In this document: positions 1-40,783 of the stretch, one piece after another | Position numbering within the stretch: the stretch's first letter is position 1 | How the letters are laid out: each line of letters starts with the position of its first letter | Assembly (NCBI GenBank): GCA_910592345.1 | Contig: CAJVPI010000230.1 | Span: 1 to 40,783 of the forward strand | Direction: 5' to 3' | Source: Paraglomus brasilianum | Taxonomy: Eukaryota | Length of the DNA: 40,783 nucleotides | The notes under the pieces: generated by a model | Database searches by the model: none | What the model saw: the letters and a program-made list of their open reading frames with translations, nothing else | Told to the model about the DNA's origin: nothing | Translations under genes and position numbers: made by a program

Positions 1-109
1 TGCAAAAAGCAAAGCTACAAAATGATATAAAAAGTTTGTGTAATTATTATACTGGATTTTGCATAAAATCGAAAAAACTCTCATCGGATACTTTTGTCCA
101 GGGAGTGTA
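1..109. mobile_element. Probable right end (terminal inverted repeat) of a Tc1/mariner-like DNA transposon or MITE; the rest lies outside the window
   Basis: The reverse complement of 85-109 reads TA|CACTCCCTGGACAAAAGTATCCG. This is a TA target dinucleotide followed by a Tc1-like TIR (CA-start, AAAAG.ATCC core). No partner TIR was seen in the window. Confidence 0.5.
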
Positions 110-3100
110 TATACACGTACTAGCACACAATCAATCAAATTCGAGCACTACCTCAAAGCAGGAGGCCTAGTGTTTATATGGTCAAGACAGATCTCATTTA
201 GATTAAGTAGATCGTAGCCTAAGCTATCTAATTTTGATAATCAAGCATTAAATTGATAGGCTTCTTGAGTTCTTTTTGCCAACCATAAACTTGTGAAAGA
301 AGATTCGAAGAGAAAGCTTGAAAGAGAAAAAAATCATTCGATCCCATTAAATTTTAAGAGTGTATTTTTGAAAATTAAAAGGGAGGATCAATTCCCTATA
401 TCGACATTAGCAGAATTACATTTCGCCTTTCAGGCTAATAAGAAATATAAATTTTTGATAGTATAGTAGATTTTTGGCTTTATTGCCCAACTACAGATAT
501 ACTGCTAAAATTGGAACACATGATTTTTGATACAGCAAATTAGCTCAAGGCTGTAAGAGCTGTGAATCTGTTTTCATATTATAGTATTGTAAGAAGAGAA
601 CCCAGTCTTTGGAGGAGCTTAAAAACAGTCTCGGCTGAAATAGAAATCAACAAGATGATCTAAAAAGCTATCATCTGATCGAGTTTAGAATTGATATTTT
701 CGATCTTCGCGTCAAGACTATCGACTTTTCGTTCGAGGTTTTGTAGATTGAGGTACACACATGAGTGCGACGTTTCCTGGCTCTATTTTTTCGCATTCAT
801 AATAAAGTTGATATCCTTTCCGACCCAGTTGACGTCGACCAGTTCTAAACCACTCTATCACGTCTTCTTTCTTTCACCTCATATATGGTGTTAAAACTGG
901 CTTTAGCGTGCAAATATAGCTTGGAAATAAAGTCGTAACTCTATTGTAAACGTTGGTTATTTTATTATTCTACAATTCTAGAAGCAGAACGTTTTCACCT
1001 GATCGATTAGAAGTATTATCGTCACAACATCTCAATTTTTTCTTGCCAAAAGCGATCTGTGTGCAAATTGTCACGTACGCAAGATTGGTTAATATTTCGA
1101 ACGGATGAAGCGGAAGTGTAGGTGCTAATTTTTATTGTAATCAATGTAAACATTGATTTTTTAAACTTGGAATTCCTAGTTTCATCAAGCTTTTGAGATT
1201 CAGTATACAGTCTTAAGTGGAATCCTTGTCTGTGAGTATTTCAGAAGCATTGCGTGTTTCCTGCTTTAGAAATGCTCTTGCTTAGATGGAGCCATTTTGT
1301 AGTAGAATAACTCTCAGAATTGACAAGTGATTAAACTTATAATTACGTAAAATAAATAACACTAAAAACAAGCTTTTGTTTTTATTTTACATGACATGAA
1401 TGGTCCAAAATTGGAAAAGTTACCTATACACAAACTATAGAGAATGCTGTAAGTTGTCTCTTTTTGCACATCACTGTATAGTTTTTTTAGCACGTGATGT
1501 TATGTACCGCGCGTAGATCGATATATATCCACGTTATGGACTAGTCACGCACATCACTACTGGCGTATGGCCAGGCATGTCCAGTGTGCCGTTGACTTTT
1601 CATGCTTCTTTTGTCTAATTTGTGTGTATATAATGCGCTTTAGTTACTCATAAATTATCTGCTAAAATGTTCGAGGTAAAAGTAAATGAATTTCTTGAAA
1701 CTACGACAACAAAAATTGGTCGATTGTTCTATACTGAAATGCATCGAATCGAAGTCTGATATATCTGTTGATATGATAGAACCATTGAAAGAAGAAATAC
1801 ATTCGGGTTTTGATTGAATAGATTAAAAAGTGGGAAAAAAAAAATTCATACAACAGTGTGTCGAAACGTGGTGATAGCAAGTACGTTGCAAGCGTTGAAA
1901 ATGGGTTTCTGACAAACCTAGTAGTGATGAAAAAGAAATCGGTTTAATGAGAATTCTGTTAGAAACATCGTATGAGCAAACAAGAAATAGCAGGCATGTG
2001 CAAAGTGGAAGTTGAAAGACCCAGCCGTTGACGATGAATCTGACCGGGCTACTAAACATTTGAGTTGGAGAGTAATATTACATTGTTATATATTAGACTG
2101 TGAATGATCTAATTATTCTGCTCGTTTTACAGTCCGGGAGTAATGCTAGAACGACATTGGCTAGAAACCCAAATCCAGATTCCATTGTCACAACTGACTT
2201 AACAGTGAATGATTCAATGGCGAATAATCCGGTAGGTTTAATCTGAATTTATCAGGTGCGATTCTTTATAAATTTTATGGTATTGATTATAGACAAAAGG
2301 ATTATTAAGTTTGGTCAAAAAGTTGTGCACCGTTTGTCATCGAAGCCCAGTGAGTCTGTTGATACATTATGTTACTAGAATTCTTGCAAATAATTAACGT
2401 ATTATTATTTTGGATATACTGTGCAGGTCTATTGAATCGAGAATTATTGACTTAACTAATTGGACATATAAAGAATTTGAAAACTAAAGATAAATATATA
2501 CTGGCTCGTATTTTTCAAAAAAGAACTGCTGGCTAGTACTGGTAATAGGTAATGCTTATACTTGTAGAATAATGATATGAATATAACCAATATTGACTAT
2601 TTATAGAAGCCGAATTTAGTACTAATCGTGGACACTGAAGATGTAACGTTGACTTTGTTAGGTTCAAACCATACATTAATTGCTTCAAGATTTCTTGATA
2701 AGCCGGACCATGCACAGCAGTCGTGTCCGCCTTATCGGGTATATCCTAAAAAAATTATTATTGCTGTTACCAAATGAAGTTACATGTTATTTGTTCTAAT
2801 GCTTGAATAGGGAAAATGGTAATTTCAATCACGCGTTGTATAATTCCTGGCAGAATTAGTGTTCGTATCAGCTACACATTATACAAAACAGTATTTAGTT
2901 AAGTCCTGTCATTAAATAAAGCTGTGGGAGTTTTTTAAGTGTAAAATGCTTAATCACTTTCTCTCTATACTCTAGGGCTAAATAATATTTTTCCATGTAT
3001 TAGTATGTCAGCTATTTTTTTTTTCTTCGGAAAAGAAGCATCTGTGAAAACTTTCGTTACTAATCTTATTATTATCTTATTGATAATTATATAAAACAAT

Positions 3101-3654
3101 GGGGGAGATAAATAGGTAAAGCTAGACCGAAGATCACATGCAAAATAAAGAGATTAGATGCAGGATCTGAAGAAGTTATTTAAAATTAAATCACCGAATA
3201 ATAAACACGTAAGAACTAATACTAACCCTTAATCTGAAGGTTAACTCGTGAGTTGGTAATAATAATCATAAGATATACAGCTTAACTCACGTGACGGAAT
3301 TCTTACTATTACATACTAATACTAATAGCATACGATAATAGTAGCGATCACATCAGGAAAGGGACCCTGTTTTGGGGGGTTAGTGTCGAGATTTAAATTG
3401 CTTTGCTTCATATCGATCAAAACTAATAAACTCCGCCATAACTGGGAAAATGTTACGATCCTGGTTCTTAAGTAACTTGATATCGCTCGTAAGGCAAATT
3501 TCTCATTTTGTTGGTCTCAATTGTATGAGCTTGTTGTAAAATAAAATAAAATAAATAATGTGGCGCTAACATTTCGACCCCTGAAATCTTACTGTGACAC
3601 CTATGTTCACTTTGCCTGGTTTTGTTGCAACGTATTAAAATACCGGCCTAAAGA

Positions 3655-6331
3655 ATGAATCTGAATAGGCTTCGACATGCGGCGATTTGTCTCCTTCGAA
3701 ACAGTCGTCTTTATAAACATTACGCTATCTTCCATACGAACAAGCTTTATATTCCGTTGTCTATAAAACGACTCCTTTATACAGAAACAGCTACAGATCC
3801 GCAACATACAAAACGCATTCCCGGTTTGTGCCATGCAAACATACAGAATTCGAACGACAAATGTCATGCGTCTGCAAACGACGATGTACTAAGAGTCTTG
3901 TTTGACGATCAAAGGGCTTGGGAAAGGTTTTCAAAACACAAGTCATTATTTGACTCGCGAACTTCTTCCGGACTATTTCGGAACCAAGATCTTGCAACTC
4001 CTACTGGTTTCGAAATAGCTGCTCAGAAAGCATTGCGCAGAGCAGAACTGCTCGTCCAGAGAATAAGTAATGCCGAGACTAAAGACGAGTTGAGAAAGGT
4101 CGTAAAGAATCTAGATCGTGCGAGTGATATACTTTGCTCTGTCATCGATCTTGCTGAATTCGTGAGAACAGCACATCCGGATCAGAGTTATGTCAGAGCA
4201 GCTACTTGGGCTTACGAGTACTTATGCTCGTACATGAATACTCTCAATACCAACACTAATTTATACAAGGTAACTCCAGTTTGCTTCGTTCTCTAAATTC
4301 CCTAAATTGAAACTTTGACTTTTATCTACTCACGTAATTGACACTTATTTTCTGCTCCCATATTACAGGCTCTTAAACGCGTTCTCTCAATGCCCTCAAT
4401 AGCACATGATTTTTCGCCGGAAGAACTCCAAGTTGCTACTATTTTTCTTCGCGATTTTGAGAAATCAGGCATTCATTTGCCAGAGAAAGATCGACAACGG
4501 TTTGTTGACATATCTGATAAAATAATAGCGCTCGGTCGACAGTTTACACAGACACCTCCTGTTAGAGCTGTTAAGCAGATTGAAGTGTCGCCTGCGTCTA
4601 GCTTAGAAGGATTGAATCCTGGGTATGTAAAGGATGTTACTAGAGAGGGTGAGCAAGTGGCCGTTATATCGACTAATCAGGGGGAGGCGCAGATGGTGAT
4701 GAAGTATTGTAGGAATGAAGAGGTAAGGAAACAGATGTACTTGGCCATCAACTCGGCGAAACGAGAACAGGTTGAAGTATTGGAGGATCTTTTGAGAACT
4801 AGGGCGGAATTAGCAAAGTTAGTTGGGATGGATAGTTATGGTCATATGTTTCTCGTGGACAAGATGGCAAGGGGTCCAGGTATTTGCAATGGCATTTGTA
4901 TTATTCGAGTTATATGTGTATTATTGCTACTAACTTGTATTCATACCTAAAATAAAGAACACGTACAAACATTCCTTCACACGCTCGCTGATCAACACAA
5001 ACCGAAAGCTCTTGCAGATCTGAGACTTCTCCAGGAAGCCAAGCGAAGCCATATCGGAAGCAACGACTCTGCCCTACCAACTGTAAATGCATGGGATCGT
5101 GATTTTTATATTGATGCCGTCGTCTCCTTCTCATCCTCCCAACGATCGACACCGATATCACCCTATTTCTCTGTTGGTTCTGTGATTCAGGGTCTCTCCC
5201 GACTGTTTTCGCACTTGTTTGGAATTTCTTTTCAGCCGGCGGAAATCTTACCTGGCGAAGTGTGGCATGAGGATGTTCGTAAGCTTGATGTCATTGATGA
5301 AAAAGAGGGTAAAATTGGTATTATTTATTGTGACCTGTTTAGTCGACAGGGCAAAATTTCCAATGCTGCCCATTATACTGTACGTTGTTCACGGCGTGTT
5401 GACGACGACGATGTTGAGGGGGACATACCTTCTGGAGCCGATCATAACGAAATTGGCGAGTTGGCGGAAGGTGGTGAAGGTGTCGTTATTGGCGGAAAGC
5501 CTGGAAAGTACCAATTACCAATAATAGCTTTGATGTGTGATTTCTCAAGGACAGGAAATAGAGATGGGCCAGCATTACTTAGCTTGATTGAAGTCGAGAC
5601 ATTGTTTCATGAGATGGGTCATGCGATGCATTCAATGATTGGGAGGACGGATTTTCACAGTGTATCAGGTAAACCTTGTTATGGATATCTAATTATGTCG
5701 TCTTTCAATTATGTATTAAATTTATCGTCATTATTTTCATACAGGTACCCGATGCTCCACTGATTTTGTTGAAATACCTTCGATTCTTATGGAACACTTT
5801 GTGTATTCGCCTGAGGTGCTCAAACTGTTTGCTAAACACTACGAAACACGTGAAGACATTCCTATTGACCTAATTCGGTCTCATGCAGCAGCCAGATCTA
5901 CTTTTTCCGCAATAGAAACGCAATCTCAAATTCTTATGGCTCTTCTCGATCAAATATATCATTCGCCTCTCCTTGCTTCTACGTCTTTTGATACTACAGC
6001 TATTTTAGCTAAACTGCAAGACACAATTGGACCTTTTCCCTCAGCGCAAGGGACAGCATGGCAGATACAGTTTGGACACTTATTTGGATATGGTGCTGGA
6101 TATTATAGCTACCTGTTTGGAAGGGTGCTTGCCGGTAAAATATGGAAGGTACTATTTCAGGATAATCCTTTGAGCAGAGAAGCAGGGATGAGATTCAAGG
6201 AGGAAATATTGAAATGGGGTGGAAGTAGAGACCCATGGGTATGCGTGGGTGAAGTGCTGGAAGATGAGAGACTAATGGCTGGCGACACGCAGTCTATGGT
6301 TGTAGTTGGTGAATGGGTGGACTCATTGTAG
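3655..6331 (+). CDS. OCT1: Mitochondrial intermediate peptidase (metallopeptidase M3A)
   Basis: Exons 3655-4269, 4369-4879, 4958-5668, 5745-6331 join in frame. It has a basic N-terminal presequence, LDRASDILCSVIDLAEFVR, the zinc motif TLFHEMGHAMHSM, the third-ligand region GTRCSTDFVEIPSILME and FGHLFGYGAGYYSY. Confidence 0.96.
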
Positions 6332-6678
6332 AGATTGATAATTGTTAAATACTAATTACTTACACAATAATATAATGACTCGGTTTGTTATTTGGAGAAA
6401 GGATGGAACTCTGTTTTCTTGTACAATTATTCTTCATTCAGTAGGAAGACGTGCGAACGTAAAACTGATGTATAATCGTACAATAAACTGCCTCAAAAGG
6501 TGCCTCGATTTTATAAACTGTTGGGAATGTTGCCTAGTTACGTCATGTTGAAATTTTATAGTTTAACGCAGATACCAGCAGCCAATTAACGACTACTGAT
6601 AATCACATTTCTCCGCAGCAAATAATTAGTATTAATTTTCATAATTTGAGTGTTTTAAACCATAACTTGCGTTCACAA

Positions 6679-9600
6679 ATGGCCGCACAAGGACAAGGCG
6701 AACAGTATTTTGCGACCGTAGCAGCGTTTTTGAATGGCACGCTATCACCTGACCAGAAACTCCGAAAGGAAGGTACGCATGTTATAATCCTGGTGGGAAA
6801 TACGTACTGGATAGAGTATTTGGTAGATAACCGCGCATGATAATTTTCTTATATAGCCGAGGAACAGCTATTCTCGGCAGAGAAACAACAGCCGAATTTT
6901 TCAATAGCTCTACTGAAATTAGTCGCAAACGAAAACATTGATTTGCAGATCCGCTTTGCAGCGGCTCTTTTTTTCAAAAATTATGTCAAGAGAAACTGGC
7001 TCGAGGTGACTATAATTAACAATGACGTATTGAACGGAACGGATTCCATGAAATTAATATTAGATATTCAATTGCAGGAGAGCGATCTACTTCCTGACGA
7101 TATTCGGATGACAATTAAAGCGGAGATTATCGACATCTTGGTTGCTATACCCGACAGGATAAGACCGCCACTTAGCGATGCTGTATCTCTGATCAGCGAA
7201 AGTGATTTCCCAGAGAAATGGGAAACTCTTATTCAGGTAATCAATATATCACGACGACAAACGTCATTCGTCGCTTGATACACGTTAATCGAGATACGCG
7301 CGCCCACACCCGATGATTTAATTAAACTATTTTATTGTTAACAGCAACTTGTGACGAAATTGACTGTCAAAGATTTCACACAAAATAACGCGATTTTAGA
7401 TACTGCACATGCTATATTCAAGAGGTAAAGTCAGGCCGAGTTTGATCATATGCGAGAAGATGATGGTAGCTCAATCGTTCTTAATTATCGTCTGACATTG
7501 GTAGATGGCGCCACGAATTTCGTTCAGATACGCTGTATTCAAGCATTAATTTTGTACTTAGTCAATTCTGTCAACCTTATTATGAATTACTAAAGGTATG
7601 TACAGTTTTACACGAAATTATCGTCCCTGGCAATGAGTAACCTTACTCGTGATTTTTTGCTGCATAGGCGACAGATTCTCTAATTGAAGTAAATGCCAAC
7701 AACAAACCAGTGCTTACAGTATTATTGCAAAGCTTGCTACTTGAAATGAAATTATTTTACGACCTCAATTACCAAGATTTGCCGCCTTTCTTTGAGGATA
7801 ACATGGCAGATTGTATGAATTTACTTCACAAGTATCTGACGTATACAAACCCTTTGTTCGTAAATAAGGTAAGTAATATTATTGCAGTCGTTTCAATGAT
7901 GAATTTATGATAATTGAATCGAATCGATTTCATTTTTCAGGATGATGACGAGGCCGGTCCTTTGGAGAGAATAAAGGCATCCATATGTGAAATCGTTGCC
8001 TTATATACAGCAAAATTCGAAGACGTTTTCACAATGCTTCCAACGTTTGTAGAAACGATATGGACATTGCTGACGACTACTGGAATATCGCCCAAATATG
8101 ATATTGTGGGTCATTGGAACTTGTGTTAAACGAATGCGTTGACTAGAGTATGATGATTAACTTGTTATTTTTTTTTCCAGCTTGTCAGTCAAGCTATGGT
8201 CTTTTTGACTACGGTTGTCAAGTTGGAGCGATACCGATCGCTCTTTAATCAACCAGAAACGCTGCGACAGTTTTGTGAAGCCATAGTGCTGCCAAATATG
8301 ACCTTAAGGAGTATGTAGTAGCAACTTTTAAAAGCCGTTTTTTTATGTATGTGTTAACACTTTGAGTTACGTTTGATATTGCAACTCTTTAAATGAATTG
8401 TGTTTTTAGGTGTCGATGAAGAGTTATTTGAAATGGATCCAATTGAATACATTCGAAGAGACATTGAGGGATCAGGTTATAACACAAAGATTTACGTGAA
8501 ACTGTTATGTATGAGCTGAGTTGTTTACCAGTTATACATCCCTATAGACAGTGAAACTCGTCGACGAGCGGCAACTGATTTTGTCCGTGGCTTGATGGTA
8601 CTTTATTTGGAACAGATCACTCAAATCATTAAGACCTACGTGGAACAGTACCTCAATGTTCGTAGATGCATTTATAACTGATGAAAAACGTAAAAATGCC
8701 TATTTGGCGCTTTTCTTTCCTCTTTACTTACTCATGCTTATCCCCCTCTCTAGACTTATAACCAAAATCCGGCAGTCAATTGGAAAGAGAAGGATACGGC
8801 AATATATCTATTGACATCTATTGCTGCGCAGGGATCTGTGACGAAAGTAAGGCCTGAATTTTAGTATTTGATTTCAGTACTTTTATATTCGATGCTGATG
8901 TTTTGTATTGTGATAACGTGTTTTATATGGAAGCACACTTATAATTTATTTACCAAATCTAATAGCATGGCGTTACAGCCATAAATATTTTTGTAAACGT
9001 TGTTGACTGGTATGACCAACATATCTTACCCGATCTTAAAACTCCAACTGACAGCGGTTCCGCTATTCTAAAAGTTGACGCCTTAAAGTATCTATACACC
9101 TTTCGTAATCAGGTATATATTCTTGCATGCAATTCAGTGACTTTTTTTTGATCAACACAAATTAACAGTCTCATACTTGTAGATGACTAAGGAGAAACTT
9201 CTCGAGGCCTTCCCTTATCTGATGCAACATCTGCGATCTTCTGGTTACGTTGTATATACTTATGCTGCTATTACTATAGAAAGAATTTTATTCATGAGAC
9301 GAGATAATGTTTTAGTGTAAGTTATTTGAATATAATAATGTATTGTCAAAACTCAGTGCATTAATTTTGTATAATTGATCATGTAGATTTAATCAAAATG
9401 ATATTCGACCATACACGCATGATCTTTTGATTATACTATTTGGATTGATCGAATCTGCTCCTACCCCGGCGACACTAGCAGAGAATGACTACTTAATGAA
9501 AGGTACTGCGCAAGTGCATCATCTTTGTAATATAATAGTTAAGCTAACAACTCGTGCTAAATTTGCCATACTCTTTAGCCGTGATGCGTGTGCTGTTTAC

Positions 9601-11367
9601 TAGTCGTGAAGAAATATCTCCGTATGTGGGAGATATAATTGATCATTTGAACAAAATACTAATTGTGATAAGCAAGAATCCGAGCAACCCCCAATTTAAT
9701 CATTATACATTCGAGGCTATTGGCGCTTTGGTGAGGTTGGATATTCATCGATTATTTGTTAGATTGAGCGTATTGCCCTACCTATCTTTAATATTTGCTT
9801 TTCCCCCCGCTATCAGGTTCTGTTGCGTTAATTCACAAGAGATATTAAGTCATATAGAAGGCGTACTCTTCCCCTCATTTCAAACCATTTTACAGCAAGA
9901 TGTAACGGGTATGCGGCGATTTTCGTAGGAGAATTGCAGTGTCTTTTTAGTATTAACCCTGTGATTAATCTAACATTTTGTAGAGTTTGTGCCTTATGTT
10001 TTTCAATTGCTATCTTCATTACTCGAATGTCATGTTGGACAAGAACTGCCAGAGATGTATCAAGCTATCCTGCCGGCATTGCTAAAGTCCAACTTGTGGG
10101 AAACTCAAGGTAGATAACGACTAATCAATGAAATCCAAACTCGTTCTTGTTTACAATTAATTTATCATCGAATCTAGGCAACGTGCCTGCGCTAGTACGT
10201 TTACTCCAAGCCTATCTTCATAGATCAACAACAAGTATCATTGTCAATAATCAACTTGAAGCAATCCTCGGTATCTTTCAAAAACTTCTTGCTTCCAAGT
10301 TGAACGATCAACTTGGACTTGAGCTTGTCTCTTCAGTCATTCAATATGTGCCCACGTAAGTATTCAATGATATAGTTGCTAATGTATGTTTCGATCTATA
10401 TCTTTTTAATCTATAAAAGTGCTTTATTTTCGTAATAGGGAGACTTTGAATCACTATATTGGACCTATATTTATTCTTATATTAAAGAAATTACAAAGTA
10501 CAAAGCAGGATAAGTTTCTAATTGTATTTGTTAAGTTTATATTTTGCTTTTTTGCAATCGATAAGGAGGGAGCTGGACCAGATTATATAATCCAAGTCAT
10601 TGATAGCATCCAGCCAAGGTATTCTAATTACATGATTTCAATCCTGTATGATAATGTTTGAATGTCTTGAATTTACACTGATTATACTGTATCGTAGTTT
10701 ATTCATGGGGCTCCTCAACGGGCCCATTATGCAGAATTTGCAAAAGGTCCAAGGAAGAATCGAACGCAAGATTTGTGCTGTGGGAATGACACGTCTTTTG
10801 ACCAAGTCTGAGAAAGTTATGGGCAGCGAATATGCTGAAGTCTGGTAAGAAAGAGAATTACAGCTACACGTCTAGTTACTAGAGTCGAAATATAGCTGTT
10901 GAATACTATTTGCTTTCTTCATCCAAAGCCAACAATTGACTGGATACTAATATATCATTTGGCAGGCCTACTCTTCTAGGCATGCTTGTGCGATTCTTTG
11001 AGGCACCAACGGAGGTTGAGACACATGCAGATGCCGAGGATAGTCTATACGAATTTGACCTCATCGAGGATCGAGAATTTAAGGCACAGTTTGCCAAGCT
11101 AAATTCAACGTCTCGCTTGAATAACGACCCAGTGGAGAACGTTGTCGATCCGCGAGTATTCTTAGCGCAATCGCTTGTAGAGGCAAACTCGCAATATTCT
11201 GGGACGGTAAGATACCACGTGATGGCATAAAGTAACGCCTTTTCTTAATTATTAATCAAATTTCTGCTATATAGGTATTCAGATTGATATCGGAGAAAGA
11301 GCCTCGCGAGTGTGTTGACTATATCAACGAATATATGAAACTTGCCGGATTTGGAAGTCTAATGTGA
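6679..11367 (+). CDS. CSE1: Exportin-2 / importin-alpha re-exporter Cse1 (importin-beta family), 22 exons
   Basis: Approximate exons: 6679-6772, 6857-7005, 7078-7236, 7345-7424, 7505-7595, 7668-7868, 7941-8105, 8181-8310, 8410-8475, 8548-8657, 8754-8846, 8966-9112, 9183-9316, 9387-9502, 9579-9735, 9817-9908, 9984-10109, 10178-10355, 10439-10618, 10698-10844, 10966-11206, 11275-11367. Motifs include IRFAAALFFKNYVKRNW (IBN_N), DLNYQDLPPFFEDN, ELFEMDPIEYIRRDIEGSDSETRRRAA, ENDYLMKAVMRV, ISKNPSNPQFNHYTFE and GNVPALVRLLQA. Confidence 0.95.
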
Positions 11368-11667
11368 ATATGATTTTAACGTAAAACATAACAAGTGTGC
11401 GTCGCGTGATGAGAGTATCTGCTAGCTCCATTAGATATTGTTTCATTTATCTAGATTACCATAGAATGGTATACTGAAATGAGTTGTATATGCACGGAAT
11501 TTTATATTAAAATGTTGTCAATTCTCAATGTATATCAACTTTGTAATGATGTCCATATTAGGAAATAGACCCGCACTTTGATAAGAGATTTTGTTAAAAT
11601 TCGTTTTCTCCCATTCCCTTGTCCATCAACCTGACCTTTTTCGCACACGAATTACTTGTGAACAATT

Positions 11668-13030
11668 ATGCAATCGGCTGAAGATTATATGGATCCTGAC
11701 GATTTTCTAGCTGAGGAAGCAGTTAGTTTGGTTTTTCATTCATGAGGAGGGTTTTATCTAGAATAAGTGTTTTATATGAAAATTATTTGATAGGTTATTG
11801 GGGTTAAGGGACTTCCATTTGATTCACAAGCGCTGATTAATATGGGCGTCAGCAACCGAGTACGTATGAAAGACAGACGTAATGAGGTTATGTGGCATAA
11901 GCACGCCGTTAATGTCTCGTTGTTTACAGGTTAGAGAAGTGGGTAATAATTATGAAGGCGAAGAACGAGTGGAGAGACGTACGCGTAGTAGCAGGAGACA
12001 ATTTGCGGATGATCACGATAACGATGACGATGACGTCACGAGGGAATCAATACAAGAGATACCTTACTGGGTTGCAATCAAGCTAGTCCAAAAGTAAGCG
12101 GCAGATCGTTATAAAAAATGATTATGTACAACCCAATTCTAGTCTGTATAAATAGAAGAGCAAGATTGCTTTATCTATTCATAACGTGAAGGAGGCCAAT
12201 TTTCTACTCGGAAAGATATCAACTAGTGGATATACAACCGTCATTTTAATGCCCCCCTAATATTCTTTGTAGAGGACTTGGAGAGTTGCAGATGCCAAAG
12301 ATATTTGGCCGACCGGTACGCAACGCATTGAAGGCAGACCCGATTCATGTGAATTTAGTTGAACAAGATCCACGATTCTTTGCATTTGGTGGCAAATTCC
12401 TTGAAGCGTATCCTTTGCATATTTCATGTGTCAATTCCTTACTTCAAAATTAATTATGATTCTTATAAAATTCTAGTGTAGAGGACCCTGAACTGGCTGA
12501 GGTTCTTGATAAGGTCAGTATCACATGATAATACCCATTTATCTGGTGGACTGGTGGATTAAATTATAACTAATATAGTTAGTGAATTGAGCCTCCAACT
12601 TTTTTAGCAAAGCAGTAGTGAATGCGATAGGCTACGTCATTATACTTATCTGCCCTTTATCCCGATTGGCGATTTACAGAGTTACGTACAGCGTACGCGT
12701 GCCACACTTGATCACTTGGAGTATGGAGCGGCAGGTAAGGAGACGGTCTTTGTTTCGAAGATGGACGAGACGGAAAGACAAGGTATGAGCCATTGAAGAG
12801 GAAAAGTCAAATGATATTTTAAATTACCATACATATATGGATACACATTCACATATGTATATATATGTGTGTATACGTATGGTATGCAGGTATATATATA
12901 TATATGTCATTACATTGTACGTTGTGATTGTCATTAGATGCTGACGTATTGTTGTTTCGCATTAGTGTACTTGGCGGGTGTGGAGACAGTCAGGGCATAC
13001 AAGACATGGGCATACAGTCGGAGGGAATAG
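11668..13030 (+). CDS. PSF3: DNA replication complex GINS subunit Psf3, 7 exons
   Basis: Exons 11668-11721, 11794-11859, 11930-12093, 12273-12407, 12477-12513, 12680-12782, 12966-13030. The spliced protein reads MQSAEDYMDPDDFLAEE...EIPYWVAIKL...MPKIFGRPVRNALKADPIHVNL...RFFAFGGKF...FVSKMDETERQVYLAGVETVRAYKTW, which matches the Psf3 motifs DxDDxLA, ELPxW, ALKADP and LDExER. Confidence 0.9.
12408..12476 (+). other. Candidate U12-type (minor spliceosome) GT-AG intron in PSF3
   Basis: The donor reads GTATCCTTT, the U12 consensus. TTCCTTAC at 12435-12442 and TTCTTATA near 12460 resemble U12 branch sites. Removing the intron restores the Psf3 frame. Confidence 0.7.
12835..12906. repeat. TA/TG-rich low-complexity microsatellite in the last PSF3 intron
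   Basis: Runs such as catatgtatatatatgtgtgtatacgtat and gtatatatatatatatgt. Confidence 0.6.
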
Positions 13031-13843
13031 GCGGGTGCAAGGGGAAAAGATGATTGGGTCAGAGGATGAGTGTGGGAACAAGAAAACAACGGGAGCAGGT
13101 TTTCATCTTGATATTTCAGTTGACGTGTGGAACCCCCATATGTAGATAGAAGCATTAATATGTAGTTGTAGTTGTATATCTCTTGAATGTTCAGTTTCCC
13201 TCTCAATTAAACCTGTTTGTTTCTATGACGGCGCTTCATTTTCTTCGTTTTCAGTTAGTTCGATTGCAATTTCGTTGTTTAAAATTTGCAAGATTTTATG
13301 CAACGCATACTTGGCTGTGCATGCTGAATGATGTGCTCGGCATAAGTAAATGCAATGCCTAAATAGTACAACTTGTAGTAGTAATTCAGATCGTCCATAT
13401 ATTTGGAAGTATGATGTTCGCTACTGTTTGGTTAGTACGTAGCAAGTAATTTGGGTTAGCGGTATGCATCCTATGCATAAGAATGTGAACGGATTTCAGT
13501 GCCGCAAAAGCAATTCAATTGTATCAGAACATTGAGTTACTTTATGCGACACTGAGGTAGTAGTACAGTAAGAACAAACGCCTCTTATTTCATTTATAAC
13601 GCCACCTAAATCATTTGATCTTTCTACTCTTCTCAGTTTCATGTCTCATACTTGTATCTCTTTTTCCACCTGTCTGAAGTCAGGTGTATGATGTCATATC
13701 GGCTGGGATAAGGGGAGACATTCATATGAGATCATATGTATAGCTATGATTTGCGTGGGATAAAACTGTCAGGGAAACGACCCTTTGATAAAACAGTATT
13801 ACATAGTATAGTTTGTATTATAAATTATAAAATGCTATCGATA

Positions 13844-13893
13844 TACTACTGTTATTACTACTGTTATTACTACTGTCACTACTGTTAATACTA
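13844..13893. repeat. Short tandem repeat, 12-nt unit TACTACTGTTAT, about 4 degenerate copies
   Basis: tactactgttat tactactgttat tactactgt cactactgttaa tacta. Confidence 0.7.
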
Positions 13894-14173
13894 TACGTTT
13901 GCAACAACTTGGCCTCTTCTCCTCGTTTATTATTATGATCATTGGTTGCATGTGCTCGGTGCAATGTTAGTAGTGCTTTGCACTTAAAGCATATGAATAA
14001 ATTAACTGAAGCAACCAAAACGGGCATAGCGTTTATCATCCCCGTAGATAGAATACGCGATAAACAATGAACACATTGAATGTAGTAACCATATTAATAA
14101 TATCTGATAACGCAATCTCCTTACGATGATGTACTGCTTATAACTACTCACTGTTTAAATCTTTATACTCCTA

Positions 14174-14219
14174 TATATTATACTATTACATACTATTATA
14201 TACTATTATACTATTATAT
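14174..14219. repeat. Short tandem repeat, TACTATTATA-like unit, about 4-5 copies
   Basis: tactattaca tactattata tactattata ctattatat, upstream of the kinase-STAS gene. Confidence 0.7.
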
Positions 14220-14670
14220 GCTCTACATACTCTCGCTTCCTCATCTTCTCATCTTGCATATAGTTTATACAATACTACATTCATTCTTATGTACAGAGAA
14301 CAATGTTCTACGCATATCCATAGTCTGCCATTATTAGATTACTTTTTTTCCTCCGCTTGTGTTTCGCAAATACGCTTATCTTGCAGCATCCTAAAACTTA
14401 CACTAAAATAACTACTAAGCCTCCGGTTGTACAGTGGCGTAATAACATATTTTTGTAACAAATTCATCCTCCTTCCCATCACCACATAAATACCCCAACC
14501 TTAAGGTCTGAAAAATCTCACGACCAGTCACTTACCCCACAAAAACACAAAAAAGAAGAAGTCGGTTTTGAAGATTTTCATAGAACAAACGAATACCATC
14601 ACGAGAATTGAAAGGTCTATATAATCCTAACGAAGAAACACTCAACGATTAACATACCGATAACTCAACA

Positions 14671-16278
14671 ATGGCACCAGCACCAGCAACAAAAAACATC
14701 CCCATCGTATTAGAAGCGGTAAACCAAGTAACAAACTGTGTCAGCCAACTTCCATACAATGAAGGATTCGATGAACGCGACGTTGTCGAAATCTCAGTGA
14801 CCACCGCTCCCAAGGCCAGAATAGAAATTGCAACAGTCTCTGCAATCATTCAGTTTTCATGCAATCTTGTTCTCTCGAAAGCTGTATACGATGTCCGAAT
14901 AGAATTTCCTCGTATGAAACTACCATTTGCGTGGACCAATAGATCCATCCGCGACGTACTCTACGCTCCTAACGACAACCCAATTGCCCTCGAAGTGGTG
15001 AGCGATGACTGCCGTCTCACGGTCTTTAAGAATAACGATGACGCTTGCAGAGACGAATGGTATGATGCAATCAAGCATTGGCACACTAATTTGCCGCCGA
15101 GATTTCACTTGTTGTTGAACGAACTTGTGGAGAATGTATCCGCCCATGCGCAGCTTCCAGAAGACAGGTTCTGTTTCACTGTTGGATTACATTTTTACAA
15201 AAAGAAGGTAATAATGAATTTCATTAGGGGTCTTGTTACCTGCCATTGCATGTGAATACTCAGCATTGGTATATTCGACCTGCATTAATCCCGTACATTT
15301 CAAACGAATAGCATGTCGATGATCGGCTGATACTAACACTTTTCATTTCCTTTTCTCTTTCCCGCCCACCTCCCTTTCCCCCCTTTTTTCCCCACCATCG
15401 ATTAGCTCTGCTATTGTGTTGCCGATTGCGGTGTCGGTCTACATGGGTCGCTCCAACAAGGAATCGTAGAGGACGCTAAAGCCGCTGCCCGTCGTGCTTG
15501 TGCTCTCTATTTGACACGCCCTCAAGTTACCTCCAAGGGTATCGAGAGAGGACATCAAGGTGTTGGCCTCTTTATCACAAGCGAATTATCTCAAATGAAC
15601 AAAGGCTACGTCCAAATACTCTCCGGTTTACAAGAATACGAGCAAAGAGGTGAGCATAACTATAATCATATACTTTTGATAGTATAAAAAAAGTTCATAT
15701 GACGATCAACCAGCAATGCTACTAAATAGGCTGGATTTTCATGTGTAACTTTGTTCTTTATCACCAATATCACACCCCCCCCCCGACTGTGCCTATATTA
15801 ATCTCTCTTTTTGTATTTTTGTATAATAATAGATACCACTGTTGTACGTGTCAGGGGTATTGCTGAATGGAAAGGCACTATGGTCCATGGTGCGATCAAC
15901 TTGGACCAAGAGTTTAATTATCGGCGAGCCATGAAATTATTTTCCAACCCAAATGACCTCAACAACGACCGATTTCTCGTTGCTTCGGTGCATCTCAACG
16001 TATATGGCCAGAAGAACCTTCGCACTCGTGAATTATGTGAAGAAATCATCCGCGATCTGGAAGCAGCTGTTGAAAGATCAACCAAAATAATCCTCGACTT
16101 TACAGATATCGAAGAAATCTCACAGGCTTTCTCTGGTTTTCTTCGCCGATTTGTTACGAATCACTCTAAAGTACGAATGATGATTATGATTCCACCCAAT
16201 GCTAATGAAGACTTACGAGAGGATCTACAAGACTTGAGCGATCTAGCAGCACAGAACAAATCAGATGACGAGGAATAA
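14671..16278 (+). CDS. Bacterial-type GHKL/HATPase_c (anti-sigma-factor-like kinase) fused to a C-terminal STAS-like (DUF4325-like) domain; 3 exons, 408 aa
   Basis: Exons 14671-15207, 15406-15649, 15833-16278 total 1227 nt in frame. Bergerat-fold boxes: N box LLNELVENVSAHA, G1 VADCGVG, lid TRPQVTSKG, G2 GHQGVGLF, G3 WKGT. The C-terminal GQKNLRTRELCEEII...IILDFTDIEEISQAF matches the STAS-like DUF4325 pattern (xLxxR...LDFxxVxxxxxxF). Confidence 0.82.
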
Positions 16279-16569
16279 TGTTTTTAATTATCTATATTTG
16301 ATTATCATATACTATTCTTATCATTTTTTCTTTTTGTATATTCATATTATTCCTATTAGACTCATTGATTAGAAAATAACAGTTTAATATTCGAATATTT
16401 TATATAGAACGGTTGATTACTTTATAGAGTAGCAATCCAAAAAAATTTTCCTTTCATCTCACTACTTTCGCATTGTAAATGCCATAATCGAATAAAAACC
16501 CTTATATATTAAATAAATATTATTACAACTAAATTGTAATAGAAACCAAGCATAGACAACGTCAAATCA

Positions 16570-17037
16570 TTAAGTTTCAATACTTCGAGTCTGTATACCA
16601 GCAATACCCATTCCACGTATCAATCCCACAATATAGATCTCTGTTGTACTATAAAGTCTCCCCTTCACTTTATACACTTGCACATTATCACTTCCAAACA
16701 ACTCTTCCATAGTTTGTTCCAGTTTCTTATATTTTTCTTGTTGTCCATATGGATCGTGGTCAGATATCGTTAAAGGAGCAAAGAATTGATCCTTGTCTAC
16801 ACGTTCTGTCTTTATTTCTTCCTGAGCATGTGAAGAATCAAGATTCGTTGTTAAATCAGCGAATAGCTCTGCTGACTCGGGTAGGCGTTCGAGTTCCTTG
16901 TTCTCAAAGAACACAAATTCAAGTGGTTCGTCTCCCTCAGAGACGTAATACAAATCAGACGACGCTGCAACAAGTTTATCCTTAACCTGCAGCAAATCGA
17001 TCGGGCGTGCGCTAGAGCTATCGGACGGGTTGCCCAT
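16570..17037 (-). CDS. nuiA: Nuclease A inhibitor-like protein (NuiA family), intronless, 155 aa
   Basis: Aligns by eye along its whole length with Anabaena NuiA: LVAASSDLYYVSEGDEPLEFV vs LKQASDGLLFMSESEYPFEVF; VDKDQFF vs VDIDSFF; KYKKL vs KFQKL; VQVYKV vs PQVYRL; EIYIVG...GIAGIQTRSIET* vs DVYVIG...NLAGISTKVVET*. Confidence 0.88.
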   Translation of the reverse strand: MGNPSDSSSARPIDLLQVKDKLVAASSDLYYVSEGDEPLEFVFFENKELERLPESAELFADLTTNLDSSHAQEEIKTERVDKDQFFAPLTISDHDPYGQQEKYKKLEQTMEELFGSDNVQVYKVKGRLYSTTEIYIVGLIRGMGIAGIQTRSIET

Positions 17038-17260
17038 CGTTCTTGGAAGAAATATGTAGAGATCGCCGTGGCGTAAATGCCAATTTATGGTGTGGAAATG
17101 ACGTTTAAGTCACTTGACCAAACCTATTTCATATCGATATTCTTATACATAGTAATAGGTATTTCTCAATAGTAACCAGAACCTGATTCGATTGGCCAAA
17201 TGGAAGTTCGTTTGATCGCTTAGTTAATTGAACGATTGATGCAAAAGCAATCGCTGGGCT

Positions 17261-17870
17261 ATGAACGAACTTAAAGACTTATCTCAACACCTGCTCGATT
17301 ATAACAGACAAACTTTTGAGAAAATTGTGCAAGATATAGAAGTAAAATACAGGGAGCGGGTTAATGTAAATAAGAAAATGTGATGCGAAGTTGAGAATCT
17401 GAAGACGCAAGTGCAGGAGGCGGGAAAAATTATCGCATCCATGAAATCAGATTCTACGCATTGTGAAGGTATATTTCAGGCGAATTATGAATTTGCGCAA
17501 ATAGCTAGCTATTCGGCGAAACATCTTCACGCGAGATATTCAATAATCATTAGTATTTTTGCACAATTATTTGGTAGGGATTAAAAACAGTATTTTATTG
17601 CATTATTGGTCTTTTTTTTTTTTTTTAATAAATTAATACACAAGAAGATCTATTATAACTTATGAATGCAGCATGGAAGATAGTGAAAGTAGTGCAACTA
17701 GTCATTCTGTCAATAATGCGTCTACTACTATTAGCGATGAATTCTCTCCTCATATCAAGTATTATAACATGCGCAGTAAACTGTTACGTGAATTAAAACA
17801 AATTATCCCAGAGGCATCCATCATCACGAGTGAGCGAATGGAATAAGCGGCAGTTCAGGCTTGTGCGCAG
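17261..17870 (+). pseudogene. Degraded remnants of hypothetical, partly coiled-coil protein gene(s)
   Basis: Protein-like frames are interrupted by stops: MNELKDLSQHLLDYNRQTFEKIVQDIEVKYRERVNVNKKM*CEVENLKTQVQE, and MRSKLLRELKQIIPEASIITSERME*AAVQACAQ followed by a GT donor at 17871. Family not recognised. Confidence 0.4.
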
Positions 17871-18209
17871 GTATCATTTATACTAGGTTAATATACCAAC
17901 ATTAATGTTATTGTCTTGCTCGAATACGGATGAGACCAACGCGATGACTCTTCATATTTTTCAAAAAAAGCTCATTAAGCAGTTTGTAAGAAAGCTCAAC
18001 AATTTGATCAATGAACTCTTTGTAAAAGCCTTGCATATTATTCTAATTCAAATTGTAAGAGAGGATACGCGAAACAAATTCGATTCAAAAGTCTAACATT
18101 CCGTCACAGTCGAAAGAGTGGTTTTCTGTTATCTCACTCTGCTGATGGCACAAATAGATTAACGCAATCAATTTCCACGTCAATTTAGATAGGTTGTTGT
18201 TGTTTTTTA

Positions 18210-19550
18210 CTGAAAACAAAGAGTCGAAATAAAGAAGCAGAATAGTATCGGGACAAAGAAAGAGACTACTAAATTTAATACGTCTTTAAGTGCAGATTGA
18301 AGGTCAATTTATTTGATTATTATTATATTATATATCCGTAAAGTGATAATGCTTTCAACTTACCTTTTTTCTGTCTTTTACTCTTTTTCTTTTCTTTTCT
18401 TTTCTTTTCTTTTTGATTGTTATAATTTACTATTACTACTACTATTAAGATTAAAACTAATATTATATGAATTAAATACAGTATGTTACATGGTAAATCT
18501 ATACGTCACAGATTAATATAATACAAGTAGAAAAGGGTGGATAATAATCGAATGACTATTGCTCCAAACCGGCATCCCAAGCGGCAAACTCACCTTTCAT
18601 CTCTAACCGGCTTCAGAGACAGATCCTTCACAAGTAGCTAAGTAATCACCGAATCAGTCCCTCAAACCCGTCCACCTCCCCAAGTGTCCCATTGGATCCG
18701 GTCACCGGCAAACCGTCAGTGAAAAAAAAAAAAGGGGAGAGAAGAAAAAAAGAAAATAATAGAGTTAGTTTATAACGTAAAACAATGCCATACTTACCTT
18801 ATACTTACCCAAAACCTTCTCCCCGTCATCTAAAGCTGTGTAAAAAGAAAGAAAGAAAAAGGAGATGTCTCAGAGTGTTCCGGGCATCCCCCGTGACCCA
18901 CTCATCGGACCCGTGCCAGATCGCTTCACCGCCGGCGAGCACTGGGGACAATGGCGAGTAGAGAGGCATCACCGGTAACTACCCACCACCCGATCCAGAT
19001 CCGCCCATCCACCAGCAGAAACGAAGGAGAGCAGCCACCTAGTGAACCGATTAAAAGCATATTTTTTAGTCAGCGATTATTATCCGCCCATTTACCTATT
19101 TCTGTCGTCTGAACTTTCCAATATACGACAAATAGAATTAATCACATGAGAAAGGTAGTTTCTTAAGAAAGTTGTCGTGGATAAGTAAACGTCGGTATAA
19201 ATATTACGTATATAAAGTCGCTTTGACATAGTAATATATATAGTAGGTTATCACTGGATAAAAGTAAACAGAGAGTGTTATACGAAATATTTTCTTAGGT
19301 ACCTAATCATGCGCTTTTGATCTACTTTCCCATTCACCCTTCTACTTACCTCGTCCTATTCGTTGATGTCGGGGCTTCTGGCACCGGCGTATTAGATCGC
19401 TTGGGTATTGAGCTTAGACCTTGTCGCTTTTTCTAATACAGCATTTATTGTATTTCTTCTCTCTATTTTGTTTCTTTGTCATCCAGTAGTGAAAATTTCT
19501 TTGATAGTGTGCAGTCCGTCAAAACATTGAGAGCGTAAACAGCGCCCATG
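18210..19550 (-). ncRNA. Candidate spliced non-coding transcript containing two GC/GU-rich structured RNA domains (family unrecognised)
   Basis: Strong minus-strand donors (GAG|GTAAGT at 19349; GTAAGTAT at 18808 and 18797; AAG|GTAAGT near 18363), polypyrimidine acceptors, and no convincing ORF. Long helices with G-U pairs lie at 19039-18861 and 18718-18553. Confidence 0.5.
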
Positions 19551-20795
19551 CGTTTTGAGGTGTGTCCAAATTCCTGCGGTTTTCGGATTGATGTTGGTGA
19601 ATACGCCGAGTGGACTTGGCGCGCGCCGATAGAAAGTTTATACAGTCAAAACCGGTCCGAGTATAGAGTTAAAGTAGTGGGAAGAGCAAGATTATGTGTC
19701 GAAAACTTTTCGAAATCTAATTAATATAATAGATATAATAATAATTATTGGTTATTTCATGACGCGATTATTAAATTTAGTGAAGCGAGAAGATATGTTT
19801 GTTGAAAAGACGTCGAAATCTGAACAAATTAATAAACGTACGTATAATACAAGTTTCCCCAAACTTCTTTATTATTCACTCGGTGTGGTAAGAAGCAGAT
19901 TTGTGTTGTGTGCCATACGTTAGTGTGGAGGGGCAGAATGTTCGCCCTTGTGCAAACTCTTTTCGTTGGTTATGTGGTTGGTAAACCGTGTCGACGTTGA
20001 GTGTTAAGAGTCCGTTGTTTGAGACTCGTTCGTGAGCGTAACATGGCGTGGCAGCAAAGGTATATTCGTTGTATATTTAAATAATGTTGGGTTTGTGCTT
20101 TGGGAGAGAAGAGGTTGTTGTGAAGCGATACATGTGCAATGGAGAAAAGCGTCCTGATATATATATATGAGTAGACGCGTATTCGCGTGTTAGATGATAA
20201 TATTAGTACTACTTGATATTGTTAATGTTGTTATTTATGCAATAGGGAGTGTGAAAGACTACTGTTAACCAATAGAAAGCATAAATGATATCGACATCTG
20301 TCTAATATAACACATCATGACATCATATAGCGGCGAATTCCGTATTGTCACGATTGTTTCCGTAAAAGAGAACAATAGTATTAGTGTAGCGTTTTAGAAC
20401 ACACGTGGTAAAATAATTTTCATTGGTTATTAAGTCGTAAATCACGCGTATAATTTTAATTAAACTGATCTCTATGATAGTAGATAATCTCGGCAGTATT
20501 ATATTAACATGGCCTTGTAATACAGCGAAAACTTACATAATAATCGTAAATTATCACTTTATTATTTTATCGAATAGACCATTCTATTGAATTAAACACA
20601 ACCCATTAAATCAAAATTTTGATATTAGCTGCGTGGACGTGAGATAACGTAAGATCAACACAATTCAAACAGTTGGAAGAAAACCACAATCCAACGCGAA
20701 TATTAATGATAAATAAATGTATTTTTTAAATTAATAATTATGAAGACAAAAAAGTTGCCGACAATATATTGACCAATTGCTTATTTAAATTAATA

Positions 20796-23057
20796 ATGAG
20801 TTTAGTCCTCAGGAAATACCCATTAATTGAAAGAGAGTTGACACCAGATAAACCTCGATAAGCCCGAAGAACGGCTTCCTATTGTCACAAGCGGTAAAGC
20901 AGTTCACGAATTACTAATTATGTTGGTCATCAAAATGACAGGCATTTTGGATTCCTTTCTACGAGGAAACAATTAAATATTTAATCTAAACAATTGTTTA
21001 TAAAGAAATTATTGCTTAATGTAATGATGTTTCATGTGACTCAAATACAGTATAACGGATTTCGATCAAATGACGGAATTGTTAACCAATTTTTATTCAG
21101 TGGTGAAAATTATTTTACGATTCTTAGGTTTATAGAGAAAACCAAAGACGTAGAGCGTGCATAGCCGTAATGCATTACGCTGACAATGGTTGCTAACTTT
21201 ATACTTGTCCAACAAACAAAAGCTTTTGTCGATATTATGCCATCGAATTCTTTGACTTGAACGATGTCATCTGTTTTAGGGGCTCGTACAATAATAGACG
21301 GCACCTCTTTAGCGGCTGAATATTATGAACTTAATGCGGAAATCACTGACATAAGTCAAGCCGAATTGACTGCGCTATTTGCAAACAAATGTTTCATGGC
21401 GGTAGCATTGAAGAAACGATGATAGTGATGCTGTTACTTGGAAGCGAGGAAATATGTACACCAACTCATATGAGAGAAGTTGCTAGAATATACTCTCTTT
21501 CAACACGCAAGCACAACAATGATGCCAGTCAGTTTAGAAGATTTTCCACATGGCTTAGACATCGCTACAAGGATTCACCAAGCATGAAGATAACTATTAT
21601 CTGGTTGCTCGTAAGCGCTTTTATCATTATTATTTTCTATATGGATTCTGCTCTGCATGTGGAATACTCCGATGTGGACATAAAAAATTATCCAATGGAT
21701 AGACTAGCAACAATAAACGACTCGACGAGTTTATTAAGAAATCTCAAATACAAACGAACTCAGCAAACGATTAGAGTGATTGTATTGATAATAAGGGATA
21801 TCGTGTATACTTAAATAATAGTCTATCTATTACTACTTATCTTGGAGTAAAATGGATTCCACTTGACATAACAGATGAGACGGACGAGTCATATTACTAT
21901 TCGTCATGAATATATCGTGTTTATCGATTGTTTAGATAATTTTTGATTTTGTGTATAATTTTTATAGTTATGTGATGAGCATCAAGATATTCTTACCACA
22001 GATGTTTGGGTGACCATTGGATTTACATATGATGCAAGTGAATAGAAGTATTATATAAAAGAACGAGATAAGATTGGAGTATGTCTGGCATGTACGCGTC
22101 GATTAGAACCTAAGATAAATATATTCTGTTATCGTTGTAAAGCACCAAGGTCTCCCGATTGGACTACGGGCAATAAATCTTTGGATTCGTTTATTATGGA
22201 ATCGTGGCGTAATGCGAAGAATAAACATAATGCCTATATACAATGGATAGAGTACCCTCTATTGACAAACGTACGAGATATGACACCATTACACACATAT
22301 GGCAGAATTTTTAGAACCGATAACAAATGAATGGACAAGAGTAATGCTCAGACAGATAGAGCTCGGTTATTTGATTTTTATCAGGTAAATTATTTCAACT
22401 CAAATATAAATAGAATTACTTGCGTCCGCGCACGTTGATTGATTTTTTATAACGACTGTATTAATAGTTAACCAAGGAATATCCGGAGATATTAACACCA
22501 GAAAATATTTGGATCATTGGTATCACTCAAAGCCATCTACTCGAAAATATTGTTTGGTATTCTACTACGAAGCGCGGATTAATGGAGATGTTAAGTATAT
22601 GCAGCATGCGGATTTTGCTGAAATCAATGAGATTGGATCTGGTGGTTATGGAACAGTCTATACTGCCAGATATAAAGGCAAATCAAAACTTATTGTCCTC
22701 AAACGCTTTAAAAATTTTGATGAGACACCGGAATTGTTTATTTCCGAAGTAAGCAATCTTTGGTATTAAATTTAATCTAACTCTGTATTTATTTTTTTTT
22801 TATTTAATAGTTCAGACATCACACCAAGTGCGCGCGTTATGGTTTTTCTTGAAATTTATGGAATCATGCAAGATCCAGAAACAAGGGGGTACATGATTGT
22901 TATGCAATATGCTAATAACGGCAACATTTTGTCTTACTTGGATCAAAATATCAACAAATTGATGTGGAAGATGAAACTAGAGTGTTTGAAAGATATTGCA
23001 CAGCATCTGTATTTTATTCACTATGCGGGATTTGTGCATTGCGATCTTCATGGTGGA
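20796..23057 (+). pseudogene. Degraded, 3'-truncated tyrosine-kinase-like protein kinase of the family expanded in Glomeromycotina
   Basis: Two family-typical N-terminal motifs, CGHKKLSNG*TSNNKRLDEFIKKSQ (TAG 21700-21702 where Trp is expected) and WTTGNKSLDSFIMESW...YIQWIEY. Kinase core EIGSGGYGTVY, IVLKRFK, IYGIMQDPET...MQYANNG and FVHCDLHGG. Several in-frame stops (e.g. 22043-22045) and no DFG/APE region. The 5' boundary is approximate. Confidence 0.8.
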
Positions 23058-24051
23058 GTGTCTGTGAAGACTAATGTTATGGCATATATTCCTCCCCTAA
23101 TTTCTGCGTAACACCGATGGTAGCACAGGAGAATTCGATTATCGTGTCGCAATCCTCGAACTTCAGCACTTTCGAATAAGTAGATTTTCCATATGTTATT
23201 CCCCGTTTTCTGCAACAGAAGGTTTACCTCCCTAAGTGATTTACATCTTGTAGCAACTACTGATGACAATTTTCGAACGCACAATATTATTATCCTAGTT
23301 GCGTAAAGAAATCTTGTTTTTCTCATTTTACAATATCTTTGAAACTAACAGAAGGATTTGATGATATCATTCTTTTCTTTAGTGAGAGAGAATAATAGTA
23401 ATAAATATCGACAGTTAGTGCTTTTGAGGCATTAAAAAGATTGGAATGTTTTTAATTTAACAAAATAAAAAAAAAGCCGAAAGTTATTTAAAAGCTGTTA
23501 AACTTTATACGTAACTTGGCCAAAATTATATAAGAATTATTATTATTTTCAATAGCTGTTATTATTATAATACATACAGTAATAGTAAGAGATGTAAATT
23601 GTTAAAATTTCTTTCCTATGGAAAATTTTAGTTGTTTGGTTAAACTTTTAAATATATCCTGGGGAAAAGCCCAACTTTGAATTGACGAAGAGAGAATTAA
23701 TAACAGTTATTATATTTATTATTCATGATAATAATGATAGCTTTGGGACTAGGTACAATCCTTTGTTTAGTATTTATATATTCAAGAGCAGCGCACAAAA
23801 AAAATTGTATCAAGTAGCGAATGCAAAGCCTTTGTTATGCAATTGTTCCGAAATCGGCCAGTTCGAAATAAGCAATTTATTTCGATAGATTGTTTATGAC
23901 GTAGACGATTGTCGTTAAACTCGCAAAATTGTAAACAATTGAATGTAGGTCACGCAAAAGGATGAGAATTTTTTGATGTATGACAAGCCTCCGCCAACAA
24001 GTAGTTTATATTAATATATTAATATGTATACATTATTCTGTAAACGATGCC

Positions 24052-27000
24052 ATGAGCTTGATCAATCGAAGAACATATTTTCTTCTCTTGTGTCTACTTG
24101 TTTTTGTCAATTTTGCTGGATTCTTATGGGAACAACAGCGGAATAGACGACATGAGACTAATGTGTTTGGGAATTCTGTGCGAGAAGTGAAACTGGTAAA
24201 AAGGTCTGTTTCGCTAGAGGGATCTGACCCAGCTCTTGCAGAAACCAACTCGATTGCTTTCCAGATGTCGGGGGAAGGGGACACTATTGAGCAGACAGAG
24301 GTAATTAGGTTTCTCCTCGATAGGTTGCCTTTGCAGTTCAGTGTAATTGCAGCAGACGCGTCTCGGGAAATCGATGCTCGTTGTGTGTTTCGCGATGCTG
24401 ACGTTGCTGTCCAGATAGTACGTTGAACTCTGCCGTGCACACGCGTTCAAAGAAAATATTTACTGTGTGCTGCTTACGGATACCTTTTCACTGATTAGTT
24501 AATATTGGGGCCACCCGGATCTCAATAAACGCAACGATCCTGAGATAAACCGTCTCTATGCTGGGAAACGACTTCCTTTTGATAATGCTCTGTGCTTCTT
24601 TCAGATGGTAATATTTATGTCTCTTTCTTTTGCCTTACTGTCTAGTGCGATGATATTTATAGTCATCCAGATGTCTGCGCATACGTAAGAGAAAATTGCC
24701 GAGACTATTCTTCCGGACTGATCAATTATCTCGAAATTTACTTTTGCGGCATGAAGAAAATCAGGCTTTTCGCTCTTGCAATGCTTGTACGTCATTATCG
24801 GAATATATCATACCTATGCATAGTCTTTTATCAAATTGAATGAACTATTAATTGGTTCCGTTTTCACTTTGAAAAGTTTCTTTGGCTACTTTTCCTCTTT
24901 GGATTCGTAGGTGTAGCTGCCTCGGACTTTTTCTGTCCCAATTTAAACACTATTGCTTCGAGTTTGAATCTATCCGAAAGTTTGGTAAATACAGAAGCAT
25001 CACGGCGTTGAAATATAATACGATCGAATCTAATAGCATCGTTCTATATATTAACTATTCTCGCTCTTTTGTCCATTGATAAGGCTGGTGTGACGTTTTT
25101 GGCTTTTGGAAATGGATCACCCGACGTATTTAGCACGTTTAGTGCAATGTCGAACAATTCAGGCTCTTTAGCTATTGGAGAATTAATAGGCGCTGCCGCC
25201 TTTATATCATCTGTGGTTGCAGGGTCTATGGCAGTAGTAAGACCGTTTCGCGTCACAAGAATACCATTCATTAGAGACGTTTTGTTTTTTATGGGGGCCT
25301 TGTTATTTATTCTAATAATTATTTCGGACGGTTATATTCGCATGTGGGAAAGCATTCTGTTAATTTTGTATTATTTTACCTATGTCAGTGTTGTTGTTAT
25401 TGGAAGTTGGCGAGTAAGTCAAAATAAAAGACATCGATGGCTAGAACAAAGGGCTCGAGATGAGTACGCTCCCCCGTCGGAGGACAGTATAATTGAAGAT
25501 AGTGGAGTGCTGAATGATGATGATGACTACGACCAAGATTCTTATGGATATAACTCGTTCGGCGAGACGGATTTTCTGTTACAAGGCCATGAGCGAGATG
25601 AAGAAGCCGGTCATGCTACAACTCCCATCTCTATGACTGCGCTGAACAGAAATTATAACAATTATTTTTCGCCATCGTCTTTCATTACAATGAGCGACAT
25701 TGTAGATCAAGCAGGGAGCTTCCATCACCACCATGGCGCAAAACAAAGATCATTACATCACGGAATGAGACCTTCACTCTTTGGAGCCATTGAGGTAAAG
25801 AAAAAATCATTTTTAGATAGTATTGCTTCCTCCTTTTTTCTTTCCGATCGAAGCTGGATGTCCATCATTGCTGATGAATTCTATTGAACTTACAACTAAT
25901 TTAGTTCCGCGATCTTGTGAAATCACTCAAGTTGAATAGCAGTGCAAGAGCGCTCGGCGTATTTGGCCGTAGTTATTCATCAGAATTTAATCACCCTGGA
26001 ATACAAAGGCCCAGAGTAGAGCGCAGTAATACAACGCCGCTTCGTAGCTTATATGAAAATCCTCGGGCTGGTCTTGATACCATATATGATGCGTTTGGTC
26101 TTTCAACGCCCGGTAATAGTAACACTGTTCGACGTGATAATATCCTAGGACTGTCTGGGGTACCTAGTCTATCGTCCGGTTTGTCTCCTTACATTGACAT
26201 TGATCAAAGTTCGAGGTCAGCAGAAACAAATTTGCAGCCAGATGACACACAATCGGATTCATCGAATGCATTACAAGTACCACGTTTAAATGTCGTTCCC
26301 CCGACCCCATCAAGGAGCCCATTGCTATCACCATTGGCGTTTTCCTATTCGCCATCTTCAATGGCAGCTGACTCTGAATTTCCGGGTGATGGTTTACCAC
26401 AATCCAATTCCTACCTTCAATCGCCACCATCGCCTGTCACACCGCTTCCTTCGCCAGTGCTATCAGCTGACGTATCTGCAGATGTGGAGAACCCAGTTAT
26501 TCAAAAGTTTTACCTGAATTCAATATGGGAGAAATTTCAGCCAACTTTATTCCCTTCCCTCACTGGATTCAGATCAAAATCATACTTTGCCAAGTTCATT
26601 GCATTGATTGCATGCCCAGCCAATTTACTTCTTGTTCTTACACTACCAGTTGTCGAAGCTGATAAGCTATCCAGCGATGATGAAAAACGAGTGGACGATT
26701 CTCCAACTATTTTTAATTCACATTTGGACCCACCGCGAATTACACTCGATGATGAAGACATTGATATGGATTTGTCGAAGGGCGCAGATGGAGAAAACGG
26801 GTGGAGTAGATGGTTGACCACTTTTCAACTTGTATCTGCTCCTGTATTTGTTGTTAGCGTTCTTGTTGGTAAGAAGCGTTTGCTTTAGAAGAATGAGCCA
26901 TATATATAATAACCGTCTAATTGAGATTCGTATGTTTTTAGTGACTAATGGTTTCGACTGCAAGGCCATCCTTTATGCTTTTGCTGTCGGCTTCATTCTT

Positions 27001-27766
27001 TCGCTACTTTATCTGAGGACCACAGACTGTGATCGCCCACCATCTTATTATACGTTATTCTGTTTTCTCGGTTTTGCAGTTGCAATTGTATGGATATTTA
27101 TTGTGGCCAATGAAGTTGTTGGGGTGCTTCAGGTATTTGCTCCAAGAATAGTAGATGATTGTTCGTCGCTTTCCGTAATAGATACTAAGCAATTGCTTTC
27201 TTCGTGTGTAGGCTATAGGATTAATAATGGGCCTGAGTGATGCTATACTGGGACTGACTATCTTTGCTATGGTAATTGTGTGCATTACATGTGTGTATCG
27301 TTCTTGTGTTCAAGTATTTATCTTATTTGATATAACAGGGCAACAGCCTCGGAGACTTTGTGGCTAACATCACAATAGCACGTATGGGATTCCCAATGAT
27401 GGCCATGAGTGCATGCTTTGGGGGACCGATGCTTAGTAAGTTCAATGAATTCGTATTTATGCTATTCAATTACGAGCTCTTCGCATCTCATCATACATTG
27501 TTGCTTCAGACATCCTCCTCGGGGTTGGCATAAGTGGTACGTATATGACATTGAAGACGCAAGAGTCTTACAAAATCAGCGTCTCTCCCACATTATTCGT
27601 TTCATCCATTGGGCTCTTGATATCGCTTGCATCATCGTTGATCTACTTACCTCGTACGGACTACTGGATGACGAGAAAATGGGGATACTCTCTGATCGGA
27701 TTGTATATTACATGTATGATTATTAATGTTGTGCTTGAATTGATTGGTATCGGGGATATTCAATAA
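24052..27766 (+). CDS. ECM27: Cation/Ca2+ exchanger (CCX/NCLX, Ecm27-like Na+/Ca2+ exchanger), 9 exons
   Basis: Exons 24052-24300, 24646-24786, 24877-24984, 25084-25794, 25905-26868, 26942-27132, 27212-27271, 27339-27435, 27510-27766. It has the Cys-rich CAYVRENC...LINYLEIYFC, ASDFFCPNL, alpha-1 repeat AGVTFLAFGNGSPDVFST and alpha-2 repeat ILGLTIFAMGNSLGDFVAN...MAMSACFGGPMLN. Confidence 0.93.
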
Positions 27767-27956
27767 ATACACCTTGTTGGTTGACAGAAACTGTAGTTGA
27801 TGAATTGAAATTGATATGCCTGAGAGGCCCAACTGCTCACATTCTCAATTCATGAATTTACTTTAGCACTAGCAATTGAAAGATGACACTCAATTACCTC
27901 TTGTCCACAGCCCAATATTCGTACTGTGCATTTTAATTACATAAAAGACCGAATTA

Positions 27957-28782
27957 TCATGTTGGTGGGGGAGTAGGTTCATGTATCTAAAAAGAAATAG
28001 AGTTTAATTGGCAGATTATTCCTGGTAGTAATAGGTCTCTCACATCCAAACATTTACCACTTACACATCTCGCTACATTCATCCAATCCATTGCTTTAAC
28101 AACGCAATCATTCGAGTCGGGAGCATCGTCTTGATTCCAAAGCATAAACGACTGGAATGTTTGTACAACATCCCAGTAACGCGTCTGTTCGCTTCCATCA
28201 GGGCTGTCCATAAAAGTTTGCGGAGAAATTGAAGGTTGATTTGTTTCTTTGAAAATATAGCCTGAATAAAACGAGTTGTTAATAAAAATCAGCAAGCTAC
28301 TCAATTAATCACATATAAAGCTCATTCAACGACCTTTGAGGTTCTCTGGGATATCAATCTGCTTTCCTAAAAGGTGTCTACCTCTGAAAGAAGACTCGTA
28401 TATTTTTTCTACAGTTCACGAGATGTCTTTTATTGTCAATTTTAATCATGAACGCAAAAGAGCACGTAATTCATTAAACAACCAACCTCCAAGTAAACCT
28501 TTACCGATTCGTACATTAGGATAAAGGTTGGAAAAACAAAAGAGTTAGTCAGGCTAAGCCAATTCGCAGTCTCTATGAGTATTGAATAAATTTATGCAAT
28601 ATTGACCAAGCCTTACCAGTTGCACTATTATTCACATTTGCAGATTGATCCGTGTCCAGTTCTTCGATGAAAAAATATGCATTTACGTTTGCTTTTCCAT
28701 TGTAGTTGATATTACAAGGAAGTAAATGCATTTCCTGAACTTCATTTGACTTTGGGCTTGTTGAAATATAAATCTCGTCCAT
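27957..28782 (-). CDS. RNH203: Ribonuclease H2 subunit C (Rnh203/RNASEH2C-like)
   Basis: Exons 28782-28617, possible microexon 28498-28487, 28408-28334, 28261-28065, 27986-27957. Motifs MHLLPCNINYNGKANVNAYF, ESSFRGRHLLG, FMLWNQDDAP and AMDWMNVARCIHEP. Confidence 0.9.
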
Positions 28783-29819
28783 TGATGAAAATTAAAAACG
28801 GAGAATTTGTCGATCTGTTATTAGGACAAAAACCGATTGGAATCTCAATTGCCATATTAGGTAGCCCCGAAAGATGCAAACGCTGACAATGACCCCCAAC
28901 GAAAATCCGCAACCAAAGACGCGAATAAAATTTGTATGCCATAAACATGTAACAATTAATGATCACTGTATGATTCGAAAGCTAAAGGCATTTATCAAGC
29001 TGACTTATTCACTGTTCAAAGGTCACCGTACACCCGACATAAATGAGTAAATGCTTTGAAATTTTCCTTGCTATAATGTATTACAAATCCTGATTACCTG
29101 TAAAAACTTTAGCTCGGTCGAACGTCTTCAGTAAATTTTCTAAGCATCCTGCATTTGCATTTGTCTCTAAACCATCAAACCATATCAAAACTACACATCA
29201 CTTGTGCTTTAAAATCCATATCTTCACGTGTTCTGATAGCTCTGCATGATTTTTTTTTATTAAGCTCACTCTACGTGTGGGTCCGACCGACAATCAACTA
29301 CCGAGAAAGGATAACTTCGAAATAATGTTGGGAAATATTTGTCGGGAAATGATTGTCGTTGCCTCCCCTACGTGTCCCTCTTATACTTGCAATAACGCGC
29401 ATGATATCCAATTAGCTGCACGATTGTTCATCGATTGTGATCGGCCAATCAGAGAATTTCACCTATATTATCATTGATGAATCTTTTTTGATTGCTAGTT
29501 AACTTATTGTAAAGATTGAACCCACATTTCCTTTATTTGTTGTCTCAACCACATTTATAATCACGGGATACCAAAAACCTTACGCGTAATCGAAAAACTT
29601 CTTTCTAGCGAACCTCAACGTAAACAGCAAAACTATTTCTTCTCTTTTACGCGTATCATCTTGTTCTCTAGAAAAAGGTAAGTTGTTATGTCTTATTAGT
29701 ATGACGACTCTTCTCTTTTCATACCTAATGTATACTTTTTGTTAGTTTGTTTTCGAAAAGAAGGACGATTGGAAAGGAGAAAAAAAGAAACAAAGAAAAG
29801 CGGGAGAAAAGAAACAAAG

Positions 29820-30492
29820 ATGGAGGAAAAACTGGTTGAGAGAAATAGGAAAGAGAAAACTATTCAGGAAGAAATCGACGAGGCATACCAAGCCTGGTGT
29901 ATTGCCGCGGATAAAGACGCAGACCTTAAATGTACTGCAGTACAAAACGATGAACCACTCCAAGGTATGCTTAGCACTATCGCTATATAAGAAAAACGCC
30001 AAATATTTATGAACTTATTACTCTATACTTTCAGGGAAATTACTTTTAGAGCCCGCAACAAAGCTTTCAAATAAACCACCTTCGCTTTGGAATGAAGACG
30101 ATGTTATGCCAATCGCAAAACTTATCTCCGGTCGAATTGCTATCGATGGAACAGGGGATAACAGCGAGGGAGCTTGGGCCTTTGCTATGATAAGCCATGA
30201 ATTCAATCTATTTTTAGATAAGCACGATGAGATACGCGGATTAATTGATCCAACCTACGTTGTAGCCGATGTTGGTGGGCAAAATTTGCCCAACTTTCAA
30301 CTTAACCGCTACCCACCACCAGGTAGTCCGATTAATGCATTGACACAATATTCAGATTCAAAATATATATGGGCTTTCAACGGTGCTGGGGGAATTAATC
30401 GAGCACAGCATTTAGTTGGCTGGATCCAAGCTTTGGTTCCTGGGATTAGATTATTCGTATTCAGCACTAATTCTCCTGCACAATATTTTTAA
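29820..30492 (+). CDS. Hypothetical protein, 200 aa, 2 coding exons plus a probable 5'UTR intron
   Basis: Exons 29820-29964 and 30035-30492 join in frame (603 nt) across a GTATGC...TTTCAG intron. An upstream GTAAGT at 29678 and ctaat...ttag near 29745 suggest a UTR intron. No domain recognised. Confidence 0.7.
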
Positions 30493-31422
30493 TTATTTTG
30501 CATTATTAAAATCAAAAATATCTGATAGGCTTCTCGTTTGCTTTTTTTCATTAATATACTTTGATGTCTGGAAATTAACGTTACTCTAGCTTTCATAGAT
30601 AGACGTTTACAGAGTTATTAAATATTTCGGATTATTCGTATTAAGAAATAATAAACACAACCATTATTATAAGTAGATTTGATAAATCGGATTGTGTAAT
30701 AAACGCTATTTTGCCTATACCAATGAAGAGACTACATGATTATTACATACATATTCACGTGATATCCCCATTATTAACATCCCAGTCAGTGTTCGTGTAA
30801 CGCAGATAACACAGGGTCAATTATTAGAATGCACGATAATGTAACCGCATGGCATGCTGATCACTACCGCTTTAGAATGTTATTAAAATTTATTCACACG
30901 TCGAGGAAAAAAGTTCGGATTACTATTATTATCTTCTTCTTTTGCTCTTTAAAGTTATGACATTATTTGTGGCGTCTAATATTGCATTTCATATGGAAAA
31001 AAAACACCCACGATACAGAGATAATTAACTGACAAAATCATATTGCTGAATGATTCGCATTCTTGCTATGCCAATAAGAGTTTGGTTTTTCAATATTCGA
31101 TATAATAAACAGAGTCACACGCAATTAACGTTGCCTGTTGAAAGTTGGAAATTTATTTGCATTTGGAAACTCAATCTAACATTAGTCTCTTCCTACATTC
31201 AGTAACCCAATTGCATATTAAAAAGTTTTGTTTTTTATTAAAAAAAGTAAAATCCCGGAAATCAATTACATAATTAAAATCAAATTTACATTTCACTCAA
31301 TCAGTGAAAATGTGGTTTATTTTGTCTATCCAAATGTAAATACAAAAAAAAAAAAATGCTTGATGAAAATGTGGTTAAAATATTAAGAGTAAATTGAATG
31401 AACAGTATAGAATTGTTGGCTC

Positions 31423-34353
31423 CTACGCCGCTTCTTGCTGCGTAAGCTTCTTAGTGGAGGATCCCTTCATGACCATTAATGCTTTGCAGACATATACAAC
31501 CTTTCTAATTTTCTTTACAGTCTTGGCAACCTTCTTCAAACGTTCTGCCTCGACCTTACGAGCTTGTAACTTGTTTCTCCTTGTTGGGGTTGGGAAAACC
31601 CTAGCAGTAAACGCAAATGACCAGCGCTTGAATAATTGCACTTTGACAAAATCAAGTACAAAGAAGTAGACAAGCGAGAAACTGATGATCGAAAGACCCC
31701 ATCCCCAACCAATGGCGGGAGTAAGCACACCGTAGATAGAGATAAACATGGCAAAGACTTGAGTACCCATAACAGCCACGAAGAAGATGGGTGATGGAAG
31801 ATTCTCCCAGAAGTAACCGGAAAGACGTGTAGAAAAGATAACAAAGTGCGGACATGAAGAAATATGAAGATACATGATTGTCTCGAGTCTCTTGTCGTCC
31901 CCCTTCTCGGGAATGTTGAATACATCACGTGCAATGAAGTAATGACCAAACGATGCTGCCGTGAGGAGAGCGCCGAGCAATATTGATAGAGTTATCAGTT
32001 GACCAAGACGCCATTTGTCTGGTTGTTTCGATATCTTTGCGTTGTCAACAGCAATGACAAGGGTTGCAGCGTCATTAAGAATGGTAATCAAAATCAAAAG
32101 AATAGCTTCCATGGTCCAATCACGGGCGAGAGTAATGGTAAAGAAGAACATCAAGAAATGCACTGTGGAGGTGATACGATACAAGGCATATGATCGCATA
32201 CGTTGGAAAATTGCTCTTGAAGTTGTAATACCATCAACGATTGTAGAAAGACCAGGTGCAAGCAATACGATATCAGCAGCGGACCTTGCAGCATCCGTAC
32301 ATCCGTGAACGGCAATACCAACATTAGCCTTCTTCAAAGCTGGGGCATCATTCACACCATCACCAGTCATACCGACAAGCAATCCTTTCTTTTGCAATAA
32401 TTCTACTACTCGGTATTTGTGTTCAGGAATGACTTGAGCAAATCCATCGGCTCTCTCACAATGTTCTGTTACTTCTTCTTCAGACTTTGTGGCATCTACC
32501 AAGTGGTTGGCATCGAGAATAACACGTTGCATTCCTAGACGGTGAGCGACTTCTTTGGCAATGATCAATTGATCACCTGTAATCATTTTAACTTCAACAC
32601 CGTAGCCATTGCATCGACGAATGGTTTCGGCAGAGTCTGGACGTGGAGGATCGAGAAGGGAGATCATACCGACTAATTCGTAATTCTCAAGATTACCAGG
32701 TTTCGTGCGGGCCACACCGAGAGCGCGAAGACCACGACGTGCAAGTGCATTAACTGCTTTGACAGCCTCGTCATCACCGCCGACCAAGTTGATTATCACC
32801 TGCGGAGCACCCTTTGCTACTTTGAATACAGCTTTCGTGTCGACATTGAGAATAGTGGCAGAAGTCATCTTGGTGGTTGGATTAAATGGAACAAAGGCAG
32901 TCTGTTTGTATCCGGGGATTTCATGCTTGTTGGGACGATTCTTGAGCAAATCGAGACTGTTCTCGGCAGCAGTTCTTACGGCAGACTCAATTGGGTCATT
33001 TGCACCAGGCTCAGCTGACAAGTACGAGTATAATAGAATGTCTTCTTCGCTGAAACCAGGAGATAAATAAGGTTTGTCGAAAGTGAGTTCGTTGAGCGTT
33101 AGGGTACCAGTCTTGTCTGAACATAATACAGAGATGGATGCCATTTCTTCTACAGCCGTAAGACGTTTGACGATAACCTTCTTTGCAGCAAGTTGCTTAG
33201 CACCCACAGCCATGGTGACGGACAATACAGTTGGAAGACCGACGGGAATAGCAGCAATGGTGAGCACGAGAACGTTTCCGAGGACATTGAGTACCTTTCC
33301 ATCATCAGTGTGACGGAACTTGATCATTTGGTACACAAAAATGATAGCGACCAACACACTCGTAATCAAGATCAAGAAATTTCCAATTTGGTTGACAATT
33401 TTCTGGAAATGACCCTGTTCGACAGTAATCGAAATCAGATTTGCAGCTCTGCCAATAAAAGTGTCACTGCCAGTCTTTATGACGACAGCCAACATTTGGC
33501 CCTGCTTGACAATGGACGAGGCGTAAACGGTATCACCCTTCTTCTTCTCGACTGGTAACGATTCGCCGGTCAATGCAGATTGATCGATGGAGAGAGCACC
33601 TTCAGTTTCGCCACCAGTGACTGAAATACCCAATAAACGAGCATCGGCGGGAATGATATCACCAAGACGAAGACCAATAACATCACCGGGTACCAGTTCT
33701 GCGACATCGAGATCGATAAAGTGACCGTCACGCCAGACTTTTGCCTTGAGTGCAAGCGTGTTTTTGAGGGCGTCGAGAGCAGACTCGGCACGAGCTTCTT
33801 CGATGAAACCGATAAAAGCGTTGGTAAAGAGAAGGGCTAGAATGACACCAAAGTCGAGCTAAGAGGGAAAAAAAAAAAGATTAGAGAAATAACGAGGATT
33901 AGTTTAATAATACCAAATCGGCAAGTATACTAATGATTCGCCAGATCGTTGACAAATAAAATTTACCCAATGTTTGAGAACAATCGCAAAGATGCAAGCC
34001 AGTTCGATCAAGTAAGCAATAGCACCGGTGAAATAACCCAAAAACTTTAGTAGATAATTAGTCTTCACTTCAGCAATTTCATTGCGACCAAATCTTTCCA
34101 TTCGCTTTGCGGCTTCCTCGGTAGTGAGACCTTTTGTTGGATCTGTGTGAAGCAGCTCTTCGAGCTCTGGTGGGATGTCCTCGGCTACGTGGATATGTTC
34201 ATGTTCTTCCACTTGGAGATTGCCAACTTTCTTTTCCTGTTTCTCATCGATGGTTTCTGATTTTTCATTAGTGACACTGACGTGTTCTGTAGTGACGGTG
34301 ACTATTTCCTCTGTTATTTCGTCAGAGGAAACGACCTTCTTTTCTTCAGACAT
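31423..34353 (-). CDS. PMA1: Plasma-membrane H+-ATPase (P3A P-type ATPase), 2 coding exons, 940 aa
   Basis: Exons 34353-33967 and 33858-31423. Motifs DQSALTGESLP, IPVGLP, the phosphorylation site CSDKTGTLT, KGAPQ, DPPR, MITGD, GMTGDGVNDAPALKKA and SRAIFQRMRSYALYRI. Confidence 0.97.
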
Positions 34354-34391
34354 TAGGTTTGTTTTTGTTGTTTTTTTGTGTTATAAAAATT

Positions 34392-34469
34392 CTAATAGAA
34401 TGCGTAGAGATAGATATATTATAGTTTACAAAGAGAAAGGTAATAATGGGAAAGGTTTCTTCAGCTTAC
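34392..34469 (-). other. Probable 5'UTR intron of the H+-ATPase gene
   Basis: Minus-strand GTAAGC donor at 34469, a pyrimidine-rich body, and a TTAG acceptor ending at 34392, 38 nt before the ATG. Confidence 0.55.
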
Positions 34470-37400
34470 AATAATTGATTATTGTGTTTGCATATAATAG
34501 TCTAATACTTTTTGATAAAGCTAAAAATAATGCGTTTTTCCTTCTATCCAGTAGTAGTAAACAAATCGCACCAAAATTCTCGATATTAGTTTGGATGTAG
34601 ATTCCCCTATATCAGCCGAATGCTTTTATAGTACATTGAATAGACAGATAGAGAATAACAGGTACAATTAATTGAAGGGCTACAAAAGAGTCGTATTTTT
34701 TTTTCAGCTGGTCTGCAAGCGTTTGGGATGGCTCTATTTAAAGGCCTCCTGATAGTCGATAAGCTTTCCTTCATGATTTTGGGTATGACAAATAATCGAT
34801 TAAAATAAATAAATAACATTTTGGGAAAAAATTTATTTAATAATTGTTCATTCATATATAAAAGTAAATATATTGCGATAAGCAATTCAAGGTTGCAGAT
34901 GATTGGAGGGACAAGATAAAATAAAATTGATTTGTATATTGTATATCGATAATACTTAATATAATACTGTATATATACATGTAGTGACCATATAAGCAAA
35001 AAATGCCAAGACATTTACCTACATGCAATTCTTTCACATTATTCGTACCTTCATATGCTTCTTTAGCATCACACCTTCCAACAAGAAGCATTATTATCTT
35101 ATCAGATCTTTCAAAGGTTCAATCAATAAAAGATCCGTGATGAATAATCGATAATCAACGTAGATTGAGATGGGCGGCGAGCGTTGTGTGTATAAATGAA
35201 TACATAATGTCAACCCACCAATGGCAGCACTGGGCTGTCAACTTGTTCTGATATATATTTTTACGTTTTGCACCGAAAATATCGCACATCAAACCATGAT
35301 AGTGTGTGATTATGTGTGATAGATAGACAGATAGACACCATTGAAACTATCGAATGCATTGGCAACATGCTAGTTATGAAATGTCCCTTTGGTTTCGTAT
35401 TTTTTTTTTCCTGCCTATCTGCTATTTGTGGATTCCATGTGTTCGATTTTGACACTGGGTTTGTTTATTATTATTATTATGTCAATGCGAAGTGTCTTAA
35501 CATAGACAAATAATATATCTCATGTAATAATGTATTCAATGTTTTTATATTAAATGTTGTTTTCTGAACCGCGTTTTCGGGTCAAGTGAATGTAAAGAAA
35601 CCGTCACATGGAAATTGCATAGTACGAAGGGATGAGATTATATTTCGATTATTAATTGCAATAGACATGATCATTGCCCATCTAGACCTTTTGACCCTTT
35701 GTCATTCCACTTCGAATATGCAACGTTAACTCGGGTAGCATAAATTTACGAACATTCATTCTCGATAATGACCCATAATTATTGTCAATTCAGACTGGTA
35801 TGAAAGACCAAAATGGGAGTCTCGGAATGGCCCTGATTACGGGCATGAGCGTTATGCGATGATCGATGGACTGTTGAGATAGGCAACACCATGTCGCGTG
35901 ACTACAGGGACAACATGACGAATTATTAATATTGTATGGCAAGTTTTATGGGTGATATGTATTACTACAGTTCAAGTTACGGTCGAGCTTTCCATGTATT
36001 AGTTCTTTGATAGACAGGGGCGAGGGGGGGAAGGAAATATTGTCTCGATGTGACAATTTAGATTTACTGCCATTACCCATTTTAGCAACATTTTTCACAA
36101 ACCATTTTAATTTTACGCCCTTTTCGCTGATTTGTAAATGATAAGAACAAGCTACCTGACGTACCACTCAAATATTAGCACAGATTGTGTGACTTTATAT
36201 ATTGCCTAATATCGTTTAAGATGACCAATATAAGGAAAGTACAAATGACATACTGTCTCGCTGATCCCCGTTTGATCATGTGCTATGACACTCATCAATA
36301 TATTGGTCGGCTAAAGATTAGTCATTCTCTTTCCTACATTGCCCAATATATGTACACAATATGGAATTGTCAACAGAATCACTCATTAATTTGCTCACGC
36401 AGTTCTGTGCATATCAAAATCACATGACTGAATTCTCTGACAGTTTCAAGCAACATCCTGTATCATATATAATAGTTTCGTCTATCTGGCATGGCCCAAT
36501 GACAAGCAGGTTTAGATGAAACATCTTTTGCAGAGGTACTAGAGCGACTCGTGATTATCCTGGCCGTCTTTATTAGCATGTATCGGTGGAAAGCGGGAAA
36601 CTACGACCAAGATGAACCAACGCTATTTTGATCTGATTGATATAATCTGGCTATTTTTATCATCAATAAACCCATTCGAGCACCCACCGCTGATAATCAT
36701 ATTTTTCCTGCCCGCACATATGACCACATTTTGCCTTATCGGAAAATCAACCGTCACAAAGTTCTTCCAGAAAGCATGGGTTTTTGTTTACTTGACGTCA
36801 TGACATTGCACCAGTAATATTCCCAATCATGATAAATTAATTGCTTTTGATGATCGAACAAAAAGAGATGTAACAAGGAACGAAATGTGACACGAGATTG
36901 TACGTCGTGGTCCTAATATATCCACTATCTGATTTACTAATTGTTTGTGATACCGGCATTTTACCACTGTCATATCGATAGGTTCTCTGCTGCAATCTGA
37001 CCCTTAATATCCTACGTTTCAAGGATATATGTCTGACGAATGCATTAGTACAGTATGCGTTAGAGATCAGCATAGTAAAAACAAATACACAATAAATGAA
37101 AATGGAAATAATGGAGCTGAGGTACGATCACAGTATATAGTATACAAGTATATAATGTCCAAGACAAGAATAATAAATTAATATGGTTTGCATTCTCCTT
37201 TTGTCGATCATGTACCCCGTACTGGTACGAGTCAACTATCTTTCTCCAACCCAAATGTAGTAATCACTTGACATCAGTCATGCCGTGTAGTGCCGTGTAG
37301 TACCTTCTATAAACACTCTTAATATCATTTATCATTAATTAAGGAGATGAGGGTGTATGATATGTTATAGATGTCGATCGTACTAGTCAAAAACCATTGG

Positions 37401-37924
37401 AAGCAATCGCGAGATTAATGCGCGAATGAAATCGCACGACTGTCGGCTTGTAATGATGACTATCATCGGGATACATGACAAGGTCAAAAGAAGAAAACGC
37501 TACCGGGAAAGGCTGACCAAAGTATGCCTTGCCAAGTAACGTACTTTGGCGTACTTGCCTACCGGTGCCGGCTAATTTCCATTACGACCCGGTTTGGCTA
37601 TTTATTCTTTGGGCGTTGCTAATCCACGTGACTATTTATGAATATGTACTGGATATGTGGCGTACATTACAGTTTTCATGTGGTCGCAATTACGACACAT
37701 CATTCAGATGGAAGATAACGCCCAAAGTCAATAACAAATAATCCTGATGGGAAAGGGCGTGCCGATCACGGCCGAATACGTTTCCGAGGGACAGGTCACA
37801 AGTTTTCTACACACACAATGACTGCATTACAAGCCTGTATCTCGTGTCGATAAATTGTATGCGTTTCCCACAAGAAACTTTCTTGGTTGTCATGCGCAAT
37901 GCTGTCGGAAAGCTGACCGAGTCC

Positions 37925-37963
37925 TGCATGGATTTTTTTGCATGGATTTTTTTGCATGGATTT
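37925..37963. repeat. Tandem repeat, 14-nt unit TGCATGGATTTTTT, about 2.8 copies
   Basis: tgcatggatttttt tgcatggatttttt tgcatggattt. Confidence 0.8.
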
Positions 37964-39990
37964 CCCTTGGTAAACAAGATATTCATACTTGCCATGTAAC
38001 AATCTGTATACAGCCCACGTCAAGTATACGTCTAGGGCGTGACATTTCCATCGAGTATACGCGTATAAAATATATAACCCTTTTTAGTGTCATTATAACT
38101 GGTAAAAGCGGCTTGTATTACGGAAATCGCGGGCGTTTAGACCATGCGGATCGGAAAAAATTTTTGTTTATTTACCCGTCTTATTTATATTGTTTAAATA
38201 AAAAGTTCACGCTCTAATTGTCGGTTTAATTGATATGTTCAAAGGCCAATTGTATAAAAGTCATATATCATAAACAAAATTTTCATGTCACTTTTAAACT
38301 TGGGCGAGCGATCTTTCCATTAATCGTACAACTCGAAAAATGATTGATGCTGATAAAGATTAGCAATCACGAAATCTACTTGCGCATAACTTCCAACAAT
38401 ATCGATTACCAAATCGGCATCGTTTGCAAAAACTCGGACATGACACTAATCGATATAGGGAGCGTTGATCGTTTATTATCATATGATGTCGACGTTCTTG
38501 ACGATTTTTAGACACATCCAATTCGGGTTTATTCTAACAACAAAACAAGAGTGATTGATTATGTCAGAACTCTCGACTTACCCATAATAAGGCTTTTTTA
38601 TACAGACTCAATTAGTTGCGATCTGTATTGGGGGTAATCCCTTGATGACATGAGACGAACATCAGGAAACTGGTTTTTTATTGCTCCCCACGGTTTATGC
38701 ATAACCTACACACAGACTATGTGGTGACTTTTTAGCATGCCTCTACGAGTAATGAATGGGGTCCATTTTTGTTTGAATCAAAAGTTGGGTATGTCCAAGT
38801 AATGATACGTCTCCATGAACAATGCAGTTTTAGACTATGAAAACCCTTAATCGATCCACAGGGTGTTTTCGTACTGGCAATCATCTCTATCTATTTTGAC
38901 TGTTCGTATTGGCAAAAGACCCCTTTCGTACGCTGGCTGATTGCAAGGGTTATTCGACACTATGGATTCTAGTTTTGTTGTTATCAGTATTCTACGGAGT
39001 CTCGAATCAGACGCCCAAGTCCGTACAAAGTCAAATTCGCTAAGAGATCGACTATCAAAAAAATTTCAAGTTTTGCGTTTCTATTAATAATGCAATCTAT
39101 GGATCGTTAAAATATCCTTCAAACCGTTTTTGTTTTAATAATTGTCTCTTATCTGAATTGACATCTCTCATTCTAAACTATTTGCGTTTATCGTAAAAGT
39201 TTGAATGCTATTTGTTGAACGCTGACTCCACTGATTATAGCTGATAGCTTAATGATATTTCTGATTTCACGAAAAGTAGTTGAATGATGTAATGGGAACT
39301 TCATGTAGTCACAGATCTAACACTGTAAACGTAAGGTATTTAGAAAAAGAAAAACTTTTTATAAGAATTTTGGTTAAATGTTATGATGCACGCCATCAAA
39401 TCTCTACAATGAGAGAAAAAACTAACTACCATTTCTTATTGTTATACAATTTTTTGGAAGGTTGCCTTATGTCAGTATTCGATTTCGAAAGATGAGTTGT
39501 AAATAATACAGCATGTCTGCAGTAAAACTTGCACAAGGTTAGAAATTTAATTTTAACCAGCATAATCGTGTGCTTTAGCAATTATATTAGTGCGTTTTTT
39601 GAGCTGTTATATAGAGTACACCCAACATTCTTGGTTAATTTATTGTCGAGGCGTGTACGTTATTTTGAGGTCATGGAGTTGTTCATATTTACTCGGGTAT
39701 TGATCATATCTTAACTGAAAGCATTTTTTGTACAATTTTTTACGTATTTTATATACAGGGGTTTGCAAAAAAAGAGAGAGAAAAAAAAAAGCATATGGGG
39801 CAGACTGCAACAAAACCAGACAAAGTGAATATTTGAATATGTGAAATAAAAATTGCTAGGGTAAGGGTGGCTGAAAAATCAACTAACATTTTGGGAAGGC
39901 TTTGGTTAGCTTTGGCTGGACTAATTTTTTATTCAAGGTATTACATGTTCAATACTTACTATAGGATTATGTATATAAAAAAATATAAAC

Positions 39991-40250
39991 ATGAAACTAA
40001 TTTATATCAAATCCACTATGGAACCAAAGGATTACAGCACTATTAAAAGTATTTTAAAGAAAGCTCAAGGAGAAAAATTGCGCCTTATGTTTTTAAATGA
40101 ATGATACCCAAACTCTCCAGGAATATCTAGGTAAAGAAAAAATCACTTATTATTATGAATTTTACCAAGAAGAACAAAAAAATAAACTATCAATGAACAT
40201 TACCACCAACTTATGATGAACCAAGAAAGAAAAGAAAACTAGAAACATAA
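39991..40250 (+). pseudogene. Frameshifted small intronless ORF, probably of Mollicutes-related endobacterial origin (TGA=Trp)
   Basis: MKLIYIKSTMEPKDYSTIKSILKKAQGEKLRLMFLNE / TLQEYLGKEKITYYYEFYQEEQK / KINYQ(TGA)TLPPTYDEPRKKRKLET*. The strand is very A-rich and ends just before a terminator-like palindrome. Confidence 0.45.
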
Positions 40251-40263
40251 AGCAATCATCAAT

Positions 40264-40291
40264 AAAAAGCCAGGCTTTTTTTTTTTTTTTT
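40264..40291. terminator. Bacterial-style bidirectional intrinsic terminator-like palindrome
   Basis: AAAAAGCC-A-GGCTTTTT followed by a long T run, lying between two convergent ORF remnants. Confidence 0.45.
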
Positions 40292-40377
40292 ACTTTATCT
40301 AAAATAAATTAACTTTGACAGTTAGAATGATCAATTTATATCATAGAAAGTAACCAAGGATTTCCTCGATCTTTAAA

Positions 40378-40783
40378 TTATTTCCTTACTTTTAATCAAG
40401 GTCAGTTTTTAGTCTCTTTAACTTCAATTTGAGCAAATTGTTGAGAAGTTAATTGCATTCTCTTCTTCTAATTCTTAATATCTTATTCAGCAACTCTTGT
40501 TTCTGTCTTTTACTTCACTCTTCAGACTTTTCGGCTACTTCTTCTCTTTCAATTTCTAATGCTTCTCAGCTGTAGCTAATAGTAACTCTTCTTGCAATCC
40601 GTTTATTTGTTGTTCATAGAAGGTAGCCATGCTTTCTCTTTCCTGAGGCAAGTTGGGGAGTTCTTTTGCTTCTATATCTTTGTTATATTCAATACAACGA
40701 CAAACATACGTGGGGGTGCTGAAAAGTTTTGTCGCCGGGGTCATATGTCAATGATCAGCTGACCGATCCAAAAATGGAGGTAA
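40378..40783 (-). pseudogene. Frameshifted coiled-coil protein gene read with TGA=Trp, probable Mollicutes-related endobacterium origin; runs off the window edge
   Basis: LPPFLDRSADH(TGA)HMTPATKLF...CRCIEYNKDIEAKELPNLPQERESMATFYEQQI / EALEIEREEVAEKSEE(TGA)SKRQKQELLNKI / QLTSQQFAQIEVKETKN(TGA)P(TGA)LKVRK*. In-frame TGAs at 40750, 40517, 40404 and 40398. Confidence 0.6.

What the first reader, a model, noticed from the sequence alone, without database searches (positions are those of the whole stretch)
14671..17037. Two-gene bacterial-type islet in a fungal chromosome: a GHKL kinase-STAS fusion convergent with a nuclease inhibitor (NuiA)
Seen: two intact ORFs face each other 291 nt apart, between a core gene (PSF3) and decayed accessory DNA. 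Known: anti-sigma-type GHKL kinase/STAS partner-switch modules and NuiA are both characteristically bacterial. HATPase plus DUF4325 genes often occur near toxin/nuclease or defence loci, and NuiA is the immunity protein for NucA. Inference: this may be a horizontally acquired, domesticated sensing-plus-immunity module for dealing with bacteria (endosymbionts, cyanobacteria, antagonists) or controlling a nuclease. No cognate nuclease is visible in the window.
Basis: partly seen in the sequence, partly recalled or inferred. Interest (0 to 1): 0.85.

Follow-up and report, generated by a model that had tools for sequence, protein, structure and literature searches.

The report
Bacterial stress kinase in mycorrhizal fungi
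A mycorrhizal fungus carries two real genes of bacterial type side by side: a spliced gene kept across these fungi, whose protein is predicted to be a relative of bacterial immune-switch kinases, and a small nuclease-inhibitor gene that is likely just a chance neighbour rather than its partner.

Summary
Both genes are real. Gene A (14671-16278, +) has three exons and 408 aa; its introns are spliced in 7 and 8 of 8 RNA-type runs laid. Gene B (17037-16570, -) is an intronless 155-aa NuiA. The stops lie 291 nt apart. The window is Paraglomus (arbuscular mycorrhizal fungus, AMF).

Gene A is conserved (62-87%) in 10 AMF genera, and no other fungal relative surfaced. It is predicted as STAS-like, SpoIIAB-type GHKL, DUF4325 STAS: the superfamily of the ssDNA-activated immune kinases CapK/VapK (2026). 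All ATP-site residues are kept, but the fused STAS has Gln where VapS has its phospho-serine. Its probable Rhizophagus orthologue was listed in 2018 as a recent bacterial transfer; the spread here makes it old.

The module reading fails where tested: in cyanobacteria nuiA faces nucA (75 of 82 loci), gene A's relatives sit with a PIN RNase, and the two were never adjacent. Adjacency is seen only within Paraglomus; other AMF genomes could not be read. The scan noted fungal NuiA relatives before on other DNA, but not gene A.

The parts
14671..15207 (+). Gene A exon 1 (aa 1-179): predicted N-terminal STAS-like domain with invariant P85 and W88, then the GHKL N-box (E151, N155, H159) and a basic hairpin (K178)
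   Evidence: splice joint
15208..15405 (+). Intron 1, 198 nt, GT-AG, phase 0
   Evidence: skipped in 7 of 8 runs
15406..15649 (+). Gene A exon 2 (aa 180-261): GHKL G1 box (D186, G188, G190) and G2 box (H229, G231, G233)
15650..15832 (+). Intron 2, 183 nt, GT-AG, phase 1
   Evidence: skipped in 8 of 8 runs
15833..16278 (+). Gene A exon 3 (aa 261-408): end of the GHKL sheet and the C-terminal DUF4325/VapS-like STAS domain; Q358 stands at the phospho-serine column
16279..16569 (.). 291-nt convergent intergenic stretch, 77% A+T; gene A contigs of three runs end at 16499-16500 (one with an adaptor tail), near AATAAA at 16491 and 16512: a weak hint of gene A's 3' end
16570..17037 (-). Gene B: intronless NuiA-family nuclease-inhibitor homologue, 155 aa, acidic (29 D+E, 16 K+R), with the S-E motif (E34) and C-terminal E-T; no in-frame upstream ATG, so no AUG-started presequence
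   Evidence: covered by contigs in 4 of 8 runs

Best explanation
These are two real genes of bacterial families that likely reached this fungal lineage separately and likely sit together by chance; the larger is a spliced gene conserved across arbuscular mycorrhizal fungi that is predicted to encode an ATP-using anti-sigma-type kinase. Gene A: likely acquired once, before Paraglomus split from the other sampled AMF (inferred from its spread). It keeps every ATP-site residue (shown in sequence). Its fused C-terminal STAS domain lacks the serine that such kinases phosphorylate (shown by alignment), so it cannot run the bacterial phospho-release switch on that site (inferred). Most likely the STAS domain acts as a built-in, non-phosphorylatable pseudo-substrate that holds the kinase shut until a ligand binds the N-terminal STAS/GHKL groove, and the kinase then phosphorylates a fungal protein not yet known (inferred by analogy with SpoIIAB-SpoIIAA and CapK/VapK; ligand and target untested). 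Gene B: a cytosolic NuiA that likely plugs the metal site of a NucA/Nuc1/EndoG-type nuclease with its C-terminal threonine, guarding the shared cytoplasm against the fungus's own mitochondrial nuclease or an incoming bacterial one (inferred; target not in the window).
For: Gene A spread: 19 clusters of 305 candidates; 14 named ones are Glomeromycota of 10 genera, 1 bears a plant label, 4 have no name; 62-87% identity. A profile search of 1.84 billion representatives found 2 proteins under 1e-30 and 10 under 1e-10; of the 10 looked up, 2 are named AMF pieces, 1 is a close unnamed piece, and the rest are 1 named bacterium and 6 unnamed or taxon-less metagenome proteins. Atlas neighbours are clusters 83-100% bacterial. 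Fold: pLDDT 92.5, pTM 0.91; residues 111-287 match SpoIIAB at Z 12.8-13.0, rmsd 2.7-2.9, 133-134 aligned, against 10.5 for the next family; residues 306-408 match a STAS protein at Z 8.8, rmsd 3.0, 94 aligned. E151, N155, H159 in 19 of 19 rows; D186, G188, G190, G231, G233 in 18 of 18 rows that cover them. Link to VapK/VapS: hhalign to VapK-like kinases 94.8%, E 5e-8, 135 columns; C-terminal domain to VapS-like proteins 83.7%, E 8e-6, and to fused bacterial forms 92.5%; a cyanobacterial neighbour STAS matches VapS (PDB 9Z7O) at 9e-18. Phospho-site column: Q in 17, K in 2 of 19 AMF rows; the next column is A in 19 of 19 where 18 of 21 fused bacterial forms have S. Independence. NuiA residues: S-E-x-D/E-x-P and terminal ET are in both Paraglomus proteins and in 116 and 118 of 119 other hits; the C-terminal residue forms the metal bridge (PMC2790893, passages).
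Against: No kinase activity, ligand or target is shown. The N-terminal domain has no significant profile match to VapK or fused bacterial N-termini (hhalign 2-3%); its STAS-like call rests on the model's strand-helix order and Atlas structure matches over residues 5-299 (TM 0.57). The tree does not name a donor: AMF form one clade (100/99) on a long stem in an open fork, outside the VapK-like clade (96/90; 50 of 173 rows, no outgroup), so the direction of transfer rests on distribution alone. Two bacterial relatives also lack the serine (G-Q-A-F), so the loss may predate the transfer. The pair is adjacent in both Paraglomus species with records (consecutive gene numbers, same 21,624-nt contig length), so linkage has lasted at least since their split. 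The bacterial neighbourhood sample is cyanobacterial only, Nostocales-heavy, and one search scored at most 9 candidates per genome.
Confidence: 0.55

Rival explanations
1. One reading: the two genes came in together and work as one sensing-plus-immunity module against bacteria or a nuclease.
For: Convergent, 291 nt apart; adjacent in two Paraglomus species; both proteins 87-90% identical between them; one contig of a run guessed to be RNA spans both 3' ends, which shows no single transcript; both families occur in cyanobacteria.
Against: nuiA faces nucA in 75 of 82 loci; 1 of 82 has a weak GHKL-family hit. No NuiA in 20 kinase loci and no kinase in 30 NuiA loci (flanks mostly 1.5 kb). 6 of 6 genomes with both have them on different contigs. 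The kinase's bacterial partner nuclease is PIN-type (12 of 18 loci). Different spread in AMF.
Confidence: 0.1
2. Gene A is a domesticated single-stranded-DNA sensor, working like CapK/VapK: ssDNA from damage, viruses or endobacteria binds between the N-terminal STAS and GHKL domains and switches the kinase on.
For: Same STAS-GHKL layout as CapK/VapK (PMC13373217 sections 7, 11-14). VapK's ssDNA lysines (K180/K181 in the paper) lie in the GHKL hairpin that aligns with AMF 177-179, where K178 is 18 of 18 and 179 is K/R in 18 of 18 (my hand count, the paper's numbers run 5 ahead of its listed sequence). Invariant W88 and F86 (18 of 19) lie in a strand-helix loop inferred to face the same side.
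Against: No aromatic residue stands in either loop that holds CapK W68 or VapK F54 by secondary-structure register (AMF 15-18, 44-52). Hairpin lysines are variable among bacterial relatives. If the Rhizophagus gene is the orthologue, its high steady expression (97.9th percentile) suits a housekeeping role as well.
Confidence: 0.2
3. Gene A no longer transfers phosphate; it is an ATP/ADP-binding switch or scaffold whose STAS domains bind fungal partners according to nucleotide state.
For: Canonical acceptor serine absent in 19 of 19 rows; no separate STAS substrate or PIN gene in the window; anti-sigma factors also act by binding (established knowledge).
Against: E151 and H229, at the columns of SpoIIAB's catalytic Glu and Arg (columns; their roles recalled), are invariant; best fold match is the kinase SpoIIAB rather than GHKL ATPases.
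Confidence: 0.25
4. Gene B is not a separate bacterial import but a member of the old fungal NuiA-like lineage (PF23151), inherited vertically.
For: Scores 42.8 bits on PF23151; Atlas structure TM 0.66 to an Ascomycota cluster; at most 34% identical to the 119 listed mostly cyanobacterial hits; GC3 0.37 lies within the 0.34-0.44 of the other window genes measured.
Against: Scores higher on bacterial PF07924 (54.7 bits); top Atlas feature hits are bacterial clusters (0.90) and bacterial TM is 0.69-0.70; intronless; found only in Paraglomus by word search. No fungal NuiA sequences could be fetched, so no tree was built.
Confidence: 0.4

Closest known systems
VapK/VapS/VapC and CapK/CapS (Chambers et al., EMBO J 2026, PMC13373217; PDB 9Z7O, 9Z71-9Z73)
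   Same: STAS-GHKL kinase layout, N-box Asn, basic hairpin, and a VapS-like (DUF4325) STAS domain.
   Different: Kinase and STAS are fused; no phospho-serine; no PIN toxin or wHTH; AMF fall outside the VapK-like clade; eukaryotic with introns. The paper's main text has no occurrence of 'fung'.
Rhizophagus irregularis ESA12330.1 'ATPase, DUF4325' (Li et al. 2018, PMC5982333)
   Same: Probably the orthologue: the R. irregularis cluster of P0009 is named DUF4325 domain-containing and only one such AMF family surfaced. Listed as a bacterial transfer by taxonomic distribution; FPKM 166.6, 97.9th percentile.
   Different: Identity with P0009 was not checked by sequence. The paper calls the transfer recent and gives no mechanism in the passages read; here the gene spans 10 AMF genera including Paraglomus.
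SpoIIAB-SpoIIAA / RsbW-RsbV partner switch
   Same: Best fold match of the GHKL domain (Z 13.0, rmsd 2.7, 133 aligned); STAS partner fold at the C-terminus.
   Different: Single chain with an extra N-terminal domain; Ser58 column is Gln; 17% identity; a sigma-factor target is not expected in a fungal cytoplasm (knowledge).
Anabaena NuiA (PDB 2O3B, 1J57; Pfam PF07924) and fungal NuiA_2 (PF23151)
   Same: Aligned over residues 18-155 (E 0.002); S-E motif and C-terminal Thr kept.
   Different: About 30% identity; no nucA partner in the window; faces a kinase gene instead.
Bacterial fused STAS-GHKL-DUF4325 proteins, including the N-terminal module of PADLOC DrmA model PDLC02567
   Same: Same three-domain order and length (404-444 aa); gene A hits model positions 138-351 at E 2e-5.
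   Different: 17-21% identity; most keep a Ser one column on (18 of 21); uncharacterised in the papers searched.

Membership tests
SpoIIAB-type GHKL kinase | Bergerat fold with N, G1 and G2 boxes | tested here: met
   Z 12.8-13.0 to SpoIIAB; residues invariant
SpoIIAB-type GHKL kinase | Phosphorylates a STAS serine | not testable with these tools
   No activity data; own STAS lacks the site
VapKSC system | STAS-GHKL kinase homologous to VapK | tested here: met
   hhalign 94.8%, GHKL part only; N-terminal part unmatched
VapKSC system | Falls within the VapK clade | tested here: not met
   VapK-like clade 96/90 excludes AMF; no AU test run
VapKSC system | STAS partner with conserved Ser/Thr (VapS S48) | tested here: not met
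   Q358 or K in 19 of 19 rows
VapKSC system | Adjacent PIN/VapC gene | tested here: not met
   None among 1337 window pieces; rest of genome not held
CapK/VapK ssDNA sensors | ssDNA-stacking aromatic (W68/F54) and basic hairpin | tested here: inconclusive
   Hairpin K178, K/R179 kept; no aromatic in the two known loops; W88 in a third loop
CapKS | N-terminal HTH on the kinase and STAS-wHTH repressor | tested here: not met
   Model shows a strand-helix N-terminus and no room for a wHTH after the STAS; Pfam finds none
NuiA (PF07924) | Score over the family cut-off; NuiA fold | tested here: met
   54.7 vs 22.1 bits; Atlas TM 0.69
NuiA (PF07924) | C-terminal Thr metal bridge and S-E motif Glu (the label Glu24 is recalled) | tested here: met
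   T155 and E34; metal bridge per PMC2790893
NucA-NuiA pair | Convergent nucA gene | tested here: not met
   No NucA-like piece in the window; present in 75 of 82 bacterial loci
NucA-NuiA pair | Binds and inhibits a beta-beta-alpha-metal nuclease | not tested

The most novel reading that the evidence does not exclude
The ancestor of arbuscular mycorrhizal fungi took over a bacterial immune sensor of the CapK/VapK kind and kept it as a core, abundantly expressed gene: a eukaryotic anti-sigma-type kinase that detects single-stranded DNA (from damage, viruses or endobacteria) in the shared multinucleate cytoplasm and signals to fungal targets, with its STAS antitoxin domain turned into a non-phosphorylatable lid. 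In Paraglomus it may be paired with a nuclease inhibitor to restrain Nuc1/EndoG.
Probability: 0.2. Interest if true: 0.85.

Novelty: new variant of a known kind. Interest (0 to 1): 0.5.

Why it matters
AMF are hard to study genetically, and genes that all sampled lineages keep but other fungi appear to lack are prime candidates for what makes their biology distinct. Gene A is one such gene, and it now has a mechanistic handle: its bacterial relatives were shown in 2026 to be ssDNA-activated switches of immune operons and toxins. That makes a bench test direct (ATP turnover with or without ssDNA, substrate trapping). It also moves a transfer listed as recent in Rhizophagus back to at least the Paraglomus split, if the orthology holds. 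The two-gene module itself is unlikely.

Tried and rejected
Contaminating bacterial contig: rejected; spliced introns and eukaryotic neighbours (peptidase M3, importin-beta-type, Na/Ca exchanger, RNase H2C, P-type ATPase). Recent import from cyanobacteria: not supported for either gene. Mobile-element insertion: only short, weak repeats in 12900-21500. Whole genome not held, so no search for Nuc1, PIN or paralogues. Metagenome scan gave 3 loci of 211 pattern matches, all short: two transcripts ending 102 and 345 nt after the match, and one 99.6% copy of the window; adjacency in other AMF stays untested. NuiA had no cover in 4 of 8 runs; this is not evidence on expression. First AlphaFold model on 19 AMF rows was poor (pLDDT 62.8) and was not used. 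Foldseek gave no match under 0.001. VapS was not among the 50 rows shown. tblastn of P0001 against plasmids: no match; P0167 in genome contigs: none of 597 stretches. NCBIfam: nothing for P0001, P0009, P0026. Searches drew the same 250 genomes and count once. Alignment A2 misaligned the C-terminus after S357; the domain was realigned alone. A FastTree sister (P0143, 0.88) did not hold in the careful tree. Literature: 'DUF4325' gave 3 papers; 'NuiA, fungal, horizontal' 1; AMF + anti-sigma + STAS domain 2 unrelated; NuiA/fungi/Nuc1 showed no fungal NuiA study among the 15 listed of 153. Ciach et al. 2024 (passages of the preprint; 2 supplements) gave no hit for DUF4325, NuiA or their Pfam numbers. 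The NucA-NuiA structure paper was not held.

Full report
Observation. Gene A runs 14671-16278 on the + strand in three exons with GT-AG introns of 198 and 183 nt and encodes 408 aa. Contigs of public runs skip intron 1 in 7 of 8 runs and intron 2 in 8 of 8, from 8 studies, with no depth in the bins wholly inside the introns. Gene B is an intronless 155-aa frame on the - strand, 17037-16570, scoring 54.7 bits on Pfam NuiA; contigs cover part of it in 4 of the 8 runs. The stops are 291 nt apart. The homology search names the window's own protein as Paraglomus brasilianum, an arbuscular mycorrhizal fungus (AMF). Neighbours are ordinary eukaryotic genes. PSF3 was not confirmed.

Gene A, spread. 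A word search with exon 1 gave 19 clusters of 305 candidates: 14 named Glomeromycota from 10 genera, one labelled as a plant (likely root-borne fungus, inferred) and four unnamed, 62-87% identical to the window protein. A profile search of 1.84 billion representatives found only 2 proteins under 1e-30; after AMF pieces the scores fall to about 1e-12. No other fungus was named in either search, but most of the 150 rows carry no taxon; their bacterial nature rests on Atlas clusters (83-100% bacteria), two named rows and cyanobacterial genomes. Against one related transcript (88% aa) dN/dS is 0.26. Li et al. 2018 (PMC5982333; section 15, passages and supplement rows seen) list an R. irregularis 'ATPase, DUF4325' as a recent bacterial transfer in the top 2.1% of expression. 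It is probably the orthologue, but I could not compare sequences.

Gene A, anatomy. With 87 distant relatives added, AlphaFold2 gives pLDDT 92.5. Residues 111-287 match SpoIIAB best (Z 12.8-13.0) and 306-408 match STAS proteins (Z 8.8). The family profile hits SpoIIAB first and STAS structures weakly at its N-terminus. The N-terminal domain is STAS-like by strand-helix order and Atlas structure matches only; profile matches there are not significant. All ATP-site residues are invariant. Many bacterial relatives share the fused three-domain order.

What the bacterial relatives do. In 18 cyanobacterial loci the kinase is followed by a separate DUF4325 STAS in 12 of those scanned and is fused to it in 2; a homologous PIN-like third gene is present in 12. 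One such STAS matches VapS (PDB 9Z7O) at 9e-18. Chambers et al. [quoted passage not shown] Gene A matches VapK-like kinases over the GHKL domain (94.8%) and VapS-like proteins over its C-terminus (83.7%), but in a 50-row tree of the GHKL core the AMF clade (100/99) stands on a long stem outside the VapK-like clade, with no supported sister. It belongs to the superfamily, not to VapK proper; the donor is unresolved.

Mechanism. The VapS S48 column is Q358 (17 of 19) or K, and the next column is Ala where 18 of 21 fused bacterial forms have Ser. S357 is invariant but sits just before the helix, where a capping role is likely (inferred). So the bacterial phospho-release cannot run at the canonical site. 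A STAS domain without its serine is expected to bind the ATP-loaded kinase stably (the SpoIIAB complex 1TID used a Ser58-to-Ala partner, per the legend), so I favour a built-in pseudo-substrate lid on a ligand-gated kinase with a fungal target. The basic hairpin that contacts ssDNA in the VapK model is kept (K178, K/R179), the known stacking aromatics are not, and an invariant W88 may or may not replace them. ssDNA sensing is therefore open (about 0.2); a non-kinase nucleotide switch is the other rival (0.25).

Gene B. It keeps the S-E motif and the C-terminal Thr; the C-terminal residue bridges the nuclease's metal (PMC2790893, passages). It has no in-frame upstream ATG, unlike the dual-start forms that earlier notes of this scan describe in other fungi (unchecked). 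A word search found it only in Paraglomus (2 of 20 candidates); a profile search listed 120 of 1240 hits, with P. occultum the only named eukaryote. It is at most 34% identical to those. Whether it is a separate import or part of the old fungal lineage is unresolved.

Are they a module? In P. occultum the two genes have consecutive numbers on a contig of the same length, so the pair predates that split. In bacteria they are not linked where I looked: nuiA faces nucA in 75 of 82 loci and 1 has a weak kinase-family hit about 5.5 kb off; in 251 cyanobacterial genomes 15 have the kinase, 29 NuiA, and the 6 with both have them on different contigs. These samples are cyanobacterial only and related to each other. 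The window has no NucA or PIN gene. NuiA inhibits a different nuclease fold from the PIN RNase tied to the kinase family (knowledge). Other AMF genomes could not be read, so linkage there is untested. I put the module at about 0.1.

Verdict. Real genes, unlikely module. The lasting interest is gene A: an old, AMF-wide, domesticated member of the CapK/VapK/SpoIIAB superfamily with an altered STAS site, whose transfer was probably tabulated in 2018 but not interpreted in the papers my searches reached. New variant of a known kind; interest 0.5. Supplements 11 and 14 of PMC13373217 and the PDF supplement of PMC5982333 were not searched and could bear on prior description.

Noticed in passing
P0043 (Diversispora eburnea, 538 aa): A decayed piece of the gene A GHKL domain lies between a methyltransferase and an AIG1 GTPase domain in one predicted protein; a second, degenerate copy or a gene-model chimera.
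   Followed up: no
PADLOC model PDLC02567 (DrmA), positions about 28-413: This DISARM helicase model begins with a STAS-GHKL-DUF4325 module that gene A and 11 of the other 12 proteins scanned bar P0026 and P0143 hit, suggesting a kinase-helicase fusion in some DISARM loci.
   Followed up: no
L125, L126, L127, L129 and other cyanobacterial matches: Open frames of 290-450 aa with two weak NuiA-like stretches each: a tandem NuiA-like protein family.
   Followed up: no
window 15845-15865 and 16599-16619: 21-nt inverted repeat (86%) with one arm in each gene; probably chance.
   Followed up: no
window 22046-23111: Pieces of a Tyr/Ser-Thr (TKL-type) protein kinase gene in several frames; spliced or decayed, not resolved.
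   Followed up: partly
window 29700-30492: Two open frames (96 and 159 aa) with no convincing Pfam match.
   Followed up: partly
P0006, P0023: Gene A homologues filed under the plant Anthurium amnicola with unrelated names, one in the same 90% cluster as the window protein: likely fungal transcripts in a plant data set.
   Followed up: no
P0015 cluster (Entrophospora): Several gene numbers per species suggest gene A is duplicated in Entrophospora.
   Followed up: no

What the first reader, a model, noticed from the sequence alone, without database searches (positions are those of the whole stretch)
14671..16278. Intron-containing eukaryotic gene for a self-contained anti-sigma-like kinase plus STAS-like substrate (possible one-protein partner switch)
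Seen: splicing out two GT-AG introns gives a 408-aa protein with complete N/G1/G2/G3 boxes. The G1-G2 exon (15406-15649) is absent from the ORF track. No HisKA H-box or receiver domain is evident, so it does not look like a fungal hybrid histidine kinase. The C-terminal LDFTDIEEISQAF keeps a Ser in the STAS phospho-loop region. Known: SpoIIAB/RsbW-type kinases phosphorylate a Ser in STAS proteins, and the related CapK/CapS pair regulates bacterial immune operons. Inference: the introns show true nuclear integration rather than contamination. A fungus has no sigma factor, so the output must be something else. The N-terminal ~140 aa may be a second, degenerate STAS or sensor domain.
Basis: partly seen in the sequence, partly recalled or inferred. 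Interest (0 to 1): 0.8.

Follow-up and report, generated by a model that had tools for sequence, protein, structure and literature searches.

The report
Bacterial switch protein domesticated by mycorrhizal fungi
This is a real, spliced fungal gene, found across all five orders of arbuscular mycorrhizal fungi and probably taken from bacteria long ago; it encodes a stress-switch-type kinase fused to its usual target domain, but the target's phosphate-accepting serine is gone, so it likely works as an ATP-driven switch rather than by phosphorylating itself.

Summary
The gene is real. It has three exons and 408 aa, both GT-AG junctions are seen in RNA contigs (6 of 7 and 7 of 7 runs), and it is identical to a Paraglomus brasilianum protein. 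Orthologues (62-87% identical) occur in all five Glomeromycete orders; no named hit came from another fungal group. The fold is STAS-like + SpoIIAB-type GHKL + DUF4325 STAS (pLDDT 92).

(1) The fusion is bacterial: 1,663 prokaryotic-type proteins match the same architecture. (2) An R. irregularis 'ATPase, DUF4325', very probably the orthologue, is already a table row in a 2018 HGT paper (97.9th expression percentile), where it was called recent and left unexplained. (3) The conserved Ser357 is the helix N-cap. The acceptor positions of VapS (+1) and CapS (+2) hold Gln/Lys and Ala in 25 of 25 fungal proteins, while the ATP-site residues are invariant.

Best reading: an ancient, domesticated CapK/VapK-like nucleotide switch with a built-in pseudo-substrate. 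Self-phosphorylation is less likely. Input and output are unknown; ssDNA sensing is not excluded. The scan had not noted this gene before, only related bacterial cassettes.

The parts
14671..15207 (+). Exon 1 (aa 1-179): N-terminal STAS-like domain, N-box helix, Lys hairpin
15208..15405 (+). Intron 1, GT..AG, 198 nt, phase 0; apparently at the same site in Glomeraceae-like contigs (ORFs run into an intron after the same KK/KR)
   Evidence: RNA joint in 6 of 7 RNA-type runs; read-through ORFs P0027, P0028, P0029, P0030, P0307
15406..15649 (+). Exon 2 (aa 180-260): G1 box, ATP lid, G2 box
15650..15832 (+). Intron 2, GT..AG, 183 nt, phase 1
   Evidence: RNA joint in 7 of 7 RNA-type runs
15833..16278 (+). 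Exon 3 (aa 261-408 + stop): end of GHKL (G3), linker, C-terminal STAS
14671..15090 (+). N-terminal domain aa 1-140, likely a degenerate STAS as in CapK/VapK; least conserved part (22 of 140 positions invariant)
   Evidence: alternating strand/helix pattern in the model; 13 of 20 fungal domains score above the best of 360 scored shuffles with a bacterial N-domain profile, but hhalign probability only 4.7%
15091..15921 (+). GHKL (Bergerat) ATP-binding domain aa 141-290, split by both introns; 75 of 150 positions invariant
   Evidence: Pfam HATPase_c E 3e-4, below the curated cut-off; Foldseek rank 2 SpoIIAB 1l0o_A, prob 1.00, TMt 0.62, E 3.6e-3; profile A3 best PDB hit SpoIIAB E 7e-5
15121..15147 (+). 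N-box E151...N155...H159
   Evidence: 20 of 20 invariant; N155 and H159 invariant in the 117-sequence fungal+bacterial alignment
15199..15207 (+). Lys hairpin K177-K179; K178 20/20, K/R179 20/20; by motif position equivalent to the ssDNA-contacting lysines modelled for CapK (K237/K239) and VapK (K180/K181)
   Evidence: paper text and Appendix, compared by eye
15964..16257 (+). C-terminal STAS (DUF4325-like), aa ~305-402
   Evidence: Pfam DUF4325 in 17 of 19 members, best E 5.7e-5; Foldseek of the isolated domain: RsbS, SpoIIAA, RsfB, RsbV among top hits, prob 0.96-0.99 but all E > 0.001
16120..16131 (+). STAS loop S357-Q358-A359-F360: Ser at the helix N-cap, Gln/Lys and Ala at the two known acceptor positions
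   Evidence: helix starts at 358 in the model; 25 of 25 fungal proteins S-[QK]-A-F; VapS and CapS registers
14531..14670 (+). 5' untranslated region (at least)
   Evidence: RNA contig of X17 begins at 14531; transcript-like contig L001 aligns from 14531
16279..16499 (+). 3' untranslated region (at least)
   Evidence: spliced RNA contig of X16 runs to 16499

Best explanation
This spliced, expressed gene, shared by all five orders of arbuscular mycorrhizal fungi, encodes a single-chain STAS-like/GHKL/STAS protein likely acquired from bacteria by their common ancestor, and it likely acts as an ATP-driven conformational switch whose own C-terminal STAS is a non-phosphorylatable pseudo-substrate. 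Shown: gene structure, splicing, distribution, an invariant ATP site, Gln/Lys and Ala at the two STAS acceptor positions, and bacterial proteins of the same architecture. Predicted: one compact three-domain fold (pTM 0.91). Inferred: the STAS docks over the nucleotide site, as SpoIIAA does on SpoIIAB and CapS is modelled to do on CapK, but cannot be released by phosphorylation. ATP/ADP state and a ligand in the groove between the N-terminal domain and the GHKL domain (ssDNA in CapK) would then open or close it and expose a surface to an unknown fungal partner. Input and output are untested.
For: Splicing. Distribution: named hits are Paraglomus, Geosiphon, Ambispora, Gigaspora, Diversispora, Acaulospora, Cetraspora, Dentiscutata, Racocetra, Rhizophagus, Glomus, Funneliformis and Entrophospora; orders checked for five species. 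In 1.84 billion representatives only 2 proteins reach E<=1e-30, both of the fungal type; apart from two AMF fragments, the other 146 of the 150 listed score E>=2e-12 and look prokaryotic. Same architecture in bacteria: hhalign A1 vs A4 prob 99.9 over aa 137-361; 1,663 proteins at E<=1e-20 among 7,995 scored. ATP site invariant 20/20; dN/dS 0.26 against a related transcript contig. Acceptor register: VapS S48 = N-cap+1, CapS S54 and V. cholerae S58 = N-cap+2 (counted by eye from Appendix Table S2; VapS alignment). The fungal +1 is Q 23 / K 2 and +2 is A in 25 of 25, whereas +2 is Ser in 140 of 141 bacterial three-domain proteins aligned (the 125-member group was picked by this motif, and a few tandem or unclassified proteins were left out). 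A bacterial wHTH-GHKL-STAS family has G-Q-A-F, with no hydroxyl at all, in 9 of 9, and the fungal STAS scores best against that family even with the loop masked (median 9.3 bits vs -2.2 and -0.3): a precedent for a hydroxyl-free fused STAS. In bacteria the three-domain gene has no conserved neighbour in 78 loci, i.e. it is self-contained.
Against: No coordinates were available, so docking of the STAS on the ATP site and the residue nearest the gamma-phosphate were not measured. The acceptor register already varies (+1 in VapS, +2 in CapS), and S357 is invariant (25/25), so a further shift cannot be excluded. All Pfam and Foldseek domain hits are individually weak (below curated cut-offs; E>0.001). 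The trees do not identify a donor: fungal branch length 1.05, sister support 0.66. Ciach et al. dropped this transfer for low coverage of the homologous region. The catalytic Glu is kept, which fits a trans-acting kinase equally well.
Confidence: 0.45

Rival explanations
1. One-protein partner switch: the GHKL domain phosphorylates S357 of its own STAS (register shifted to the N-cap), as Rv1364c does on Ser600.
For: S357 invariant in 25 of 25; catalytic residues intact; the acceptor register differs between VapS and CapS; Rv1364c precedent (passage read); 125 bacterial relatives keep Ser at both acceptor positions.
Against: S357 directly precedes helix 358-370 in the model, and the same column is Ser/Thr in bacterial relatives that also keep the real acceptor Ser, so an N-cap role explains its conservation. 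No fused phosphatase domain to reset it.
Confidence: 0.2
2. A CapK-like Ser/Thr kinase that acts in trans on a fungal protein; the fused STAS is only an autoinhibitory lid removed by the signal.
For: E151, N155, H159, D186 and the G-boxes are invariant; the Lys hairpin matching CapK K237/K239 is kept; CapK and VapK act in trans.
Against: These kinases recognise STAS folds, and no separate STAS substrate lies in the window among the 22 ORFs scanned. Expression of the probable orthologue at the 97.9th percentile is high for a signalling kinase (inference).
Confidence: 0.2
3. Neofunctionalised abundant ATP-binding protein (chaperone-like, scaffold or nucleotide store) with no switching role left.
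For: Very high expression of the probable orthologue; long branch from bacteria; the aromatic residue needed by CapK (W68) and VapK (F54) has no counterpart in the two corresponding loops (by eye).
Against: All three domains and the STAS kinase-facing loops (L323-E327, E355, S357, A359, F360) are invariant, as expected if the kinase-STAS interface still matters.
Confidence: 0.13
4. Bacterial or endobacterial contamination, or a mis-called gene.
For: Bacterial-type domains; AMF assemblies often carry bacterial DNA (passage).
Against: Two spliceosomal introns removed in RNA from seven studies; eukaryotic neighbours such as an importin-beta and a synaptobrevin-like ORF; orthologues in 13 AMF genera; no relative confirmed among 48 pattern matches in 185,579 prokaryotic species genomes.
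Confidence: 0.01

Closest known systems
R. irregularis ESA12330.1 (JGI 184991), 'ATPase, DUF4325', Li et al. 2018, PMC5982333
   Same: Same fungal group, same domain pair, bacterial homologues and none in other fungi; FPKM 166.6, 97.9th percentile. Very probably the orthologue; R. irregularis P0009 is 67% identical to this protein.
   Different: The accession was not among those listed for the P0009 or P0025 clusters (at most 4 shown), so identity is inferred. The paper calls it a recent transfer and gives no mechanism; here it is shown in all five orders.
CapK + CapS and VapK + VapS (Chambers et al., EMBO J 2026, PMC13373217)
   Same: STAS-GHKL kinase architecture, N-box Asn, Lys hairpin; the C-terminal STAS of the bacterial three-domain profile hits VapS (9z7o) at E 1.2e-7.
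   Different: Single chain; no HTH/wHTH or VapC; the acceptor Ser is replaced; no aromatic at the W68/F54 loops; eukaryotic host.
Bacterial STAS-GHKL-DUF4325 three-domain proteins (uncharacterised, annotated 'DUF4325 domain-containing')
   Same: Identical domain order and length (about 410-440 aa); stand-alone genes; hhalign prob 99.9. The module also matches the N-terminal ~400 positions of PADLOC DrmA model PDLC02567 (P0104 E 3e-36; fungal E 2e-5).
   Different: Only 16-20% identity; they keep Ser at the CapS acceptor position (140 of 141).
Bacterial/phage wHTH-GHKL-DUF4325 proteins (about 345 aa, G-Q-A-F loop)
   Same: Fused STAS with the same Q-A-F and no acceptor; best match of the fungal STAS.
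   Different: N-terminal wHTH instead of a STAS-like domain; their kinase domain scores worst against the fungal profile (median 6.5 bits vs 29-48, selection bias possible).
SpoIIAB/SpoIIAA, RsbW/RsbV and M. tuberculosis Rv1364c
   Same: Bergerat kinase fold and STAS fold; Rv1364c is a known single chain with kinase + STAS that phosphorylates its own Ser600.
   Different: No sigma factor in the host, no phosphatase domain, an extra N-terminal STAS-like domain, no acceptor Ser.

Membership tests
SpoIIAB/RsbW-type GHKL kinases | Bergerat fold with N, G1, G2 boxes and catalytic Glu | tested here: met
SpoIIAB/RsbW-type GHKL kinases | No HisKA/H-box or receiver domain | tested here: met
   Pfam scan of 19 members
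SpoIIAB/RsbW-type GHKL kinases | Phosphorylates a STAS Ser; binds a sigma factor | not testable with these tools
   biochemical; fungal nuclei have no sigma factor (established knowledge)
STAS phospho-substrates (SpoIIAA, VapS, CapS) | STAS fold | tested here: met
   DUF4325 17 of 19; Foldseek prob 0.96-0.99, E>0.001, on a pLDDT-66 single-sequence model
   Q/K and A in 25 of 25; registers
CapK/VapK | N-terminal STAS fused to GHKL | tested here: inconclusive
   secondary-structure pattern and profile scores above shuffles for 13 of 20, hhalign 4.7%
CapK/VapK | ssDNA-stacking aromatic (CapK W68 / VapK F54) | tested here: not met
   the corresponding loops hold N-Q-V and P-K/R-A-R; conserved F86 and W/F88 lie on the next loop (by eye, no coordinates)
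CapK/VapK | Lys hairpin after the N-box strand | tested here: met
   K178 20/20, K/R179 20/20
CapK/VapK | Separate downstream CapS (STAS-wHTH) or VapS+VapC gene | tested here: not met
   STAS is fused; the next gene is a convergent NuiA-like ORF
CapK/VapK | Activation by ssDNA | not testable with these tools
   needs an in vitro assay
Bacterial STAS-GHKL-DUF4325 single-chain family | Same three-domain order in one chain | tested here: met
Fungal hybrid histidine kinases | HisKA + HATPase_c + receiver | tested here: not met

The most novel reading that the evidence does not exclude
The ancestor of all arbuscular mycorrhizal fungi captured a bacterial DNA-damage/anti-phage sensor module (CapK/VapK-like, also found at the front of some DISARM DrmA helicases), disabled its self-phosphorylation site, and kept it as a core, highly expressed, lineage-defining sensor of ssDNA or foreign nucleic acid in its multinucleate, endobacteria-bearing hyphae: a bacterial partner-switch repurposed in a eukaryote.
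Probability: 0.2. Interest if true: 0.85.

Novelty: new variant of a known kind. Interest (0 to 1): 0.55.

Why it matters
A bacterial signalling module retained in every order of these fungi, under purifying selection, strongly expressed in the model species and not found in other fungi, is a candidate lineage-defining gene of the most widespread plant symbionts. It was written off as a recent 'ATPase' transfer. The CapK/VapS link and the natural Ser-to-Ala change give concrete assays that need no fungal genetics. It also points to a large, unstudied family of stand-alone bacterial kinase-STAS fusions.

Full report
1. Observation. Joining 14671-15207, 15406-15649 and 15833-16278 gives 1227 nt, 408 aa and one stop; both introns are GT..AG. 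Exon 1 finds a 408-aa protein at 100% identity annotated in Paraglomus brasilianum on a contig of the window's length, an arbuscular mycorrhizal fungus (AMF) of the Paraglomerales. Public RNA contigs skip exactly intron 1 in 6 of 7 RNA-type runs and intron 2 in 7 of 7; the DNA run shows neither. The gene is real, nuclear and transcribed.

2. Distribution. The fungal profile A1 found 33 proteins among 7,998 scored: 32 of the fungal type (named ones all AMF, plus one plant-transcriptome entry taken as contamination) and one bacterial-type protein. Named genera cover Paraglomerales, Archaeosporales, Diversisporales, Glomerales and Entrophosporales, the five orders listed in NCBI taxonomy (five species checked, the other genera placed from recall). 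An index-free profile search of 1.84 billion representatives gave 330 hits at E<=0.001, of which 150 were listed: two fungal-type proteins at E<=1e-30, two AMF fragments, and the rest at E>=2e-12. ORFs from Glomeraceae-like contigs run off into an intron at the same KK/KR site, so intron 1 likely predates the split of the orders. dN/dS against transcript contig L001 is 0.26 (GHKL 0.18); the comparison with L002 is saturated.

3. Anatomy. AlphaFold2 with a 117-sequence alignment gives pLDDT 92.1 and pTM 0.91. The centre (aa 141-290) is a Bergerat domain: SpoIIAB is rank 2 in Foldseek (prob 1.00, TMt 0.62, E 3.6e-3; no hit reached 0.001) and the best PDB sequence hit of profile A3 (E 7e-5). E151, N155, H159, D186, G188, G190, G231, G233, G275 and T276 are invariant in 20 of 20 fungal proteins. 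The C-terminal domain hits DUF4325 in 17 of 19 members, weakly, and folded alone resembles RsbS, SpoIIAA, RsfB and RsbV (model pLDDT 66). The N-terminal 140 aa are probably a degenerate STAS: 13 of 20 score above all 360 scored shuffles with a bacterial profile, but profile-profile probability is only 4.7%.

4. The fusion is bacterial. I picked 22 three-domain proteins of 369-444 aa from the hits (A4); 21 of 22 carry DUF4325, and A4 aligns to the fungal profile at prob 99.9 over kinase, linker and STAS. A4 finds 1,663 proteins at E<=1e-20 among 7,995 scored, from Bacteroidota, Nostoc, Firmicutes and others. In 78 genome loci of one subfamily, no real neighbour family recurs in more than 5 loci (a 7-locus cluster was an antisense ORF inside the gene itself): a stand-alone gene. 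Eight of 32 low-GC loci have a defence-like neighbour, without control, and the module matches the first ~400 positions of a DISARM DrmA model. Trees make the fungal proteins one clade (24 of 24, support 0.998) on a long branch without a resolved donor.

5. The serine. The CapK paper (PMC13373217; read: abstract, sections 7 and 11-14, find passages, Appendix) shows that CapK, activated by ssDNA, phosphorylates CapS S54, and proposes the same for VapK on VapS S48. Counting in Appendix Table S2, CapS S54 and V. cholerae S58 lie two residues after the N-cap, directly before Phe; VapS S48 lies one after. In the fungal protein helix 358-370 follows S357, so S357 is the N-cap; +1 is Gln (23) or Lys (2) and +2 is Ala in 25 of 25. 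Bacterial three-domain proteins have Ser at +2 in 140 of 141 (groups were partly chosen by this motif, and a few tandem or unclassified proteins were left out). The fungal STAS is thus a natural equivalent of the CapS S54A mutant. A second bacterial family (wHTH-GHKL-DUF4325) has G-Q-A-F in 9 of 9, and the fungal STAS scores best against it even with the loop masked, while the kinase domain scores better against STAS-GHKL proteins. This suggests an unsampled or mosaic donor.

6. Mechanism. Shown: intact ATP site, lost acceptor, conserved interface loops. Inferred (0.45): the STAS stays docked as a pseudo-substrate, and the protein cycles as an ATP/ADP- and ligand-gated switch acting on an unknown partner. 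Rivals: self-phosphorylation on S357 (0.2; precedent Rv1364c Ser600, passage in PMC10950880), a trans-acting kinase with an autoinhibitory lid (0.2), or an abundant ATP-binding protein with a new role (0.13). On input: the Lys hairpin of CapK/VapK is kept (K178 20/20, K/R179 20/20), but the stacking aromatic is not found at either known loop (by eye), so ssDNA sensing is open.

7. Prior knowledge. Li et al. 2018 (PMC5982333; read: abstract, sections 15 and 19, find passages, two supplement rows) list R. irregularis ESA12330.1 'ATPase, DUF4325' as a recent bacterial transfer absent from other fungi, at FPKM 166.6, 97.9th percentile. I could not match that accession by look-up, so orthology is inferred. 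The Ciach et al. preprint (10.1101/2021.12.02.471044; passages) discarded it for low coverage; passages of the journal version (PMC11291939) held no STAS, HATPase or anti-sigma term, and its supplements were not examined. Searches for DUF4325 (3 papers), six gene identifiers (2 papers), STAS/anti-sigma with Glomeromycota and HGT with histidine kinase-like ATPase found no description of the architecture, its pan-AMF spread or its mechanism; subscription papers are not covered. PMC5499597, PMC8256260 and PMC13712970 were seen as passages only. Earlier scan notes held nothing on this sequence or genome; three notes concern related bacterial cassettes.

8. Verdict. A real and ancient domestication of a bacterial kinase-STAS module, already flagged once as HGT but not understood. 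It is a new variant of a known kind, with a testable twist: the substrate domain has lost its acceptor. Interest 0.55.

Noticed in passing
window 16570-17037 (-): Intronless NuiA-like gene (nuclease A inhibitor, PF07924 E 2.7e-14; NuiA_2 E 1.2e-10), 155 aa, on record in the protein collection, convergent with the finding and partly covered by RNA contigs. A second bacterial-type, nucleic-acid-related gene next door; synteny and origin not tested.
   Followed up: partly
PADLOC model PDLC02567: A 1750-position DISARM DrmA model carries the STAS-GHKL-STAS module in its first ~400 positions (bacterial P0104 E 3.4e-36), suggesting a fusion of this switch to a defence helicase; one paper search showed no description of it.
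   Followed up: partly
L004-L081: A large uncharacterised bacterial family of stand-alone STAS-GHKL-DUF4325 genes with an S-S-S-F loop (1,663 hits; no conserved neighbour): better candidates than the fungal gene for a true self-phosphorylating one-protein switch.
   Followed up: partly
P0035 (Diversispora eburnea, 538 aa): Gene model joining a methyltransferase, a degraded piece of this kinase and an AIG1 GTPase; likely a decayed duplicate inside a chimeric annotation.
   Followed up: no
P0054, P0094: Bacterial proteins with two tandem STAS-GHKL units in one chain.
   Followed up: no
P0003, P0018, P0026: Gigasporaceae models lack about 8 aa at the start of exon 3, matching a second AG at window 15853-15854; probably mis-called acceptors, and a sign that intron 2 sits at the same place.
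   Followed up: no
window 3652-6331, 6844-7278, 21350-21814, 22443-23111, 25012-25887 (+); 31423-34380 (-): Ordinary eukaryotic neighbours by Pfam: peptidase M3, importin-beta N-terminus, synaptobrevin-like (weak), protein kinase fragments in a high-copy region, Na/Ca exchanger, P-type ATPase.
   Followed up: no
window 10355-13195: A further spliced gene upstream with at least five GT..AG joints in run X5; not identified.
   Followed up: no

Follow-up and report, generated by a model that had tools for sequence, protein, structure and literature searches.

An intronless open reading frame in a 40,783-nt stretch of Paraglomus brasilianum DNA (contig CAJVPI010000230.1; hereafter the window) encodes a member of the NuiA family of nuclease inhibitors. 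We propose, with a probability of about 0.5, that it is a vertically inherited NuiA-fold protein, likely cytosolic or nuclear, that inhibits some nuclease of beta-beta-alpha-metal type from the fungus itself, most likely the mitochondrial enzyme Nuc1/EndoG. NuiA and NuiA-like families are already catalogued in Pfam and the locus is not itself a new system; what it adds is a compact, single-form glomeromycete member lacking an AUG-initiated long form, together with a clue to specificity, an Asp-Pro in place of Asp-Trp. The features on which the analysis rests are the following.

16570..17037, minus strand: NuiA-family open reading frame, 155 aa, intronless and with no obvious signal or presequence
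16936..16941, minus strand: codons of S33-E34, with E34 the equivalent of NuiA Glu24 (alignment to 2o3b_B)
16747..16755, minus strand: codons of D95-P96-Y97, opposite NuiA Asp75-Trp76-Tyr77, with Pro in place of Trp (alignment to 2o3b_B)
16570..16578, minus strand: E154-T155-stop, the free C-terminal Thr being the equivalent of Mg-binding NuiA Thr135 (alignment to 2o3b_B)
17038..17156, minus strand: unspliced 5′ leader, 119 nt or longer (contig of run X2)
14671..16278, plus strand: convergent neighbour gene, 408 aa, exons 14671-15207, 15406-15649 and 15833-16278

The YVSEGDEP stretch and the C terminus ending in TRSIET, by which an earlier note on this DNA had recognized a NuiA homologue, are both present in the minus-strand 155-aa frame, and the family assignment is borne out by profile and structure searches. 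The protein scores 54.7 bits against the Pfam NuiA profile PF07924 (cut-off 22.1; profile positions 3-130 of 130) and 42.8 bits against NuiA_2, PF23151 (cut-off 27; positions 40-154 of 154), and NCBIfam gave no match above cut-off. A sequence search of the PDB at E ≤10 returned only two distinct matches, both Anabaena NuiA, and the phmmer alignment with 2o3b_B (E 0.0017) sets S33-E34 opposite the S-E of MSESE and ends on T155 as the last residue in both; counted along the PDB sequence of 136 residues, positions are one higher than in the entry's numbering of 1..135, and the aligned NuiA residues are therefore Glu24 and Thr135. An AlphaFold2 model (pLDDT 72.5, pTM 0.64, from a 34-row alignment) again has 2o3b_B as its best Foldseek match (E 3.3e-8, TM 0.66/0.75), and VIA-align superposes 131 residues of the two with Z 16.3 and rmsd 2.9. 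The next unrelated folds, Maf1 and phage Dip among them, follow at Z 6.1 and about 6, and because these proteins fall in the same fold class, the modelled fold alone would not fix the function. The Atlas's own model matches a bacterial NuiA cluster with TM 0.69 and a eukaryotic NuiA_2 cluster with TM 0.66, the latter being 100% eukaryotic, mostly Ascomycota, and composed of members named hypothetical in their sources. The fourth row of the Atlas structure search is a Bacteroidota cluster in which NuiA is fused to a HIT/DcpS_C domain.

With NuiA of Anabaena/Nostoc sp. PCC 7120 (PF07924; 2O3B chain B, 1J57) the P. brasilianum protein thus shares the fold, an acidic character (29 D/E against 16 K/R, pI 4.5), the SE motif with Glu24, Asp75 and a terminal Glu-Thr at a free C terminus, but the two are only ~25% identical and differ at Trp76, which is Pro in P. 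brasilianum. We take Glu24 of NuiA to be a nuclease-contacting residue and Asp75-Trp76 to be a second contact site that bears specificity. The tree alignment, with 17 fungal and 42 other rows, places these positions in a family context. At the Glu24 column, 16 of 17 fungal rows carry E and the remaining one D, and all 42 others carry E; the last residue is T in 12 and S in 5 of the fungal rows and T or S in 42/42 of the others. All 17 fungal rows end at one common column, and most are only 24-39% identical to the P. brasilianum protein. The second site behaves differently: Asp75 is Asp in 13/17 fungal rows, whereas the Trp76 column holds P in 11, W in one and another residue or a gap in five, as against W in 37 of the 42 other rows and a D/E-W motif in 83/85 bacterial loci. 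The available portions of two papers describe the C-terminal Thr of NuiA as coordinating the catalytic Mg directly (PMC5587815, PMC2790893), and that of a third describes NuiA as competitive with DNA (PMC5758888).

The earlier note had held both inhibitory determinants, Glu24 and the C-terminal Thr135, to be conserved, and they are, as E34 and T155. It had missed the second site. Judged from the alignments, the catalytic-site plug appears to be kept and the second contact altered, and the exchange of Asp-Trp for Asp-Pro suggests a different target, away from cyanobacterial NucA; the loss of Trp76 could also mean weaker or absent binding instead of retargeting. Because the second contact has changed from Trp to Pro, the idea that bacterial NucA is the target is weakened. 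Many fungal members (P0003, P0015, P0017, P0022, P0030, P0048-P0053) also share an N-terminal motif, approximately D-Y-x-A/S-F/M-L, which the copies in Paraglomus, Geosiphon, Ambispora and Dimargaris lack. Relative to the uncharacterised fungal proteins of PF23151, to which it is joined by an above-threshold score and a structural match (TM 0.66), the P. brasilianum protein differs in scoring higher on the bacterial NuiA profile, in lacking the N-terminal motif that many of them carry and in offering no in-frame ATG further upstream from which a longer form could start.

The frame is intact and unspliced and is present in public RNA-type assemblies. Eight of 23 listed runs were examined and four yielded contigs on it, X1 (16018-17015), X10 (16876-17010), X2 (16804-17156) and X4 (16705-16997); the other four gave none, an absence that proves nothing. 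X1, X2 and X4 belong to one study whose RNA type is a guess, and X10 to a second study with RNA on record. The X1 and X2 contigs jointly span the frame without a gap, in agreement with its description as intronless, and in X1 and X10 the introns of the neighbouring gene have been removed. As the contigs are unstranded, they support transcription of the NuiA strand without proving it. The leader, unspliced as far as 17156, contains no ATG in frame with the NuiA start, from which an upstream in-frame stop is 24 codons away; an AUG start that would give a presequence is therefore absent from it. The 24 open codons before the ATG are nothing out of the ordinary, for stretches of that length in flanking DNA are stop-free in 24% of cases. 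The leader also holds an 8-codon out-of-frame upstream reading frame (17124..17150, minus strand; ATGs at 17150 and 17132), which could dampen translation. Since no targeting sequence is evident in the protein, we infer a cytosolic or nuclear location.

A homologue search of 1.84 billion representatives returned 20 matches, from which we dropped P0010 (1774 aa, repeat-rich, spurious) and P0002, a 121-aa near-self fragment that was omitted from the tree. Nine of the remaining 18 are fungal by the source name of the protein or of a cluster member (Scutellospora, Geosiphon, Ambispora, Umbelopsis, Jimgerdemannia, Rhizomucor, Dimargaris, Basidiobolus and Sporothrix), one unnamed match groups with Mucorales, and eight were treated as bacterial, with a named taxon in just one cluster. 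Among the seven best non-self matches (P0003-P0009), six are fungal by name and one by tree position. The closest named protein, from Paraglomus occultum, is 90% identical, and a profile search adds Phascolomyces, Fennellomyces and a second Basidiobolus, so that the fungal spread takes in Glomeromycota, Mucoromycota, Zoopagomycota and Ascomycota. The tree was built on 138 columns and 59 rows, made up of 17 with a fungal label (two of them unnamed), nine other search matches and 33 of 85 bacterial loci retained by dereplication at 65%, a sampling skewed to Cytophagales. In it, the P. brasilianum protein pairs with that of P. occultum (100/100) within a clade of five Glomeromycota rows (96/87). 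The fungal rows all lie on one side of the tree with weak support (59/69), and the nearest supported set (97/90) unites them with two rows without a fungal label. These two, P0043 (Longimicrobiaceae) and the unnamed P0020, lack the Asp-Trp motif and adjoin the fungal rows; they are possibly relatives of a donor lineage, or an artefact.

The earlier note read the lack of introns as consistent with bacterial origin and proposed a phylogeny against bacterial NuiA; that phylogeny yielded fungal nearest relatives, a supported Glomeromycota clade and rejection of the sampled bacterial groupings. Placing the Paraglomus pair with the five-row cyanobacteria-rich clade is rejected at p-AU 0.002, and placing it with the 26-row Bacteroidota clade at p-AU 0.0002. 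A further AU test on the cyanobacterial rows (p 0.005) is confounded, because those rows do not group as a single clade in the free tree. Recent horizontal gene transfer from bacteria, or bacterial contamination, could draw on the intronless gene, on an Atlas feature search that puts mostly bacterial clusters first and on the tolerance of a position with all non-fungal rows, that is, basal to other fungi (p-AU 0.39). Against it, besides the 90% identical P. occultum protein, the Glomeromycota clade and the rejected sisterhoods, stand the spliced fungal genes that flank the locus (the window carries the housekeeping genes for a peptidase M3, Cse1, a Na/Ca exchanger, RNase H2 subunit C and a P-type ATPase) and a host-like GC3 of 0.365, within the 0.34-0.47 of five neighbouring coding stretches. 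Because GC3 is host-like and the neighbouring genes contain uninterrupted coding stretches longer than its 468 nt, the missing introns carry little weight, and the neighbour, which looks more bacterial, has two introns of its own. We regard recent transfer or contamination as very improbable and, on the sequence comparisons, largely refuted already. The P. brasilianum protein most likely belongs to an old fungal branch of the bacterial NuiA family and is not a fresh import; for the fungal branch as a whole, bacterial ancestry in the distant past is plausible. Our literature search found no paper joining horizontal transfer, Paraglomus, Geosiphon and cyanobacteria.

Of the two genes, it is the convergent neighbour that more plausibly represents a domesticated bacterial gene, judging by its resemblances. 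It resembles bacterial ATPase-STAS proteins and is not of nucA type: its last exon scores weakly against DUF4325 STAS-like (19 bits, below cut-off) and matches ~350-aa reading frames in 8/301 Bacteroidota genomes, and its first exon is nearest to Atlas clusters of bacterial hypotheticals (0.94), with no match in plasmids or in the 301 Bacteroidota genomes. It has an ExxxNxxxH stretch similar to the GHKL ATPase N-box. Both introns are GT-AG and confirmed by contigs of four studies, and poly(A) lies near 16531. The 3′ end of this gene (about 16500-16533) falls 40-70 nt from the NuiA stop and the X1 contig joins both genes, which suggests that the convergent transcripts overlap at their 3′ ends. 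Elsewhere in the window, at 22443..23111 on the plus strand, are fragments of a tyrosine-kinase-like protein kinase, a class expanded in Glomeromycota.

A six-frame scan of the window turned up no [DA]RGH nuclease motif, although an intron could hide one; the description of the gene as an orphan thus holds only in the sense that no nuclease gene is adjacent, and the view of it as an isolated gene is not supported. The cyanobacterial plasmid NucA/NuiA pairs are arranged differently, a convergent non-specific endonuclease gene abutting nuiA in 5/5 loci opened (of 10 matches), whereas the P. brasilianum gene sits without one in a eukaryotic host. Such linkage is itself the exception in the GTDB loci: among the best 80 of 168 (16 of these 80 being under 5 kb), a NucA-like frame occurs within up to 2.5 kb in four and in none of the other 76. 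Genomes of Cytophagales with unlinked nuiA encode PF01223 elsewhere in 5/5 tested, as do 4/14 control genomes. Because so few loci are linked and PF01223 is encoded elsewhere in the unlinked genomes, unlinked nuiA is common and ordinary in bacteria and compatible with action in trans.

The earlier note had offered the host's EndoG/Nuc1 as one possible target, and this remains a plausible choice: fungal Nuc1 sequences carry the DRGH motif and belong to PF01223, the family used to find NucA-type enzymes. By analogy, Nuc1/EndoG would be the likeliest conserved fungal target within that nuclease family. As in NuiA, the catalytic Mg2+ would be bound by the terminal Thr (T155), and E34 would stand in for the scissile phosphate, so that the DNA/RNA site of the nuclease would be blocked competitively; the Pro at the Trp76 position of the second contact loop would reflect a shift of target away from cyanobacterial NucA. 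Having no presequence, the inhibitor would encounter Nuc1 only after mis-sorting of the enzyme or its release from mitochondria, and its role would resemble that of Drosophila EndoGI (3ISM), the extramitochondrial protein inhibitor of escaped EndoG. The likeness to EndoGI lies in this proposed role, whereas the folds differ, a helical repeat in EndoGI and an alpha/beta NuiA-type model for the P. brasilianum protein. As far as the accessible text of PMC2790893 goes, EndoGI blocks EndoG outside mitochondria in Drosophila, contacts the metal through water and not directly, and is distinctly different in fold from NuiA. Counting against a Nuc1 inhibitor are the unrelated fold of EndoG's known inhibitor and the homodimeric state of EndoG as against the monomeric NucA. 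The homodimer is described in the available part of PMC5137453. For a glomeromycete Nuc1, a profile search had none among the named rows of the best 120 of 2938 matches, and a motif scan of metagenome contigs gave at least 116 stretches, none of them a named glomeromycete one and all, by reading, ascomycete, basidiomycete, algal or chance matches.

Three other readings share parts of this evidence. The target may instead be another endogenous fungal beta-beta-alpha-metal nuclease, for example a non-specific one that is secreted or autolysis-related, with the protein as a safeguard in case of mis-sorting, the part that NuiA plays for secreted NucA; the conserved plug residues fit such a target too, and a partly accessible 2026 review (PMC13522737) reports endogenous inhibitor proteins both for Neurospora endo-exonuclease and for nuclease O of A. 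oryzae, the latter inhibitor acting in late growth. We consider this reading unlikely. Those inhibitors, which also speak for a Nuc1 inhibitor, are like the proposed one in being endogenous fungal proteins that inhibit non-specific nucleases; their identity with the NuiA family is speculation. That the fungal branch has been repurposed, its terminal Thr plugging another metal-dependent enzyme or the protein serving as a non-inhibitory interaction module, seems to us slightly less likely still: the loss of Trp76, the bacterial NuiA-HIT fusions, the different partners of the fold relatives Maf1 and Dip, and the extra N-terminal motif that many fungal members have and the P. brasilianum copy lacks would all sit well with it, but the SE motif and the terminal E-T/S are conserved jointly, as the known nuclease-binding mode would require.

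Cytoplasmic endobacteria occur in arbuscular mycorrhizal and mucoralean fungi and could be a source of NucA-like nucleases; that the protein defends the fungus from bacterial enzymes of this kind was the other option of the earlier note. The plug residues do match those of bacterial NuiA, but the bacterial Asp-Trp site is Asp-Pro here, and the family's occurrence in Basidiobolus, Dimargaris and Sporothrix as well would point to a general role in the host, which makes this defence improbable in our estimation. An inhibitor of the fungus's own nuclease, most likely Nuc1/EndoG, is the reading we prefer. Within the literature that we searched, with most subscription journals outside it, we found no paper giving fungal NuiA-like proteins a function.

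A wider scenario, which we put forward tentatively and regard as doubtful in its entirety, is that a bacterial NuiA was taken up before the split of Zoopagomycota, Mucoromycota, Glomeromycota and Dikarya and was retargeted, with Trp76 becoming Pro in early-diverging lineages, as an endogenous Nuc1/EndoG inhibitor. It would then be the gene that encodes the inhibitor proteins isolated from filamentous fungi decades ago, and would restrain a nuclease of cell death and antiviral action in the cytoplasm that coenocytic mycorrhizal hyphae share. In cell death, Nuc1/EndoG breaks down DNA, and in yeast it attenuates RNA viruses after release from mitochondria; the accessible portion of PMC6697816 reports release of Nuc1 to the cytosol in living yeast cells and attenuation of dsRNA viruses. 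If the family is indeed the fungal inhibitor of Nuc1, it would open a direct way to study how Nuc1 in the cytosol is survived by fungi.
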